A stretch of DNA of 64,000 nt from positions 2,912,001 through 2,976,000 of the forward strand of contig CAXXLX010000001.1 of NCBI GenBank assembly GCA_963665235.2. Direction: 5' to 3'. A program made the position numbers and the translations under genes. The notes beneath the pieces were generated by a model. That model saw only the letters and a list, made by a program, of their open reading frames with translations. It was not told where the DNA came from and did no database searches. This document shows, piece by piece, positions 1 through 64,000 of this stretch (position 1 is the stretch's first letter; each line of letters begins with the position of its first letter). This stretch comes from Candidatus Poribacteria bacterium. Its GTDB lineage: Bacteria > Poribacteria > WGA-4E > WGA-3G.

Positions 1-786
1 ACATTGAGTGCCTGTTTTGACGATGCGGATGCGGTGGTTTCCGTAGCAAAGATGAAAAACCACGCCTTCATGGGAATTACCTTATGCACAAAAAACCTAT
101 TTGGGTTGCCCCCGATGCTGCTTCCGGAGGGGAGAACGCGCAGCTATTACCATCATCTCATTCGTCTCTCCTATGTTCTACCCGATTTGGCACTCATAAC
201 GAGGCCGTGCCTCAATATTATTGATGCACTCACAGGACAGTGGGGACGCGAATGGGGCGGCGAAGGCAGAATCTGCAACGCACTCATCGCAGGCGACCAT
301 CCCATAACAACTGATACCGTCGGCATGCATCTCATGGGACATGACCCCGCTTCCGATTGGCCCACCCCGCCTTTCAAACGCGACCGCAATCACATCCTCA
401 TCGCCGCTCAGCGCGGATATGGCACTGTCAACCTAGATGAAATCGATTGGGAGAGTGAGGTCACAGCACCGTTAGCCGAATTCGATTCCGTAGAAACAGA
501 CACTCCAGAAAGGGTTGCCAATTGGCGAAGAACGACGTGTGAACAAGGGATAGTCTATCTTGAAAATCGGAAAAACCTCATCGACCGGTATCGCGGGGAT
601 TTCATCTACTTGCAGGGCGGCGAGGTAGTCTGGAGCGGGCCCGACCCATCGAATCTCGGCAGCCGTCGCCAACTCAGCGGTGCAAAAAAGGACAGCGCGC
701 TCTGGCTCAAACTTGTTGACGCGGAGGAACATGAAGGCGAACGTTTCAGCGTTTATGAAGAGTGCCTAAAACCTTTCGCTGCGTAG
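1..786 (+). CDS. DUF362 domain protein, 5' part outside the window
   Basis: The motifs KMKNH..GITLCTKNLFG, LNIIDAL and D...D are typical of DUF362. The frame is open at the window start. Confidence 0.75.
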   Translation, partial: TLSACFDDADAVVSVAKMKNHAFMGITLCTKNLFGLPPMLLPEGRTRSYYHHLIRLSYVLPDLALITRPCLNIIDALTGQWGREWGGEGRICNALIAGDHPITTDTVGMHLMGHDPASDWPTPPFKRDRNHILIAAQRGYGTVNLDEIDWESEVTAPLAEFDSVETDTPERVANWRRTTCEQGIVYLENRKNLIDRYRGDFIYLQGGEVVWSGPDPSNLGSRRQLSGAKKDSALWLKLVDAEEHEGERFSVYEECLKPFAA

Positions 787-936
787 CGGCACAAGTAACA
801 AAGTAATTTGTCTCATGGACATCAATTTAGCGTATAGACGGTCCCTACGTCGATTTCTTGTTGATAATTAGACCTCGATATAGTATATTAATTTAAGATG
901 GTTAGTTCTGTTTTCGATTTTACGTAGGAGAAAAAA

Positions 937-2586
937 ATGAGAAGTTTTGGCACTGAGGGACGTGTATATCCTGATGAGCATTATGTTGTGCCGCGCACAG
1001 CAGAAATCGCTGATTTCGTTCAGCGCGTCAAAGCTGGTAAGTATATTGTGCTGTTTGCACCACGCCAGACAGGCAAGACCACCTTTTTCCGATTTGCACT
1101 AGCCGCGCTTGTCGCAGAAGAATCAACCTATTTCCCGATACAGTTGGATTTTCAAGACCTGCGCAATGTCTCACCTGCCACGTTTTACGAGGAGCTCTAC
1201 TACATGATTCGCGAGCAAATAGAAGTTGTTTTCGAACAGCGGGAGGGCGTTCCTTCTGAGGCATTAGCACGATTTTTGGAAAACACCCAGCTAACCAATC
1301 ATCGTTCGATGACACGATTCTTTAAACAATTGCAGCATCTGTTGCAAGCACCTATTGCAAGCATGAATTTACTAGAAGGTGATTCGCATAAACAGGTCCC
1401 AGCATTCAAGCGGGTTGTGCTGTTGATTGATGAGTTTGATGGCATCCCGCCAACTGTCGTGAGCGATTTCCTTTATGCCCTCCGCCGGATTTATCTTTCC
1501 GGTAAACCTCGTTGTCCACACAGCGTTGGTATTGTCGGGGTTAAGAACATCACACAGCTCGACTACGACTCATCTGTCTCACCTTTCAACATCCAAAATG
1601 AGTTCAAATTACCGAACTTTACACTCGAAGAGGTGCGTGAACTATTCGGGCAGTATACGGCAGAAGTCGGTCAAGCCTTCGCACCAGAAGTCATTGAGTC
1701 CATTCATAAACAGACCGTAGGGCAACCCTTCCTTGTTAACCGATTCGGGCAAATACTCACCAAAGAATTAGAGATTCCGAAAACAGAGACGATTACCCTT
1801 GCACACTTTGCGAAAGCACATGCACAGCTACTTAGGGAAAACAACGTCAACCTGCGGCATTTGTCCACCAATATCCGCAGAAACCGCCGTTTTGAAACCT
1901 TCCTCATGCGCATCATGGGGCGAGATGAAGGCGTAGAATTCAACTTATACGATGACGTTATCAGCGAATTAGCCACTTACGGTGTCATTACAAAAGGAGC
2001 TGACGATACGTGTGAAATAGTGAACCCGATCTATCTGTATTGCATCCTACAGACATTCAAACCTGCCGTGAATGGATTAGAGGATGAATACTTCCCCGAA
2101 GACACATCCGACGGTTTTCTACACTACCTCACACCTACAGGAGAGATTGCGTTAGAGGCATTATTGGACAACTTTCGGGATTTCATTGTGCGTGCCGGTT
2201 TCGGGATTCTACAGGTGCCGGATACACCGCGTGAGTCTGTCGGGAGGTTGCTGCTGCTATCCTATCTTGATCAGTTTGTTAAGCTTGTCGGCGGGGTGAT
2301 GCACATAGAGGTCCCAACCGGTCGCGGACAGATGGATTTGCTGATTACGCATGAACAAAAGAAGTATATCGTTGAAACGAAGGTATGGCGCGGGGCGATG
2401 TATTATGAGGCAGGCAAGAAGCAGCTGGCTGCACATATCAAAACAGAGGGTGCAGTAGAGGGATATTATGTCGTCTTTGACCATCGGCGCACACCGAGGC
2501 CACTTGTGGAAACAGAAACGGTTGACGGTATCACAATTCGGAGTTATATCATTCCTGTGATACAAGAACAACCCTCAACTGCCTGA
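937..2586 (+). CDS. AAA-like ATPase with C-terminal PD-(D/E)XK nuclease-like domain
   Basis: Walker A APRQTGKT, Walker B LLIDEFD and C-terminal MDLLI...IVETK. An AGGAG RBS lies upstream. Confidence 0.8.
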   Translation: MRSFGTEGRVYPDEHYVVPRTAEIADFVQRVKAGKYIVLFAPRQTGKTTFFRFALAALVAEESTYFPIQLDFQDLRNVSPATFYEELYYMIREQIEVVFEQREGVPSEALARFLENTQLTNHRSMTRFFKQLQHLLQAPIASMNLLEGDSHKQVPAFKRVVLLIDEFDGIPPTVVSDFLYALRRIYLSGKPRCPHSVGIVGVKNITQLDYDSSVSPFNIQNEFKLPNFTLEEVRELFGQYTAEVGQAFAPEVIESIHKQTVGQPFLVNRFGQILTKELEIPKTETITLAHFAKAHAQLLRENNVNLRHLSTNIRRNRRFETFLMRIMGRDEGVEFNLYDDVISELATYGVITKGADDTCEIVNPIYLYCILQTFKPAVNGLEDEYFPEDTSDGFLHYLTPTGEIALEALLDNFRDFIVRAGFGILQVPDTPRESVGRLLLLSYLDQFVKLVGGVMHIEVPTGRGQMDLLITHEQKKYIVETKVWRGAMYYEAGKKQLAAHIKTEGAVEGYYVVFDHRRTPRPLVETETVDGITIRSYIIPVIQEQPSTA

Positions 2587-2625
2587 TATATAGGCAATCC
2601 GCGCTTTCAGAAAGGAGAATCCCAG

Positions 2626-3378
2626 ATGGCTATCACTGAAGCACAAAAGAAACAACTAGATGAACAGGGATGCATCGTAATTCCAGACGTGCTTTCCGAC
2701 GAAGAGATTGACTTGTACAGAGCCGATATACTGCGATTAGCAGAGCAGGAGAAGCAGGACGGTTCTGCGCTGCGGCACACCGATGGATATGGGCAGCACG
2801 TTCGTTGGTTGCCAAATAAAGGCGAAATCTACGAGCAGTTAGTCGCGCGTCCGAAAGTGATGCCGTTCTTTGAACATCTACTCGGCGCGGATTACACGCT
2901 CAGCACCCTCACCTCCAATATCATTGACCCGGGCGCACCTGATGGCGCGTACCATGTGGATAGTGTGCTTGGAGTCATGCCGGAGCCGCTCCCCAGTTTT
3001 CCTATGGTCGCGAATAGTCTCTGGTTGCTTGACGATTTTACACCAGAGAACGGCGGAACGCGCCATGTCCCCGGTATCCACCGGCAACAAATAAAACCAC
3101 CCCCCGGCACTACACATCACCCGGATGAGGTCCGACTCTCTGCACCGAAGGGCTCCGTATTCCTTTTCAACGGGGCTATCTGGCATTCCGCAGGTGCCAA
3201 CCAGACAGACGAAAAACGGGTCGCGCTTATCTGCTTCTGTTGTCGCTCCTTTATCAAACCGATGTTTGACTTCGTCCATTACCTTGAACCGGAGGTCGTT
3301 GAACGCGCTACACCGACAATGCGCCGAATTTATGGATTCGATTCTCAGCCGAGACCTCCCGATCAGCCGACACAGTAG
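2626..3378 (+). CDS. Phytanoyl-CoA dioxygenase (PhyH) family Fe/2OG dioxygenase
   Basis: HxD (YHVD), DDFTPENGGT..VPG and WHSAGAN motifs. Confidence 0.85.
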   Translation: MAITEAQKKQLDEQGCIVIPDVLSDEEIDLYRADILRLAEQEKQDGSALRHTDGYGQHVRWLPNKGEIYEQLVARPKVMPFFEHLLGADYTLSTLTSNIIDPGAPDGAYHVDSVLGVMPEPLPSFPMVANSLWLLDDFTPENGGTRHVPGIHRQQIKPPPGTTHHPDEVRLSAPKGSVFLFNGAIWHSAGANQTDEKRVALICFCCRSFIKPMFDFVHYLEPEVVERATPTMRRIYGFDSQPRPPDQPTQ

Positions 3379-3412
3379 CGTTGTCCAAGATTGAAATAGA
3401 GGGCAAAATTGT

Positions 3413-5299
3413 ATGCCTAGTTCGTCCACCCATTTTACGATAAAATTCATTTTAATCTTAGCGATGTTGCTTCTGAATGCCGTACCCGATGTGGACGCTT
3501 TCGCCGAGGAAAACGGGACCGAACAGAATGACCTGCTATCCACTACAACGGAACCTAAATTCCTCATCAGGCAAATTCGTTTTGAAGGGAACAAATCCCT
3601 GAACCGTAAAACCTTGAGTGACACCCTCAATTTGCGAGAAGGGGAACAGTACACCCGCGCCGAAATTATCAACGGTTTTCAACGCCTCCTCGCCGAATAT
3701 CGGAGGGCAGGCTTCGTATTTGCAAAACTAACCCCCGAATCCGTTACAGTGCCAGCAAAACAGAACCATAAATTGGATAGGGCCGAACCAGAACAGGTCT
3801 CAATTCAGGTAAAAATTAACGAGGGAAAGCGGATTCGCATCGGGCAACTTACATTTAAAGGCAATCAACTTTTCTCCCAAACCGATATCCACCGTGAACT
3901 TGACTTGAAACGGGGACAGCTTTTTACTGAAACCGTGCTGCAAGAAGGTATTGACAGAATTCAGGCCTTGTATAGTCAGCAGGGGCACCCTAAAGTTGAA
4001 ATAGAACTCACCGATGTCAAGCTCTCCGCTGAGACAAGCACAATAGATTTTCAATTGCAGATTCGCGAAGGCACAGAAGTACGCCTCAGCGAAATAAAGC
4101 TCAGCGGACTCAAAAAGACTAAAACCCACGTCGTCACCCGGGAAATTCCTGTTAAAGTTGGGCAACGTTTCAATCAGCGCAAAATTGACCAGAGTTATCA
4201 CCGCTTGCGGAACTTAGGATATTTTTACCAGGTGCATCCCAATTTGCTAGAGGCTGGCGCGACAGATGACACAATTATCTTTCATGCCAAGCTCACCGAA
4301 GCGCGCACAGGCCGTTTGAGCGGAATCCTCGGGTACGCACCGCCAGCAGAGAACGTTGACTCTGTCCCGCAACTCACGGGCGTACTAGAGTTACGGGAGG
4401 AAAATCTCATGGGAACGGGCCGCGCAGTCAACATCTATTGGAAATCCGGTTTGCTTAAAACGTTGCGTCTCGGTTACAAAGAGCCGTGGGTATTCGGCAA
4501 ACCTGTAACGCTTGGGGTGGGATATAGTCAACGCAAACAGCGGAACCCGTTTACTGCGGCTGAATCTGAAGAAAAATCGGCAAACGTCAGTCTGGCAACA
4601 GATTTCGGTAGAAGTTTGGCAGCTGAAGTGATGCTCGGTTATAAACAGATTCGGTTTGCTGGTATTCTTTCACCGTTATTGCTGACAACCTCGCTAGATA
4701 CCCAATTTCCTAATGTCAATACACAGACTGAGCAAACCGCTGCACCGGTGGAACGCGGCACAAAATATAGCCTCACGCTTCGCTTCACCCGGGATACACG
4801 CGATTATTTTCTCAATCCAACCCACGGCAGACGCGATAGTATTGCCGTTGAGGTGTCACGGAGCGATTTTAAACTCCGAAAGGTTTGGCTTGACCTCCAG
4901 CAGTATTTTCCGACATGGAAAAATCAGACCATCGCTATTGAACTTCACGGCGCAGCCGCATGGGGCGTTAACATTCCACCGACGGAGCTGTTCTATTTAG
5001 GCGGAGCTAACACGCTCCGAGGATATGATGAGGATTGGTTTTCCGGACCGCGCCGCGCCTATGCCAATTTTGAATATAGACTCCTTATAGGCAGGCAGTC
5101 CCAACTATTCACCTTCGTCGATTTGGGCGCGGTTACACTAAAAGAGCAGCCTGCTGTTTTTGATAAACTACGCGTCGGTTACGGATTTGGCGTACGGCTT
5201 GAATCCAGGGGCGGAATCCTACAGTTAGATTACGGGCTCGCCGCTGGCGACTCCGCACTCCGTGGTAAAATTCACGTGCAACTCGGCGCAGCATTTTAA
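3413..5299 (+). CDS. Omp85 (BamA/TamA) family outer-membrane protein with POTRA domains
   Basis: Signal peptide, about three POTRA repeats (IRFEGN, LTFKGN, IKLSG), LGG.NTLRGY motif and terminal Phe. Confidence 0.85.
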   Translation: MPSSSTHFTIKFILILAMLLLNAVPDVDAFAEENGTEQNDLLSTTTEPKFLIRQIRFEGNKSLNRKTLSDTLNLREGEQYTRAEIINGFQRLLAEYRRAGFVFAKLTPESVTVPAKQNHKLDRAEPEQVSIQVKINEGKRIRIGQLTFKGNQLFSQTDIHRELDLKRGQLFTETVLQEGIDRIQALYSQQGHPKVEIELTDVKLSAETSTIDFQLQIREGTEVRLSEIKLSGLKKTKTHVVTREIPVKVGQRFNQRKIDQSYHRLRNLGYFYQVHPNLLEAGATDDTIIFHAKLTEARTGRLSGILGYAPPAENVDSVPQLTGVLELREENLMGTGRAVNIYWKSGLLKTLRLGYKEPWVFGKPVTLGVGYSQRKQRNPFTAAESEEKSANVSLATDFGRSLAAEVMLGYKQIRFAGILSPLLLTTSLDTQFPNVNTQTEQTAAPVERGTKYSLTLRFTRDTRDYFLNPTHGRRDSIAVEVSRSDFKLRKVWLDLQQYFPTWKNQTIAIELHGAAAWGVNIPPTELFYLGGANTLRGYDEDWFSGPRRAYANFEYRLLIGRQSQLFTFVDLGAVTLKEQPAVFDKLRVGYGFGVRLESRGGILQLDYGLAAGDSALRGKIHVQLGAAF

Positions 5300-5355
5300 A
5301 AACCAAAAACACCGCGATATTTTTTTTGAAGAAAAATCAAACCGTTCGCAACTAA

Positions 5356-5535
5356 TACCATTTCTAATTGAAAATGTCTCTTTGTAGTAGCATAAACTTC
5401 CAGTTTGTGCGTTTTATCGTAGCATAAACTTCCAGTTTGTGCGTTTTATCGTAGCATAAACTTCCAGTTTGGGTCTTCCGTTCTCCGTTTCATTTCTAAC
5501 AACCGGTAATGATAGAATAATTAATAAAAATGGTA
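5356..5535. mobile_element. MITE copy 1 with TACCATTT/AAATGGTA TIRs, TAA TSD and 3 internal REP-like units
   Basis: The ends are essentially identical to those of 24026-24604. TAA is duplicated at 5353-5355 and 5536-5538. GTAGCATAAACTTCCAGTTTG occurs at 5387, 5419 and 5451. Confidence 0.8.
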
Positions 5536-5667
5536 TAATATAACAGAAAACCAAAACATTTTTGGCAGACAAGCGGTGCGTTTTGCAACTCATCTGATTA
5601 GCCACCGCTATCGAAAGTGTGACATTTCATTTTTTTTGAAATCGTCCAAGGCGATTGTCCAGTGCGG

Positions 5668-5968
5668 ACAAACATAGACGGGGTGTGTGTGCAGACACAT
5701 TCAGCCCCGAAACCCCAATGTTACACTTTGTGTCAAAAGTGTAACTTATGCACCGGAGCAGCCCCAAAAAGTCCGAGGCAGAACGATAAAAAAGTAGGCA
5801 GGACACACAACCGAAATCGGCGGTTGAAATGACACACTTCGTTTTTTTTGTGTTGCGAAAAAGAGAGGGCAAAAACGCTACAAACATAGACGGGGCGTGC
5901 ATTCATGCACATTCAACACCGAAACCCCAATGTTACACTTTGTGTCAAAAGTGTAACTTATGCACCGG
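5668..5968. repeat. Two ~89-bp direct repeats (5668-5756 and 5880-5968) with an internal palindrome
   Basis: Both share ACAAACATAGACGGGG...CCGAAACCCCAATGTTACACTTTGTGTCAAAAGTGTAACTTATGCACCGG. Confidence 0.8.
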
Positions 5969-5972
5969 TTTT

Positions 5973-6012
5973 GTACAAAAACTTTACACACGGGTGTGTA
6001 AAGTTTTTGTAC
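5973..6012. repeat. Perfect 19-bp inverted repeat with 2-nt loop
   Basis: GTACAAAAACTTTACACAC-GG-GTGTGTAAAGTTTTTGTAC. Confidence 0.9.
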
Positions 6013-6014
6013 TA

Positions 6015-6944
6015 ACGTGAGTTTGGAAAAAATTTTCCCTTAGTATTTCGGCAACCAGCTCGCTCCTTAGGAACGATATCTTTATAGAAGAAGCGCGTTA
6101 GTCCGGACTAGAAGCAGAGGCACACGCCCCAAATCTTAGTCCCATCGGGACGATATCTTTATAGAAGAGGGCGTTTCCGGACTAAATCTTAGTCCCATCG
6201 GGACGCTATCTTTATAGAAGCAGAGGCACACGCCCCAAATCTTAGTCCCATCGGGACGATATCTTTATAGAAGAAGGCGTTTCCGGACTAAATCTTAGTC
6301 CCATCGGGACGCTATATTTATAGAAGCAGAGGCGCACGCCCCAAATCTTAGTCCCATCGGGACGATATCTTTATAGAAGAGGGCGTTTCCGGACTAAATC
6401 TTAGTCCCATCGGGACGATATCTTTATAGAAGAAGAGGGCGTTTCCGGACTAAATCTTAGTCCCATCGGGACGATATCTTTATAGAAGAGGGCGTTTCCG
6501 GACTAAATCTTAGTCCCATCGGGACGCTATATTTATAGAAGCAGAGGCGCACGCCCCAAATCTTAGTCCCATCGGGACGATATCTTTATAGAAGAGGGCG
6601 TTTCCGGACTAAATCTTAGTCCCATCGGGACGATATCTTTATAGAAGCAGGGCGAGCCCCAAATCTTAGTCCCATCGGGACGATATCTTTATAGAAGAGG
6701 GCGTTTCCGGACTAAATCTTAGTCCCATCGGGACGATATCTTTATAGAAGAGGGCGTTTCCGGACTAAATCTTAGTCCCATCGGGACGATATCTTTATAG
6801 AAGCAGAGGCGCACGCCCCAAATCTTAGTCCCATCGGGACGATATCTTTATAGAAGAAGGCGTTTCCGGACTAAATCTTAGTCCCATCGGGACGATATCT
6901 TTATAGGGGTTAGTGCAAACCCACATTTATTATCAAACTCACGT
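6015..6944. mobile_element. MITE with ACGTGAGTTTG/CAAACTCACGT TIRs and near-perfect 7-bp TSD enclosing the 53-bp-period array
   Basis: TIRs at 6015-6025 and 6934-6944. Flanks are TGTACTA (6008-6014) and TGCACTA (6945-6951). The ends resemble IS982-family ends as recalled, not verified. Confidence 0.7.
6131..6906 (+). repeat. Tandem array of 15 37-bp hairpin repeats separated by two recurring ~16-bp spacer types (CRISPR-like appearance, REP-like)
   Basis: Repeat AAATCTTAGTCCCATCGGGACGATATCTTTATAGAAG (last copy truncated). Spacer A is AGGGCGTTTCCGGACT and spacer B is CAGAGGC(A/G)CACGCCCC. A degenerate copy lies at 6061-6090. Confidence 0.92.
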
Positions 6945-6983
6945 TGCACTATGATAAATAGAAGGGTGGATTTCGCGCGTGTT

Positions 6984-7028
6984 GTCTGAATCTCGGATTA
7001 TCACGGATTACGCGGATTACGCGGATTT
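6984..7028 (+). repeat. Short interspersed repeat GTCTGAATCNCGGATTATCACNGATT with CGCGGATTA microrepeats; second copy at ~18283-18310
   Basis: Direct sequence match between the two loci. Confidence 0.6.
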
Positions 7029-7252
7029 TAAGGTGTGTATGCGTTAAGGTTTTGTGATTAAGGGATGTTGTGCTTTTTTTGTCAGAATGCCCGTCGCATT
7101 TGGGCGAGGATGCCGCAAAGTGCGGTGGACACAGCGGACACAGCGGACGCGGAAAAAAGAGGTTTGTTGCTAACATCTACGCATTTTTTGCTGAATCAGG
7201 GAAGGTGGGGAGGCCGGGGCGGAGGCGGAAAGAAGCGGGGTTTGGGTAAAAT

Positions 7253-7333
7253 CTATAACCATATCGCCCCGCTGGGGCTATTTTGTGTTTTGTTTGGGTT
7301 TTCTATAAAGATACCGCCCCGCTGGGGCTAAGA
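7253..7333 (-). repeat. Two inverted-orientation relatives of the array repeat
   Basis: The reverse complement TCTTAGCCCCAGCGGGGCGGTATCTTTATAGAA compares with the array unit TCTTAGTCCCATCGGGACGATATCTTTATAGAA. Confidence 0.8.
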
Positions 7334-7364
7334 GCCGACTGTTCCCCTCAAGTTACGTTAGGAG

Positions 7365-7460
7365 GTCGCGTGCGAAGCAGGTTTCTACATAAGATGAATG
7401 TCGGGATTCTAGACAGGTCGAGGGGTGCCAGTCGCGTGCGAAGCAGGCTTCTACATAAGA
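7365..7460 (+). repeat. 30-bp direct repeat pair GTCGCGTGCGAAGCAGG(T/C)TTCTACATAAGA
   Basis: Copies at ~7365 and ~7431. Confidence 0.7.
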
Positions 7461-7499
7461 CATCGGACTGTTTGTAAAAAAACTTTACACACCCTCCGC

Positions 7500-7529
7500 T
7501 TGAATTTTTTCAAGAGAATGTGTTATAAT
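7500..7529 (+). promoter_or_regulatory. Putative sigma70 promoter
   Basis: TTGAAT-18 nt-TATAAT upstream of the cyclase-family gene. Confidence 0.5.
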
Positions 7530-7580
7530 ATCTATTAAGTTTTACTAATCACGAAATGCTTGTCGGAAGGAGGATATAAA

Positions 7581-8261
7581 ATGCGCCTTGACTTTCAAGA
7601 AGTACTCGATCTGTCCTATGTCGTTGATGAAAAGAGCCCGTGTGAACTACCAATCGATCCGGCCAACATTTATGCACAGGCGACGTTGGAGGAGGATGGC
7701 TACTTTGAAAGCCGTGTCGATATGTCCGGACACTACTCCACACACATGGATGCCCCCTGTTTAATGTACCCCGATGGTGCAACTATCGCTGAAATTCCGA
7801 AGGAAAAACTGACCGGGCATGCAGTCTTGATGGACTTTTCTGCAATTAAAAAACCGAACGACGCAGTGACCGCGGAGGATGTGACAGCCTGGATAGATGA
7901 AAATGGAGAAATACCTGAGGATAGCATCGTTTTTATGCGGACTGGAATGGATAGGTTCGTCTATCAGGACAACTTCAACCGGGAATGGATTGGGTTTAGC
8001 GAAGATGCGGCGGAGCTGCTTGTCAAAAAAGGTATAAAGGTTATCGGAACAGATGCGTGTAGTATTGACGCAGTGGAAGGACATCCGCCATTGCACGATG
8101 GGCTTCCGCCAGCACATCTCGTCTTCCTTGGGGCGGGCATCCCGCACGTTGAAGACCTGTGCAATTTGAGTCTACTCCCGACGCATTTCTACGTGGTAAT
8201 TGCGCCGCTAAAATTGGCGCGTAGCTCTGGTGCCCCCACGCGTGTCTTAGCGTTTGTATGA
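7581..8261 (+). CDS. Cyclase family protein (kynurenine formamidase-like)
   Basis: HYSTHMDAP, IGTDACSID and GAPTRVLA motifs. AGGAGG lies before ATG 7581. Confidence 0.85.
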   Translation: MRLDFQEVLDLSYVVDEKSPCELPIDPANIYAQATLEEDGYFESRVDMSGHYSTHMDAPCLMYPDGATIAEIPKEKLTGHAVLMDFSAIKKPNDAVTAEDVTAWIDENGEIPEDSIVFMRTGMDRFVYQDNFNREWIGFSEDAAELLVKKGIKVIGTDACSIDAVEGHPPLHDGLPPAHLVFLGAGIPHVEDLCNLSLLPTHFYVVIAPLKLARSSGAPTRVLAFV

Positions 8262-9726
8262 AAAAATAGCCATGGTATCCAAAATTCCTGGACCCCTTAG
8301 GGAACGTCTCCAAGAAATCGGTGAGGTAGGGGGGGATGCAACCTATCTCGTCGGTGGATTCGTTCGGGACCTGCTGCTCGGGCGGCCGAGTCTTGACATT
8401 GATATTGTCATAGAGGGGGATGCAATTGAGGTGGCAGAAGCGATACAGCAGCGTTGGGGAGGCGTGTTGCATGTGCATCCCCAGTTCGGCACAGCCACTG
8501 TTACGCCAGACAGTCCGGCATATCCGAAGGTTGACTTCGTCACAGCGCGTCGTGAAACTTATCAACGCCCCGGAACGTTACCTACAGTGGAAGCGGGAAC
8601 TATTGCAGACGATTTGCAGCGACGCGATTTTTCCATTAACGCCCTAGCGATGCGGTTAGAGCCCAATGTTTTTGGAACCGTTGTTGATAAGACAGATGGG
8701 CTTGCGGACCTTGAGGCGGGGGTCATTCGGGTGCTCCACGAACGGAGTTTTTTAGATGACCCAACCCGGATTTTTCGGGCATTCAGGTACGCTGGACGTT
8801 ACCGGTTTCAGCTTGCCCCAGATGATGTTGCTCATATAGGGAACGCACTGCCAGTATTAGCACAGCTCAGCGGCGAACGGATACGAAACGAAATTGACCG
8901 GGTGCTCCTAGAGGAAAATGCACCACAGATTGTGCAACACCTGACACAATTCGGCATATTTGAGACCATCTCTGTAGGTTGGCAGATAGACACCACGTTT
9001 ACGCACGAATTTCGAACGGCTCAACAAGCACTCACTTGGGCATCGCAGCACCTCGCGGATGAACCGTTTCAACCGAATCTTGTGCGATGGATGGCACTCT
9101 TCGGCAAAACCGTGCCGACATATCAAATTGAGGCAGTCAGCTTTAGACTCGTATTGGAACACCAGTTACAGAAGTTGGTAAGTCGTTCCCAAGCTTTGCA
9201 ACGCGGGATTTCACTGGATAAGGTAACGCAATCCGCTTTTGAAACACTCGGATTTCCGTTATCACAGAACGTCTCAGTTGCATATCAGAACGGAAAGTGG
9301 TACGGTGTGGATTCGGAAAATGGGGCGACTTACGTGTGTGGCGATGGGAATCTCTATCGGGTGCAAACACCGTTGACAGCATATCGGGAGTTAGAACAAG
9401 CTTTTGCTTCCATAAAACCGGAAACGAAACCGAGCCAGATTTATCAGCTGCTAAAACCTTATCCGCTTGAACCGTTAGTGCTCACATACTTAGATGCAAC
9501 TATACCAGTGTGGCAGCGCGAAAAAATAGGGGATTACCTATTCCATCTTCGTAAGATTCAACCCCTCATCACGGGAGAGGATTTGATAACGTTAGGCGAA
9601 AAGCCGGGGAAAACCTTTGAAACACGTCTTCGAGCACTCTTTGCTGCACAGTTAGATGGAAAAATAACAACAAAATCGGAAGCAATGTGTCGCGTGCGGG
9701 AAACCAAAGGCGGGACGATAAAATAG
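8254..9726 (+). CDS. Class II tRNA nucleotidyltransferase (CCA/A-adding family)
   Basis: VGGFVRDLLL, DIDIV, DLQRRDFSINALA and DDPTRIFRAFRY. The true start may be ATG 8272. Confidence 0.85.
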   Translation: MYEKIAMVSKIPGPLRERLQEIGEVGGDATYLVGGFVRDLLLGRPSLDIDIVIEGDAIEVAEAIQQRWGGVLHVHPQFGTATVTPDSPAYPKVDFVTARRETYQRPGTLPTVEAGTIADDLQRRDFSINALAMRLEPNVFGTVVDKTDGLADLEAGVIRVLHERSFLDDPTRIFRAFRYAGRYRFQLAPDDVAHIGNALPVLAQLSGERIRNEIDRVLLEENAPQIVQHLTQFGIFETISVGWQIDTTFTHEFRTAQQALTWASQHLADEPFQPNLVRWMALFGKTVPTYQIEAVSFRLVLEHQLQKLVSRSQALQRGISLDKVTQSAFETLGFPLSQNVSVAYQNGKWYGVDSENGATYVCGDGNLYRVQTPLTAYRELEQAFASIKPETKPSQIYQLLKPYPLEPLVLTYLDATIPVWQREKIGDYLFHLRKIQPLITGEDLITLGEKPGKTFETRLRALFAAQLDGKITTKSEAMCRVRETKGGTIK

Positions 9727-9745
9727 GATGGAATTCAGATAAAAC

Positions 9746-10435
9746 ATGTTTACGCCAGACCGAGTCTACGAAGCAATCCTTCGCGTTACGCAGTTCATCA
9801 TTCTCCTAACCTTTCATGAGTGGGCACATGCCAAATCGGCTAATATGCTAGGTGATTCGACGGCACGCGACGAAGGGCGTATGTCCCTCAATCCAGCTGT
9901 GCATATTGATGTTGTCGGGACGTTGTTTTTACCGTTAATTGGCACATTTTTTGGCGGTGCATTCTTCGGTTGGGCGAAACCGGTGCCAGTGAATCCGTAC
10001 AATCTCAAAAATCCGAGAAGGGATATAATGTTGATTGCAGGGGCGGGCCCGTTCATGAATATCGTTCTCACCTTTGTGATTCTTGCGGGGCTTAGAATAC
10101 TAGAACTAGAGGTTTTTTTCAAATTTGATGCCTCCGAGTCTGCAACGCATCTCATAATTAAGAAGGAGATAATTTTCACTGCATTCATTAGCGTTATTTT
10201 GGCAGCGTTTAACATGCTTCCACTTTTCCCATTAGATGGATTTAGTGTTGTAAACGGGTTGCTCCCGGAGAGTGCGGCACGTCAATTTTCTAAACTTGCG
10301 CCGTATGGCATGCCGATTCTAATCGGTCTGATTTTTCTACCTGGCCTCCTGCGATTACCGAACCCGCTTCGGTTGTTGTCGGAGCTCAGCTGGGATATAC
10401 TCAACCTGATTGGGGGAATCGTTGGTGTGCGATGA
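9746..10435 (+). CDS. Site-2 protease (M50) family protein
   Basis: HEWAH, GWAKPVPVNP and NMLPLFPLDG. Confidence 0.9.
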   Translation: MFTPDRVYEAILRVTQFIILLTFHEWAHAKSANMLGDSTARDEGRMSLNPAVHIDVVGTLFLPLIGTFFGGAFFGWAKPVPVNPYNLKNPRRDIMLIAGAGPFMNIVLTFVILAGLRILELEVFFKFDASESATHLIIKKEIIFTAFISVILAAFNMLPLFPLDGFSVVNGLLPESAARQFSKLAPYGMPILIGLIFLPGLLRLPNPLRLLSELSWDILNLIGGIVGVR

Positions 10436-11219
10436 AGAGGAGAAAATTCCGAATATGGTAGCCGAAACAATTGCGCCGTTTCCAGATATAGCCTCCATTT
10501 ATTCTGTCAAACTTGATGGTTTCGAGGGACCGCTGGACCTGCTGCTCCATCTCATTCAGAAAGAGGAGATGGATATCCATAATATTCAACTAGCGGAGAT
10601 TACCGACCGGTACCTGGAATATGTCAATTTAATGGAGCAGCTAGATTTAGATGTGGCTGCCGAGTTTTTAGTGATGGCGGCAACGCTTCTTCATATCAAA
10701 TCGCAGAGCATGCTCCCGCAGTTTACCGCTGATTCCGAGCAGTCCGCTGGTGACCAAGAGAAATTGGTTCAACAACTTTTGGAGTATAAACAGTTCAAAG
10801 AGGTTGCACAGGTTTTGGACATCTACGCGGAACGGCAAACCTCGGTATATAGCAGAAGTGCAGCACTGCATGCGGAGATGGATGGCACTCGTGAGTTTGA
10901 AATTAAAGCCACGCTCTTTGACCTACTCACCGCTTTTAGAAATGTTAACGAACGGCTTGAAGCAACGGAACCCGAAGATATTTATGAAACAGGCGAAGAG
11001 GAAACCGTTACCGTTGAAGATAAAATTGCCCTGATTGAAAGCTATCTTGCCAATATGGACCAATTGCTTTTTGATGACCTGTTCCCCTTATCTGAAAGCA
11101 GGATAGATTGGATTGTAACATTCCTTGCTATTTTGGAGCTTATTCGGATAGGAAAAATTGTCACTGTCCAAACGGGGCATTTTGAGAGTATCTATATTGT
11201 CAAAAAATCGCAGGAGTGA
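10410..11219 (+). CDS. scpA: Segregation and condensation protein A
   Basis: FEGPLDLLLHLI and FLAILELIR. It lies upstream of scpB. The exact start is uncertain. Confidence 0.9.
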   Translation: MGESLVCDEEEKIPNMVAETIAPFPDIASIYSVKLDGFEGPLDLLLHLIQKEEMDIHNIQLAEITDRYLEYVNLMEQLDLDVAAEFLVMAATLLHIKSQSMLPQFTADSEQSAGDQEKLVQQLLEYKQFKEVAQVLDIYAERQTSVYSRSAALHAEMDGTREFEIKATLFDLLTAFRNVNERLEATEPEDIYETGEEETVTVEDKIALIESYLANMDQLLFDDLFPLSESRIDWIVTFLAILELIRIGKIVTVQTGHFESIYIVKKSQE

Positions 11220-11235
11220 AAATAGGAATTTTGTT

Positions 11236-11862
11236 ATGGATATAGAACATGTTACCGTTGAACATCCGCCAAACGAACCGGATGATGGGGTGTTTGAACA
11301 GAAACCTAAATCGATTTTAGAGGCGATTCTGTTTGCTGCAAGTGAACCGATTTCCATGAAGCAGTTTCAGCACGCGCTTCCGGGGATAGGCGTGCGTCAG
11401 ATTCGGAAAGGATTGGCTGAACTTCGGGAAGAATATCAGCAGACAAACCGAAGTTTTCAGCTCGTTGAAATTGCAAACGGGTATCAACTCTGTACCTGTC
11501 CCGAATATTCGGAGTGGATACGAAAATTTTACACCCGGCAGGTGCGCGTCACTCTGTCCCCATCCGCGTTAGAAACGCTTGCCATTGTTGCCTACAAACA
11601 GCCCGTCACGCGGGCGGATGTGGCAGCGATTCGCGGCGTGAACAGCGATAGCGTCCTTAATTCCCTTGTGGAAAAAGGACTCGTTTGTATCGCGGGTAGA
11701 AAAGAGGGCGCGGGCCGTTCCTTGCTGTTCGCCACTACCGATGCGTTTCTGCAACAATTCGGGTTGAAGGATTCAACGGAATTACCCTCACTTGAAGAAA
11801 TTGAGCAACTCCTTACCACATCAGACGGTATGGAGCTCCCCAATCCCGTTCAGGAAGAATAA
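11236..11862 (+). CDS. scpB: SMC-Scp complex subunit ScpB
   Basis: LEAILFA, LETLAIVAYKQPVTR..IRGV and FLQQFGL. Confidence 0.92.
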   Translation: MDIEHVTVEHPPNEPDDGVFEQKPKSILEAILFAASEPISMKQFQHALPGIGVRQIRKGLAELREEYQQTNRSFQLVEIANGYQLCTCPEYSEWIRKFYTRQVRVTLSPSALETLAIVAYKQPVTRADVAAIRGVNSDSVLNSLVEKGLVCIAGRKEGAGRSLLFATTDAFLQQFGLKDSTELPSLEEIEQLLTTSDGMELPNPVQEE

Positions 11863-11866
11863 AATC

Positions 11867-13195
11867 ATGAACTACAACGCACAGTTCCAGTGTAGTGAAG
11901 GATGCGAGGAAACCTACCCGCTCACCGAAATCATATACAGATGCCGCAAGTGTAACGGGTTGTTACAGGTCCAGCATGACATTGCCGCCCTAAAAACGTG
12001 CAGCGCGGAACACTGGAAATCTCTCTTTGAAAAACGGTACATGCGAACCCAATACCCCTACGGAAGTGGGGTTTGGGGAAAAAAGGAGCTGGTCTGTCCC
12101 AACATTGAGGACGATAACGTCATCTCTATGTATGAGGGTGGCACAAACCTGTTCTGGGCAGAACGATTTGGCGCGCAACTCGGTCTTTCAGACCTGTGGA
12201 TTAAGCAGTGTGGCAATAGTCATACCGGCTCCTTCAAAGACCTCGGTATGACCGTGCTTGTCTCTATGGTGAACCAGATTATTGCCGAAGGCGGAGATAT
12301 TCGCGCTGTTATGTGCGCCTCCACTGGCGACACGTCAGCCTCTTTAGCTGCTTACGCCTCCGCAGCGGGAATTCCCGCTATCATTCTTTTACCGAAGGCG
12401 AAGGTTACACGTGAACAACTCATTCAACCGATTGCTAACGGCGCACTGACGCTTTCACTTCAAACAGATTTTGATGGATGCATGAAAATCGTCCAAAAAC
12501 TCTCCGCTCGCAAAGATTTCTACCTTGCCAATTCCATCAATTCCATCCGAATTGAGGGACAAAAAACGATTAGCGTTGAGATAGTCCAGCAGTTCGATTG
12601 GGAGGTGCCAGATTGGATTATTATTCCGGGGGGCAACCTCGGTAATGTATCCGCGCTCGGGCTCGGGTTCTTAATGATGCAGGAGCTCGGTATCATAGAC
12701 AAATTACCGCGGATTGCTTGTGCACAAGCCGAACGGGCAAATCCACTCTATCGAAGTTATCAAACCGGGTTCACGGAATTTCGCGCAATTACCGCACAAG
12801 CCACCCAGGCGACAGCCATTCAGATTGGGAATCCTGTCTCAATTCATCGGGCTATCCGCACCTTGCAGCGGTTTGATGGTATTGTGGACCAGGCTACCGA
12901 AGCGGAATTGGCGGATGCTGCTGCGCGGGCAGATAGAACCGGACTGTTTAATTGTCCGCATACCGGGGTCGCCTTGGCTGTCCTGATAAAGATGGTTGAA
13001 CGGAAACAGATTCGTCCGGAGGATAGGGTTATCGTTATTTCCACAGCGAACGGGCTCAAATTCCCGGATTTCAAGGTTGGGTACCACAACGTTTTGCCTG
13101 ATAAGCCGCCGCCGCGTTATCTAAACGAGCCGATTGAATTAGAGGCGGATTATGAGGGTGTGCTGAAACAGGTTGATGCACATCTTGATGCCTGA
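11867..13195 (+). CDS. thrC: Threonine synthase
   Basis: HTGSFKDLGMT PLP-lysine motif, CASTGDTSA and PGGNLGN. Confidence 0.92.
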   Translation: MNYNAQFQCSEGCEETYPLTEIIYRCRKCNGLLQVQHDIAALKTCSAEHWKSLFEKRYMRTQYPYGSGVWGKKELVCPNIEDDNVISMYEGGTNLFWAERFGAQLGLSDLWIKQCGNSHTGSFKDLGMTVLVSMVNQIIAEGGDIRAVMCASTGDTSASLAAYASAAGIPAIILLPKAKVTREQLIQPIANGALTLSLQTDFDGCMKIVQKLSARKDFYLANSINSIRIEGQKTISVEIVQQFDWEVPDWIIIPGGNLGNVSALGLGFLMMQELGIIDKLPRIACAQAERANPLYRSYQTGFTEFRAITAQATQATAIQIGNPVSIHRAIRTLQRFDGIVDQATEAELADAAARADRTGLFNCPHTGVALAVLIKMVERKQIRPEDRVIVISTANGLKFPDFKVGYHNVLPDKPPPRYLNEPIELEADYEGVLKQVDAHLDA

Positions 13196-13254
13196 AAATT
13201 TTAATTGGCATAAGGCAATTGGCCAGGACTTACGCAAATTTAACACATAATATT

Positions 13255-13274
13255 GTAGGCGAGGTCCCCTCGCC
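13255..13274 (+). repeat. GTAG-type REP-like palindrome
   Basis: GTAGGCGAGG-TCC-CCTCGCC. Confidence 0.55.
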
Positions 13275-13501
13275 CGCTAGGTTTCCCTCTAGAATTATGG
13301 AAGAACACCCGTGAGCGCACTGCCCCCAAATTTGCCCGCATGTGACCCGAAATCGCGCAACTTTCCAAAAGCTTGGAAACAATCCTATTTCCGTAGAAAC
13401 TACGACAGTTGTCGTGGGGGGTATATTTGTCCGGATTGCGACAAGGTTTTCTCAGGACCGGCAGGTTTTGCGAAACTTGAAGCTGACCACGTTATACCAT
13501 A

Positions 13502-14903
13502 ACCTAAGTTGCCACATAGTAGCATAATCTTCATGAAGATTAAGAAATTAATTCGGTAATTTCTGTTTTTATGTTATCCTATTGTCCCAGGAGGTATTGT
13601 CTTATGTCAAAACGCCATGAACTTGAACTCAGTAAAGATGAACGCCAAAGACTGATTGAACTCCGCGATACAGGGGAACCCGCTTATCTTCGGGAACGTG
13701 CGGCTGCCCTGCTAAAGATAGCCGCGGGAACTTCTCCACACAAAGTCGCCCTCAAAGGGCTGCTAAAGAAGCGAGATCCGGACACTGTTTATCCAATTCG
13801 GCCTGGCTTCGCCGATACCAAGAAGAGGGCATTCAAGGATTGTTTCATAGACCGGGCCGTGGCCGCAAACCCGCGTTCGCCCCCAAATCCCCCGAAGAAG
13901 CAGAAACCGAGGCGTTGACGGCTATAGGACAAGACCCGGGACAAGTCAAGGCACATCAAACGCGCTGGACGCTTCGCACGGTTGGCGAGGTTGTGCCGTG
14001 GCTTGCTAATATCTCTGTGCCGGGTATCCATCAAATCTTCTCACGCCTGGGCATCAGCTATAAGCGTGCTAGACTGTATTTGCAGAGTCCGGATACAGAC
14101 TATGCCAAGAAAATCGAACGGATACAGCAAGTTTTAGAAGAGACCCATCAAAACCCACAGAACACGGCTGTGCTTTATCAAGATGAGTTCTCATTTTACC
14201 GAAACCCCACTATAGCAAAAGACTGGGCACAGACAGGGACAAAAACGCCATTAGCCCATCAGAGTTATCAATCGGATAAAACTATTTATGGTATCGGTGC
14301 TATGAACCCCCATACAGGAGACGTTGTTTATCAGCAAGTGCCAAGCTGCACAGTTGTAGCCCTCCATACATTTTATACCGAGATTTGCCAACGCTATCCC
14401 GACAAGCAACGGATTTATCTTATCCAAGATAATCGGGCGATACATTTTCACGCCAATTTGATGGAGGCACTGCTGCCGCAATCGGTCTCCTTTGTGAAAC
14501 CGACCCCGCCGAATTGGACCGGAAAACTTTCCGAGAAAATCGGTGAACTGACAAAACTCCCGATTGAAATAGTGCAGCTGCCGACTTATGCGCCGTGGAC
14601 AAATCCGATTGAGAAGTTATGGCGATGGGTGCGGCAATCGGTTCTGCATATCCATCGCCTCTGCGATGAGTGGGAGACCCTCAAAGACAAGGTGCTTGAC
14701 TTTATGACACAGTTTAGAGGCGGCTCACAAGCATTGCTACGCTATGTCGGATTATTACCGAATTAATAAATTAATCTTCATCCAGATTGTGCATATTTGT
14801 GTGCGAATTGGAAGTGAACTGGACAAATATTAGCTAATTATCAGCATATTTTCATTAAAGACGGTGTTTCCAGGTCTAAAAACTTATAAGTAGCAACTTG
14901 GGT
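13502..14903. mobile_element. Composite insertion: outer MITE (ACCTAAGTTGC/GCAACTTGGGT TIRs, 7-bp TSD TACCATA) containing an IS630-family element
   Basis: TSD at 13495-13501 and 14904-14910. Inner imperfect 22-bp TIRs at 13522-13543 and 14771-14792. Confidence 0.8.
13604..14766 (+). pseudogene. IS630-family transposase, frameshifted near 13793-13800
   Basis: HTH N-terminus and a DDE_3-type core (YQDE, QDN, LPTYAPWTNPIEKLW). DTVY and AWLRRYQEEG are separated by 8 out-of-frame bases (CCAATTCG). Confidence 0.85.
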
Positions 14904-15030
14904 TACCATACTCGCGAGGCGGCTTAACCGTGTGGGAAAACCTCACCTTGCGGTGCAAACCTTGTAATGTCACAAAGAGTGACAAGATGTAGTCCTTTTG
15001 TATCATCACATCATCGCATCATTTAACAAT

Positions 15031-15060
15031 TTGCAATAAATATGCAAAATATGGTATAAT
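15031..15060 (+). promoter_or_regulatory. Putative sigma70 promoter of xylA
   Basis: TTGCAA-18 nt-TATAAT with an extended TGn. Confidence 0.55.
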
Positions 15061-15115
15061 TTAAATATTCAATTCATAAACTTCGCCGAACTTAACAAAC
15101 GATAGGAGTCAATGC

Positions 15116-16285
15116 ATGTCAGAACAGTATCAGCCTAAGCCTGAACATAAGTTTACCTTTGGATTGTGGACCGTAGGCAACCCCGGCCGTGACCCATTCG
15201 GGGATGTTGTCAGACCCCCCTTGAAACCTACCGATAGCGTCCAGAAACTCAGCGAGCTGGGGGCGTACGGTGTCAATTTGCACGATAACGACCTTGTTCC
15301 GTTTGATGCTTCAGCCTCAAAACGTGATAAAATTGTCAAAGAATTCAAGAAAGCACTAGACGACTACAACATGAAAGTGCCGATGGCGACAACCAATCTT
15401 TTCTATCATCCGATTTTTAAAGATGGCGCGTTTACCTCAAATGACCCGAAGGTACGGGCATTTGCAATACAGAAAACCCTTAACGCTATTGACCTCGGCG
15501 TTGAATTAGGGGCGACCGTTTACGTCTTCTGGGGCGGACGCGAAGGCGCGGAGGTCGACGCTGCGAAAAATGGGCCGGATACCATTAAGTGGAACCGCGA
15601 GGCGATGAACTATTTCACACACTATGTGAAAGACCAAGGATATGACCTCCGATTTGCACTGGAAGCAAAGCCGAATGAACCGCGCGGGGACATCTACCTG
15701 CCAACAACTGGACACATGCTCCACTTTATTGAGACGCTTGACCACTCCGAAATGGTCGGAGTTAACCCCGAATTCGCACACGAAACGATGGCAGGATTGA
15801 GCTTCATTCACGGTGTCGCACAAGCGTATGAGGCGGGAAAACTTTTCCATATCGACCTGAATGATCAAAAGATGAGCCGATTCGATCAGGATTTACGGTT
15901 CGGTTCTGAAAATATCAAGGCGGCGTTCTTCCTCGTCAAATTCCTTGAGGATGTCAACTGGGACGGTTCACGTCATTTCGACGCGCACGCTTATCGAACC
16001 GAAGATGAGGAAGGCGTATGGGATTTTGCCGCAGGGTGCATGCGTAGTTATCTAATTCTCAAAGAGAAGGCACGCCGGTTTAACGAAGACGCGGAAATTC
16101 AGGAAATCCTCGCTCAACTCCACGCGCGCGACGAGGAGCTTGAAGAGCTCATGGCAACTTACGATGCCAAAAAGGCCCGAAAGTTGCGAAAAATAGATTT
16201 CAAGCCGGATATCCTAGCAGCGAAAGGACTCGGCTACGAAAAACTCGACCAGCTCACCTTTGAAATCCTGATGGGGGTTAGGTAA
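15116..16285 (+). CDS. xylA: Xylose isomerase (class I)
   Basis: [33 protein letters not shown] and FDQDLRFG. Confidence 0.95.
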
Positions 16286-16344
16286 GGCTGCTATAAACGT
16301 CCCACCCTTACGTGGCTCTTTCTATTACGGGGGGAGTATTGCTT

Positions 16345-18258
16345 ATGACTACACTCATTATTGCGGTTTTGAGTTTTTTCGGTTTCATCGTTGCCTACCA
16401 TACTTACGGGAAATGGTTAGCACAAAAAATCTTCGGGTTAGACTCTGAAGCAACTGTGCCGAGCCGAGAGCTACAAGATGATATGGATTATGTCCCGACT
16501 AAAAAGGAGGTCATCTTTGGGCATCACTTCACAAGTATTGCGGGTACGGGGCCTATCGTTGGGCCTGCCATCGCTGTCTTTTGGGGATGGTTGCCTGCTT
16601 TGCTATGGGTGATTCTGGGCTCTATCTTTATCGGTGCGGTGCACGATTTCGGTGCGCTCGTCGTCTCGCTGCGCAATCGTGGCCAAAGCATCGGCGAAGT
16701 TGCTGGGAGAATGATTGGGGCGCGTGCCAAATTTCTCTTCCTTTTCGTCCTCTTTATGGGATTAACGATTGTCCTCGCCATCTTTGGACTGGTCATTGCC
16801 CTGATTTTCTCCTACTACCCGGAATCTGTGCTATCGGTGTGGGTGGAAATTCCGCTTGCAGTAATCATAGGCGTTTGGATTTATCGCAGAGGTGGCAATA
16901 TTCTCATTCCTTCCATCGTTGCGCTCGGCATTATGTACATTGCCATGGCAGTTGGGGCATATATTCTCCCCATTGATTTGGGACAATGGTTTAGTATTCC
17001 GTTGCTTGGTCAAACCTACACAAGCGTTGTGGTAATTTGGACGTTAGTGCTTTTTGTCTACTGCTTTATCGCCTCTGTCCTTCCGGTTTGGACACTGCTG
17101 CAACCGCGCGATTTTATCAACAGCCATGAGCTCGTCTTAGCACTGCTTTTATTGGTTATCGGTCTTGCCATTGCAGGGTTCACAGGACAGGCGGATTTGA
17201 CAGCCGCCGCGCCAGCGATTGCTTCAGATATCCCCCCGGACGCACCACCGATTTGGCCCTTCCTCTTTATTACGATAGCGTGTGGAGCAGTTAGCGGATT
17301 CCACTGCCTGGTTAGTTCTGGCACGTCTAGCAAGCAGGTTGCCTCCGAGGGCGATGCACAATACGTTGGATACGGTGCAATGCTGCTTGAGGGGGGACTT
17401 GCCGTTGTGGTTATTCTCGCCTGCTGTGCAGGAATTGGGATGGGCATTTTCAACCGGACTGTTGACACTACCAGCCCGGCGGGGTATGCATTCCAACCTA
17501 TCCTCAAGGGAGATACCACACAACCTGTTATTAATAGGGATGCATGGCGAACTCGTTATGCTACTGAAAAAACGGTAACGAGTGCTGATGGCACGACAAA
17601 GGCAGTCGGTGGATGGGCAAGCCACAACCTCAAAGCGAAGGTGAGTGCGTTCGTTGATGGTGGTGGAAATTTCCTTGCATCCCTCGGTATTCCGCTTAAA
17701 ATGGGCATTGCGATTATGGCGGTGCTCGTTGCAAGTTTCGCAGCTACAACGCTAGACACGGCTACGCGGCTCCAACGGTATGTTATTCACGAGCTTGCAC
17801 AAACGGTCAACTTCAAACCTTTGACGAACCGTTATATAGCAACCGCGTTCGCACTATTTCTTGCCGCGGCTGTTGCCTTGCTGCAGGGACCGAGTGGCCC
17901 CGGTAGTGGCGGCATGACGCTCTGGCCGCTTTTCGGTGCAACGAATCAACTGCTGGCGGGACTTGCCTTCATGGTTATCGTCTTCTATCTCCTGCGGCGC
18001 AACAAACCTATCTGGTTCGCGTTCCTACCGATGGTAGTTATGTTAATCATGCCGGGCTGGGCGATGTTACATCAAATGTTCGCCCCTGGTACCGGTTGGT
18101 TATTTACAGGCAAATATCTGCTGTTCGGATTTGGCGTTGTCGTCGAATTGCTGCAGGTCTGGATGATAGCTGAAGGTGTTATCGCCTGGCGCAATGCAAG
18201 AGGGAATTACCCTGAACTTCCGCCTTTGCAGACTCTCGCCGCTGAAGGTGAGGCGTAA
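16345..18258 (+). CDS. cstA: Carbon starvation protein A family transporter
   Basis: GHHFTSIAGTGPIVGP, ACGAVSGFH, TTLDTATR and FGATNQLLA. Confidence 0.92.
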   Translation: MTTLIIAVLSFFGFIVAYHTYGKWLAQKIFGLDSEATVPSRELQDDMDYVPTKKEVIFGHHFTSIAGTGPIVGPAIAVFWGWLPALLWVILGSIFIGAVHDFGALVVSLRNRGQSIGEVAGRMIGARAKFLFLFVLFMGLTIVLAIFGLVIALIFSYYPESVLSVWVEIPLAVIIGVWIYRRGGNILIPSIVALGIMYIAMAVGAYILPIDLGQWFSIPLLGQTYTSVVVIWTLVLFVYCFIASVLPVWTLLQPRDFINSHELVLALLLLVIGLAIAGFTGQADLTAAAPAIASDIPPDAPPIWPFLFITIACGAVSGFHCLVSSGTSSKQVASEGDAQYVGYGAMLLEGGLAVVVILACCAGIGMGIFNRTVDTTSPAGYAFQPILKGDTTQPVINRDAWRTRYATEKTVTSADGTTKAVGGWASHNLKAKVSAFVDGGGNFLASLGIPLKMGIAIMAVLVASFAATTLDTATRLQRYVIHELAQTVNFKPLTNRYIATAFALFLAAAVALLQGPSGPGSGGMTLWPLFGATNQLLAGLAFMVIVFYLLRRNKPIWFAFLPMVVMLIMPGWAMLHQMFAPGTGWLFTGKYLLFGFGVVVELLQVWMIAEGVIAWRNARGNYPELPPLQTLAAEGEA

Positions 18259-18377
18259 TATCCTGTGAGTCGACAGGACGTTGTCTGAATCGCGGATTAT
18301 CACAGATTTTAGAATGTGTAGCATCCGTGTGAAACCCCGCTCCTCAATGATTTAATCAGAGTGCGCCTGCGAACATA

Positions 18378-18443
18378 GTAGGGGCGAGATCCCCTCGTCC
18401 TGTAAACACGGTTTCAAATCGGGCGGGGGGACCCCGCCCCTAC
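18378..18443. repeat. Inverted doublet of GTAG-type REP-like palindromes (REPIN-like)
   Basis: GTAGGGGCGAG..CTCGTCCT followed by GGGCGGGG-GGA-CCCCGCCCCTAC. Confidence 0.65.
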
Positions 18444-18631
18444 GCACTGCACCTCCTAACAATACAGAAGCAGGACAATTAAACCGGCATAATGTCTATT
18501 GTGCTCGGAAACCTTCCGCCTGCCCTGTGAAACCTCTGAAAATACAGAATTATGCAACCGTTTTTCCCCTAACTAGCGTCATTTTAATTAGATAGAGTCG
18601 TTATCAAACTACTGTTTTTTGGAGGCACTCG

Positions 18632-21600
18632 ATGAAAAACAACGATGTTGAATTGCTGCAACGTATCCTCGGCGGCGATGAAGCCGCGTTCACCGAATTA
18701 GTGAAAAAATATCAAAAACAGGTTCACACACTCGCCTGGCGGAAAATAGGTGACTTCCACATCGCTGAAGAAATTACGCAGGATGCTTTTCTTAAGGTAT
18801 ATCAGAAGCTTCACACCCTGAAAAATTTGAATCAGTTTTCCGGGTGGCTTTATGTGATTACGACGAACTTATGCGCGACCTGGCTCCGAAAGAAACGGAT
18901 ACAAACAGAGCCATTCGAAGATGTGACGGAACCGTTGGAAGACGAGGCTGTGGAGGCACCGGCCCTACAAACGGATGCTTACTCCGAATATGTGGTTGAA
19001 GAACAGACCAAAATAGCAGGTGAGGCACAACGTGAAGTTGTCAAAAAACTGCTTGCGAAGTTGAAAGAGAGTGAGCGCACGGTCATGATGCTGCATTACT
19101 ACGGCGAAATGACCTGTGAGGAAATCAGCCGGTTTCTGGGTGTGTCTGCCGGAACGATTAAGAGCCGTTTACAACGCGCCCGACAACGTTTGCAAAAGGA
19201 GGAGACGATGATCAGAGCAGCCCTTGAACATTTTCAAATCTCACCGAACCTTACCGATAATATACTGCAAGAAGTAGCACGGCTTAAACCTGCTGCACCT
19301 CCTAGCAAACCGCTTGTGCCGTGGGCAGTTGCTACAGCAAGCACTATTTTGATTGTGCTTATGCTCGGTATGGGCAGCCAATATTTAACGCGTTTCCAAC
19401 AACCTTATAGTTTGGATGCACAGACTGAGATGACGGTGGACATCGTTGATGCACCTGTTCTGCTAAACCTTGTAGCAAAACCGGATACCCGAAATCAATT
19501 GGGGAGTTCAAATGCACTTGGGAAAAGTGATAGCAGTAATCAGAAACCTAATCCGGTTTTATTCGCTGCTGCCCAAGCGGAAGGAGCGGACGTTTCTGTT
19601 TCCAAACAGCAGTGGATTCAGGCTGAACCCCTTACCGGAAGTACGGTGCATAGTTTTCTGACTACCCCCGCGGGAGAATTTTATACGCTTACAAATGAAG
19701 GTATCTACAAATTGCAAACCGATGGAAACACGTGGCAACATATTTTTGACATTTGGACATTAGAGCATTCTGGCTGGGCAAAATCCGTTCTCGCGAAATG
19801 GAATAATACGTTATATTACACACAATCAAGCGATCTTTTCACTTCAACAGATGATGGCAAAACATGGAATTTACTTTACTCATGGGATGGTGATGAATAT
19901 TATTATTCTATTGAATTAATCCTAACGGACCAAGCGTTTTTTATGGTTTTTGAAAACGGGGTATTTCGTTCTGAAGATATAGGTAAAACGTGGCAGGAAA
20001 TTGGTCAAGGACTGACAGGAAGAATTTGGGCGTTAGTTGAGGTACAAAACACGCTTTTTGCTGGAACAGACAACGGATTCTATCGCTTGGACGCGGACAA
20101 TTGGAAACGCTTGAAATTTCCAGTACCCATCGGATATGTAACCTCCATCGCTTCGACCCAGGAGCAGCTCTATGTTTTGGCAGAATTGAGTGGAGACGTG
20201 GCACATCCTCGAGATGTGTCCAAAGGATTGCAGCGCGGTTGGGGAATATTTCGCTCAAGTGACCTCGGCAATTCATGGAAAGATATAACACCGACAAACG
20301 CTTGGACAGTAAAGGGTTTCATCCCCGAAGCGAAACTCATTGCTGCAGGTGAAACACTCTTATTAATGGAGAGAGGTATGGTCCGTTCTACCGATGGCGG
20401 AAACACATGGATGGCCCCACAAATGCCTGAGGCCTCACCGCTTATGCATAGTCAAAATCCTGCTGCGGTGGTGAACAAGGATACTATTTATATCGGTAGT
20501 GACGAGGGGCTACACCGTTCTATCGATGGCGGTGAGTCATGGGATATAATGCACATTCGTCAGAATGAGGAACGGGGTACATTGGACAATCTGATCGCGT
20601 TTAAGGAGACCGATAAAGGGCAAAACACGGTTCCGACTCTCTACGCAATACTTGGAACCTCAATAGTAAAAACAAGCGATAAGGGCAAGTCTTGGAAGGA
20701 CGTTCAAGTAGAAATACCGATGTCTGAACCTCACAGAGAAGACCCTCCGAGCATCAGCCAGATAGTCAAATCTGATGGTGTTATCTATGCAAAAGGTAAT
20801 AGTGAAGATTCTTTTGGCAGACTAAAAACACTTCTTTATCGTGTATCTACAGATAACAATACGTTAGTGCCGGTTCAAGATATGCCTTTTTTTGACTCGG
20901 CCCCATTGAAAGAACAATTGTCTGAAAAATTGGATGAAATAAGGAACGCCCCGTTTGACTTACCAGATAAATCGTTCGTTGAGACGTTGAAAGAAAAATC
21001 GGTTGGGGCAACCCAGTTCTTTGAACAGTTGGCTAAATCTGAGCCGCTACAGATGGACATGTACATGCAATTAGGGTTCCGTAGCGGCACCTTTGCTGTT
21101 AGTGACGGGACATTCTATATGGAATACAACTATAAACTCTTTAGATGGAGACGAGGTTATACAGAATGGTACGACACTGAACAGCCCGACATAATAGCAC
21201 CCAGAAATCTTAAACTCGCAGTTTCGGGGAACGCTGTCTACGTAGGCAAACGGGATGGACACCTCGTCGTATCATTTGATAGGGGAACTAATTGGATTAA
21301 ACTTACGCCCGCACTGCCGTTTTCATTTAGAACTTTCAAGGAGATTGTGTTTGCAGGTTCCACGGTGTATGTAGCAACGGATGCTGGTGTCACTATGTCA
21401 GATAGTGGAAAAAATTGGCGTACCGTCACTGATGCGGAGGGAACTAATCTTATCATGGAACACTTGGCTGTTGATGACGCAACGGTTTATGGCGTTACGG
21501 AGAAGACAGGTGTCTATCGTTTAGAAAACGGCACTTGGAAACAGATTGTCTCGGAGGTACCGGGGGGTGTGACTTCTCTTGCTGTTGATGGAAACACACT

Positions 21601-21655
21601 GTATGTAGGCACAAAAAATAACGGTATGCTTCACTACACGCCTGAAAAATTTTGA
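18632..21655 (+). CDS. ECF sigma-70 factor fused to a TM helix and BNR/Asp-box beta-propeller
   Basis: Sigma regions 2 and 4 (AEEITQDAFL, FSGWLY, GTIKSRLQRAR), a hydrophobic helix at about aa 228-248 and many SxDxGxTW repeats. Confidence 0.88.
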   Translation: MKNNDVELLQRILGGDEAAFTELVKKYQKQVHTLAWRKIGDFHIAEEITQDAFLKVYQKLHTLKNLNQFSGWLYVITTNLCATWLRKKRIQTEPFEDVTEPLEDEAVEAPALQTDAYSEYVVEEQTKIAGEAQREVVKKLLAKLKESERTVMMLHYYGEMTCEEISRFLGVSAGTIKSRLQRARQRLQKEETMIRAALEHFQISPNLTDNILQEVARLKPAAPPSKPLVPWAVATASTILIVLMLGMGSQYLTRFQQPYSLDAQTEMTVDIVDAPVLLNLVAKPDTRNQLGSSNALGKSDSSNQKPNPVLFAAAQAEGADVSVSKQQWIQAEPLTGSTVHSFLTTPAGEFYTLTNEGIYKLQTDGNTWQHIFDIWTLEHSGWAKSVLAKWNNTLYYTQSSDLFTSTDDGKTWNLLYSWDGDEYYYSIELILTDQAFFMVFENGVFRSEDIGKTWQEIGQGLTGRIWALVEVQNTLFAGTDNGFYRLDADNWKRLKFPVPIGYVTSIASTQEQLYVLAELSGDVAHPRDVSKGLQRGWGIFRSSDLGNSWKDITPTNAWTVKGFIPEAKLIAAGETLLLMERGMVRSTDGGNTWMAPQMPEASPLMHSQNPAAVVNKDTIYIGSDEGLHRSIDGGESWDIMHIRQNEERGTLDNLIAFKETDKGQNTVPTLYAILGTSIVKTSDKGKSWKDVQVEIPMSEPHREDPPSISQIVKSDGVIYAKGNSEDSFGRLKTLLYRVSTDNNTLVPVQDMPFFDSAPLKEQLSEKLDEIRNAPFDLPDKSFVETLKEKSVGATQFFEQLAKSEPLQMDMYMQLGFRSGTFAVSDGTFYMEYNYKLFRWRRGYTEWYDTEQPDIIAPRNLKLAVSGNAVYVGKRDGHLVVSFDRGTNWIKLTPALPFSFRTFKEIVFAGSTVYVATDAGVTMSDSGKNWRTVTDAEGTNLIMEHLAVDDATVYGVTEKTGVYRLENGTWKQIVSEVPGGVTSLAVDGNTLYVGTKNNGMLHYTPEKF

Positions 21656-21693
21656 ATTAGGAGGCTTCCGCTTATATTCGCTAATTCCCGCTG

Positions 21694-24016
21694 CTATTTG
21701 CGCAACAAAATCTGTGTGTTGTTAATATCAATAGCGAGTGCGTAGTGCTCATCCAAGTATTCGGCAATAAGCGCGTGCCGTTCCTCGACAGGAATGCCAT
21801 CAACTCTATCGAACCACCCCCCTGTTTTGAAGATAACCAGACGCGTTTGGTCACGTTCGAGTGCCTCGATAACCTCGCGCTGCATGCCGGGCGTTGACGC
21901 ATACGAGACCATGTGAAATCGGGTGACACTCGGTCGATTGGCGAAGAAATAATAGGCACCCTGGCTTGTGAAATCGAAAATATTTTCACCTGGGGCGGTG
22001 TTTTCCTGAATGTAAGCCACAACCTTCTGAATCTGTTCCACCTGTCCATCGGGAATGTCGACGCTGCCGGCGCGTGCCAACTCCTCCGTTACGACGCTGC
22101 GTTTAAACGGGTTTTGAAGCAACCGTTCCACTCTGTTATTGAAAACTTTCAGCGGTTGATGGACTTGACTAACGTACCAGATGCACATAATGGTCGGAAT
22201 GAGTATCCATGCCGTTTTCAGGGTGTGATGCCAGCGATGCTCGCTCTGTTAAGGAGGAGAAAGCACGAATCCCTTTTCCCTTTATGCCATCAAAAAGAGT
22301 GTTGAACATGCCAGCGATACCTCTATCTAAAGGGAACAGACAGAGAAGCCATAGAAAGGTGGAACCGTAATGCAAATGTCCGCCATCCGACCTGCCGAGG
22401 GCGGTCCGGAAAAATGCGATGCCGCCGAGTAGCAGGAGCAGCACTTTCTGCGCCTCATCTGGCGAAATGGGGCTCCTACATAACCGTCTGTATGTGAGAT
22501 ACGCTGCGGTGAACACGAAGACACAAATCGGAAAATACCAGCGAAAACCGTGGCTCAGCAGAAACGTCCGCCATCCATCCGCTAACAAAATTCCAACCGT
22601 ATTAGATAGGGAGGGGAAGGCGAGTCCCCATGTAGCGAGCTGGTATTTACACTGAATGTACGAATTCCAGATAGCATCGTCTAGTGCCCCGTGTGACAAG
22701 AAATAGGTAGCCACAGGAAGAAACCCTAATAGCAGTCCAAGACAGTAAGCCGCTAATGGTAGAGGTCGTAGGTGTAGTTCAATCCGCCGGCGTAGACTAT
22801 AAATCAGCAGAAAAAGTCCGATAGCTCCGAGCGTATACAACCCAACTTCAGTGCTGTACCAGAACGCTAGGCAGGTAAAGATGCCTGCCAAAATAAGCTT
22901 CCATCCGAACCGAAAGAGATGCAATATCCAGGGCAGTTTATCAAACAGATTGCGATTCGAACTCACGAAGAGGCCGTTCTCATGATGGGACTTTAGGTAA
23001 TTGGCAACACAGACGAAGCTGAGTAAGCCGAGGCTGTGTCTTGCAGATACAGAGAAGTTGGTGCCGGAGACGATAAGGAAACATAGGAAGGCGGTAAAGA
23101 ATCGTCCCCGAAATACTTGCAAACCGAGCAGATAGAAGGCGATGTAACCGAGCGGTCCCAAGATACGCTCCATAGCGCGCACCCCCATCAATGTAGGTTC
23201 AAATATTTTACTCCCGACCCATGCCAGATACGCATTCTGAAAAAGTCCGTGTTGCACATAGACATCACGGAATACAATCCCCCCATGGAGCATTTCATTC
23301 AGCGGAGCTAACCGTTCACCTTCATGGAACATATCGATGCCCCCGTTGATATTGCCGTTGTACATGAGCAGGTAGATGAAAATCGGTATGAGAAGGTATT
23401 CACACCCGCGTCGGAACAGTCGTAAACCGTTTGACTGTGTGTCGGTTTTCGCGGTTTGAAAGGGGAGAGGGTCTGATGAAACAAAATCCGGTATCCTTTC
23501 CATCGGTCGAAATTTGAGGCTAAAGAGGACCAATTTAAAGAGGAGCACTAACCCGATTGGGAGCGTTAGTCCGACGAAACTCGCCTGTTCGATGTTATAG
23601 AGCTGGAGCCAACTTAGCCATAACGGCACGGAAGCGAACGCGTTCGCTTTCAGCACCCGGTGTATCGGTTGATTTGTTGCCTTGGCAGCCCATTGTGAAT
23701 ACGCAAGCCATCCGAACCAATAGAGAAAAATCGTGATGGGGATTCCGAGGAGCGCGAGTAGGTAGTAGAAAAATTCTTGCTGTTTCGGATATTGATTAGC
23801 ACTTAGCCACCCGACTACGCCTGAATTGTCATGGAATTCAAATACTAGCGTGTTCCGAAGGGCTATGCCCAATCCGATTGCAAGAGAAAACGCTGAGAAC
23901 GCAATGATGCGTACGTAAGGACGGAGGTGAACACTGTAGCTTACGTGGAAGTCTGGTATGAAACGTTGGAGGAAAGGTCGCAAGCGGGAGCTCAGTTCTA
24001 CGAAACGGCGCATCAA
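21694..24016 (-). CDS. Multi-pass membrane protein (GT-C glycosyltransferase-like), split by one frameshift near 22250
   Basis: The 615-aa and 164-aa ORFs overlap, and the second frame continues upstream as HRWHHTLKTAWILIPTI. Motifs DMFHEG and GRSD..H, with many TM segments. Confidence 0.6.
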
Positions 24017-24025
24017 TTTTCCTTA

Positions 24026-24604
24026 TACCATTTCTAATTGAAAATGTCTCTTTGTTGTAGCATAAACTTCCAGTTTGTGCTCTTTGTTGTAGCATAAACT
24101 TCCAGTTTGTGCTCTTTGTTGTAGCATAAACTTCCAGTTTGTGCTCTTTGTTGTAGCATAAACTTCCAGTTTGTGTGCTTTGTTGTAGCATAAACTTCCA
24201 GTTTGTGCTCTTTGTTGTAGCATAAACTTCCAGTTTGTGTGCTTTGTTGTAGCATAAACTTCCAGTTTGTGTGCTTTGTTGTAGCATAAACTTCCAGTTT
24301 GTGTGCTTTAGTAGCATAAACTTCCAGTTTGTGCTCTTTGTGTAGCATAAACTTCCAGTTTGTGTGCTTTGTTGTAGCATAAACTTCCAGTTTGTGTAGC
24401 TTTATTGTAGCATAAACTTCCAGTTTTGCTTTCTTGTGCTTTCCAGTTTGTGCTTTCTTGTAGCATAAACTTCCAGTTTGTGCTTTATTGTAGCATAAAC
24501 TTCCAGTTTGTGCTTTCTTGTAGCATAAACTTTTAGTTTGGGTCTTCCGTTCTCCGTTTCATTTCTAACAACCGGTAATGATAGAATAATTAATAAAAAT
24601 GGTA
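24026..24604. mobile_element. MITE copy 2 with TACCATTT/AAATGGTA TIRs, TTA TSD and 15 full plus 1 partial REP-like units
   Basis: TTA at 24023-24025 and 24605-24607. GTAGCATAAACTTCCAGTTTGTG recurs with a 30-33 bp period from 24057 to 24540. Confidence 0.85.
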
Positions 24605-24641
24605 TTACAAGATATTCAGCGGAGAATGGGAGATTAGGTTT

Positions 24642-25355
24642 TTACTGGACAACATCGCCTTCGACAGGTTCAACTTGCACGTTAATGGCTTTTAGATAAT
24701 CGATAGCGCGTGCAATTTCATCTGAAACTCCTATTATCTCCAACATCACCCATCCTGCTTCCTCGGTCACATTTGCGCGGCGAATATTGGTAACCACATC
24801 GTAATTTTGCCCGATGTTGTAAATGATAGGTTCGGTAATTTTCTCAGTTGGGAAAGTTAAACGGACCTTTAGAGAGGTCATCTGATTAGCTCCTGATACA
24901 GTAGATTGACATGGAATTTCGATAAAATCTGCGGTGTCTTCATTCCATTTGAAAGCCTTGACAATGCGGATTGTATCTTCGTAGATAGAGATAACTATGT
25001 ACGCTGCGTCAGGGTACATCGGTTCACCCCATGCCATTGCATCTGTCTTATCCTTTTCGGAGAAGTAGGCTTCATGGTTTGGGTGTGAGTGGTAAAAGGC
25101 TTTAATTGCCCGGTGTTGTGTTTCCGCCTCTTTATGAACAGCGATTAAGTCATCGGGGTGCATCATGTATGCAGTGCGTGCGTCGCGCGGATATGCATCG
25201 GGGTCGTCTCTATGCAGGTCGTTTTGGATATTTCTGCACGGTCTGACAAACTCCTGTGTATCGGCGTGCAAAATTACGCCACAGCACTCATCCGGAAATT
25301 CTATTTTGGCATGTTCACAAATATCGTTGAGGGTTTTCGGTAGCAGCGTTACCAT
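24642..25355 (-). CDS. JAB/Mov34 (Mec-like) peptidase in frame with a C-terminal NIL domain
   Basis: ECCG and YHSHP....FSEKD (JAMM motif). The C-terminal part LTFP..ITEPII..NIRRANV is NIL-like, with an internal AGGAG and ATG at 24881. Confidence 0.8.
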   Translation of the reverse strand: MVTLLPKTLNDICEHAKIEFPDECCGVILHADTQEFVRPCRNIQNDLHRDDPDAYPRDARTAYMMHPDDLIAVHKEAETQHRAIKAFYHSHPNHEAYFSEKDKTDAMAWGEPMYPDAAYIVISIYEDTIRIVKAFKWNEDTADFIEIPCQSTVSGANQMTSLKVRLTFPTEKITEPIIYNIGQNYDVVTNIRRANVTEEAGWVMLEIIGVSDEIARAIDYLKAINVQVEPVEGDVVQ

Positions 25356-25365
25356 ATCAATTGGT

Positions 25366-25388
25366 GTAGGGCGGGTTTGAAACCCGCC
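25366..25388 (+). repeat. GTAG-type REP-like palindrome
   Basis: GTAG-GGCGGGTT-TGA-AACCCGCC. Confidence 0.6.
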
Positions 25389-25404
25389 TTTGTGGTTAAG
25401 GTTT

Positions 25405-25680
25405 TTATCCGCCAGCAATGGCGGGGATTATGGAAATTTCAGCACCATCCTCGACGGTAGTCGCTTTTCCATCAAGAAAACGGATGTCCTCGTCATTCAG
25501 ATAGACGTTGACGAACCGGCGGATATTTCCATCTTCATCACAGAGACGTTCTTTCATCCCTGGGTAGCTTGTTTCCAGGTTTTCAATGATAGTTTCGATA
25601 TCGGGACCTTCTGTTTCCACCTCTGCGAGATTTTCTGTTAAACGTCTCAGCGGGGTTGGAATACGAACTGTTACAGCCAT
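25405..25680 (-). CDS. MoaD/ThiS/CysO family ubiquitin-like sulfur carrier
   Basis: VRIPTPLR, FVNVYLNDEDIR and C-terminal PAIAGG. Confidence 0.9.
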   Translation of the reverse strand: MAVTVRIPTPLRRLTENLAEVETEGPDIETIIENLETSYPGMKERLCDEDGNIRRFVNVYLNDEDIRFLDGKATTVEDGAEISIIPAIAGG

Positions 25681-25747
25681 ATTATTTCCTCCTAAAATAA
25701 TTTGTAGGTTGGGTTTACTGCCCACGGTGTGGGTTTCCGATTACCTT

Positions 25748-26521
25748 TTATATGGAATAGTGTAGTCCACACTCTTTGTTATTTTCTTCGTTATCTAGTG
25801 CGTTTTGCCATCGCCATCGGCCTGCGCGTTTAGGTTCACCTGGGCGAATCGGTGTTGTGCATGTCATACACCCAAGTGATTCATAATAGTGCCCATTAGC
25901 GTCAGGTTGGAACAACGGATTCACCGGAATATCGTTTTCACGGACAAATTGCCACACCTCTTCGGTTGTCCACTGAAGTAATGGGCTCACCTTAAGGATA
26001 GGGTGCGTTGTTGATGAAATGATTTCAGCCTTCGGAAAATTCTGTCGGCTTGCAGATTGGTCCCGTCGCAATCCGGTAATCCAGACATCAAGCGTCTTCA
26101 GGAGCTGTTCCATGGGTTTGACTTTCCGAATGTTACAGCAGTGCATCTGTTTCGCTTTGCTGTCAAAAAAGAGATATTCTCCGTGTTGTGTGACCATTTT
26201 CTGAACTTCATCGGGCTGCGGTTGGATACGTTCAATTTGGATACCGTACCGTGCTTCAACCTTCTCAAAAAAGGCGTATGTTTCTGGAAAAAGACGTAAC
26301 GTGTCAATCGTACAAACCCGAAACGGTAGCTTGTTTTCAGCTGCGAGATGTATCTGTACCATGCCTGACAGTTGCCCGCTTGTAACAATAGCAGCACGTT
26401 CCTCGAACTGCTTAAAAAGATAGAATAGGATTTCCTGGGGGCTATCTGTTAAGCAAATTTGCTGTTTCAATGTTGTGAGATTTTGTTTTATCGTTGGTGC
26501 GCTTTTATATTGAAATGTCAT
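25748..26521 (-). CDS. cysH: Thioredoxin-dependent APS/PAPS reductase (Fe-S APS type)
   Basis: CCNIRKV, WITGLRRDQS, SLGCMTCT, RAGRW and KECGLH. Confidence 0.9.
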   Translation of the reverse strand: MTFQYKSAPTIKQNLTTLKQQICLTDSPQEILFYLFKQFEERAAIVTSGQLSGMVQIHLAAENKLPFRVCTIDTLRLFPETYAFFEKVEARYGIQIERIQPQPDEVQKMVTQHGEYLFFDSKAKQMHCCNIRKVKPMEQLLKTLDVWITGLRRDQSASRQNFPKAEIISSTTHPILKVSPLLQWTTEEVWQFVRENDIPVNPLFQPDANGHYYESLGCMTCTTPIRPGEPKRAGRWRWQNALDNEENNKECGLHYSI

Positions 26522-26536
26522 TCATAGACCCCCCTT

Positions 26537-27487
26537 TTAGTTGAACGTTTCCATAATATCGGATTCTATCTCAAAATAGCGGCTCAGACTAAAGTAACGT
26601 TCACCTGTATCCGGTAGAATTGTAACGACAGTTTTATCGGGGCCCTGTGCCTTAGCAACTTTCAACGCTGCGTAGACATTCGCACCGGAGGACATCCCGA
26701 CTAATAACCCTTCTGCTGTTGAAATATTTTTCATCGTTTCGTACGCTGCCCTTTCAGGGACCGTAATGACCTCATCGATGATATTGACATTCAGCACTTC
26801 GGGTACCATGCCAGCCCCAATTCCGTCAATTCGTGTGGGGCCGGGCTTACCGCCTGAAAGCACAGCTGAAACGAGCGGTTCCACAGCGATAACCTTCGTT
26901 TTTGGATTTTGTGATTTGAGGACTTCGCCAATGCCTGTCAATGTTCCGCCTGTGCCAACGCCTGTGACAAAAAAATCGATTTGACTGCCGACCGTTTCCA
27001 GGATTTCAACAGCGGTTGTCTGCCGGTGAATCTCTGGATTGGCGGGGTTTGTGAATTGATTCGGCATAAAGTGTCTCGGATTGCGTCGAAGGATTTCCTC
27101 TGCCTCCCAAATTGCACTTGCCATGCCACCGAGTTCCGGTGTGAGTACAATGTTTGCCCCGAATGCGGAGAGGAGTGCGTATTTCTCGCTGCTCACATTC
27201 TCCGGCATTGTCAACGTAACGGAGTAACCGCGTGCCACGCCAACAATTGAGAGCCCGATACCTGTATTTCCTGCTGTCGGTTCGATGATAGTGTCGCCTT
27301 TTCGGAGCAGTCCGCGTTCCTCTGCGTCAAGTATCATTGCGTAACTAATTCGGTCTTTGATGCTTCCACCGGGGTTATAGGATTCCACCTTTGCAAAGAT
27401 AGTAGCGTCCTCCGCTTTCGGCAAGGCGTTCAAGCGAACCATGGGCGTATTTCCGATGAGTTTTGTCACGTTTTTGGCAATTTTCAT
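26537..27487 (-). CDS. cysK: Cysteine synthase
   Basis: LIGNTPMV, NPGGSIKDR, GVGTGGT and PDTGERY. GGGAG lies before ATG 27487. Confidence 0.92.
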   Translation of the reverse strand: MKIAKNVTKLIGNTPMVRLNALPKAEDATIFAKVESYNPGGSIKDRISYAMILDAEERGLLRKGDTIIEPTAGNTGIGLSIVGVARGYSVTLTMPENVSSEKYALLSAFGANIVLTPELGGMASAIWEAEEILRRNPRHFMPNQFTNPANPEIHRQTTAVEILETVGSQIDFFVTGVGTGGTLTGIGEVLKSQNPKTKVIAVEPLVSAVLSGGKPGPTRIDGIGAGMVPEVLNVNIIDEVITVPERAAYETMKNISTAEGLLVGMSSGANVYAALKVAKAQGPDKTVVTILPDTGERYFSLSRYFEIESDIMETFN

Positions 27488-27560
27488 TTGACCTACTCCC
27501 CCAGCTAAAGCTCGGTGGATTCTTTTGAAAGTGAATCCCGTGCTTTCTGGTGGGGATTGT
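27488..27560 (-). promoter_or_regulatory. Structured 5' leader of the cysK operon that sequesters the RBS; resembles an IS605-type right end
   Basis: Minus strand TCCCC-A-CCAG-AAAGC-A-CGG-GATTC can pair with GAATC-CA-CCG-A-GCTTT-AG-CTGG-GGGA. It ends ...GGGGGAGTAGGTCAA immediately before the ATG. Confidence 0.45.
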
Positions 27561-27622
27561 GCGGTATAGGTTTTAGTTGAAGTCTGCAAGGGTTGCTCGC
27601 AATACCAATTTAGCTCACTTTA

Positions 27623-27651
27623 AGTATAACGGATCTGACTTAAAAAGTCAA
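27623..27651 (-). promoter_or_regulatory. Sigma70 promoter of the cys operon
   Basis: TTGACT-17 nt-TATACT on the minus strand. Confidence 0.65.
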
Positions 27652-27699
27652 ATTTATTATTGAATAATCGAATAAGGGTGTGAAGTCTGTCCATCTTCA

Positions 27700-29013
27700 T
27701 CACTTTTCCAAATCAACGATTACGGTAACGCGTTTTTCCGGCGCGAATATGCTTGTAGTCAAAGATTGGATGTCTGAATCGGTCACACGTTCGATGGCAG
27801 CGCGTAGTGCTTTACCCTCAATTTGTAGTTGATACCGCCGCCCAATGCTAAAGGCTAAACCGTACAGATTTTGACTCCACATCGCATCTGCTATATCGAC
27901 TGTACCCAGCATTGCCAACATGTTAATAGCTCGGAGTTTGTCCATCGGTGTGAGTTCCGAGGATAGCGCGGTTTTGAGGAGGTGTTCGAGTTCTTTCAGC
28001 ACAACGTCAACATCTTCTTCAGGCATTAATTCCGACTGGAGGACAAGGGTTGTCGTATCATCGAGCGGTGGGTAGAAAATCGGTTGGATTTTACCTGCCC
28101 CAAATTTCGCTTGTAGCATTCCCAGCAAACGCGCATATACGATAAGAAATGGGGCATATTCTTTGCTTCCCGGCGGTGGAGCAGCATATCCGATAGCGGC
28201 AACGCCAGTCGCATTTGGCACCATAGGTTGGACACTGACACGGTGAACAGTGCCAGTTTTTGCTTGCGGTTTAGGATGCGGTTTCGGGGGGAGTTTACCG
28301 GGCGGAATGTGACCGAAGTTTTGGTCAATGGACTTCAAGGTATCGTCAACGTCAAATTTACCGGCTACAACAAGCAGAGCGTTGTTCGGTTTATAATAAT
28401 CTGTCCAAAATTGCTGTAATTCATCAAGTGTGATTGTTTGGATGTGTGCAATGGCTCCACCGCGTTGTCCCCCTTGCGGAATAGGATGCAGCTGGGCGCG
28501 TGCATGGTTCAAGCCTGCTAATGAGGGTATGCCCCCGTACATGTTTGTTAATTCGTGTCTCACGCGAGGCACTTCACGTTCCACATCTGCTTCGGTGATG
28601 CGGAGAGCGTTCATGCGTGCTGCTATATCCTTGAGTTCTTCGGAAAATAGAGCTGGCTCAACAATCCCCGCGATGACAGTATAATCTAGTCCTGTTTGTG
28701 CGTTTAGTCCCGCTGGATAGCGTTTCATGAACTGCATTGCATTGCGTGCGGGTGTGTCGCCAGCAGCAGCGGTGCAATATAGGTGTTCAATGAGATGCGC
28801 CATACCGGATTTACCTATCGGGTCGTGTGCCTCGCCGATATTGTAAAGCACGACACAAGCAACCTTGTTTGCCGTTGGCACGGGACGCAAAATAACGGTG
28901 AGGCCATTATCCAGTTTGAACGGTTCAGGCGTTTCCGCTGATAGGGTCGCAGCTACAAATAGAATACCTATAATTAGCGGTGTCAAAACAAGCAGTTTAA
29001 TTCTATTGGTCAT
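27700..29013 (-). CDS. M16 (insulinase/pitrilysin) family peptidase, secreted
   Basis: Signal peptide, LDNGL, GMAHLIEH (inverted HxxEH) and YYKPNNA. Confidence 0.88.
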   Translation of the reverse strand: MTNRIKLLVLTPLIIGILFVAATLSAETPEPFKLDNGLTVILRPVPTANKVACVVLYNIGEAHDPIGKSGMAHLIEHLYCTAAAGDTPARNAMQFMKRYPAGLNAQTGLDYTVIAGIVEPALFSEELKDIAARMNALRITEADVEREVPRVRHELTNMYGGIPSLAGLNHARAQLHPIPQGGQRGGAIAHIQTITLDELQQFWTDYYKPNNALLVVAGKFDVDDTLKSIDQNFGHIPPGKLPPKPHPKPQAKTGTVHRVSVQPMVPNATGVAAIGYAAPPPGSKEYAPFLIVYARLLGMLQAKFGAGKIQPIFYPPLDDTTTLVLQSELMPEEDVDVVLKELEHLLKTALSSELTPMDKLRAINMLAMLGTVDIADAMWSQNLYGLAFSIGRRYQLQIEGKALRAAIERVTDSDIQSLTTSIFAPEKRVTVIVDLEK

Positions 29014-29038
29014 CCTTGGATATCTCCAAAATACAATT

Positions 29039-29090
29039 CAGGATAGACACATTCCCTCCGCTTTAGGAGCGGGGGAAAGCATCTGTCCTG
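29039..29090. other. Long intergenic hairpin
   Basis: Outer stem CAGGATAGA/TCTGTCCTG and inner stem TTCCC.CCGCT/AGCGGGGGAA. Confidence 0.5.
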
Positions 29091-29113
29091 TACAATTTTA
29101 GGTCGGGTAGCCT

Positions 29114-29710
29114 CTACAATTTTTGCAATTCGCTGACAATTTGATCAGAATCTAGACGGATATTAAATCTCTTATCAAGGAATTTCCATGCGATTTTACC
29201 GTTTTCATCAATAATGTAGGTAGCGGGCCGCCCTATATTTGGAGAAGTTGGGTCGATTACGTTGTATGCAGAAATCGCTTGTAGCTCCGCATCTGAAAGC
29301 ATGAGAAAAGTGATATTCAAATTACGTTGCGTTCGAGCCACGGCTGCTTGGCTATCCCGACTAATGGCAATTAGCTCTGCCCCTTCCGCTTTAATATCTT
29401 GATATCCATTTTGCAACTCAACGAGTTGCGATTGGCAGAACCCTCAGCCGCCGTATCGATAAAAGACAAGCACGACATTTTTGCCTGCATAATCGGCAAG
29501 GGAGTGGGTATTTCCATCGGCATCTGGCAGCGAAAATGCTGGTGCTGTTACCCCGACTGTTAAGCCCTCACCCGTTGGCAAGGGTTCCGGTTCCACTTCG
29601 TCGGGAGGTGTTATAATTGTTACGTTCGCACCATCAAAACAGGCCACACAAATAAGTGTCACTGCGATTAGCGCGATGTAGAAAAGTTGGTTAATAGGTT
29701 TCAGCTTCAT
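29114..29710 (-). CDS. Selenocysteine-containing AhpC/TSA (peroxiredoxin-like) protein, ~198 aa, in-frame UGA at 29444-29446
   Basis: Two ORFs join in frame through TGA as VVLVFYRYGG-U-GFCQSQLVELQ, giving UxxC at the thioredoxin-fold CxxC site. A SECIS-like hairpin follows. Confidence 0.88.
29413..29429 (-). promoter_or_regulatory. Putative bacterial SECIS element
   Basis: GCAACTC-GTT-GAGTTGC is a perfect 7-bp stem with a G-first loop, 21 nt after the UGA. Confidence 0.75.
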
Positions 29711-29886
29711 ATTTCATATCTCCTTCATCAAAATATTCGGTAATGTATTTGTATCAGTTATCTCGGACGCATTGTTGTCGGAAAACGTTCATGTTGCCAT
29801 CGCGCGTATGCGTTCCATGAATTTTATCATGAAACGTTGTTTGATGTCCATGCAAAATTGCCTTAAAACTTTTGCCATCTAGACCT

Positions 29887-30780
29887 TCAGTCCTTGATGA
29901 CTTGGAACGGTTTCGGTTTTTCAGCGGCGTTATTTTCCGTCTGAACAGGTTCCGGTGGAAATTGCGTGCAGACCGCTCCATTTTTCATTGCCCAGCGGAG
30001 GTTGTGCCAGGAACGTTTGCGCGTTTTGAGAATCTCCGGATTTGTCCATACCCCGGCGACAGCAATACGGCTTTTCTTACTCCGATTCGGTGGGCTGTAG
30101 TGCCACATACTGCTGTGCCAAAAGACGACATCGCCAGGCTCTAATTCTATATGATGGATACCATGTTTTTCGCGCATTTCTGTCACAGCTTCACGTGGCA
30201 GTTCACCGTGGATGCTGTCGGGATAAAGAACGTGCTCAATAATTTCTGTTTTGTGGCTACCGGGTATGAATTGCATACATCCGTTTTCCTGCGTTGCAGG
30301 TTCAAGCGGCATCCAGAAGTTGAACGGTTCTGTTTCACCGTCGCGCCAGAGTCCGTTATCTTGATGCCACGGTGTAGCACTTCCGGTGTGAGCAGGTTTA
30401 AGAAAACAGCTGTTGAACTTGACGATAATATCGTCTCCGAGGAAATAGCGTGCAATGTTCAGCAATGTTTCGCCTGCATGGACGTTGTGCCAGATAAGCG
30501 GGGATTGAACACAGAAGTTGCTCAGTTTGCGATAGCGTGCAATCCTGCCTTGTGGCGAATCGTCCATCGGGTTCATCGGGTCAACGTCTACGAAGGTGCC
30601 GGGTTCGGGCAGCATAATGACATTGCGAATAACGCCACGCAGCTCTGCCGCGAGGTCGCGTGGAATGACGTTCTGAAGAATGAAATAACCTTCAGTCTCA
30701 TACTGTGCTTTCTGCTCAGCGGTTGGTTGCCATTGCATCATTTTCATATCCTCGATTTCCTGTGCATGAGATTTTTCCAC
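29887..30780 (-). CDS. PhyH family dioxygenase
   Basis: TPWHQD, ENGCMQFIPGSH and WHYSPPN. The start may be slightly downstream. Confidence 0.88.
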   Translation of the reverse strand: MEKSHAQEIEDMKMMQWQPTAEQKAQYETEGYFILQNVIPRDLAAELRGVIRNVIMLPEPGTFVDVDPMNPMDDSPQGRIARYRKLSNFCVQSPLIWHNVHAGETLLNIARYFLGDDIIVKFNSCFLKPAHTGSATPWHQDNGLWRDGETEPFNFWMPLEPATQENGCMQFIPGSHKTEIIEHVLYPDSIHGELPREAVTEMREKHGIHHIELEPGDVVFWHSSMWHYSPPNRSKKSRIAVAGVWTNPEILKTRKRSWHNLRWAMKNGAVCTQFPPEPVQTENNAAEKPKPFQVIKD

Positions 30781-30848
30781 TTGCGATAAAATTTAGCAGA
30801 AATTGGAAAAAGTGTCAATCGGAAATAATTTTAAGCAGTAAAATTCAT

Positions 30849-30877
30849 TTGACAAAAACTTAAAAATGCGTTATAAT
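30849..30877 (+). promoter_or_regulatory. Consensus sigma70 promoter
   Basis: TTGACA-17 nt-TATAAT. Confidence 0.75.
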
Positions 30878-30940
30878 CATAATACTAACTTGCATGCCAA
30901 GGAGACAAGTTCTCCAAACTCCGAAATGAGGCTCAGAATC

Positions 30941-32425
30941 ATGCCGACAAACAGACACACAAACACAGCAGAAATTCCGCAAGACACGCGTGTGGAAATC
31001 TCTGTTCGGAATTTCGGTCCTATTTCCGAAGCCACAATCGACCTGCGACCACTGACGGTATTTGTTGGTCCAAGCAATACCGGTAAAACCTATTTCTCTA
31101 CGTTAATCTATGCGTTGCACGGGGCTTACAGCGGTTTCTCACGATTTCCTTGGCCCCCTCACACGTTGTGGTCCTTTATTGCTGATGCTCTGCACGACGC
31201 TGTGGACGAAGACATTCTAAAGACGCTTCAAAGGCTCAACACCTCGAACCGGCCGTTCACGTTCTCAGATCTATCACCGAAGATGAGGAAGCTGCTCCAG
31301 AAGCAGCTTGGAGACGCTAGAATGTTGACAGAGGGGCTTAGACACTATTTCGATGTTGATGCTGTGTCGGAACTGATTCGAGACACCGCGCGTGCCCCAC
31401 ATCCGTTTCAAACAGAGCAAACCGACAATCGAATGGAAGTTTTATTGAAGGTGAACGCGGAAAATCAAAATCTCTGGCATGTCCCGATAGAGGCGTTTGA
31501 AGACAAAGTTGACATTCATGGACAGCTCAATGAAGACCTGATACTTCTCCCCGCATCTGAGCGGGCAGCGGATGAACTACTCGGCATTGAGGAACTTTTG
31601 GAGCTGTTACAGGGCCCCCGGGAGATAGCGAAACGGTATTACCTCCCCGCCGCGAGGAATGGTATTATGCAGAGTCATAGTGTGATTGCAAGTTCGCTGG
31701 TCGCGCGTTCTACGCGTGTAGGCATTGAACGCTTTCCAGAGTTGCAGACATTTTCTGGTGGAATCGCAGATTTTCTGCAAGAGCTCATACGCCGAAAGAG
31801 ACGGGGAATCAAACCGAACAGCGACATTGTTGCCATTGCGGATACTATTGAAACCGAAGTGCTTTCAGGAAAAATAGAGATTAGAAGACCTACCCCTGAG
31901 GGATATCCAGAATTCGTCTACCAGGCGGCAGACATGGCGACAGAAATTCGTCTGTCTCGTGCGTCATCAATGGTGTCAGAGCTGGCCGCCTTTGTGCTGT
32001 TTCTTCGAGGTGCCGTGCGGCCGAATGATACGCTCATTATTGAAGAACCTGAAGCACACCTTCATCCCGGGGCACAATCTACCATGGCGGTCGCCTTGGC
32101 ACGTCTAGTTCACGCTGGTGTACACGTCGTCTTGACAACACATAGCGATTGGTTTCTTGAAGAGCTTGGCAATCTCCTTCGAGTAGGGGAGCTCAACGAG
32201 CTTGGCGAACAGGTGAGCAACTCGCCCTATTTTCTCCGCAAAGACCAGATTGGGGTCTGGCATTTCCAAAAGGACCAGCCCGTGGAGGAAATTCCATATC
32301 ACCGCTTCGCCGGCGTGGAACCCCAGGAGTACGGGACGATTGCTGAGACACTTTACAACCGTTCAGCAAGCCTCCAGAACCAACTTGAGCTTGCCACACA
32401 GGGGAACGAATCAGACGATGACTGA
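30941..32425 (+). CDS. AAA/ABC-type ATPase (AAA_15/AAA_21-like)
   Basis: VRNFGPI, GPSNTGKT, SSMVSE, IIEEPEAHLHP and TTHS. The start is placed downstream of the promoter. Confidence 0.85.
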   Translation: MPTNRHTNTAEIPQDTRVEISVRNFGPISEATIDLRPLTVFVGPSNTGKTYFSTLIYALHGAYSGFSRFPWPPHTLWSFIADALHDAVDEDILKTLQRLNTSNRPFTFSDLSPKMRKLLQKQLGDARMLTEGLRHYFDVDAVSELIRDTARAPHPFQTEQTDNRMEVLLKVNAENQNLWHVPIEAFEDKVDIHGQLNEDLILLPASERAADELLGIEELLELLQGPREIAKRYYLPAARNGIMQSHSVIASSLVARSTRVGIERFPELQTFSGGIADFLQELIRRKRRGIKPNSDIVAIADTIETEVLSGKIEIRRPTPEGYPEFVYQAADMATEIRLSRASSMVSELAAFVLFLRGAVRPNDTLIIEEPEAHLHPGAQSTMAVALARLVHAGVHVVLTTHSDWFLEELGNLLRVGELNELGEQVSNSPYFLRKDQIGVWHFQKDQPVEEIPYHRFAGVEPQEYGTIAETLYNRSASLQNQLELATQGNESDDD

Positions 32426-32909
32426 AGTTCTTCGAAACATTGCAACACAAATCGGCGCGGCACATCTGATTTTCAATAAGAACGCGCTCACTCGAGAGAA
32501 TTGTCGCGTAGACTTGACCGGTCTTCCGACCGATAGAGTTGTCGTAGATATGGACCTAATGTTTCCGAGTGGGCAGCCTGGTCAAAAACAGTGTGATTAC
32601 GTTCTCTTTTTCCTGAATACGTCTCAAGACACCTGTTTCACCGTGCCGATGGAACTCAAAGGTGGCGCGATTAGAGGAGCCGTGGAACAGTTGCAACAGG
32701 GGGCGGACTTTGCGGGGCACTATGTGCCGAGGGGTTACAAAACTATCTGCTTGCCAATCCTTTTTCATAAAGGTATTTCGACCTTAGCGCACAGAGCCCT
32801 CCAAAAACGCAAGGTGCGTTTCCGAGGTTTGAAAATGACGGTGGAAACAACACGCTGCGATGCAAATAGGAATCTGGTTGCTGTTTTGTCAAAATCGAGT
32901 CTCGACTAG
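32418..32909 (+). CDS. Small PD-(D/E)XK-like protein coupled to the ATPase
   Basis: CDYVLF...MELKGG. The start overlaps the ATPase stop (ATGACTGA). Confidence 0.6.
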   Translation: MTEVLRNIATQIGAAHLIFNKNALTRENCRVDLTGLPTDRVVVDMDLMFPSGQPGQKQCDYVLFFLNTSQDTCFTVPMELKGGAIRGAVEQLQQGADFAGHYVPRGYKTICLPILFHKGISTLAHRALQKRKVRFRGLKMTVETTRCDANRNLVAVLSKSSLD

Positions 32910-32960
32910 CACTTTCGGGACTGCAATAGAGCTTGATAAATCGTGCTTTTAGGAACAAAA

Positions 32961-33701
32961 ATGCTGACACAAGAAATGTTACAGGACGTGCCGTCGTTGC
33001 CGGGAGTCTACTTTTTTCATGGTGCCTCCGGCAAAATTCTTTACATCGGCAAGGCGAAATGCTTACGAAAACGGGTACGCTCATACCTGCATAAGGTCAA
33101 AAAACGGCCCACCAAGATTAAACGGTTAGTGCGTTGGACAACGGATGTGCAGTATCAGGTATGTCGCTCGGAGTTAGAGGCTCTTTTCCTTGAATCCCGG
33201 TTGATTAAGGAGCATCAACCCTCTTACAACACTGCCTTAAAATATGAGCGGAAATCGTGGTATATTCGGATTGACCTTGGGGCAGATTTTCCAGCTGTGG
33301 AGCAGGTATCTGAAATCCAACCGGACACAGCCCGTTATTTCGGCCCGTTTTTTAGTAAAAGATGGACAGCAGAGGCTATTGACGTTTTTCATCGGATTTT
33401 TCCGATTCGAACGTGTGAGGGGAATATTGTGCCGCGTCCGGGGTTTCGGCCCTGTTTCCAATATCATATTGAGCGATGTCAGGCACCGTGTGCAGCGTAC
33501 GTTACAAAAACGACATATCAGGCAATGATAGCAGATATAGTCGATTTGCTGGATGGCAATTATTCGGAAGTTTTCATATCCCTGGTCAACAAGCGAGAGG
33601 CTGCGGCGGCAGCACTTCAATTTGAAAGAGCAGCTGCCTTTCAAAAACAGCTCGAACGGATCCAAAAGGTCTTTACGTTTTTGGACGCGTATCGAAAATA
33701 A
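32961..33701 (+). CDS. GIY-YIG nuclease of UvrC N-terminal/Cho type with UVR domain
   Basis: PGVY..LYIGKAKCLRKRVRSY, EALFLE..PSYN, YFGPF, Cys cluster and LQFERAA. It lacks the UvrC C-terminal half. Confidence 0.85.
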   Translation: MLTQEMLQDVPSLPGVYFFHGASGKILYIGKAKCLRKRVRSYLHKVKKRPTKIKRLVRWTTDVQYQVCRSELEALFLESRLIKEHQPSYNTALKYERKSWYIRIDLGADFPAVEQVSEIQPDTARYFGPFFSKRWTAEAIDVFHRIFPIRTCEGNIVPRPGFRPCFQYHIERCQAPCAAYVTKTTYQAMIADIVDLLDGNYSEVFISLVNKREAAAAALQFERAAAFQKQLERIQKVFTFLDAYRK

Positions 33702-34217
33702 TGGTAGGGATCACATGAAATATGGAGATGAGACAGGTCAAGGCACCCACCACCTAAAGGCGGGGCCTTGTGCTTCGTAGACATAAGTCCTTCCGAAGAA
33801 GTGTCTCACATCGTCTCCACAGGGGCATCCAAGCAGCCCCTCAACATGAAAGTTGACTATTTATTTTCGGAATAAGTCGTTTTGGACTTGATAAAATTTG
33901 TTAAATCGCCTTAAACGCTTGTGTTTATTAGGTTTTTAGCTTATCCAAAGTACCCAAGATTGATATAATATCAGTACTCATTACTGACCCGTATAGCGGG
34001 TATAATAAGATAATAAGATTGGTAAAGAAATGAAAAAAGTGTTATACTCTATAATATCGACCAAACGTATCATTCAATATGGGATTCCTTTTACTAAAAT
34101 TAGATTTTAGGCTGATGCTTTGGTCGGCAGGGAATCCCTACCTTTATTATCTTTGGTGGAAGGTCCACCGAATAAGAACAGGGAACCCGACCAACTTTTA
34201 CATTAAGGAGAATTCTT

Positions 34218-35056
34218 ATGTTAAAAATAAGATTAGTTCTGCTTGTAGTCGCGCTCTGTTTCCTGTTCGCTGTTCTGAATAGTCCTGCAGCGTCTGTCGA
34301 TATGTCCGCAGGGGTTTATGATGATAATGGCGATGGTAATGACACTGTCTTCGTCACTGTAGTCGCAGATGAAGACATATTGTGTATCGACTGGTCTATC
34401 CGGTCCACAGACGACACCTTATACCCTGACCCTAAAAAGCCCTTTTTATTTGAAAAGTCGGGGATGTATGGCACGAGATGGGTTTATGAGTCCTTCTCCA
34501 TCCCAGGGCACATTAAAGGCACAAAATATATGATAGAAGCAGAGGCCTGGTTCTGGGATGGAACAATTGCGTATCGGATACTGCTTCGGATGAGTTTCGT
34601 GTCTATAAACCGATCGTCAAAACCGGTGTTGGCAGTTTAACCGGTGTTAATGGTACTGCATGCATTTGGAGGCAAGAGTTTAATGGGTGGTCTTTCACCA
34701 TGAGTGGTTATGTCCGCGTCCGTAACGACACCAAACAGACCCTCACTGCACTCGGGTGGTTCCGACATCAAGAGTGGGATGACGAAGACGGCGATTTTAT
34801 ATCTGAAAAACGGGATACAAAAGACATGGTCTCCCTTGAACCGGGTGATGGGTATTACGAGAACCCCGATACTTCAACAATAGAATTTGTGCACGGCAGA
34901 CCGATGAGCCCGACTGACAAGCGTTTTTTTAATGCACATACTCACCTTCAGGTGGGTCTCACGCGAGGTAATGCTGAGAGAGACGACTGGGAGGCAGATA
35001 CAGAACAACAGACGGGGACGACTGCTGTAAAGTTTACGGATAAAGACAATCCATAG
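34218..35056 (+). CDS. Secreted hypothetical protein split by a frameshift near 34560
   Basis: Signal peptide. The frame of the 34700 ORF is open upstream (NNCVSDTASDEFRVYKPIVK...). Confidence 0.6.
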
Positions 35057-35121
35057 TCGTTTGTCCATAAAACCGGCAGGGGACACGTGCCCCTGCCACT
35101 CTCTCTAAAAGGAGCAATGTT

Positions 35122-36189
35122 ATGAACGGATACAAAGTCAGTATACTCTGCTTGCTGCTATTGCTGCTCGGGACAGCCGCCCACGCCAAAATCCTTTTCG
35201 GTTTCTTTCGCGATGGGGAGATAGGCAAAATAGGCAGTGGGGTGAAAGGTATCTACGTGATGGACGATGATGGCAGCAACCTGACACTTCTTATAGAAAC
35301 CAAAGACGAAGGTGGTTGGAAGTTGAGACCCAGCTCCGCGCGCTGGTCTCCAAACGGTCAACAGATACTGTTTCGGATGGGTTCTTCCCTCTATTTGATG
35401 GATGCGGATGGCACAAACATTCAGCGACTCCCAGAAACCAGTCATGTCCTTAGCGGTTCCTTTTCACCGGATGGAAAGTCTATCGTTTATGCGAGAGATA
35501 TTTATGAGGGTGCCAAGTTTATAAAACACACTATCACCGTGATGGAGCTTGCGACGCGCAAGACGAAAATCATTGCGGAGGAAGATGCTGTCAACTGCGA
35601 TTGGTCGCCCGATGGGAAGCAGATTGTGTATGATAAACCGTCGGGGGTTGGTGGTGGGGGGGGCACGATTTGGATTATGGGTGCAGATGGAGAGAACCCG
35701 CGCCCATTGATTCCCGCTCCGCCTAAGGGCAAATTTCGGACACACCGCCAAGTCCCGCGTTGGTCGCCCGATGGCAAACATGTTGCGTTTCTGCAAAGAG
35801 AGTATAGCTGGCAGCGGTGGCCGGGGCTGAATCCCACGTTTCTCATCTACCATGCACATCGGTATATGATATGTGATCGCGACGGTGTTCATATCCAACA
35901 ACTGCTGATCCCCAAAGACTACGAAGCGGTGAGTTTAGACTGGATGGATGATGGCGCCTCTATCGTTTTCACTGCAATCGCTGATGCTCCCATAGACGAA
36001 CCGGTCCTGCGCGATTTTGTGTGGCCCCCGAGTTATGTCTATAAATATCATAGACGGACAGGGGACATCATACAGCTCACAAACAATCCGGAGTGGGATC
36101 AGGTAATAGATTGGATAAGTGATGATGCGCTGCCTGTAGCCCCACACGGAAACAAAAAAAAAGTGACGTGGGGAGTGCTGAAGAAATAA
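35122..36189 (+). CDS. TolB-like PD40 beta-propeller secreted protein with C-terminal TWG-LK motif
   Basis: Signal peptide, repeated WSPDG/MDADG, ending PVAPHGNKKKVTWGVLKK. Confidence 0.8.
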   Translation: MNGYKVSILCLLLLLLGTAAHAKILFGFFRDGEIGKIGSGVKGIYVMDDDGSNLTLLIETKDEGGWKLRPSSARWSPNGQQILFRMGSSLYLMDADGTNIQRLPETSHVLSGSFSPDGKSIVYARDIYEGAKFIKHTITVMELATRKTKIIAEEDAVNCDWSPDGKQIVYDKPSGVGGGGGTIWIMGADGENPRPLIPAPPKGKFRTHRQVPRWSPDGKHVAFLQREYSWQRWPGLNPTFLIYHAHRYMICDRDGVHIQQLLIPKDYEAVSLDWMDDGASIVFTAIADAPIDEPVLRDFVWPPSYVYKYHRRTGDIIQLTNNPEWDQVIDWISDDALPVAPHGNKKKVTWGVLKK

Positions 36190-36437
36190 AACCTTAATTT
36201 ATTTTTGAGAGTGCTTTTATCATACCCACGCTTTTACCTGTGGCAGTCCAGGACACGAACACTGGCTTTTAGCAATTAGCAAGAGAGGAAATGCCACCCT
36301 CTGACGCCCGTCAGAAACCTGTTTAGGATCACAACATCTTGCTAATCGCCAACGGTCAACGGTTTCCAATAGCCAACAAAAAAGGAGCGGGCATTCCTCC
36401 CCGCGCTAAAGCGTCGGGGTCTCCTGCCCGAAGATTG

Positions 36438-36746
36438 ATGGACAAAGAAGTCCTTGGTGGGACTGATGGCAAAGCCCGTTGCAATTGTGGCAAGCTCCGT
36501 TACCCGCGTTATCCTATATGCCCTAAATGCTACTATGAGGGACCACAGAAACCCCCGAAAAAGTTGTCGCGCGAGGAATTGTTGAAAATGCAAACGCCTA
36601 AACGGATGCCACTCGCCGACCGACAGGAGCGGATACAATTCCTGCAAAAGCGTTACGGCACGCAATTGCGAGGAAAAGATATCCGATATATGAAAAATGC
36701 ACAGGTGTACGCCTTGTCAGAACAAGCAGGCTATAGGCGGAAATAA
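36438..36746 (+). CDS. Small basic hypothetical protein with Zn-ribbon-like CxC...CxxC
   Basis: MDKEVLGG..CNCG...CPKC. The upstream part of the called ORF overlaps the hairpin end. Confidence 0.55.
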   Translation: MDKEVLGGTDGKARCNCGKLRYPRYPICPKCYYEGPQKPPKKLSREELLKMQTPKRMPLADRQERIQFLQKRYGTQLRGKDIRYMKNAQVYALSEQAGYRRK

Positions 36747-36762
36747 TTTTTGAAAATATTCC

Positions 36763-36791
36763 TTGACAAATAATTACAGCTATGCTACAAT
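36763..36791 (+). promoter_or_regulatory. Sigma70 promoter of the HMA selenoprotein pair
   Basis: TTGACA-17 nt-TACAAT with TGn. Confidence 0.65.
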
Positions 36792-36826
36792 AATTAATAA
36801 TCAATAATTCTGAAGGAGGAAATTCG

Positions 36827-37204
36827 ATGTATATCGCAAGACTATCACTGATTTGCCTCGTCGCCTTTGCATTCCTCATCGGTTGCGGCATGCTGAATAA
36901 GCAGGCAGAGATGACCGAGCCTACGCAAACCGAAACGGCTGAAGCTGTGACTGTGACGGAAGTGGTGAAGACCAAACCGGTCATAGAGGAAGTGACGCTT
37001 AAGGTAACAGGTATGACGTGAGGCGGCTGTACCAGTGCGGTGCAGGATGCACTCAGTCAGGTCACCGGTGTCTCTGAGGTTGTCAGTGTTTCTAGAAAGA
37101 CGAGTACGGCTGTCGTGAAGATTAAAAAGGGCAAAGTTACACATGCTGCCCTGATTCAGGCTGTTGAAGCTGATCCGCGTTTCAAGGCAACAGTCGCTAA
37201 TTAG
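36827..37204 (+). CDS. Selenocysteine-containing heavy-metal-associated (CopZ/MerP-like) lipoprotein 1, 125 aa, UGA at 37019-37021
   Basis: Lipobox LIGC. VTGMT-U-GGCTSAVQDAL..GV completes an HMA fold. SECIS-like GTGCA-GGA-TGCAC at 37040-37052. Confidence 0.9.
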
Positions 37205-37265
37205 CAGTATGGAGGGGTGAGGATTACTCACTCTTTACGCTACCTCAAAAAGGAGCACGATTGAC

Positions 37266-37694
37266 ATGTTGAACAAATTTGCTTTCTGCGCTATCGTCCT
37301 TATGGTGTTCGCGGTATTTTTGGGATGCCCCGACTCACAGAAGGAATCCGATGATAAGGCAGCAGAAGTAGAATCTACGGAAAAAGCACCCCAGGCCGTG
37401 GTAAAATCTGCCGAAGACACAGAGGAAAAGGCAGCGGAAGCGGATGGGGCCGAAGCGACTCCTCAGCTCGCTGTTGAAGAAATCAGTTTAACAGTGACCG
37501 GTATGACGTGAGGCAGCTGTACCAGTGCGGTGCAGGATGCACTCAGTAAAGTCCCCGGTGTCTCTGAGGTTGTTAGTGTTTCTATGGCTGATAATAAAGC
37601 TGTGGTGAAAGCTGAAAAGGGTAAGGTTGAAACGTCAGCCTTAATCGCTGCTGTTGAAGCTGACCCACGTTTTAAGGCGACAGTTGCTGAATAA
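37266..37694 (+). CDS. Selenocysteine-containing HMA lipoprotein 2, 142 aa, UGA at 37509-37511
   Basis: Lipobox FLGC. VTGMT-U-GSCTSAVQDALSKVPGV. Identical SECIS-like hairpin at 37530-37542. Confidence 0.9.
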
Positions 37695-37703
37695 AACGCC
37701 TCG

Positions 37704-37760
37704 GAAGGGCGGGCCCCGCTCGCCCTTCACTTCTCAAATCTCTCATCTTTTTTCTTTCAT
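37704..37760 (+). terminator. Putative intrinsic terminator
   Basis: GAAGGGCGGG/CTCGCCCTTC stem followed by pyrimidine and T-rich sequence. Confidence 0.55.
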
Positions 37761-37823
37761 AAACGCTTAAAACCTCATGCATGCCAAGACGTGTGGGGAT
37801 TCTTTTTTTAGAGGAGCATTCCG

Positions 37824-38999
37824 ATGCACAAAATAGAAGCAATCTTTCTAGGATGTACGTTCATCGTTTTGATAGTGCAATGCATCCCAACGTTTGCTGC
37901 AGAAATCCCCCCGGTATTCGAAACAATTGACCCGTATCTAGCCAACCCCGCCGCGGACCACATTTATGAAATTCCGGTCGTTATCATGCGGTTTTTACCC
38001 ACAGCAGATGGCGAAAATTTGGATGTGACCAAAGCACCCGACTTAGGGAAAATTTCTTTGACAGAACTGAAAGCGAGAATCGATACCTTTGATAAACGGG
38101 TTAAGTTTATGCTTGAAGAGGGGAGTCGATTCAGAGGATATAAAAATCCGACAGCACCGCCCTCGATAGGCTATCGGGTTGTTGAATATATTACTGTTTA
38201 TGAGTCGCCCCCGCTCGGCCCGATTATTGGGCACGAAGATGACCTTCCTGTCTATGCCCCCGATTTCCATCAAGTCTTCAAGAGATTCAACATGGAACAT
38301 TATGTTAACGAGCGAGGTGTCAAAGAGATTTGGGTGTGGATGGGGGCACGTGTTGGAACCGGCATTCCGAGGTCTGAAAAACGGTTACACTGGTGGGAAT
38401 CTAACATGTCAAGCCCGTTGACAGGCGACATCTCGAACAGCAATCGGGATAATACGGATTTACCGGTCTACAATTCCACCTATACCGTATATGGACAAAA
38501 TTTCGGACGTTCCCAAGCGGAAGCTGTACATAACCACGGTCATCAGTTGGAGGCGATATTAAGCCATGTGAATCATTTACAATATGGAAATACGGACCTC
38601 TTTTGGAAAAAGTTTGTCGGACAGGACAAGGATGGAAACTTCATCACGGGACGCGCCGGGTGGACCCACATGCCACCGAACACAACTAAGCATTATGACT
38701 ATACGGGAACGAGAACGCCTGTCGAAAGCGATATTGAGGACTGGACACCGGATAACAGCGGTGAAAAGAAATTGATCAACGTCGATACTTACGGTAATCT
38801 ACAATACCGATGGCCAGAGCCGAATCCTACCGAGATTCCGCAACGGGTGGAATGTCAGTGGTATATCTATTGGATGCAGAATATGCCGGGGTATCAGAAC
38901 CGAATTCAATATAATGGAAAAGACATCGCAAATTGGTGGTTGTTTACCGCGGACTGGGATGCAGCCATTGCCAGCGGGGCACGTCTTGTCTCCAAATGA
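37824..38999 (+). CDS. Secreted hypothetical protein, possible Zn metallopeptidase-like
   Basis: Signal peptide, EAVHNHGHQLE and GWTH.PPN. Confidence 0.65.
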   Translation: MHKIEAIFLGCTFIVLIVQCIPTFAAEIPPVFETIDPYLANPAADHIYEIPVVIMRFLPTADGENLDVTKAPDLGKISLTELKARIDTFDKRVKFMLEEGSRFRGYKNPTAPPSIGYRVVEYITVYESPPLGPIIGHEDDLPVYAPDFHQVFKRFNMEHYVNERGVKEIWVWMGARVGTGIPRSEKRLHWWESNMSSPLTGDISNSNRDNTDLPVYNSTYTVYGQNFGRSQAEAVHNHGHQLEAILSHVNHLQYGNTDLFWKKFVGQDKDGNFITGRAGWTHMPPNTTKHYDYTGTRTPVESDIEDWTPDNSGEKKLINVDTYGNLQYRWPEPNPTEIPQRVECQWYIYWMQNMPGYQNRIQYNGKDIANWWLFTADWDAAIASGARLVSK

Positions 39000-39029
39000 A
39001 GATGTAGCTCTTTCATGAAAAGCAGGGTG

Positions 39030-39890
39030 CTACTGCTTTTTCGTAAAGAGTGGGTTGTCAAGCAGCGATTGCACCTCATAGATAGAGCCTTTCTTTTCCG
39101 AGTAAGGTTCCGGCATTCGAACCGGTGTAGGGACGATGCGGGGTTGATTCGTCGGCTCGCCACGGAGGATAAAGTCGTTAAAGGTGTCCCAATCCGGAAT
39201 ACCTTTTAGGGGCCAGGCATCTACGGCACAATATTGGGCGAGCATTAAGCGGCGCGGCGCGGCAGAGGTGTTTGGCGCGGAGCCGTGCAACGCTCTGACG
39301 TGATGAATTGAAATACCCCCCGCTTTTAGTTCAAGCGGCACAGCCCCATCAGGCGTGAAATCGGAGTCGGTCACCGCCCCAACGAATGCCCCATTTTGGT
39401 GATGATCTAAGGTTGGACCTTTGTGGGACCCGGGGAGTATCATCAGGGCACCGTTTTCGACTGTCATATCGTCGATGACAACACCGACTGCAAGCAAATC
39501 ATCGTTGGTGTGTGGATAAAACGCCCAATCCTGATGCCATTCTACAGGGCTGCCAAATTCCGGATATTTCATATTCAGTTTATGTCCATTATATCGAATT
39601 CCTGCTCCGATGAGTTCTGCGACGATGTCCAGGACTTTAGGGTGCCGCAAGGTTTGGTCATAGACAGTGTGATATAGGCACGGGTTTTTGATACGACGTA
39701 CGCGCGGCGTGGCAGGAGTATGCCCTGGCTCTAAATCGAAAATATCGGTATGTTCCGTGACCTCTCTAGATTTCTCAACAAATTCAGCGGTAACCTGTCG
39801 AAGTGCTGCTATCTCCTCTTCGGTGAGTACTGCCTCAACACCGAGGTAGCCGTTTTCGTCGTAAAAATTTCGTTGTTCTTGTGTGAGCAT
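39030..39890 (-). CDS. PhyH family dioxygenase
   Basis: EWHQD, ENGALMILPGSH and LHGSAPN. GGAGG lies before ATG 39890. Confidence 0.88.
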   Translation of the reverse strand: MLTQEQRNFYDENGYLGVEAVLTEEEIAALRQVTAEFVEKSREVTEHTDIFDLEPGHTPATPRVRRIKNPCLYHTVYDQTLRHPKVLDIVAELIGAGIRYNGHKLNMKYPEFGSPVEWHQDWAFYPHTNDDLLAVGVVIDDMTVENGALMILPGSHKGPTLDHHQNGAFVGAVTDSDFTPDGAVPLELKAGGISIHHVRALHGSAPNTSAAPRRLMLAQYCAVDAWPLKGIPDWDTFNDFILRGEPTNQPRIVPTPVRMPEPYSEKKGSIYEVQSLLDNPLFTKKQ

Positions 39891-40046
39891 TGTGTAATGC
39901 CTCCTAATATAACTCAAGTTGCTACTTAGCTGTCCTTGTCCGTTGGGTTGAATGAAGTCCAAATCCGATTTCTTTCTCTTGCTGTCTGCTAATTGCTAAT
40001 TGCTAATCTTAGTATACATCAATACGTGAGATTCTGTCAATATTTT

Positions 40047-41147
40047 TTATGAGTGATTAAGTAGATGCTTATAAACATCTTGAATCTTTTGGATATGTGT
40101 TTCAATGCCGAATGCCGCCTCCGCCCGTCTTCGCCCCGCGGTGCCCATTTGGATGCACAGCTCAGGGGCCGTGGCGAGTTCTATAATTTGGTGTGCGATT
40201 ACCGCGGGGGGGTCTAACGGCATAATGTATCCTGTTACACCGTGAACAATCATTTCAGCAGTACTGCCGATAGAGGTCCCGATGACCGGCTTTCCAGATG
40301 CCATTGCTTCTGCGATAACACTCCCCGCTGAAAGTGTGATGAGGAGGTCAAGTTCTTGCATTGCTTCGGGCATATCTGTGCGGTGCCCTGATAAGCAAAT
40401 TACTTCGTCCAATTGACGTTCAGCTATCAATTGACGTACTTCGCGCAGGTACACACGGTGTTCGCGAGTATCTAATGCAGCACCGATAATATAAAAACGG
40501 ACATTTTGGTGGCGTGCGACGACCTCGGCGGCTATCTCAATAAACGTTTTTTGCTGTTTAAAGGGTTCAATCCTGCCGACTATCCCGACGCTAAACGCCT
40601 CTCCCTTCTTACTCTCTCTTACGGGAGCAGGACAAAAAACGGAGAGGTCAACGCAATTTAAAATAACATCAATCTTTTCTGAACAGATACCCGCTTGAAC
40701 CAGTGGAAGCTTGCTCTGCTCGGAGATAGCGATGATATGCGTCATTTCAGCGAACTGATACTTTTGCACCTGCTCGGGGGTGAGGACATTCCGCACATGC
40801 GAAACGGTAGGAATGCTTAGCTGTTTTCCGGTATACCAAACATAAGGGTTAAGCCACGAATCGGAAGTATGTATCAATTGCGTATTGTGCCGTTTTGCGA
40901 TTGCCGTTAGCTTTCTTGCGGCACTGTGTCGTGTGAGGCGCGATGTCGCCTTACGCCACGGCGGAAGATTGAGTATAACCGTAGGAACACTCGCTGCCCG
41001 TAAGTGGTCAGCGAAGATGCCATCGTCTGGACAGACAACTATCGGTTGATAACGGTTTCTATCTAAGTGTGAGACAAGATATAGGAGCTGTTTTTCACCC
41101 CCGCCGATGTTTGAACCGCAATGGCTGAGATAGAGTATAGGAATCAT
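40047..41147 (-). CDS. Glycosyltransferase family 4
   Basis: GGGEKQ, VGRIEPFK and EAMASGKPVI. Confidence 0.88.
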   Translation of the reverse strand: MIPILYLSHCGSNIGGGEKQLLYLVSHLDRNRYQPIVVCPDDGIFADHLRAASVPTVILNLPPWRKATSRLTRHSAARKLTAIAKRHNTQLIHTSDSWLNPYVWYTGKQLSIPTVSHVRNVLTPEQVQKYQFAEMTHIIAISEQSKLPLVQAGICSEKIDVILNCVDLSVFCPAPVRESKKGEAFSVGIVGRIEPFKQQKTFIEIAAEVVARHQNVRFYIIGAALDTREHRVYLREVRQLIAERQLDEVICLSGHRTDMPEAMQELDLLITLSAGSVIAEAMASGKPVIGTSIGSTAEMIVHGVTGYIMPLDPPAVIAHQIIELATAPELCIQMGTAGRRRAEAAFGIETHIQKIQDVYKHLLNHS

Positions 41148-41179
41148 CGCTTCGACTCTAAAATACGCGGCTATAGACG

Positions 41180-42175
41180 TTACACCGGAAAATCGAGATG
41201 CTGTTCTCGGAAAACTTGACTGACAGATCTGTGCTGGTGGACCCTCAGAATAGCAGCAGCGAGAAGCGGTGCAATAGAAAGCACTTTGATTTTTCCATCA
41301 AGTCGCTTTTCGTCTGGAATAGGGATTGTATCGGTGGTAACCACTTCGCGAATTGAAGGGTGTTTCAGTCGCTCCAGTGCGGGCCCAACAAGTACAGCAT
41401 GCGCGATGCTCACATAAGCAGGCTTCGCGCCAGCTGCTGCCAGAGCTTGCGCTTGTTCGTAAATGCTCCCACCTGTTGCTATTTCATCATCGATAATGAT
41501 CGGGGTTTTTCCTTTTACCTCGCCGACGAGTTCAACGAATTCGACATCCTGTCCATCGTCCCCCTTCCTACGCTTGTGCATGATAGCTAACGGGAGGCGA
41601 AGGATTTTTGCGTATTTTTCTGCAAGCTTTGCACGGCCGACATCAGGGGCAACAATCACGCCGTTCTCTATCTGTTTTTCTTCAAAATAGCCTGCCAAAG
41701 TTGTTAAGGCGGTGAGGTGGTCCATAGGAATATCAAAGAATCCTTGGATTTGTGGTACGTGCAAGTCAATAGCCATAACTCGGCTTGCGCCGGCAGTCGT
41801 CAGGAGATTGGCTACAAGTTTCGCGCTAATCGGTTCTCTGCCTGTTGTTTTGTGGTCTTGTCGGGCGTACCCGAAGTATGGGATAATTGCAGTAATCTGT
41901 CGCGCGGATGCCCGTTTCATGGCATCAATCGTAATCAGCAATTCCATCAAGTTTTCGTTAGCCGGTTCACACGTCGGTTGAATGTGATAGATGTCAGTGC
42001 CGCGGATACTTTCCTCTATCTGTACACGTGTTTCACTGTTCGGAAATGGGCCGATTGAAATCTTTCCGAGTTCAACGCCTAAAATCGCGGCAATTTCTTC
42101 TGCCAAAGCCGCGTTTGCGCGTCCGGCAAATAGTCTGAAATCGGCGCGAACTTGCTGGTCTATCAATGTGGACAT
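41180..42175 (-). CDS. prs: Ribose-phosphate pyrophosphokinase
   Basis: PYFGYARQD, DLHVPQIQGFFDIP and IIDDEIATGGS. Confidence 0.95.
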   Translation of the reverse strand: MSTLIDQQVRADFRLFAGRANAALAEEIAAILGVELGKISIGPFPNSETRVQIEESIRGTDIYHIQPTCEPANENLMELLITIDAMKRASARQITAIIPYFGYARQDHKTTGREPISAKLVANLLTTAGASRVMAIDLHVPQIQGFFDIPMDHLTALTTLAGYFEEKQIENGVIVAPDVGRAKLAEKYAKILRLPLAIMHKRRKGDDGQDVEFVELVGEVKGKTPIIIDDEIATGGSIYEQAQALAAAGAKPAYVSIAHAVLVGPALERLKHPSIREVVTTDTIPIPDEKRLDGKIKVLSIAPLLAAAILRVHQHRSVSQVFREQHLDFPV

Positions 42176-42220
42176 GCCAAAATCTCCTTCGGGGTTGAAA
42201 CCCCTGCTTTAAGAGTAAAA

Positions 42221-43840
42221 TCAGATTAGCGATTCACCTGTCATCTCAGCCGGTTGTTCTAGGCCGAGAAGGCGGAGTGCCGTAGGTGCAATATCCGCGA
42301 GCCTCCCGCCAGTCCGGAGGGGGTGCCCCGTGAAACGTTCATCTACAAGTATGAGGTCAACGTCGTAAGTGGTGTGAGCAGTGTGAATACCCCCGGTTGT
42401 TGGCTCAATCATCTGTTCACAATTACCGTGGTCGGCGGTGACGATGAGGCTTCCCCCCTTTTTCAGTGCTGCGTTAACAATTTTTCCGACTCCCGTGTCA
42501 ACGGCTTCAACTGCCTTGATAGCAGCAGGAAGTGAACCTGTATGTCCGACCATATCTCCGTTGGCGTAGTTGAGTATCATTAAATCATATTTGTCAGACG
42601 CGATTCTGCGTAGCATCTCCGCTGTTACCGCCGGGGCTGACATCTCAGGCTTCTGGTCATAGGTAGTGACATCACGCGGGGAGGCGATAATTTGACGCTC
42701 TTCCCCAATGTAGGGTTCATCTCGATAATCGTTGAAAAAGAAGGTAACGTGCGGAAATTTTTCTGTTTCTGCACACCGAAATTGCGTTAATCCTACCTCA
42801 CTAAGATAAGCCCCGAGCGTATTGCGCATTTTCGGGGGTTTTGTGATGGCTGCTTCAACAGGCATTCCTTGCTCATACTCAGTCATCGTTACAAATTTAA
42901 CGCTTAATTTTCGATTCCGTTTAAAACCCATTTCTCGCGTGATACCGTCTTTTCCTTCCCCTTCAAACGGAAATGTATCCAGACAGAAAGCTTTGGCGAG
43001 CTCCCGCGGCCGGTCCCCTCGGAAGTTATAGAAAATAACAGCATCTCCATCAGCAATCCGGGGGAGCGGTTCACCGCTGCTGTCAACAACCACGGTCGGC
43101 CTAATAAACTCATCGCCTTTGCGGTTCGTGTCGTCCGGATGTTTGTAGTAATCACGGTAAGCATCTGTGGCAGCGGTTACACGTTCACCAACCCCCTCGG
43201 TCAGGAGACGATACGCTAGCTCAACCCGTTCCCATCGGTCGTCTCTATCCATGGCGTAGTAGCGTCCGACCACCGAGGCTATCTGTCCAATGGCAAGTGC
43301 TTTGGACTTTGCCTCAATCTGTTCGCAGAACTGAATGCCGAGGTCAGGCTGACAATCACGGCCATCGCTGAAATTATGAATTAAGACCTGATTCGCTTTC
43401 AACCCGTTCGCCTTGGCAAGTGCAAGGAGCCCATAGAGGTGTTCAAGTGAACTGTGAACACCTGCATCGCTTGCCAATCCCATAAGGTGTAAATTCGTGT
43501 TGCTGTTTTTAACATGGGCGATTGCGGCTAAAAGCACTCTGTTCTGGGCGAACTCACCGGAGCGAATCATCGTGCTGATACGCAGGAGCTCCTGATTGAC
43601 AATCCGTCCAGCCCCAATGTTCTGATGCCCGACTTCACTGTTCCCGATGACACCCGCCGGTAAACCGACATCCTCACCGGAGGTATGAATAAGCACGTGT
43701 GGATAGTTCTGCCGTAACCAATCATCTGTGGGGGTTTTCGCGAGATGAATGGCGTTTGCTCTATTCCATTCGGGGTGCGGGTTATGTCCCCATCCGTCTC
43801 GAATGATGAGCACAATAGGACGTTTTTGTAATTTTGTCAC
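42221..43840 (-). CDS. gpmI: 2,3-bisphosphoglycerate-independent phosphoglycerate mutase
   Basis: DGWG, GNSEVGH, GRYYAMDRD, AETEK.PHVT and TADHGNCE. Confidence 0.95.
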   Translation of the reverse strand: MTKLQKRPIVLIIRDGWGHNPHPEWNRANAIHLAKTPTDDWLRQNYPHVLIHTSGEDVGLPAGVIGNSEVGHQNIGAGRIVNQELLRISTMIRSGEFAQNRVLLAAIAHVKNSNTNLHLMGLASDAGVHSSLEHLYGLLALAKANGLKANQVLIHNFSDGRDCQPDLGIQFCEQIEAKSKALAIGQIASVVGRYYAMDRDDRWERVELAYRLLTEGVGERVTAATDAYRDYYKHPDDTNRKGDEFIRPTVVVDSSGEPLPRIADGDAVIFYNFRGDRPRELAKAFCLDTFPFEGEGKDGITREMGFKRNRKLSVKFVTMTEYEQGMPVEAAITKPPKMRNTLGAYLSEVGLTQFRCAETEKFPHVTFFFNDYRDEPYIGEERQIIASPRDVTTYDQKPEMSAPAVTAEMLRRIASDKYDLMILNYANGDMVGHTGSLPAAIKAVEAVDTGVGKIVNAALKKGGSLIVTADHGNCEQMIEPTTGGIHTAHTTYDVDLILVDERFTGHPLRTGGRLADIAPTALRLLGLEQPAEMTGESLI

Positions 43841-43904
43841 ACAAATTCCTTTCTATCTGGTCCAAAAGACCGTGAAATCTTGTTTGAAACCTGCTATAAT
43901 ATTT

Positions 43905-44489
43905 TTATTCGGATTGCTCGAGTATGGCGCGTCTGTAGATGACATGCAAGGGCACCGCACAGTCAATTGAACTCAGCGGCAGCAGAGCATCAAGGCTCTG
44001 AAACGTGTCTTGATTCCACTGTGTTCCTTGGCGGTGATAACGTTCGATATGAATCGTGGCTTGTGAGATAAGGATGTATTCTTGCAAGGAGATAAGTCCC
44101 TGATACCGTTCGAATTTCTCACCTTGGTCATACACCGCTGTGGAGGGTGACAGCACTTCCATAATAACAATCGGGTTGAGGAGCGTGTCAAAGGTATCAT
44201 CCTCAAAACGCGGTTCATCGCGGACGACAAGGACATCCGGATAAAAGTAGGCGGATTTTGCTGGACCCGGTCGCACGCGCATATCACCGACAAAAACTTC
44301 ACATTCGCGCGCCATCAGTTGGCTGTTAAGGTCCGTTGCTGTGTCCACTGTAATCCGATTATGTGCGCGGCTTGCTCCAGACATTGCGATAATTTTCCCA
44401 TCAAGATATTCGTTTTTGAACGGTGCTTTGCGTTCCCAAGCGATGTATTCATCGGGAGTCAGATAGGTTTGTGCTGCAAGAGATGCCAT
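43905..44489 (-). CDS. Uma2 (DUF820) family endonuclease
   Basis: EYLDGKIIAMSG, YPDV, EVLSPST and EYILISQ. Confidence 0.88.
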   Translation of the reverse strand: MASLAAQTYLTPDEYIAWERKAPFKNEYLDGKIIAMSGASRAHNRITVDTATDLNSQLMARECEVFVGDMRVRPGPAKSAYFYPDVLVVRDEPRFEDDTFDTLLNPIVIMEVLSPSTAVYDQGEKFERYQGLISLQEYILISQATIHIERYHRQGTQWNQDTFQSLDALLPLSSIDCAVPLHVIYRRAILEQSE

Positions 44490-44558
44490 AAATACCTCCA
44501 CAATTTGTGGGACGTTTTTTGTAACATGATTTTAACAAATTTCTAAGGAAAAATCAAG

Positions 44559-45794
44559 ATGTCATTTAAGTCTATCTTCATTTCGGTTTTTTTGGGCACC
44601 GTTCTGATTATCATTGCACTGATTTTCAATGCGAAACGCCCCGAGACAGACACGAACCAGCCGAGCCCTGATTTCATACGCGCGACTGGTAAGTGTGCTG
44701 CGTGCCACCGCCGTGAAACTGCCGCGGTTGTTCACCAATTCGAACGTAGTGAGCATGCGAAACAAGGCGTGACATGCCTAGATTGTCATAACGGTGTGGC
44801 GGGACAAGAGACACAAGCGCACCGAGGGTTCACGATTGCGAAACACCTCACTGCAAAGAATTGTAGTCAATGCCATTCAACGGAGTATACGCAATTCCTG
44901 CGGAGCCGGCATGCAGCCCCTGCCTGGGCAGCGGTGTCCGGGGCGAGAGATTTTACTACGGAACAGATTGCTTTCGCCGAAAAATATCACAAAGGGGCGG
45001 TGAATCGGCCTGCTAACGCATTAGCAATTGCAGAAGGTCAAAGTGCTATTAACGTCGGATGTTTGGGATGCCACGATATAGGCAAACCGAATGCTGATGG
45101 CTCCATCGGGACCTGTACAGCCTGTCATGCACGCCATTCTTCCTCTATTGCTTTGGCGCGCGAACCGCAGACCTGCGGACAATGCCACATGGGGCCCGAC
45201 CATTCGCAAATTGAAATTTATCATGAATCTAAGCACGGTGTCTTATACAATGCACAAAAGGCGGATATGAATCTCAACGCGCGCCCTAAGGAGTTGACTA
45301 CGGCGGATATGTTCATCCCAACTTGTGCAACCTGCCATCTCAGCGGGCTGGATGGTTTGAATGTGACCCATGATACAACCGAGCGGCTTTCGTATTGGTT
45401 ATTTGCGGCGGTCTCTGATAAACGTCCCACTTATCAGCAAGGCCAGGACGCAATGCAAGAAACATGTCTGAAATGTCACGCGCGCTCGCAGGTAAAACGG
45501 TACTATGAAGAAGCGGAGGACGTTGTCACTGACACGAATCTGAAAATTACCGAGGCTCAGGAATTAATGAAATCCCTTCGTGAAGCGGGTTTACTGACCA
45601 AAACGCCTTTTGATGAACCGATAGAATTCCTCTACTTTGACTTATGGCATTACTACGGGAGGACTGCGAAGCATGGGGCTTTTATGGGCGGTGCTGACTT
45701 CGTTCAGTGGCACGGAAATTATGAACTTTTGTTAAAGATGACGGAGCTGAAAAAAATTGCTGAAGAACTTAGGAGAAACCGTGAAAATCCGTGA
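44559..45794 (+). CDS. Octaheme cytochrome c, hydroxylamine oxidoreductase-like
   Basis: Eight CxxCH motifs, CGQCHMGPDH..E.Y..SKHG, GAFMGGADFVQWHG and an N-terminal TM anchor. Confidence 0.85.
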   Translation: MSFKSIFISVFLGTVLIIIALIFNAKRPETDTNQPSPDFIRATGKCAACHRRETAAVVHQFERSEHAKQGVTCLDCHNGVAGQETQAHRGFTIAKHLTAKNCSQCHSTEYTQFLRSRHAAPAWAAVSGARDFTTEQIAFAEKYHKGAVNRPANALAIAEGQSAINVGCLGCHDIGKPNADGSIGTCTACHARHSSSIALAREPQTCGQCHMGPDHSQIEIYHESKHGVLYNAQKADMNLNARPKELTTADMFIPTCATCHLSGLDGLNVTHDTTERLSYWLFAAVSDKRPTYQQGQDAMQETCLKCHARSQVKRYYEEAEDVVTDTNLKITEAQELMKSLREAGLLTKTPFDEPIEFLYFDLWHYYGRTAKHGAFMGGADFVQWHGNYELLLKMTELKKIAEELRRNRENP

Positions 45795-46572
45795 CGGGTT
45801 AGCCGCTAAATTGCTTGACGTTTTCATTGTGGCGAACCTTGCATTTTTAGCACTTGACGTGTTTATGGCACACGCGGCTAATGCCTTTGCGCATTGGGCG
45901 GAATGGATACCCTTTTATTTTTCGTTGGGAGCTCCGGGGCTGCTCGCGCTAACTCTGTTTACGAAAAAAAAGCGGTGGAAGCACTGGTGCCGGGTTGGCA
46001 TCGGATACGGGGCTATCAGCATTGGCGTTGCTGGCATGTTATTTCACCTTAACAGCCACTTTTTCTCCCATTTGACCTTGAAAAACCTTGTTTACGCTGC
46101 TCCTTTTGTGGCACCACTCGCTTTTACTGGGTTGGGGTTCTTGCTAATTATGAACGGTATGATTCGCGATGCGGATTTGGAGTGGGCACAATGGGTTGTG
46201 TTTATCGCCGGATGCGGATGGGGTGGCAATTTTATCCTTTCCATTCTTGACCACGCGCAAAACGGTTTTTTCAACCCAACCGAATGGCTACCGGTATTTA
46301 CGAGTGCTATGGCTGTTGGATGTTTGGCGACGGTTTTCCTTATACCCTATCAACCGCTCTTTCTCAAATTCTGCATAGTGGTATTAGGTGTTAACCTTAT
46401 CGTCGGCGTTGCGGGTTTCGGTTTCCATTTTGCGGCAAATTTGCAGGTGCCGGCGGTAGGACAAACAGCGAGATTCCTCTATGGTGCCCCTCTGTTTGCC
46501 CCGTTGCTGTTTCCAAATCTATCGGTATTGGCGATATTAGGCATCTACAAATTGCAAGCGGAAGCTGTGTAA
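45781..46572 (+). CDS. Integral membrane protein with internal duplication, coupled to the cytochrome
   Basis: Two repeats of H..N.F....EW.P and G..FH....Y.AP..APL. It overlaps the upstream stop. Confidence 0.7.
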   Translation: MKIRDGLAAKLLDVFIVANLAFLALDVFMAHAANAFAHWAEWIPFYFSLGAPGLLALTLFTKKKRWKHWCRVGIGYGAISIGVAGMLFHLNSHFFSHLTLKNLVYAAPFVAPLAFTGLGFLLIMNGMIRDADLEWAQWVVFIAGCGWGGNFILSILDHAQNGFFNPTEWLPVFTSAMAVGCLATVFLIPYQPLFLKFCIVVLGVNLIVGVAGFGFHFAANLQVPAVGQTARFLYGAPLFAPLLFPNLSVLAILGIYKLQAEAV

Positions 46573-46575
46573 CAG

Positions 46576-47325
46576 TCATTCTGCTGCCGCCTTAAGTTTT
46601 CCCCACGTTGTAGCGAGTTTTCCGCGTGCTTCTACGTTCTGGGGTGTCCCCATGACTTTTCGGATGTCCGCTCCGCTCAAGGTTTTTTCATAGAGCCGGA
46701 CCTCATCAATTTTACCGGGAAAAAAGTCGGTGGGGCGTCCGAAATCATCGCCCCCAATCCATAAATCTAAGTCGGAGGGGGTAATAGGAACGTTGTTTGG
46801 GGTTTCCCCCTCTAATTTGCCGTTTACGTAGACCTTCATCGTCTTTCCGTCGAATGTTCCGGCAAAATGATACCACTGCCCGATTTTCCAATTGGTTGTT
46901 GTAGATTCTGCAAAGGTATTGTCTGGTTTGACGAGAAAATCGATGCTGTTTGTGTCGCCGAAGTCAAAAATGATGAAGATGGAGTTATTCTTAACCATCA
47001 GACGACGGCTGGTTAGGGCATCATTTGGACTGAACCATGCCATCAGCGTGATATTTTCTTGTATGTCTAATGCGTCATTATCTTTAACAACGACATGGTC
47101 GGCTACACCATCAAATTCTAGGGCTGTGCCGAACTTACCATCAACCCATTTAGGGGCTCCAGCAAACTTTCCGTCATGTCCGTTGCCAGTGACATCTGCT
47201 GCTGTTTTTCCGTTGCCCTCGTCAAAGGCCCAGTAAGCGACGAGCCCATCCTCAGCAGGATTCGCGATGCTGATGTTGGTAATCAGGAAGAGTGTACATA
47301 ATGACACTAAGGTGACTTTGAGCAT
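46576..47325 (-). CDS. LamG/concanavalin-like domain secreted protein with C-terminal KLATTWGKLK motif
   Basis: LVAYWAFDEG, WYHFAGTFDG and IDEVRLY. Confidence 0.88.
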   Translation of the reverse strand: MLKVTLVSLCTLFLITNISIANPAEDGLVAYWAFDEGNGKTAADVTGNGHDGKFAGAPKWVDGKFGTALEFDGVADHVVVKDNDALDIQENITLMAWFSPNDALTSRRLMVKNNSIFIIFDFGDTNSIDFLVKPDNTFAESTTTNWKIGQWYHFAGTFDGKTMKVYVNGKLEGETPNNVPITPSDLDLWIGGDDFGRPTDFFPGKIDEVRLYEKTLSGADIRKVMGTPQNVEARGKLATTWGKLKAAAE

Positions 47326-47483
47326 TGTAAATTCTCCTTTGTAAAAGCAAAATGTTGGATTTGTCTCTTGGGATACTATTATATTATACCATAAGTCCTA
47401 ACCTTGCGAAAATCCAATATTTCTGATAAAATAGATGGCAAATTGAGACCTGGGCAGGTTAATTCTATAGGCGGTATTTCACA

Positions 47484-48620
47484 ATGCGTAAAATAGCACA
47501 CGTAGAAGTTTTTCCCACTGCTATCGGACTTAAAGATGTCTTTACCATCGGCACTGGCTTTGTCGGTGCCCCAGATGCAGCGGGACATCATATCTTCGTC
47601 AAAATTACAACGGACGATGGTTATATCGGTTGGGGGGAACAGCGCGCCCTCCCCTCTTGGAGCTACGAAACGACTGAATCCATCGTAACTACTATTCAAC
47701 ACTACATCGCGCCCCTGCTTCTTGGACAGAATCCGCTGCACCTCAACGCAATTCATGACGAAATCTATCAGACATTGAAACCGGCTGTGAGCAACGGGCA
47801 TCCCTTCGCGAAGGCGGCTGTTGATATCGCTTTGCACGACCTCATTGGACGTATCCTGAATGTACCACTGCACACACTCTTCGGCGGGAAACGACAGGAC
47901 ACACTTCCGCTCTGCTACGCTTTGAGTATTGATACACCTGAAATAATGGGGTTGAAGGCGAAAGCGTTGTCCCCTTGTTCATGTTTCAAAGTGAAAGTTG
48001 CTGGCACCCCCGCCGCGGATGCTGAGCGGCTACATGCAGTAAATGAAGCCGTACCAGATGCTAAACTCTGGATTGATGCAAATCAGTCCTACACACCCGC
48101 TAATGCAATTGAATTGCTCAAACGCACAGCAGATATTCGCGAAATTTACTGCATGGAACAACCGGTAGCAAGCCAAGACTGGTTCGGTATGAAACGGGTA
48201 AGAGACCGCGCGACGATTCCTGTTGCTATTGATGAGGGCTGCTTTACCTCCTTCGACCTGTCAAAAATTGCACGCCTTGAATGCGCGGATGCTGTCGTTT
48301 TGAAGATTTGTAAATCTGGGGGGCTAGCGGAATGCCTTAAGAGCGTTCACGTCGCTGAAGCAAATGCATTGGAATTGCTCGGCAGCGGTTTGACAGAAGC
48401 AGGTATCGGTTTTATTGCTAGTGTACATCTCTTTGCAACGTTGTCGCTCGTCCTGCCAGCGGAACTGAATGCCCCCGCGTTTCTGGAAACGATGGCAGTC
48501 AGCGGTATCCAAATCCGAGACCATGTCGTAACAGTGCCGATGGGGCCGGGTCTTGGTGTTACACTAGATGAAGATTATATCAAGGCACACCTGATAAAAA
48601 ATTTACAGACGCTTCTCTAA
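47484..48620 (+). CDS. Mandelate racemase/muconate lactonizing enzyme (enolase superfamily)
   Basis: AAVDIALHDL, FKVKV, DANQ, EQP and DEG. Confidence 0.88.
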   Translation: MRKIAHVEVFPTAIGLKDVFTIGTGFVGAPDAAGHHIFVKITTDDGYIGWGEQRALPSWSYETTESIVTTIQHYIAPLLLGQNPLHLNAIHDEIYQTLKPAVSNGHPFAKAAVDIALHDLIGRILNVPLHTLFGGKRQDTLPLCYALSIDTPEIMGLKAKALSPCSCFKVKVAGTPAADAERLHAVNEAVPDAKLWIDANQSYTPANAIELLKRTADIREIYCMEQPVASQDWFGMKRVRDRATIPVAIDEGCFTSFDLSKIARLECADAVVLKICKSGGLAECLKSVHVAEANALELLGSGLTEAGIGFIASVHLFATLSLVLPAELNAPAFLETMAVSGIQIRDHVVTVPMGPGLGVTLDEDYIKAHLIKNLQTLL

Positions 48621-48628
48621 AAATTTTC

Positions 48629-48657
48629 TTGACTTTTTAGAAGGGTTTTGGTATACT
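48629..48657 (+). promoter_or_regulatory. Sigma70 promoter
   Basis: TTGACT-17 nt-TATACT. Confidence 0.6.
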
Positions 48658-48704
48658 ATTTAATTATACTACCTTGTGACGGTTTCACAAAAAGGAGCAG
48701 AACG

Positions 48705-49173
48705 ATGAATGAGAATCAAAACATTATACTTGAGACGATGAAACAGGGTTTTGAGGCTATTAACAAAAGACTCAATAACCTTGAGAACCGTTTCGATAAC
48801 CTCGAGAGCCGCCATGATAAACTTGAATTCCGCCTCGATGCCCATGAGGAACACTTCAAAAACATTGATGCGCGTTTCGACAAAGTTGACGAGCGTTTCG
48901 ACAAAGTTGACGACGCGTTTCGAGAAACTTGAAGAGGATATCGATGCGCGTTTCGACAAAGTTGACGAACGTTTCGAGAAACTTGAAGAGGATATCGATG
49001 CGCGTTTCGACAAAGTTAACGACCGTTTCGAGAAATTCCACGAGCTCTTAAGGGAACTCACAGTGAGCCTAGCAAAAACGAACACTGAAGTGGAGTGGAT
49101 AAAAAGAATCGGGTTAGGGATTGGTGGGTCTATACTCATCTACATCGTAAAACAGATTTTCTTTGGCAGTTAG
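48705..49173 (+). CDS. Coiled-coil RFDKVDE repeat protein with C-terminal TM, +1 frameshift near 48914
   Basis: One repeat reads GACGACGCGTTTC where the others read GACGAGCGTTTC. Joining the frames gives a single heptad-repeat protein. Confidence 0.7.
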
Positions 49174-49183
49174 TGTGGACATC

Positions 49184-50365
49184 TCAAGTTCGCTGTTTTG
49201 CGGTGATGAGGTAAATGCAGATTTCTACCGCAATTGCGAGGCCAATTGCTACTGCACAGAGCAGGTAAGGATTCCAAATTTCTGACTGAGAATCCGCAGC
49301 AATACCCCCCAAGAGCGGTCCCAGCAGCGTACCAACTGCTAAGACTGCTTCATGCCAACCACTCTTGTTTCCCTTGTCCGTGTGCCGGTCCAAGCCGTAA
49401 TAGAGGCTACTGAAATAGGTAAATGCGACGGACATTCCGATAGCAGCGAACGCACATGTCCAGAGTGCAGGACGCTGAAATTGCCATATCCCCACAAAAC
49501 TCAAAATTCCCACCCCCTGCATGACTAATAACGGGCCGAATCGATAGTGCCATCGGGTTGAATAGCCTGTACCGAGTACAAGAAATGCTAATGTCTGAAC
49601 GCCGCCGAGCGTGAGCATGAAATTGCCGAAAACTTTGGGCGGAATCCCCATCTCCAAGGTGAGCTTGGGGGCAAGTTGGCGCAGAATGCCGAGCGTGAAC
49701 CACGAGGCAAAGTTGGCACATCTCGCCAGATTGAGGTAGATAGTCCTCACCGTTAATGATGGATATAACGGTTCTGTTGTCTCCGGTACCGCTTCTATCC
49801 CGTGAGCGGATGATGTGGGTTTATGTGAAAAGATTGTGACAAAAGTGAGCACACTGAGAACAGTAGCAAGATAGAACGGCATAAACGGATTGGCATCCCG
49901 ATACAGATAGCTTGACGCTGTCGGTCCCAAGGTTATCCCGATGCTCCAAAACAGATTGAAAAGCATCATTCGCTGTATTAATTTACCTTCGCCTTCGCGC
50001 TCTGCAAGCCACGCCTCGTACGCAGGCCAAAAGAGTGCCATACTGATGCCGACTCCCGGAAAAATCAGGAGAAGGTGGAGCTTGCTACGACAGAAAGGCA
50101 AGCCGAGGCTGACACCTCCGACTAGCACGCATGCCGCATAAAGCATATATCGTCGTTCACTTCGATCGGAAAACCATCCGAACGGAATTGCGAGGCACGC
50201 GAAAAAAGCGGTCGGTATTGCCATCAGTACCCCAAGGAAGGTTGAGGTGAGTCCCAGTTTGCTCGTATAAAAAGAGGTATTGGTGAGAAGTCCGCTAAAC
50301 GCAAAATCTATAAGGAGTACTGGTAGATAGACGGTGAAAAGTTGAACCGGTTTTAGGTGGTGCAT
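49184..50365 (-). CDS. MFS transporter
   Basis: About 12 TM segments and motif-A-like GWFSDRSERR. Confidence 0.85.
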   Translation of the reverse strand: MHHLKPVQLFTVYLPVLLIDFAFSGLLTNTSFYTSKLGLTSTFLGVLMAIPTAFFACLAIPFGWFSDRSERRYMLYAACVLVGGVSLGLPFCRSKLHLLLIFPGVGISMALFWPAYEAWLAEREGEGKLIQRMMLFNLFWSIGITLGPTASSYLYRDANPFMPFYLATVLSVLTFVTIFSHKPTSSAHGIEAVPETTEPLYPSLTVRTIYLNLARCANFASWFTLGILRQLAPKLTLEMGIPPKVFGNFMLTLGGVQTLAFLVLGTGYSTRWHYRFGPLLVMQGVGILSFVGIWQFQRPALWTCAFAAIGMSVAFTYFSSLYYGLDRHTDKGNKSGWHEAVLAVGTLLGPLLGGIAADSQSEIWNPYLLCAVAIGLAIAVEICIYLITAKQRT

Positions 50366-50399
50366 TTATCGCGTTCTTCAGGGATGGCACACGGTGTCT

Positions 50400-51398
50400 T
50401 TAATCCTGGAGTGCCACAATCTTTGCATCAACCGTGTGATAACCTAATGCATCCACAGGTTTCGCTTTAATCCCTTTTTCCTCTTGCGTGAGTCCATTGT
50501 GTGTTGTGGCTCTAGCGTAAATTTCGACGGGGCCTGCTTTTTTCGGCACCTCCCATTTCCATTTCCAGAGTACCCATGCAAGCGGGTTGTCTTTCGCCCA
50601 AATCTCCGCTTTTTGCCACGTTTCCCCGTAATCGATGCTCACCTCCACGGACTTGATACCGCCATGGTGGCCGGCATCAAATGCGGCACCGCTGACTGTG
50701 TAGGGTGTTCCCGCAGTAATTTCTTCGTCCATACTCGGTGTACCGATGACTGTTGCAAGTTTCACATTTGCAACCGGATCCCAGCCGCGTTTTTCCCAGT
50801 ACCCTTCATGTGTTTTTGCTAGGTGGATATTGACTATCCATTTCGGATTTTTAGTGCCGTAGTGTCCGGGGTTGAGCAATCGGATTGGGAATCCATGGTC
50901 TGTAGGGAGCGGTTTACCGTTCATCTCATAAGCGAGGAGCGTATCTTCATGCATAGCGTCAGCTAACGGAATAGCGGTATGATAGGCATCGGCGCATCGG
51001 AAGACAGCGACTTTCGCCTCAGGTTTTACCTTCACTTTTTGAAGTAGGTCGCGGAGACGTATACCTTTCCATTCGGCATTGCTCATCTGTTCTTTGCCAA
51101 TAGGGTCGCCGATGCACTTTAGGGTTCGCATCGTCTTAACCGCTTCTATTGCCGTTATGTCGGCAAGCTGCAGGGCTGCGGTAGGTTTTTCTACCAATCC
51201 GGTAATAGCCAATCGCCACTGTGCAGCGTCAATGACAATCGGTTCTCCGATTTGGAGGATATAGAATTCCTCGTTGGGGGTTATGAATGTGCGCGGTTTC
51301 AGCAAAGGTGCTTCATCGGTTTCTGCTTGTAATCGAAGCGGCAAAACTACACCTGCGGCACTCATTGCGCTCAGTTTGATGAAAGTTCTTCGTTTCAT
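50400..51398 (-). CDS. Sulfite oxidase-family molybdopterin oxidoreductase, Tat-exported
   Basis: KRRTFIK Tat motif, LKCIGD, LAYEMNG..L..HGFPIR and YGTKNPKW. Confidence 0.88.
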   Translation of the reverse strand: MKRRTFIKLSAMSAAGVVLPLRLQAETDEAPLLKPRTFITPNEEFYILQIGEPIVIDAAQWRLAITGLVEKPTAALQLADITAIEAVKTMRTLKCIGDPIGKEQMSNAEWKGIRLRDLLQKVKVKPEAKVAVFRCADAYHTAIPLADAMHEDTLLAYEMNGKPLPTDHGFPIRLLNPGHYGTKNPKWIVNIHLAKTHEGYWEKRGWDPVANVKLATVIGTPSMDEEITAGTPYTVSGAAFDAGHHGGIKSVEVSIDYGETWQKAEIWAKDNPLAWVLWKWKWEVPKKAGPVEIYARATTHNGLTQEEKGIKAKPVDALGYHTVDAKIVALQD

Positions 51399-51610
51399 GA
51401 GACATCCTTTTTATGCGAATCGCGCTCCGTTTTGTTGGCGCGCATCCGCATTGTAATCTTTACAACACCTCTGAGCATAATCGCCGTGCCGAAGGCAAGG
51501 AAAAGCAGCAACGCCCATGCCTTGTTATAAAAAAAATAGATAATAAAGCAGAGAACCATCAAGACAATGAAGACATTCAGAAGTGTTCTATTTTCGTACC
51601 ATTTTTGCAT
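51395..51610 (-). CDS. Small two-TM membrane protein
   Basis: Hydrophobic ORF whose stop overlaps the start of the molybdoenzyme gene. Confidence 0.55.
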   Translation of the reverse strand: MQKWYENRTLLNVFIVLMVLCFIIYFFYNKAWALLLFLAFGTAIMLRGVVKITMRMRANKTERDSHKKDVS

Positions 51611-51888
51611 CTGTTTATATTTTTATAGCAGCAGTTTGGAATCTTATTGATGCTGCGGTCATTAGTTTATTGAAGGTGAAGTCGTTATAATTCATGTTCG
51701 CAATACCTTCACTCGAAAAAAAGTCTATATAAAAATGATACCATATACATACTTGAATGTCAACCAGAATTTAATTTGGATTCTGCACAGTTTTTTCTTG
51801 CCTTTTGTTTGATAAAGTGCTATGCTATTCCTATACATTTTATGCAGACCAAAACACCTTTTTTTAAAAGAAAGAACAGGAACGTATT

Positions 51889-53376
51889 ATGCCAAAAAAA
51901 CCGAATATCCTTTTTCTTATGACCGACCAGCAGCGATTTGATACAGTGGGCGCGCTTGGAAATTCAACCATCCAGACCCCAGGACTCGATCGAATTGTAC
52001 GAGAGGGTACAAGTTTTACGTCAGCGTATTGTCCATCGCCTGTATGTGTAGCATCCCGTTGCAGTTTCCTATTGGGACAGTGGCCACATGAAACAGGCTG
52101 CACAACTAACCGCGCGATGCCGCAAGAACGGCCTTCGGTGATGGAATTGCTGAACGAGGTAGGATATCAGACGCACGGTATCGGCAAGATGCACTTTACA
52201 CCGCAAGGACGCAAAATGTGGGGGTTTGAAACGCGAGACTTCTCCGAGGAGGGTGCCGGTCCCGACGATTTCACAGAATATCTTGGGGAAAATGGTTATA
52301 CACATGTTGTCGCACCACACGGCGAACGGAGCGAATACTACTACATTCCACAACCTTCACAACTTCCTGCCCGCTTACATCACACACAGTGGGTAGGTGA
52401 TAAAACGCTTCAATTTCTCTCCCAGCGCGATACGAGTCGCCCGTTTTTGTGTTGGAGTAGCTTTATTAAACCGCATCCCCCGTTTGAATCTCCTGTACCG
52501 TGGAATCGGCTCTATCGGACGGTGGAGATGCCGCTCCCGTTTTTACCGCCGGATTATGAGCATCTGCACACCTACTGGCACCGGTACCAAAATCGCTATA
52601 AATACCGGGACCAGGGGCGCGATATGAATCTCCTCCGGACGATGCGTGCTGCTTATTATGCTGCTATCTCCTTTATCGATTATCAGGTCAGTAGAGTTCT
52701 TGATTATCTTGAGTCGGAGGGTGAGCTTGATAATACCTTGATTGTATATACGTCCGACCATGGCGAATTGCTTGGCGATTATGATAGCTACGGAAAACGT
52801 TCTTTTCTTGATGCGGCTGCCCGAATTCCACTGCTTGTCCGCTATCCGGAACGTTTTGCGGCAGATGCGCGGTGTGATACCCCAACGAGTCTTGTCGATG
52901 TGCTGCCGACGAGCTTATGTGCAGCAGGGTTAACACCAAGTTCTGCACATAGCGGCGTTGACCTGGCCGATATTGCCGATGGTAAAACGGAACGGGATGC
53001 AATTATCGGACAATTCTCACAGGAAAGCGTAGGGTTGTATATGCTTTTGACGAATGATTACAAATATATCTACTCCGCTGCTGACCGACAAGAGTGGTTT
53101 TTCAAACGCATCCCCGGCAAACTTGATGAGCGGAGCCTTGCTGGTAATCCCGCGTATGGTAGAATACTGAATACGTATCGACAACGTTTGATTGAATGGT
53201 TCCGCGAGGATGACTATGAGCTGCCGCTTGAAGGCAACAAATGGCGTGAGTTTCCACAGCCGGTTGGACACGAAAATCCGGATGCAGGTCAACTTTTCCA
53301 AGATGGCCGCTCGGTGAGTGACCAGTTTCCGCCAGGGTATTCACCGGGTATTGACCCACTCAGACCGCCCTCTTAG
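51889..53376 (+). CDS. Sulfatase (formylglycine type)
   Basis: PNILFLMTDQQR, CVASR, GKMH and TSDHGE. Confidence 0.92.
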   Translation: MPKKPNILFLMTDQQRFDTVGALGNSTIQTPGLDRIVREGTSFTSAYCPSPVCVASRCSFLLGQWPHETGCTTNRAMPQERPSVMELLNEVGYQTHGIGKMHFTPQGRKMWGFETRDFSEEGAGPDDFTEYLGENGYTHVVAPHGERSEYYYIPQPSQLPARLHHTQWVGDKTLQFLSQRDTSRPFLCWSSFIKPHPPFESPVPWNRLYRTVEMPLPFLPPDYEHLHTYWHRYQNRYKYRDQGRDMNLLRTMRAAYYAAISFIDYQVSRVLDYLESEGELDNTLIVYTSDHGELLGDYDSYGKRSFLDAAARIPLLVRYPERFAADARCDTPTSLVDVLPTSLCAAGLTPSSAHSGVDLADIADGKTERDAIIGQFSQESVGLYMLLTNDYKYIYSAADRQEWFFKRIPGKLDERSLAGNPAYGRILNTYRQRLIEWFREDDYELPLEGNKWREFPQPVGHENPDAGQLFQDGRSVSDQFPPGYSPGIDPLRPPS

Positions 53377-53409
53377 CGTAAGAGGAGGGAGCTGGTAGAA
53401 ATTGCCGTT

Positions 53410-55818
53410 TCAGCAGAGTTCGCGTAGCTGCGCAACCCGTTCTGTTCCAGCGGGGAGGTATGCTAAAATGAGCCCGTCAATCGGCAAATTCCTGTCCGCT
53501 ACAACGCCTGTGCTGCGTTCAGCAGTTAACCCTTTAGAAAGCAGTAGATAAAAGGTATCCTTTTGCCAGCCAGGGGTAGTATAGAAATTTCCCTGCCCTT
53601 TTGAAATAACGATGTCTGCTGCGAGCAGCGCGTTGGTAAATTCAGGTGTGGTTTGATATAGATTGGTCCCGATTGTCTTTGCACCTGACGAGATGAGCGT
53701 GACACTACCTACTTGTATTGCGGACTGGAGTCGCTGGAATTGCGGGTATTCAACGATTTCATGTAGGTCGGCAAGTGTTACGTCATTGCTAGCGTTATCC
53801 GCTTTTCCGACAATACACACGCGGTGTCCACATTGTATCAACTCCTGAATGAAGGCGATATCAAAGATTATTTCGCCATCGTTGTCAGCAAGCCAGAGCA
53901 GCTGCTGTGGCGGTGCGTCAATAACCTTTTCGCGAAACTGTTCGTAACAATCAATAGCAAAAGGTGTCTCAACTGCTGCGCGGAGGGCATCGGAGAAGTA
54001 GTCGGGGTGTGTTTTCAGCTTCGTGACAACGCGCGCACTGCTGTAATCGATGACGTTCCCCGCGACAACCATCTTCAACCGGGTGAGCCAATTGTCTTCC
54101 CAAAACTGCGGGAGCAGTGTTAGGGCAGTTTGACGCGCCTTCAGTTTATCATAATGGTAAGGATTCGGGTTGCCTGTATGGAGCGTGACCATCTCAAAAA
54201 TAGTGCCCCACAGCTCCTCAGGGGTGAGGGATTCAATGACATAGCTGTTATCCGTTCGCCGCATATCTAGCAACCTCTCCACGGCTGCCCCGGCGAGTTG
54301 TTGTAGCTGCGAATTGCGCGTCGCCCGCGGAATTAACTCGGTGGTGCTATGGGATTGAACGTGTTTCCGCAAGTTTTCCCAATCCGGCAGCTCCCGCTTT
54401 TCGCCAAAGGTGAAAACACCGGGGATATAATCCGATGGAACAATCTGATTGAAAAGTGAGACGGGCACGTCATACGGCGGTTGCGCAAGCGGAACGCCTA
54501 ACGTTCGACGTTCCAACTTAATGCCAGCAGGAAGGACTGTGGAATATACATGAATTTCTGATAACTGAACGGCACTGCCTACTGTCACCGCATCAAACGT
54601 GCAATTTCTGATTGTGCTCCCGGTGGCAATGCCACGCACAGGGGCTGCTAACGGTTCAGGTAACGGATTTGATTCAAACACCGTATCCTTCGCGGAGACA
54701 TCTTGCAGCCCAACTGCATCTCCAACGGTTGTCTTGCCTAATAGTGTGACGTTTTCAAGTCGACAGTAGTTGCCAACCTGAACCTTTTCGCCTATATGCA
54801 CCCTGCCGATGAGATAACAGGCGGTCCCGATTTCTATTTCTGTATCGCCTAACGTTATCTGTGCATCTGGCGCGACCCGAACCCCCTTCCGAGTGAGGGT
54901 TTCTCGTGTCTGGGCAAACAGTGCCGCCTCACCGGATAATACGTTGGACCAGCGATTGACACCGGACAGTACATCTCCACGATAGATAAAGGCGTTTGTT
55001 TTCAACCCGTCCTCATAGCAGGACCGTATCAGATCGACGTGATGAAGTTCGTTATTCCGGTTTGTATGGGGTTGCAGTCGATGTATCCGCGCTAACAATG
55101 CACTTTTCCGTATGAGTGTGATGCCTGTGTTGGTATACGCCTCGCCGTTATGCCACCGGTCCCACATCTCCTGCTGCTCCGACGTTGTCATATCGTACCA
55201 CTCTTTTGTGCCGATAAATTTTCCTTCAGCATCGAAGAAAAGTCCGCCTTTATCTACAACAGTTTCAGGTATTTTGCCACATAGGGTAACGTCTGCCTTG
55301 GAGAGAAAGTGGGAAAGCAGGGTTTGTGCAAAAATAGCCGGTTCCAAGAACGGTTCATCGCCGAATGCCACGCCAATCCATTCTGCGTCAGACTTCTGAA
55401 GGGTTGGCAGTGCTGCTTGTAATGCTCCGCCTGTGCCGTTCATCTCTTCTTGGACGCAGAAAATAGCGTCCGGCCCTAGCAGCTGTACAGCAGATTCCTC
55501 ATTCTCAATACGCGATGCCATCTGTGGATTGATAACAACAATATCGGGCCGGGTGCCGGGGAGATAGCGTCGCGAATGCTGGAGCGTGTTCTGTTCACCG
55601 AACAGAATGTCCAAGGTTTTACTCAAGCGTCCGGTAGGGTCTATGCGTGTGCCTTTGCCTGCAGCGAGGACTACCCATTGTGGTGTGAGGTAGTTTTCAA
55701 GTGTGTCTGTAGGGAGTGTATCGAGAAAATTTTCAAGTGCCGTAGCGTCTACTGAAAGTGCTGCAAGCGTGTCTTCTAGTTTGCAACCGAGGAGATTTTC
55801 AAAGAGATGTGTTTTCAT
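53410..55818 (-). CDS. Fusion of GlmU-like NTP transferase, beta-helix-like region and ARMT1/DUF89 phosphatase
   Basis: VLAAGKGTR, Q...GTGGAL, GVN and hexapeptide-like repeats. The C-terminus has GNVIDY, DNDGE, NDVT and SKGQGNF. Confidence 0.8.
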   Translation of the reverse strand: MKTHLFENLLGCKLEDTLAALSVDATALENFLDTLPTDTLENYLTPQWVVLAAGKGTRIDPTGRLSKTLDILFGEQNTLQHSRRYLPGTRPDIVVINPQMASRIENEESAVQLLGPDAIFCVQEEMNGTGGALQAALPTLQKSDAEWIGVAFGDEPFLEPAIFAQTLLSHFLSKADVTLCGKIPETVVDKGGLFFDAEGKFIGTKEWYDMTTSEQQEMWDRWHNGEAYTNTGITLIRKSALLARIHRLQPHTNRNNELHHVDLIRSCYEDGLKTNAFIYRGDVLSGVNRWSNVLSGEAALFAQTRETLTRKGVRVAPDAQITLGDTEIEIGTACYLIGRVHIGEKVQVGNYCRLENVTLLGKTTVGDAVGLQDVSAKDTVFESNPLPEPLAAPVRGIATGSTIRNCTFDAVTVGSAVQLSEIHVYSTVLPAGIKLERRTLGVPLAQPPYDVPVSLFNQIVPSDYIPGVFTFGEKRELPDWENLRKHVQSHSTTELIPRATRNSQLQQLAGAAVERLLDMRRTDNSYVIESLTPEELWGTIFEMVTLHTGNPNPYHYDKLKARQTALTLLPQFWEDNWLTRLKMVVAGNVIDYSSARVVTKLKTHPDYFSDALRAAVETPFAIDCYEQFREKVIDAPPQQLLWLADNDGEIIFDIAFIQELIQCGHRVCIVGKADNASNDVTLADLHEIVEYPQFQRLQSAIQVGSVTLISSGAKTIGTNLYQTTPEFTNALLAADIVISKGQGNFYTTPGWQKDTFYLLLSKGLTAERSTGVVADRNLPIDGLILAYLPAGTERVAQLRELC

Positions 55819-55935
55819 TTAATTACCTGTTAATCCTCTATAAACATATCGTTCCTACCAAATCAACGCCATAAGCGCATAAGGAATTTGGCGGGCCTGA
55901 AAACCATTCCGCCGAAGTGCATGGAAATGACTGTA

Positions 55936-56349
55936 TCATTTCAGGAGACGTATAAAACCAGCTTGTTCAAAGTGGTGGTCTGCTGTTAATGCTTCAGTTA
56001 GATCATGCTCTTGCATCACAATGAAGCTAGCAGCGTCGACGAGGCTCCATTGTTTGTCTAGGCGATGTGCAAGCAGCTGCCACGTCTTGTTGTCTAGTGA
56101 CTCGTCTATATGAATAATTTCGACCCAACCAATTGAGCGAATAGTCTCAATATAATTCAGACTCCTTGCGCGAGGCACCCGAAGGCGAATGAATAGGGCG
56201 ACTAGTTCAGCTAGAACGTAATTTGTCGTGACGATGTGCCGGTTGGATTGCTTCCACTGATTTACTAACGTGGCGGCTTCCGCATGATAGGGTTCAGTCT
56301 TAAGAAAAGCATTTGCCCATCCGGAGGTGTCTGCGAAAACCTTATTCAC
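55936..56349 (-). CDS. PIN domain (VapC-like) nuclease
   Basis: FADTS, TTNYVLAE, SLVDAASF and TADHHFEQAGF. Confidence 0.9.
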   Translation of the reverse strand: MNKVFADTSGWANAFLKTEPYHAEAATLVNQWKQSNRHIVTTNYVLAELVALFIRLRVPRARSLNYIETIRSIGWVEIIHIDESLDNKTWQLLAHRLDKQWSLVDAASFIVMQEHDLTEALTADHHFEQAGFIRLLK

Positions 56350-56800
56350 TGTTATCTCCTTGGCCTTCAGTCAACAGTGCATCTCCGATATAGTCGTCGT
56401 GACGTTCGCCAATGTCTGTTACGTTAGCTTCTAATGTACCTAATAGGGCAAGGAGCGGATCCGGGTTATCCTCGTGTGCTCCTTTAACCACTCGTACTTC
56501 CACCACTGTCCCAATAGGGATGTCGGGCTCACTTATATCATCCGATTTAAGCGTTTCTACCAAGGCAAGAAGCACATCGGTCTCTTGTGTTTCTTTGGGG
56601 CCACCTGTGTTATCTTGTCTATCGTTTAAGGTGAGTTCCGCAGAAGATAGAGCTGCCCGTTTTCCGAATGCCTGCATTTGCTCAACAATTGGCACATAAG
56701 CCCTAAAAGGAAGGTTCACTCCATCAGGAACCGTGTTCAAATATTGCGTTATTGGTGCGGGGACAATTCGCAATTTTTTAACAAAAACTGTCTGTTTCAT
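56342..56800 (-). CDS. Hypothetical protein, antitoxin-like
   Basis: Overlaps the PIN start. C-terminal DPLLALLGTL..DIGERHDDY resembles PIN-associated antitoxins. GGAGG lies before ATG 56800. Confidence 0.6.
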   Translation of the reverse strand: MKQTVFVKKLRIVPAPITQYLNTVPDGVNLPFRAYVPIVEQMQAFGKRAALSSAELTLNDRQDNTGGPKETQETDVLLALVETLKSDDISEPDIPIGTVVEVRVVKGAHEDNPDPLLALLGTLEANVTDIGERHDDYIGDALLTEGQGDNSE

Positions 56801-56801
56801 T

Positions 56802-57596
56802 TCACTTTCCCTCCAAAATTTTGCCAAGAGATTTTTGACGTATCCATTGAAATCCATCGAACGGTGTAACAAGTGCGATATCAATATCACCTCCAACATT
56901 GGGTATTGTCTGTGCGAACCGTTGGTGAGCAATTGTCGTACGAATTAAAAATTCAGCGTAATCAATCGCATCTTGTAAAGAAAACACCGGATAAGGAGGT
57001 TGACTTTCGGGATTCCTTTCATACAGCTCCCATATTGCTTGCACTACTTCTCGACTCCCCGAAACTGTACATCCTAATTGGTCCATAACCTGGTACTTCA
57101 TGTTTTTGCCTACCAAAATTTCAACTGTTTTGGGTTCAATATCATCATAACCGACGATTTGAAATCCTAGAACTGCTTGATTGTCGGGCAAAACGTCTAT
57201 ATCAATGTTTTCTCGTTTCAATTGCTGTTCGCAAAGATTTTGAATTTTATCACCTATATTTTGGGCAATCGCGGTAACCCCCTCAGAAGATATCGACTCT
57301 AATTTTTGCTGCAATAAACGCATTATGAAGTAAACAGATTTATTGGCAATTAGACCTGCACCAAATATTCCTATACCAAATTTCCCCAAAAATGGAAAAA
57401 CCTTTTGTGCATAAGAAAAAGTTGCCCCGGGTAATGGGAAAATTGGAGATTTTGATTGGATTTCATGCTGATGATTGCAAGATGGACAAGTCACATCAAA
57501 TGTTGTCTCAAATTGGCCTCCTGCCATCAATGTTGATAGACTATCCGCTGCAATCACAATGCCATCCGGAATCCTAAGCGAAACAATAAGCGTCAT
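56802..57596 (-). CDS. Proteasome beta-subunit-like Ntn hydrolase with Zn-ribbon insert
   Basis: N-terminal M-T-LIV....GIVIAADS, a CPSC.HQH insert, and C-terminal DAIDYAEFLI..T...VGGDIDIALVT. Confidence 0.72.
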   Translation of the reverse strand: MTLIVSLRIPDGIVIAADSLSTLMAGGQFETTFDVTCPSCNHQHEIQSKSPIFPLPGATFSYAQKVFPFLGKFGIGIFGAGLIANKSVYFIMRLLQQKLESISSEGVTAIAQNIGDKIQNLCEQQLKRENIDIDVLPDNQAVLGFQIVGYDDIEPKTVEILVGKNMKYQVMDQLGCTVSGSREVVQAIWELYERNPESQPPYPVFSLQDAIDYAEFLIRTTIAHQRFAQTIPNVGGDIDIALVTPFDGFQWIRQKSLGKILEGK

Positions 57597-57628
57597 ATTT
57601 AATATTTCCTAACCTATATTAAAACGTT

Positions 57629-57950
57629 TATGGTAGAGCCCGTAATTATTTTCACCCTCGGTGGGAACGGCACGGGTTAGGGGACCCAACCCATGTTGTG
57701 TGAGAGCCCTATCACGGTGTGCTCACAGATTTTCGGAATTTACTATAAACAAATAGTGTTCCTGTAAAACAGACAATGTTAAGTATAACACAGTTTGACA
57801 AAACATGGCAAAATTTTTTCTGTGTTTATAGTAGAGCCCATAATTATGTGCACCGGCGGCGAGAACTGCGCGGGTTAGGTTTCCCACCCCCTATCGTGTT
57901 GTATGGGAGCCCTATCACGGTGTGCTCACAGATTTTCGGAATTTACTATG
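57629..57950. repeat. Two ~120-bp MITE-like direct repeats (57629-57747 and 57827-57950)
   Basis: Shared start TAT(G/A)GTAGAGCCC.TAATTAT and identical end GAGCCCTATCACGGTGTGCTCACAGATTTTCGGAATTTACTAT, with TAGTA/TACTA-type inverted termini. Confidence 0.7.
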
Positions 57951-57955
57951 ATTTT

Positions 57956-58360
57956 TCAACGTCGAAAAAGGTGGTTTAATGTTGGCAGAAAATCTTGTAG
58001 AAAGGCACCATTTGTCAAGGCACAAACTCCCTCCACTTGACACGCGTCATCGGTGGAAGCCTTGTAATTGACAACTCCATCACCGTGTAGCTCCATCGTC
58101 GTTGTGCCTTCCTCAAGATACCATTTAAAACGTAGACTGCCATATTCAGTCCAACTAAGGTCTGGTATAGGGTTACCGGAATGAAAGAGTATCTCTAGTA
58201 AAAACAAGGCATCATTGCATACCGAATCTGGCGCAGCGGCGACTGCGCTGTCCATGACACAAATTTTCTCTGCCTGCTGGCGGAGCACTGTGAGTTCACG
58301 TTGGATAGAGTGCCGAAATGAACCGCCATCTCTTTTTGGGCTATCAAAGTGTAATTGCAT
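57956..58360 (-). CDS. Hypothetical protein
   Basis: ORF with GGAG before ATG 58360. No family recognised. Confidence 0.5.
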   Translation of the reverse strand: MQLHFDSPKRDGGSFRHSIQRELTVLRQQAEKICVMDSAVAAAPDSVCNDALFLLEILFHSGNPIPDLSWTEYGSLRFKWYLEEGTTTMELHGDGVVNYKASTDDACQVEGVCALTNGAFLQDFLPTLNHLFRR

Positions 58361-58388
58361 GATGTCTCTCCGATTTGTTGGTTGAGCG

Positions 58389-58413
58389 GGGCGCGCTTTC
58401 AAAGCGCGCCTAC
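58389..58413 (-). repeat. GTAG-type REP-like palindrome / possible terminator
   Basis: GGCGCGCTTT-C-AAAGCGCGCC-TAC. Confidence 0.55.
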
Positions 58414-58429
58414 CTGATATGCCGGGATA

Positions 58430-59254
58430 TTAATCACGTTTTCGCTTGAGTTGTGCCCAGACGGTTGCTAACTTTCCGTTTGCCTCAACGGCAAGTGCCC
58501 CGCTAGCCAAACTCTCAATCTCTTTTTCATCTAATACCCTGTTGTAAAGACGCACATCGTCAATGAGCCCGGGCCATGAATTATTGCCGCCATCTTTAGC
58601 TCCCCTCCCGATGACAAATTTGGAGGCTCCGGTGATTTCACCCTCGGTCGCAGCCGCATTAAACACCGGGGCATCATCAAGCACGCCATCAATATAGAGT
58701 GAAAGCTGTTCTCCGCTACGCCATGCAAAGGCGAGATGTTGCCACTCCGTAGTTTGCACATTGCTTCTACTCTCATAAGGTTGAACACCGCCCGTTGTGG
58801 TAATGGCACCTTTGATAAGATTTGTGCCGCCTTTAACTTCCCAGCTTGCGGCATCGTAGCGTAGGGTAAATATAATATCTCCGCCGCCGGGGTCAATACC
58901 GTGAAAGATACCCCGATCATGGGAAGTTTTATCGGATTTAACCCAAACGGATACGGTAAAAGCGTCAAGTCCATTGATGTACTTTCCACCGTCCGCATCT
59001 TCGGCGGTACTTCCAGCACCATCAAGTTTCAACGCACCTCCAAATCTTCCGTTGTTGGGCTCCCAACTGGCATCGCCGGTGAGTGTTGCGTCGTTGCCGT
59101 TTTTACTTTTATCTGCGGCAGTTTTTCCAGTAGACTCATCAAGCGGCCAGTAGCCAATTAACCCGTCTTGTAAGCCTGCACTTGCGACGGAGGTCAGGTA
59201 AACAGTGACGACGAGCATGAAAAATAAAAATCTAATAGCGTTTTGCATTTGCAA
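58430..59254 (-). CDS. LamG domain secreted protein with C-terminal KLATVWAQLK motif
   Basis: LIGYWPLDE, WQHLAFAW and IDDVRLYNRVL. Confidence 0.88.
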   Translation of the reverse strand: MQMQNAIRFLFFMLVVTVYLTSVASAGLQDGLIGYWPLDESTGKTAADKSKNGNDATLTGDASWEPNNGRFGGALKLDGAGSTAEDADGGKYINGLDAFTVSVWVKSDKTSHDRGIFHGIDPGGGDIIFTLRYDAASWEVKGGTNLIKGAITTTGGVQPYESRSNVQTTEWQHLAFAWRSGEQLSLYIDGVLDDAPVFNAAATEGEITGASKFVIGRGAKDGGNNSWPGLIDDVRLYNRVLDEKEIESLASGALAVEANGKLATVWAQLKRKRD

Positions 59255-59261
59255 TTCCTCC

Positions 59262-60629
59262 TTATGTTTTTATCAGGTTTCCCGGTTCGGCGGGTGTGTC
59301 TGGTTTACGCGCAGTAGTGGTATACGCAGCATGAGGTTCCAGCCGCTCTTCAAAACGATTATAGAGTATAACGGTGGTGTCGCGGTCTGTTTCATAATGT
59401 GGTGCTGGAAGTCCGAGGCTCTCCATTTCTTGACGCATTTTCCGAGTGCCTTCACTCAAGGCGCGTACGAGAGGTTCACCGTGCTCATCTTTCATGAAGC
59501 GCATCCATTCGACAATTCTCGAGTTCCGCAGGACTGAATTAAGCACCGTATCAGCGAGGCTAAAATGCCGCGGAACTTCTTGAGGGATGCCCCCCGGACT
59601 TTTCACAACGAAGCCGTTTCGATAAGCGATGCAGTGAATCGCCTCAGAGAATCCGTAATCTCTATGAATTACTGCGTTAAGCACTGCTTCATCCACTGCT
59701 AGAAGCGGATATTCGGGACTTTCAATAAATCCGCCGTTAGAACTCCGTCTTATGATAGTTCTAAAAAGAGCAGAATCTCTGAAAAAGGTTCTGAGTGCAC
59801 AGATAATGTTTGGAAGTGGGCCATCAAAATCCTTATCAAAGGTAGTCGCGCCACGATACTTCGATTCCTCAACATCGACCTCAAAACGGACTACCCGGAC
59901 ATAAGCTCCTGGGAGACGTTTACGAGGGTATGCGGCAAAGAAGAGATAGCCAGCTTTGGTGAAGGCGCGTTTTTCATTCTCTATTTGTATGAGGGCACCT
60001 ATGTTCAAAAGTACTTCCTCGGTGCTATAATTGTATTGTGCACCTCTTGCCTCAAGGAACGTTTGCTTGAACTTCTCAACTATCTCTTTATCAAGTTCAT
60101 CGGGATTGTATGGACAGCAGTAAGACATCTCAAAGTCAACGATTCCTTTATCCCGTCTCAATTGCTCGTCATCGATTCGACGGAGTGGAAGACACTGCGC
60201 GCCAAATCTTTTCCATGCCTTTGGAAAATCTGCGAATGTTTCACAAATTGCATTTGGTGTCCACGGTGTGTAAAGAAGATGCAACCGTTTTCCATTTGGA
60301 GCGGGCAGTACTAAATCTTTCACTTGTGTTGCGTGCCCGATTAAATCTCGCGCGCTTTGCAAGAGGTTATTGAGCGTCTGTTCATCAACGTGCTCAGTGC
60401 CTTTAACGGTTCCATCATCAGCGATACCGAGTACTACAAGACCGCCTGCTCTGTTACTGTTCGCAAAGGCAGATATACACTGCTTGATTTTGTCCTTCAA
60501 TGTGTTGATTTGATTTTTAGTGTCAATTCGAACCTCTTTCCGGTCGAAGTGCTGCCCTTCAAAATCAACAGATTGTAAGAAATCCAGATACTGTAGTGGG
60601 TTATCAAAAACCTCTTTTGGGGTTGGCAT
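59262..60629 (-). CDS. Schlafen/AlbA_2 domain plus HATPase_c_4 ATP-binding protein
   Basis: EGQHFDRK, SAFAN..GG.VVLGIADDG, EAVLNAVIHRDY and SPGG. Confidence 0.85.
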   Translation of the reverse strand: MPTPKEVFDNPLQYLDFLQSVDFEGQHFDRKEVRIDTKNQINTLKDKIKQCISAFANSNRAGGLVVLGIADDGTVKGTEHVDEQTLNNLLQSARDLIGHATQVKDLVLPAPNGKRLHLLYTPWTPNAICETFADFPKAWKRFGAQCLPLRRIDDEQLRRDKGIVDFEMSYCCPYNPDELDKEIVEKFKQTFLEARGAQYNYSTEEVLLNIGALIQIENEKRAFTKAGYLFFAAYPRKRLPGAYVRVVRFEVDVEESKYRGATTFDKDFDGPLPNIICALRTFFRDSALFRTIIRRSSNGGFIESPEYPLLAVDEAVLNAVIHRDYGFSEAIHCIAYRNGFVVKSPGGIPQEVPRHFSLADTVLNSVLRNSRIVEWMRFMKDEHGEPLVRALSEGTRKMRQEMESLGLPAPHYETDRDTTVILYNRFEERLEPHAAYTTTARKPDTPAEPGNLIKT

Positions 60630-60680
60630 TTTATGAGTCTCTCTAAGGTAAGGGCGGGTCTTAAGCCCGCCCATCAATTT

Positions 60681-61436
60681 TTAGACGTTACACACATCAT
60701 AAGCGTGCTGCATTGCGTCAAACGGGTCGCCTTTCGGGCTGAACTCGTGTCCTACGTAGAGGTCATAGTCGGTATTTGCGATGGCGCGCATGACAGCGGG
60801 ATAGTAGATTTCCTGCTCGTCATCAAGGTCTCGGCGCCCTGGGTTGCCTGCGGTATGGAAGTGCCCGATATATTCGATATAGTCCGTGATATTACGGATA
60901 AGGTCGCCTTCCATAATCTGCATGTGGTAAATGTCATAGAGCAGCAGTGCGCGGGGTGAACCGACCCCTTTGCACACCTCAACGCCCCATTCTGTCTTAT
61001 CGCACTGATAGTCGGGATGGTTGACTTTGCTGTTGAGCAGTTCAACACAGAGGTTAACCCCTTTTTCCTCGGCGGTTTTTGTGACGCGTGACAAACCTGC
61101 TATTGTGTTATCGCGGCCCTCTTCTTCGGAGCGACCTTCTCGGTTGCCGGAGAAGCATATCAGTCCGGGTATGTCGTTTTCAGCGGCGATGTCGATATTC
61201 TTAAGCAGTTCATCCTCAATTCTGTCGTGATTATCCGGGTCGTTCAGGCCGGAGGGGAGCGATGAATGGCCGACAATAATTGCAACGCGCATTCCGTTAT
61301 CTTGAACGACGGACCAGTGGTCAGCACCGACCATCTCAACAGATCTGTAACCGATTTCGGCGGCTTTTTTTATAACTTCTACCGGGTCTCTGTCCCGCCG
61401 GAAACCGCCAAAACAGATGGATTGATTAATTGGCAT
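60681..61436 (-). CDS. Hydroxypyruvate isomerase family TIM-barrel protein
   Basis: VELLNSKVNHPDY, YDIYHMQIMEG and HFHTAGNPGR. Confidence 0.88.
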   Translation of the reverse strand: MPINQSICFGGFRRDRDPVEVIKKAAEIGYRSVEMVGADHWSVVQDNGMRVAIIVGHSSLPSGLNDPDNHDRIEDELLKNIDIAAENDIPGLICFSGNREGRSEEEGRDNTIAGLSRVTKTAEEKGVNLCVELLNSKVNHPDYQCDKTEWGVEVCKGVGSPRALLLYDIYHMQIMEGDLIRNITDYIEYIGHFHTAGNPGRRDLDDEQEIYYPAVMRAIANTDYDLYVGHEFSPKGDPFDAMQHAYDVCNV

Positions 61437-61505
61437 AATTATTTTCTCGCTTTTTGTTAAGGGACAGCGACATGCTGTCCCTGATTAAGTAAGGTATAGA
61501 GAGGG

Positions 61506-62471
61506 TTAGAGATCAATAGCTTTACCGGTTCTGAACGATGTGCTTGCGGCAAGCATGATACGGAGTGTTTGCAACGCATCGCTGTAAGGCGATAGAATTT
61601 TGGAATCGTCTCCGGTTTTAACAGCGTCAATAAAAACACGGTCTCTATCTTGTCCGCCGGCACCGGAAAGCGGTTCCGTTTCGCCTCTACGGTTGGCGTT
61701 GTTTGGCCCCCCGACAGTGACGACGAGTCCGCGTGTGAACACCTCAAGGTGAACGCGTCCGAACCCCTCTAGGGCGCAAGCGGAGACGATGTTGGCGACT
61801 GCCCCGTTCTCAAATTCAATATTGACCATGCTAATATCATCTACGTCGTAGTTTTCGATATGCGTCATACTGCCGCTTGCGGCGACCCCGTGGACGGTTT
61901 TACCGTCACTGCCGACGAGGAAACGGGCAAGATCGAAGATATGTGTTGTCTGTTCGACGTGCTGTCCGCCGGATTGGGCGCGGACGCGCCACCAGGGAGT
62001 GCCGGGCATGCCGCCCATCCAATAGCCGAGTGCGCCGAGGATTTGCGGTTGCTCCTCAAGCATCGCCTTTGCATTTTGGGCATTTCCGCCGTAGCGCCAA
62101 TGATAACCGACACTTGTGATAGTACCGCTCTGTTCGACGTACTCATTGATGATGACTGCGGGCTCCATTTCAGAATGAATCGGTTTTTCGATAAACATAG
62201 CGATTCCCTGTTCGCAAGCGATACGTTCCTGTTCACCGTGTGCAAACGGGGGTGTGCAGATATAAACCGCGTCCAAATCCTCTTTATCGTACATGACCCG
62301 ATAGTCGGTATATGCGTTTCCGCCAAATTCTTCGGCGCGAGATTTCGCCCGGTCCTCTGAAATATCACACATGGCACAGAATTCAACATCTTCAAAGTTG
62401 TCTTTCAGGTTGCGCATGTGCGCGCCTGCCATGCCGCCTGTACCGATGAAACCAAGTTTAACTTTGTCCAT
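61506..62471 (-). CDS. Gfo/Idh/MocA family oxidoreductase
   Basis: GFIGTGG, DAVYICTPP and EKP. AAGGAG lies before ATG 62471. Confidence 0.9.
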   Translation of the reverse strand: MDKVKLGFIGTGGMAGAHMRNLKDNFEDVEFCAMCDISEDRAKSRAEEFGGNAYTDYRVMYDKEDLDAVYICTPPFAHGEQERIACEQGIAMFIEKPIHSEMEPAVIINEYVEQSGTITSVGYHWRYGGNAQNAKAMLEEQPQILGALGYWMGGMPGTPWWRVRAQSGGQHVEQTTHIFDLARFLVGSDGKTVHGVAASGSMTHIENYDVDDISMVNIEFENGAVANIVSACALEGFGRVHLEVFTRGLVVTVGGPNNANRRGETEPLSGAGGQDRDRVFIDAVKTGDDSKILSPYSDALQTLRIMLAASTSFRTGKAIDL

Positions 62472-62617
62472 ACATTCTCCTTCAAAAATAGGTCGTAATG
62501 GAAAATTCATTAATTTTTTAATAGTTTACCAAAATTGAACTTTTATTGCAAGCAATATGCAAATGTGCTATAATTTTCTTTGTAAGATTCATAACATAAT
62601 TCATAAAAGGAAACATT

Positions 62618-63130
62618 ATGAAAATTTTATTGATAGTTCTTATCTTAATCTGTGCTACACCGGTGTTAGCACAAATCACGCCAGAGGAATTTCGCGCTAT
62701 CCTGAAGGAGGAAATAACTGCCTCTGAAAATCGTATGCGTGCAGAGTTTCAAGCTATTGTCAAAGAAACGGCTGCCGAATCTGAAAATCGTATGCGTGCA
62801 GAGTTTCAAGCTATTGTCAAAGAAACAGCTGCCGAATTAGAAAAGGATATGCGCGAATACGTTAAATTGAATTTTGAGAAACTCGAGATACAAATGGTAG
62901 AGTTTGATAAGCGTTTAGGCGTGTTCGACAAACGTTTAGACGATTTAAGTAAATCGGTCGGTTTCATATCTGTCATTGTGCAGGTACTGTTTGCGTTCGT
63001 GGCACTTGCTATCGGTCTACCGCAAATCGTAAATACCTTCAGAAACCGAAATTATCGTACGCAACAGGACAGTTCACCGAAAGACCCGTCACCGAACAGC
63101 CCAAAAGCTGAAGAAACACTGGAGACATAA
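62618..63130 (+). CDS. Secreted/membrane coiled-coil protein with a 19-aa tandem duplication
   Basis: Signal peptide, 57-bp repeat at 62723-62836 (SENRMRAEFQAIVKETAAE twice) and C-terminal TM. Confidence 0.7.
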   Translation: MKILLIVLILICATPVLAQITPEEFRAILKEEITASENRMRAEFQAIVKETAAESENRMRAEFQAIVKETAAELEKDMREYVKLNFEKLEIQMVEFDKRLGVFDKRLDDLSKSVGFISVIVQVLFAFVALAIGLPQIVNTFRNRNYRTQQDSSPKDPSPNSPKAEETLET

Positions 63131-63219
63131 AATAAAGACTCACGGAAATACGATACAAAGCGAAAAGACTACGCAACTTTATATGGGCACGACACCTAAA
63201 GGATAGGAGGAAAAACGGG

Positions 63220-64000
63220 GTGGATTTCAAATTTGGATATAGCACGTTGCGTTGGCAGGAGCCGGATTTTGAGGAGCTGCTAACGCAACTCAAGGATGCA
63301 GGTTGGGATGGCTGGGAGATGCGGCAATCTTTGGAATGGGTTGGTACAGCACAACAGATTCGTCAGGTGTGTGATAATGTAGCGTTGCCTATTGCTGCTG
63401 TTACTGCCCGCGGGCTGCCGATTGACAAAAATTTTGATCAGATGGAACGCAATAAACGGAGAATTGACTTCGCAGCAGAGGTTGAGGCAGACTGCTTTAT
63501 GTTCATGGGCGCGGGGAAACCGAGCGACCGCCCGGTGAACAATTCCGATCTGGCGGCACTGGCTGATGTTTCTGAAGAGTGGGCTGAATACGCATCACAA
63601 TACGGGTTGGATGTCTGTTATCATATCCACACAAACACAACGGTAGACTCTATTGAGGATTGGGCAAAATATATGAGCTTGCTCCGAAAGTGCAAGTTGT
63701 GCATAGATGTGTCGCATTCCGCCCTCTGGGGGTATGAGCCGAGCGAATCTATTCGTCGCTATAGCGATGTGCTCGTTTATGTCCACCTTCAGGATTATAG
63801 CAGTGCTACAGGTGGAGACGGGGCGCGGTATGATGTGGATTGGGTGGATGTCGGGGGCGGCACGGCGATGGATTTCCCGAAGATTATGTCCACCTTGGAA
63901 GACATCGGCTATGACCGATGGATTACTGCTTGCCCGGGGATGGTCGAGGACCGTTCCGATGAAGAACGAATGACTGTGAATCGCGAGTATTTACGGCAGT
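63220..64000 (+). CDS. Sugar phosphate isomerase/epimerase (IolE-like TIM barrel), runs off the window end
   Basis: GTG start after AGGAGG; MDFKFGYSTLRW..GWDGWE, YHIHT, CIDVSH and VHLQD. Not in the ORF track because there is no stop in the window. Confidence 0.8.
   Translation, partial: MDFKFGYSTLRWQEPDFEELLTQLKDAGWDGWEMRQSLEWVGTAQQIRQVCDNVALPIAAVTARGLPIDKNFDQMERNKRRIDFAAEVEADCFMFMGAGKPSDRPVNNSDLAALADVSEEWAEYASQYGLDVCYHIHTNTTVDSIEDWAKYMSLLRKCKLCIDVSHSALWGYEPSESIRRYSDVLVYVHLQDYSSATGGDGARYDVDWVDVGGGTAMDFPKIMSTLEDIGYDRWITACPGMVEDRSDEERMTVNREYLRQ

What the first reader, a model, noticed from the sequence alone, without database searches (positions are those of the whole stretch)
5300..7500. 2.2 kb non-coding zone of nested transposon shells carrying hairpin-repeat cargo
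Seen: there is no credible gene between the Omp85 gene and the cyclase gene. The region holds a MITE (5356-5535), an 89-bp duplication, a 19-bp palindrome, outer inverted ends (5992-7494), an inner TIR/TSD element (6015-6944) and several REP-like families. Inference: two unrelated TIR/TSD shells each carry a different tandem hairpin array, which suggests a general strategy in which MITEs spread amplifiable REP arrays.
Basis: partly seen in the sequence, partly recalled or inferred. Interest (0 to 1): 0.7.

Follow-up and report, generated by a model that had tools for sequence, protein, structure and literature searches.

The report
Stacked mini-transposons carrying hairpin repeats
This gene-free stretch is a pile of four nested, gene-less mini-transposons whose ends match three different transposase families; they carry small DNA hairpins of the kind found beside a separate class of enzyme, and were likely stacked here because the outer type inserts just upstream of promoters, making it a rich variant of known bacterial repeat biology.

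Summary
The region, in a likely Poribacteria genome, holds four nested MITEs from three families of about 150 copies each.

A (5356-5535) has IS630-type ends and a 3-bp TWA duplication (124 of 135 pairs). B (6014-6945) has IS982-type ends. Two C shells (5314-5991, 5992-7494) have ends identical to an intact ISKra4 in the same genome. Empty sister sites show A and B inserted into C. The '19-bp palindrome' is two C ends back to back.

Hairpin cargo is almost universal in the shells (A 135/135, B 100/104), and 13 array-bearing C shells have exact 7-9 bp duplications, so shells do disperse arrays. Shells are not needed for amplification: 407 of 961 units of the 53-bp family lie in complete shells, and a relative has long arrays without these ends. 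The 53-bp core flanks subclass-1.2 Y1 transposase genes across phyla. C ends peak 15-17 bp upstream of promoters, which likely explains the pile.

MITEs with minisatellites are published (BrickBuilt). This scan had already noted family A, the C ends and subclass-1.2 hairpins on other DNA. Verdict: new variant of a known kind.

The parts
3413..5299 (+). Omp85/POTRA gene (left neighbour, not part of the element)
   Evidence: Pfam Omp85 + POTRA
5314..5991 (+). C1 shell: ISKra4-type MITE, left TIR missing, right TIR 5970-5991 lacking its last 2 nt
   Evidence: 16 complete sister copies begin with the C TIR then GCGATATTTT; right TIR matches ISKra4 end
5356..5535 (+). Family A MITE, IS630-type ends, TAA target duplication (5353-5355 / 5536-5538), inserted in C1
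   Evidence: same site empty in 5 of 16 complete C1 copies; partner IS630 in G035
5387..5471 (+). Three head-to-tail 32-bp GTAG-footed hairpin (REP-like) units inside A
   Evidence: TRF; fold z -4.34
5668..5756 (+). First copy of the 89-bp internal module of C1, with 26-bp palindrome at 5720-5745
   Evidence: the palindrome occurs 0-3 times (15 of 16 have it) in sister C1 copies
5880..5968 (+). Second copy of the 89-bp module, palindrome at 5932-5957
5973..6012 (.). 19-bp-arm palindrome = right TIR of C1 abutting left TIR of C2
5992..7494 (+). C2 shell: complete ISKra4-type MITE; no intact target duplication
   Evidence: TIR identical over 21 nt to the own-genome ISKra4 at G000:C1:327050-328506; sister copies
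6014..6945 (+). Family B MITE, IS982-type ends, 5-bp duplication GTACT/GCACT (1 mismatch), inserted just inside the C2 left TIR
   Evidence: B-less sister shells read GTACT-ATGATA; partner IS982 in G032/G035
6065..6906 (+). Array of 16 hairpin units (period ~53 bp, two alternating spacer types) inside B; core matches the repeat flanking subclass-1.2 Y1 transposase genes
   Evidence: sister B copies have 2 units in 166 bp
6994..7027 (+). 9-bp tandem repeat within a further dispersed repeat shared by many relatives
7252..7330 (+). Two more units of the 53-bp hairpin family, inverted to the main array
   Evidence: D6, I1-I16
7365..7460 (-). Two degenerate copies of a GTAG repeat resembling the REP that flanks the RAYT gene of locus L010
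   Evidence: amplified to 6 copies at the same position in sister shell C1:4228247
7500..7529 (+). Predicted sigma-70-type promoter of the cyclase gene, 5 bp from the C2 end
   Evidence: a similar promoter-like stretch precedes the gene in relatives
7560..8261 (+). Cyclase-family gene (right neighbour)
   Evidence: Pfam PF04199

Best explanation
The region is a nested pile of four gene-less transposon shells with IS630-, IS982- and ISKra4-type ends, which were likely moved in trans by those DDE transposases, carry hairpin repeats likely picked up from Y1/RAYT repeat families, and likely piled up here because ISKra4-type ends insert about 16 bp upstream of promoters. Shown: the ends, the target duplications, empty and filled sister sites, the matching full-length IS elements, the hairpin flanking Y1 genes, and the genome-wide 15-17 bp peak. 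Inferred order: (1) a C1 shell holding A lay next to the cyclase promoter. (2) A C2 shell that already held B with 2 units inserted into the C1 right TIR, 16 bp upstream of the -35 box, and the duplicated 9 bp then collapsed into the identical TIR tip. (3) The B array grew in place from 2 to 16 units, most likely by slippage or unequal recombination, independent of the shell. (4) A rearrangement removed the C1 left end and joined the pile to Omp85. Shells act as dispersal vehicles, not as the amplifier. The cargo is most likely selfish or neutral.
For: Target duplications above shuffles. The ISKra4 gene between identical TIRs in the own genome scores 217 bits vs cut-off 205. IS982 elements in G032/G035 have the same two asymmetric ends as window B. 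An IS630 in G035 has one end identical over 16 nt to the A left end. A is absent at the same TAA in 5 of 16 C1 copies and present in both orientations in the other 11. B is absent in two C2 sisters, present with 2 units in two, and expanded separately in a fifth. 78 of 298 C ends lie 15-17 bp from a TTG-type -35 hexamer, while B ends are flat (10 of 322), as described for the ISKra4 group (PMC3942029, passages). 9+2+5 = 16 bp from the junction 9-mer to TTGAAT, with uncollapsed C-in-C-TIR cases elsewhere. The Y1 gene L007 is flanked by inverted 53-bp-family units. 43 of 80 homologues have the hairpin on both sides, 0 of 80 inside the gene. One stem pair covaries: 342 T-A, 238 C-G, 8 mismatched of 588 units.
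Against: No full-length partner of A or B was found in the own genome (92.6% complete), so their current mobility is unexplained. Window C2 has no intact target duplication and sits 5 bp, not 16, from the -35 box; the collapse is inferred. Only 22 of 65 C pairs have an exact duplication. The intact ISKra4 has no duplication directly at its two TIRs. Duplications around the full-length IS982 copies are clear in only 2 of 9. No Y1 locus flanked by the 32-bp unit was found among 11 examined. Nothing shows that the Y1 enzyme acts on the hairpin. Relatives differ at both flanks, so no empty orthologous site exists for the whole pile.
Confidence: 0.75

Rival explanations
1. A coupled two-enzyme strategy: hairpin arrays depend on MITE shells to spread, and the combination is selected, for example as terminators or insulators placed at promoters.
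For: Cargo is near-universal in shells: A 135/135, B 100/104, E 40/44. B carries either of two unrelated hairpins (56 vs 42 copies). 7 of 8 B shells fetched from G033 hold another variant of the same hairpin family in a different interior (read by eye; chosen as paired ends). 20 terminator-like sites vs 2.4 expected.
Against: 407 of 961 units lie in complete shells, and arrays occur beside the Y1 genes and free in G017. Copy numbers vary from 0 to 533 among relatives. The terminator matches have only 5-bp stems and weak T tails. No expression data.
Confidence: 0.15
2. The Y1/RAYT enzymes insert and amplify hairpins after the shells land; shells are only tolerated landing sites, and arrays never move with them.
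For: Units occur in many contexts, and unit number differs between sister shells. The Y1 gene appears intact.
Against: Sister shells at different loci share the same interior, spacers and a 101-bp higher-order period, and several have their own exact duplication, so at least the founder units moved with the shell.
Confidence: 0.07
3. The pile, or the array length, is an assembly artefact.
For: No record spanned the whole stretch; the runs are short-read contigs, three of them from one study that may include the source sample.
Against: Contigs of 3 of 4 runs cross from Omp85 into C1 to 5356 with no differences. In X1, single-depth pieces tile 5534-5948. 2 of 4 runs have a contig from 7465 into the cyclase gene with no differences, though 30 letters on the shell side is one short of the tool's bridging rule. 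Array units differ from each other.
Confidence: 0.03

Closest known systems
BrickBuilt and 464/PgRS MITEs of Porphyromonas gingivalis (PMC4596501; abstract and section 7 part 1 read)
   Same: Gene-less TIR shell with leader, variable tandem array and tail; ends match full-length IS; nesting with other MITEs; the paper's MITE239 TIR begins ACGTGAGTT like family B.
   Different: Here three shell families of about 150 copies each against 10-20; cargo is hairpin/REP-type and shared between unrelated shells; nesting is two levels deep inside a promoter-targeting shell.
ISKra4 group, p-MULT 4 Mutator-like IS (PMC3942029; passages read)
   Same: Near-perfect symmetric TIRs; insertion 13-17 bp upstream of sigma-A promoters on either side; NCBIfam ISKra4 over cut-off.
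   Different: Here mostly non-autonomous shells of 0.1-1.8 kb whose ends combine in different pairs around other MITEs and repeat arrays; the passages read describe IS and transposons, not such shells.
REP/RAYT (REPtron, REPIN, BIME) and TIRtron/TIRYT systems (PMC3733652; passages and section 16 read)
   Same: GTAG-footed hairpin (32-bp unit; L010 repeat beside a RAYT over cut-off); non-GTAG inverted repeats flanking a tyrosine transposase gene and dispersed as a family.
   Different: Units here form head-to-tail arrays inside DDE-type shells; the 53-bp unit lacks the GTAG foot and does not exactly fit the TIRYT motif GGGGWSAS.
TnpA-Y1 subclass 1.2 (PMC6006769; passages and section 12 read, supplements not seen)
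   Same: L007 has the YIKNQEKHH signature, HUH and WQ motifs, 157 aa, stand-alone, one intact copy.
   Different: The paper's table lists no REP for this subclass; here a 5-bp-stem hairpin flanks 43 of 80 homologues on both sides and forms about 960 genomic units.
Pneumococcal BOX elements (PMC3184786; passage read)
   Same: Non-autonomous element with a tandem internal module, thought to be mobilised by an IS.
   Different: No REP cargo or nesting described in the passage; no sequence comparison made.

Membership tests
MITE (families A, B, C) | Terminal inverted repeats | tested here: met
   C1 copy in the window has lost its left TIR
MITE (families A, B, C) | Target-site duplication | tested here: met
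   Family level: A 124/135, B 39+17/107 (5, 6 bp), C 22/69 (7-9 bp), all above shuffles. Window copies: A exact, B 4 of 5, C2 absent
MITE (families A, B, C) | No transposase, many dispersed copies | tested here: met
MITE (families A, B, C) | Full-length IS with the same ends | tested here: met
   C in own genome; B in G032/G035; A in G035; A and B partners not found in own genome (67, 73)
MITE (families A, B, C) | Mobilisation in trans | not testable with these tools
   needs a transposition assay
ISKra4-derived element (C) | Partner transposase over the ISKra4 cut-off | tested here: met
   NF033572 217.2 vs 205
ISKra4-derived element (C) | Insertion 13-17 bp upstream of -35 | tested here: met
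   78 of 298 ends at 15-17 bp; B control 10 of 322; the window copy is at 5 bp and fits only if the duplication collapsed
IS982-derived element (B) | Partner transposase over the IS982 cut-off, same ends | tested here: met
   NF033520 244.6 and 224.8 vs 130; ends
IS630-derived element (A) | Partner transposase over the IS630 cut-off, same ends | tested here: met
   NF033545 137.8 vs 100 for the second frame of L145; only 1 of the 3 G035 copies was read
IS630-derived element (A) | 2-bp TA duplication (recalled as typical of IS630) | tested here: not met
   3-bp TWA in 121 of 135; only 3 of 135 fit the TA pattern
Canonical GTAG REP (32-bp unit) | GTAG at the foot of a hairpin | tested here: met
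   (z -4.34)
Canonical GTAG REP (32-bp unit) | Flanks a RAYT gene | tested here: inconclusive
   not found flanking any of 11 Y1 loci of the own genome; relatives not searched for this
Canonical GTAG REP (53-bp unit) | GTAG foot | tested here: not met
   5-bp stem, 3-nt loop, no GTAG
Y1-associated repeat (53-bp unit; works like a REP) | Inverted copies flank a stand-alone Y1 gene | tested here: met
Y1-associated repeat (53-bp unit; works like a REP) | Cleavage or mobilisation by that enzyme | not testable with these tools
   needs ssDNA binding and cleavage assay
CRISPR array | Unique spacers between repeats | tested here: not met
   two recurring spacer types; cas genes not searched

The most novel reading that the evidence does not exclude
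A two-chemistry relay: HUH/Y1 enzymes, including the subclass listed as having no REPs, supply hairpin units; several unrelated DDE families adopt them as the obligate core of their MITEs; and ISKra4 shells deliver the loaded, expandable cassettes to promoters, where they tune transcription and seed rearrangements across Poribacteria.
Probability: 0.2. Interest if true: 0.65.

Novelty: new variant of a known kind. Interest (0 to 1): 0.4.

Why it matters
It shows in one locus how REP-type hairpins can spread without their own enzyme, by riding in DDE transposon shells, which bears on the open question of how REPs disperse. It assigns transposase partners to three large MITE families of a likely Poribacteria genome, and it adds a case of a repeat family tied to Y1 subclass 1.2. 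Promoter targeting by the outer shell explains repeat piles and makes a clean test possible. Each ingredient has precedent, no function is shown, and complete shells cover about 2% of the genome, so the importance is moderate.

Tried and rejected
IS256 (PF00872), ISAzo13 (PF07592; the control did not ring, so uninformative) and ISL2 (PF13359) as own-genome partners: no match.

Three false partners for A were rejected. L029 is an IS4/IS701-like pseudogene with its own ends, nested in an A end; its intact homologues lack A ends. In L045 one apparent end lies inside the ORF. L065 is an IS4 with its own inverted repeats inside an A-type shell. The IS1634 inside a C shell (L015) likewise looks like a separate insertion.

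Structured RNA: no Rfam match near its gathering score. Empty orthologous site: none, because 0 of 24 relatives have Omp85 within 1.5 kb upstream of the cyclase gene. A distant C end carrying the missing duplication: none.

The idea that two C ends moved the displaced 10-kb block as one composite transposon was dropped: the block maps to separate pieces at C1:3.70-3.72 and 3.82 Mb. Look-ups of earlier findings by sequence and by one word set returned nothing.

Full report
Setting. The window is G000:C1:2912001-2976000 of a 5.31-Mb, 4-contig genome, 92.6% complete. The closest homologues of one of its genes are in records titled Candidatus Poribacteria, so the taxon is inferred. The region lies between an Omp85 gene (3413-5299) and a cyclase-family gene (7560-8261). 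It has only 63-91 aa ORFs and no Rfam match near threshold.

Observation. Every feature listed is present. Most 25-bp bins from 5300 to 7350 match 23-207 other loci of the genome; the last 150 bp match 7-10.

Family A (5356-5535). The genome has 148 left and 151 right ends. 135 pair up, 124 with a 3-bp duplication (shuffled mean 63, max 78), almost all TAA or TTA. All 135 hold 1-27 copies of a 32-bp GTAG-footed hairpin. 876 of 1222 such units lie in paired A; many others lie near a single A end or in a fourth shell, E. E ends match an own-genome IS982; 40 of 44 E pairs hold the unit and 36 have a 7-bp duplication. In relative G035 three 1149-bp elements have A-type ends. The one I read encodes a two-frame IS630 transposase. 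No close homologue is in the own genome (best 36%). The 3-bp duplication departs from the TA duplication I recall as typical of IS630.

Family B (6014-6945). There are 322 ends and 107 pairs, with exact duplications of 4, 5, 6 and 7 bp in 10, 39, 17 and 3 pairs; the shuffled maxima are 5, 4, 3 and 1. Of 104 pairs up to 1 kb, 56 hold a GTAG unit, 42 a 53-bp-family unit, 2 both and 4 neither. One-kb IS982 elements in G032 and G035 carry the same two asymmetric ends. The best own-genome match is 32%. B ends occur in 22 of 40 relatives, five of them with a single match.

Family C. There are 298 ends and 69 pairs; 22 have an exact 7-9 bp duplication. An intact 460-aa ISKra4 gene lies between identical ends at C1:327050-328506. 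Among 65 pairs under 2.5 kb, 38 hold 53-bp units, 15 hold 32-bp units, 28 a B end and 16 an A end. 32 hold an array of 4 or more units, and 13 of those have an exact duplication. The same end interior pairs with different opposite ends, with duplications in both combinations, so C ends behave like a mini composite transposon. C ends occur in 18 of 40 relatives, all in the same family. Six C shells fetched from G033 show 8-9 bp duplications in five and carry other repeats (read by eye).

Anatomy of the pile. 5314-5991 is a C shell (C1) without its left end. Of 16 complete sisters, 11 hold A at the same TAA (7 in one orientation, 4 in the other) and 5 are empty. The 89-bp duplication is its internal module. 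5992-7494 is a second C shell (C2). Two sisters lack B and read GTACT-ATGATA, two hold a 166-bp B with 2 units, and the nearest sister (C1:558-559 kb) has its own long array. So B inserted once with a 5-bp duplication, the composite spread, and arrays grew in place. The '19-bp palindrome' is the C1 right end abutting the C2 left end.

Why here. 78 of 298 C ends lie 15-17 bp from a TTG-type hexamer; B ends show no peak. This is the published specificity of the ISKra4 group (PMC3942029, passages). The window's C2 ends 5 bp from the predicted cyclase promoter. However, the last 9 nt of C1, plus its two missing C, plus those 5 bp make exactly 16. I infer that C2 inserted into the C1 tip and that the right-hand duplicate, identical to the C2 tip, collapsed. 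Uncollapsed examples exist at C1:809241 and 3712419.

The junction is also a synteny break. In 14 of 19 relatives the DNA after Omp85 maps to C1:3826347, which in this genome sits beside another C1 shell. In 16 of 24 the DNA before the cyclase maps to C1:3703 kb, beside a B end. In 800 kb sampled from G016 (304 orthologues of 596 ORFs), C ends lay at 7 of 68 broken and 2 of 262 conserved gene sides (p 0.0003). This is confounded, because both breaks and C insertions favour promoter regions, and the two sides of a pair are not independent.

The cargo. The 53-bp unit has a 5-bp stem with a 3-nt loop; one pair covaries across 588 units. The whole unit folds no better than shuffles. A stand-alone Y1 gene (L007) is flanked by inverted units, and a broken copy has a 22-unit array. 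Its YIKNQEKHH motif is that of subclass 1.2, for which PMC6006769 lists no REP (passages and section 12; supplements not seen and may bear on this). Among the 80 best of 464 homologous loci, 43 have the hairpin on both sides and 70 on at least one, with 0 in in-gene controls. A stricter motif gave 26 of 80 on both sides and 14 with a copy in the opposite orientation. The pair at 7365-7460 resembles the GTAG repeat flanking a true RAYT (L010) and is amplified six-fold in a sister shell.

Shells nearly always hold a hairpin and move with it. Amplification does not need them: 407 of 961 units are in complete shells, which is a strong enrichment over the 2% of the genome the shells cover, but a minority. 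15 of 60 arrays have no B or C end nearby, and three G017 stretches hold long arrays without A/B/C ends. Shell families I did not define may enclose some of these.

Assembly. They come from one study that may include the source sample. The C1/C2 junction and the unit count were not confirmed.

Known and new. MITEs with internal minisatellites are described (PMC4596501, abstract and section 7 part 1; BOX in PMC3184786, passage). Non-GTAG repeats flanking tyrosine transposases are described as TIRtrons (PMC3733652, section 16). Nine searches of the open library (mostly listings seen) showed no paper on REP cargo shared among IS630, IS982 and ISKra4 shells, or on these Poribacteria families; subscription journals are not covered. 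Earlier notes of this scan cover family A, the ISKra4 ends and subclass-1.2 hairpins on other DNA; the promoter lead came from them and was tested here. Verdict: real, well explained by known mechanisms acting together, a new variant of a known kind, interest 0.4.

Noticed in passing
L007 1489-1962 (G000:C1:1178425-1178895): Stand-alone Y1 transposase with the subclass-1.2 signature, flanked by inverted hairpins; the same hairpin flanks homologues in Poribacteria, Flavobacterium and others.
   Followed up: partly
L145 1502-2648 (G035): IS630-family element with a two-frame transposase whose MITEs show a 3-bp TWA duplication rather than TA.
   Followed up: partly
window 5529-5539: The A right end plus its TAA duplication reads TGGTATAAT, an extended -10-like sequence pointing out of the element; the scan found no -35 for it.
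   Followed up: no
window 13571-14766: IS630 transposase split into two ORFs, whereas the copy at G000:C1:1687110 is one 396-aa frame; other copies sit inside A and B shells.
   Followed up: no
window 6982-7032: A short repeat with 9-bp tandem units that gives 87-98% matches in many of the 30 relatives, including other families; its partner enzyme is unknown.
   Followed up: no
window 24048-24540: A 16-unit array of the 32-bp hairpin, probably another family A copy.
   Followed up: no
L015 (G000:C1:4355015-4358995): An intact-looking IS1634 gene sits at the same C1 hot spot that A occupies in the window, within a run of several C, B and A elements.
   Followed up: partly
L010 (G000:C1:830296-833625): RAYT over the NCBIfam cut-off with a long GTAG array upstream; 416 matches to its repeat genome-wide.
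   Followed up: partly
window 48871-49043 and 62723-62844: Tandem repeats of period 21/54 and 57 that look coding.
   Followed up: no
G000:C1:3826424-3827002: A C1 shell holding A lies upstream of the gene that follows Omp85 in most relatives, marking the other side of the rearrangement.
   Followed up: partly

Follow-up and report, generated by a model that had tools for sequence, protein, structure and literature searches.

The stretch of DNA analysed here (the window; 64,000 nucleotides, C1:2912001-2976000) belongs to an assembly of 5.31 Mb in four contigs with 47.6% G+C; the source is the genome of a sponge symbiont, a Candidatus Poribacteria bacterium. Between an Omp85-family gene (3413-5299) and a cyclase gene (7560-8261) lies a tandem array. 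It is the core, in expanded form, of a MITE that spans 930 bp (6015-6944), is non-coding and has 11-bp inverted ends and a 7-bp target duplication. No open reading frame of at least 60 amino acids is found between 6021 and 6948, and no match in the window is returned either by Rfam, at the gathering score, or by ARAGORN, for tRNA. The features of the locus are as follows.

6008-6014, no strand assigned: left copy of the target-site duplication, TGTACTA; the right copy, TGCACTA, is identical at 6/7 positions
6015-6025, plus strand: left terminal inverted repeat, ACGTGAGTTTG; 121 places in the genome carry this 11-mer or its complement
6026-6130, plus strand: left arm of the MITE, in which a degenerate hairpin module of the long form is accompanied by an extra linker and by the first linker of type B
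6131-6906, plus strand: array of 15 head-to-tail REP-like modules, each with the hairpin GTCCC-ATC-GGGAC, the tail GATATCTTTATAGAAG and an A-type or B-type linker of 16-19 nt
6907-6933, plus strand: right arm of the MITE, GGGTTAGTGCAAACCCACATTTATTAT; allowing at most one mismatch, the genome contains 59 copies of the 22-mer at the right end
6934-6944, plus strand: right terminal inverted repeat, CAAACTCACGT, paired with the left end, ACGTGAGTTTG
6945-6951, no strand assigned: right copy of the target-site duplication, TGCACTA; the outer repeat is known elsewhere without the MITE
7253-7330, minus strand: two more modules of the same family, outside the MITE, reading CTATAA-CCATATC-GCCCC-GCT-GGGGC and lying 49 bp apart

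The array is composed of 15 copies of a 53-bp unit, with two types of linker, or 'spacer'. TRF reports 6131-6906 as a single array with a period of 53, 14.6 copies, 85% matches and a score of 1145, and the 15-mer core TAGTCCCATCGGGAC occurs within it exactly 15 times, from 6137 to 6879, in agreement with the 15 copies of a hairpin-bearing repeat described in the initial annotation. Twelve of the 14 spacings between successive cores are 53 bp, with one of 56 bp and one of 50 bp. When each unit is divided in the same way as in that annotation, into a 37-bp 'repeat' and a 16-19-bp 'spacer', the order that it gave for the two spacer types is reproduced exactly (A,B,A',B',A,A+3,A,B',A,Bdel,A,A,B',A'), so that the 14 linkers comprise six A, two A', one A+3, one B, three B' and one Bdel. 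The three GACGCTAT variant repeats, which were said all to precede a B spacer, are units 2, 4 and 8, and each is indeed followed by a B-type linker, but the converse fails, as two of the five B-type linkers (units 10 and 13) are preceded by the standard GATAT repeat. The partial complementarity of the linkers is also present, GGGCGT in linker A and ACGCCC in linker B being exact reverse complements. Assembled pieces from four DNA-type runs at the array locus are 64-308 bp in length, and none of them spans the array; the joints seen in the pieces from these runs are probably other genomic copies of the same repeats.

The element that encloses the array has the features of a MITE, being small, non-coding and multi-copy, with terminal inverted repeats and a target-site duplication. 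Requiring exact 11-mers at both ends, nine complete elements can be identified, which range from 164 to 930 bp and contain from one to 16 internal modules. Alignment by eye reveals a shared layout, consisting of ACGTGAGTTTG, a left arm that bears a degenerate hairpin of the long form together with a GCTAT tail, a B linker, one or more modules, the right arm and CAAACTCACGT. In the window copy, the first tail of the left arm (GATATCTTTATAGAAG) is found at 6075-6090, and the same left arm occurs in single-unit copies at C1:1101096, 1634988 and 3934629. Perfect 7-bp duplications flank five of the nine complete elements (CAACTTA, TATTTAA, TTTAAGA, TAAAAAA and TATTTTA), and three others, including the window copy, share TGTACTA/TGCACTA. 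Because the outer repeat also occurs without this MITE at other sites in the genome, where it reads ...TTTTTGTACTATGATA..., these three copies descend from one insertion into another repeat. The 22-nt right end, despite its 59 occurrences in this genome at up to one mismatch, has a single one-mismatch match in one of 40 relatives, which implies a MITE all but confined to this lineage. A search of the genome for an autonomous partner with these ends found none: no pair of MITE ends within 7 kb of one another in this genome encloses a transposase-like open reading frame, the one enclosed frame that was scanned being a Cache-domain protein.

The array is one of many repeats in this chromosome. 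Applied to the whole genome, TRF identifies 674 merged tandem-repeat loci, covering 187,736 bp (188 kb, 3.5%), 312 of them with a period of 20 or more and three or more copies. A small number of families, the units of which carry a hairpin, account for most of the tandem-repeat loci: F1, with a 30-32-bp unit (GTAGCATAAACTTCCAGTTTG, found 898 times in the genome); F2, with units of 49-53 bp, which is the array's own family; and F3 and F4, which are GTAG-tagged palindromes. The F2 module consists of a 5-bp GC hairpin, with TTA or CTA at its 5' foot, followed on the 3' side by the tail G-R-TAT-N-TTTATAGAA and then by a variable linker. The tail anchor TA[TC]NTTTATAG is present at 900 sites in the genome, compared with 45 for the reversed control, and at 618 of the 900 a stem of five perfect Watson-Crick pairs, with a loop of 3 nt, is found at a fixed offset; most of the remaining sites carry a long-form hairpin. 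These modules form 326 clusters, namely 149 singles, 96 doublets and 81 clusters of at least three units, the largest having 33. A single orientation is observed in 160 of the 177 multi-unit clusters, and the spacing between units peaks at 49-53 bp. A MITE end lies within 130 bp of just 79 of the 326 clusters (40 of the 81 with at least three units), hence the MITE explains only part of the module family.

The conservation of the module differs between its parts. Among 385 cluster-distinct units, the first stem pair is G-C in 353 and A-T in 10, the second is C-G in 164 and T-A in 152, and the fifth is C-G in 274, A-T in 42 and T-A in 35; shifting the 3' partner column abolishes the pairing. 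The stem therefore shows compensatory changes, and the tail G-R-TAT-N-TTTATAGAA is conserved as sequence. In singleton modules the conserved block extends over approximately 35 nt, with no conserved motif farther upstream. Crude ORF calls cover approximately 84% of the genome, and 288 of the 326 clusters fall outside them; the cumulative GC skew on C1 and C2 gives no clear origin or terminus. As short palindromes that are extragenic and present in high copy number, these modules have the general features of REPs; the GTAG/CGTC tag at the foot of the palindrome is absent from them.

A search of the genome with PF01797 matched 13 places, from which 11 Y1 ORFs in four groups could be reconstructed. 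Two of the groups are multi-copy and consist of 137-aa tnpA genes of the IS200/IS605 type. A canonical RAYT is present at C1:831796-832125 (REP_Tyr_transpos, 136 bits with a cut-off of 80), with inverted GTAG arrays of family F3 on both sides. The F2 modules are found around another gene, a 157-aa Y1 (HuH) gene at C1:1178425-1178895, which is present as a single copy in the genome: a forward F2 module ends 9 nt upstream of its ATG, and reverse F2 modules begin directly after its stop codon and continue as a 13-unit array. The protein scores 80.4 bits with the NCBIfam model for IS200/IS605 transposases (cut-off 55) and 31.7 bits with REP_Tyr_transpos, below the cut-off of 80, which places it outside class 2 TnpA-REP. 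Its motif YIKNQEKHH, unique among the 11 Y1 ORFs, fits the Y---Q--HH of subclass 1.2, as do its length of around 150 aa and its low copy number; the same signature is found in 76 of 80 homologues, and relatives carry one or two copies of the gene per genome. The protein has NHIH where 74 of the 80 homologues show DH[IVL]H, and it might be impaired as a result.

The arrangement of modules around this gene is not peculiar to one genome. The homologue search yielded 80 loci, encoding proteins 60-74% identical to the 157-aa protein in Poribacteria, Flavobacterium and others, and 79 of these had enough flank to be scored for a hairpin plus T[AC]TAG. Within 200 bp upstream of the gene a forward module is found at 63 of the 79 loci and a reverse module at six, and downstream a reverse module is found at 60 and a forward module at eight; inverted modules on both flanks, as around the gene in this genome, are present at 51 of the 79. 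Control segments 1.4 kb from the loci gave 2/151 and 1/151. The sequence of the flanking hairpin varies between genomes; the arrangement and a TATAG-type tail persist, and many genomes have two direct hairpins approximately 50 bp apart on each side of the gene. Four of the five other complete Poribacteria chromosomes contain between 29 and 138 copies of the flank-type motif (control 0), some of them 51-52 bp apart, and the fifth has a different tail, which is outside the reach of the pattern. Across 40 relatives, all seven genomes with at least five copies of the G000-type motif have the Y1 gene (one as a fragment) and all 18 genomes without the gene have at most two copies, a co-occurrence to be read in the light of the non-independence of kin, the tuning of the pattern to this genome and the loss of repeats from short-read assemblies.

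The proposal that the repeat should be sought beside transposase genes is thus borne out, the module bracketing, in inverted orientation, a Y1 gene assigned to subclass 1.2. So too is the description of the array as BIME/REP-like, given around 900 mostly extragenic modules in the genome and the same module inverted around a Y1 transposase gene. In Table 1 of Quentin et al. (2018, PMC6006769), TnpA-Y1 subclass 1.2 is listed as low-copy and 'REP: no', and as having no IS-type ends. The inverted modules that flank the gene here and in most of its homologues contradict this description, and not the membership of the subclass, which is judged by sequence. Among the papers on TnpAY1 that were listed, none describes REPs for subclass 1.2, nor was a description of these repeats found in the literature combining Poribacteria with repetitive extragenic palindromic or MITE. 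The link between subclass 1.2 and a REP-like module consequently appears to be new, although the supplements of PMC6006769 may bear on it.

The array is, in our judgement, probably the expanded internal minisatellite of a non-autonomous MITE, the unit of which is a REP-like module cognate to the low-copy Y1/HuH enzyme of subclass 1.2. Judging from the position of the gene, this enzyme would recognise the hairpin and tail on single-stranded DNA, in the manner of IS200/IS605 TnpA and RAYTs, and by analogy it may have seeded the modules around the genome. The MITE itself would be mobilised, as a single element, by a separate transposase that makes 7-bp duplications. Both the copy number and the order of A and B would be set by slippage during replication, or by unequal recombination, involving 53-bp units or multiples of them, with the B linker present first and the A variant arising later. 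The linker, of approximately 20 nt, would represent the fast-evolving part of the module.

The distribution of the linkers bears on how the binary alphabet of spacers may have arisen. In arrays of at least five units there are between one and eight linker types, of which one or two are dominant, and the linkers differ between arrays. Spacer matches within the genome, for which the initial annotation had recommended a search, do exist: the 19-mer of linker A occurs 18 times, confined to the window array (nine) and a paralogue at C1:558 kb (nine). By the same genome search, the B' 20-mer is confined to the window. The core TAGTCCCATCGGGAC is found 39 times in the genome, with 15 instances in the window, 14 in the array at C1:558187-559026 and ten in short copies, and the right flank of the paralogous array matches that of the window copy save for an indel of approximately 230 bp. 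In single-unit MITE copies the GCTAT tail is followed exclusively by the B linker, which implies that this linker is ancestral. The linkage of GCTAT to B is therefore likely to represent the original junction, and hence the true register of duplication, rather than a rule connecting repeats to spacers; the duplicating unit would lie in a register other than that of the repeat/spacer split. Linker A seems to be a later variant, shared with one paralogous array, and a binary alphabet is the outcome to be expected when two variant units are duplicated locally in tandem, which is likely to be how the two linkers spread. Arrays with a period of approximately 101 elsewhere in the genome show a strict alternation of two units. 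The linker was also considered as a decayed inverted copy of the repeat, as in a REPIN-like doublet; this is retained as no more than an idea, as the alignment is limited to the 7-mer GGACTAA and an equal score is reached in 73 of 2000 shuffles.

The tight period of 49-53 bp, which is maintained across differing linkers, can be attributed to descent from a common module of approximately 50 bp, but a length set by an enzyme would explain it equally well. In the latter case, which is the main alternative, the array would have been built by the Y1 transposase, through excision of single-stranded modules and their reinsertion beside the tail of a resident module, with slippage of minor importance. 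The module would thereby act as its own target, and head-to-tail arrays of fixed period would result. Insertion by IS200/IS605 enzymes takes place on the 3' side of a short, specific target. Such a process would fit the recurrence of the period in most arrays despite their different linker sequences, the two direct hairpins approximately 50 bp apart that natively occupy each flank of the Y1 gene in many genomes, and the start of an array right at the stop codon of this gene. However, linkers are specific to an array and are not shared between arrays, as local duplication predicts, and a GTTTCC core is common to several of them, so that a single ancestral unit can account for the length that the units share; on these grounds local duplication is favoured. 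Singletons also lack a conserved target motif upstream of the module, and construction of the array by the enzyme is regarded as unlikely. It is conceivable, if doubtful, that subclass 1.2 constitutes a third lineage of repeat-making domesticated Y1 transposases, with a module of hairpin plus TTTATAG conserved from Poribacteria to Flavobacteriia, and that in Poribacteria the enzyme lays modules head to tail with a period of approximately 50 bp by single-strand cut-and-join, generating CRISPR-like arrays that are then carried by MITEs of an unrelated transposase.

Three further readings depart from that of a minisatellite expanded within a MITE, and the first concerns the resemblance to CRISPR that framed the initial annotation. 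The regular periodicity of repeat and spacer and the palindromic repeat would be expected of a degenerate or orphan CRISPR. The absence of cas genes from the window holds for Cas1 (PF01867), the sole cas family searched, which matches the genome only at C2:258207-259040 and C2:156873-157172, whereas the window is on C1. The arrays near these two genes have unique spacers and are the real CRISPRs of this genome, one with a 37-nt repeat at C2:254257-257268, approximately 1 kb from the Cas1 at C2:258207-259040, and the other with a 30-nt repeat at C2:148675-155725, near the Cas1 at C2:156873-157172; the array repeat resembles neither. There is no Cas1 nearby, nor a repeat shared with a Cas1-linked array, and in place of mostly unique foreign spacers there are just two duplicated linker types, the exact 20-mers of which (A and B) have 0 matches in a viral contig collection, contrary to the virome matches that spacers might have given. 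As the array is moreover bounded by the inverted ends and target duplication of a MITE, the CRISPR-like framing has to be abandoned, and an origin as a CRISPR can be given almost no credence. The folding of the units, by contrast, is as the initial annotation had it: with both RNA and DNA parameters, the minimum-energy fold in an A context is GGACUAA-AUC-UUAGUCC, which displaces the repeat hairpin, while in a B context the repeat hairpin GUCCC-AUC-GGGAC forms. The alternative hairpin is thus real as a predicted fold, and might be expected of a structured ncRNA that is processed to units of approximately 53 nt and has its fold switched by linker type. It nevertheless consists of a single 7-nt inverted match, equalled by 73 of 2000 shuffles, and the fold z-scores are modest (-1.5 to -2.6). 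Further evidence against such an RNA comes from the lack of an Rfam family match in the window at the gathering score, the lack of a promoter-like site within the array or just upstream, a conserved tail that is kept as sequence and not as pairs, the absence of the array from the orthologous place in 13 relatives, and the essentially private nature of the MITE end (59 copies here, one match in one of 40 relatives). An RNA of this kind would seem very improbable.

Co-option of the array by the host, as a transcription barrier or a stabiliser of mRNA ends, which are functions proposed for some REPs, is a reading for which the orientation of the hairpins offers some encouragement. All 15 lie on the strand of both flanking genes and have weak terminator-like scores, and there are 20 terminator-like sites in the region, including the 15 hairpins of the array, against 2.5 +/- 1.8 in shuffles. 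Yet the stems are just 5 bp, and the array is missing upstream of the cyclase orthologue in 13 relatives. Genome-wide, clusters show no clear preference relative to co-directional neighbours, with 98 in the same direction and 73 in the opposite one, and the numbers in convergent, divergent and tandem intergenic space are in line with the base pairs available, so there is no sign from genome-wide placement of selection for a terminator-like role. Co-option is distinctly unlikely on this evidence; the host most likely derives no dedicated function from the array.

Comparison of the gene order with the same 13 relatives places the array at a point of rearrangement. No array is found within 2.5 kb upstream of the cyclase orthologue in any of them, and no Omp85 homologue in the approximately 5-5.9 kb upstream of it. 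In nine of the 13, the upstream neighbour of the cyclase is the orthologue of a gene located here at C1:3703085-3703852, approximately 784 kb away, which implies that the repeat cluster marks a break in gene order. A mismatched MITE end is found beside this distant gene; no repeats shared with the second synteny breakpoint were detected by blastn at an E value of 1e-5. Given that a repeat cluster coincides with a gene-order break relative to nine of 13 relatives, such arrays may shape genome rearrangement in sponge symbionts.

The identification of the array as a minisatellite of REP-like modules within a MITE removes a false CRISPR lead and explains the richness of this genome in repeats (188 kb, 3.5%). 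It also provides a concrete pairing between Y1 subclass 1.2, whose role has been obscure, and a DNA module, as a candidate cognate pair, and extends the idea of REP and RAYT to Poribacteria and Flavobacteriia. In practical terms, these arrays are a likely cause of spurious CRISPR calls in annotation pipelines and of assembly breaks in short-read metagenome-assembled genomes.

The array shares with CRISPR arrays a palindromic repeat that alternates regularly with a segment of similar size; it differs from them in having intervening segments that recur, in lacking a Cas1 beside it and in a repeat unlike those of the genome's real CRISPRs. With IS200/IS605 elements the system has in common a Y1/HuH enzyme and hairpins, which in those elements are subterminal and serve as recognition elements. 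In IS200/IS605 elements, which are multi-copy, the two ends do not form a pair of inverted copies. In contrast, the gene here is single-copy, is flanked by inverted copies and is greatly outnumbered by the hairpins. The protein resembles subclass 1.2 in the YIKNQEKHH motif, a length of approximately 150 aa, low copy number and close relatives in Flavobacterium; relative to the subclass as tabulated in PMC6006769, the difference lies in the bracketing of the gene by inverted hairpin modules that are amplified in the genome.

Both tandem REP clusters (PMC3733652, PMC3116915) and a minisatellite inside a MITE (PMC4596501) are, according to the relevant passages of these papers, already known. The latter is BrickBuilt, of Porphyromonas gingivalis, which going by its description in PMC4596501 is likewise an intergenic, multi-copy element with small inverted ends, in which a tandem array of variable unit number is situated between leader and tail segments. 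By that same description, which is the basis of the comparison, the BrickBuilt unit is 23 nt long and has no spacer, promoters are reported and a Y1 enzyme is not mentioned, whereas the unit here is 53 bp and has a hairpin and a linker. The greatest similarity is to the REP/BIME/REPIN and RAYT systems of E. coli, Pseudomonas and Stenotrophomonas, which also comprise short, GC-rich, extragenic palindromes in hundreds of copies, with inverted copies around a low-copy Y1/HuH gene. Head-to-tail clusters in which a REP is reiterated together with its flanking DNA are described in PMC3733652 and PMC3116915. The present modules differ from these systems in having, instead of a GTAG/CGTC tag, a 15-nt 3' tail that ends in TTTATAGAA, and the protein is IS200-like with the subclass 1.2 signature, rather than a class 2 TnpA-REP. 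Furthermore, in place of inverted doublets there are long arrays of directly repeated units, as many as 33 in one array, and many of these arrays are carried by a MITE that has inverted ends and a target duplication. While two classical REP-RAYT features, the tag and the class 2 protein, are thus absent, the array behaves like, and mostly resembles, a REP/BIME cluster.

Among the relatives, the immediate upstream neighbour of the cyclase orthologue is, in 9 of 13, the orthologue of the gene at C1:3703085-3703852 (C1 and C2 denote contigs of the genome that holds the window). In that genome, this gene lies approximately 784 kb from the cyclase gene of the window. Hence the spacer upstream of the latter, 2.2 kb at window 5300-7559, lies at a gene-order break relative to these genomes. 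The spacer is packed with repeats, and the displaced gene is itself adjoined by a MITE right end with a mismatch (C1:3702899-3702920). Other repeats in the spacer are:

Window 5670-5755 and 5884-5970: two copies of a segment of approximately 85 bp, each with the palindrome ATGTTACACTTTGTGTCAAAAGTGTAAC
Window 6994-7027: 3.7 copies of the 9-bp repeat CGGATTACG
Window 7365-7460: two degenerate palindromes similar to the GTAG-tagged F3 family

Elsewhere, the segment containing the ATGTTACACTTTGTGTCAAAAGTGTAAC palindrome is also found in arrays with a period of 213-246 bp.

A second MITE family, with an F1-type unit, is represented in the window by two copies, at 5356-5535 and 24026-24604. Its left end is TACCATTTCTAATT... 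and its right end ...AATTAATAAAAATGGTA, with 3-bp duplications of TAA/TAA and TTA/TTA at the respective copies. A hairpin minisatellite with a 32-bp unit (GTAGCATAAACTTCCAGTTTG) makes up the core, in 2.7 and 15.9 copies respectively; this 20-mer occurs 898 times genome-wide, with 134 arrays on C1.

The paralogue of the window's F2 array, also on C1, includes two 128-bp units (558239-558366 and 558844-558971), each of which contains a long-form hairpin module (TTAGTCCCAGTATTCGGGCAAGCAGCCCGCTCCTCAAGGAC). The long and short forms of the module thus interconvert inside a single array.

Two arrays elsewhere in the genome are genuine CRISPR:

C2:254257-257268: 37-nt repeat, unique spacers
C2:148675-155725: 30-nt repeat, unique spacers

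A Cas1 match (C2:258207-259040) lies approximately 1 kb from the former, and an F1-type MITE is inserted approximately 50 bp beyond the start of this gene.

In six of the multi-copy IS200/IS605-type tnpA ORFs (C2:339792, C1:32727, C1:545730, C1:538926, C1:733800 and C2:795353), the HuH motif, expected to be D-H-V-H, reads D-P-V-H or D-P-V-L; these are possibly inactive transposases. One copy (C1:3153209) retains DHVH.

The same genome that carries the F2 array also encodes a canonical RAYT of 157 aa (REP_Tyr_transpos, 136 bits) at C1:830900-833400. On either side of it, a GTAG-tagged palindrome (GTAGGAGCGTGCTGTGCACGCGA) forms inverted tandem arrays; this is a textbook REP-RAYT locus.
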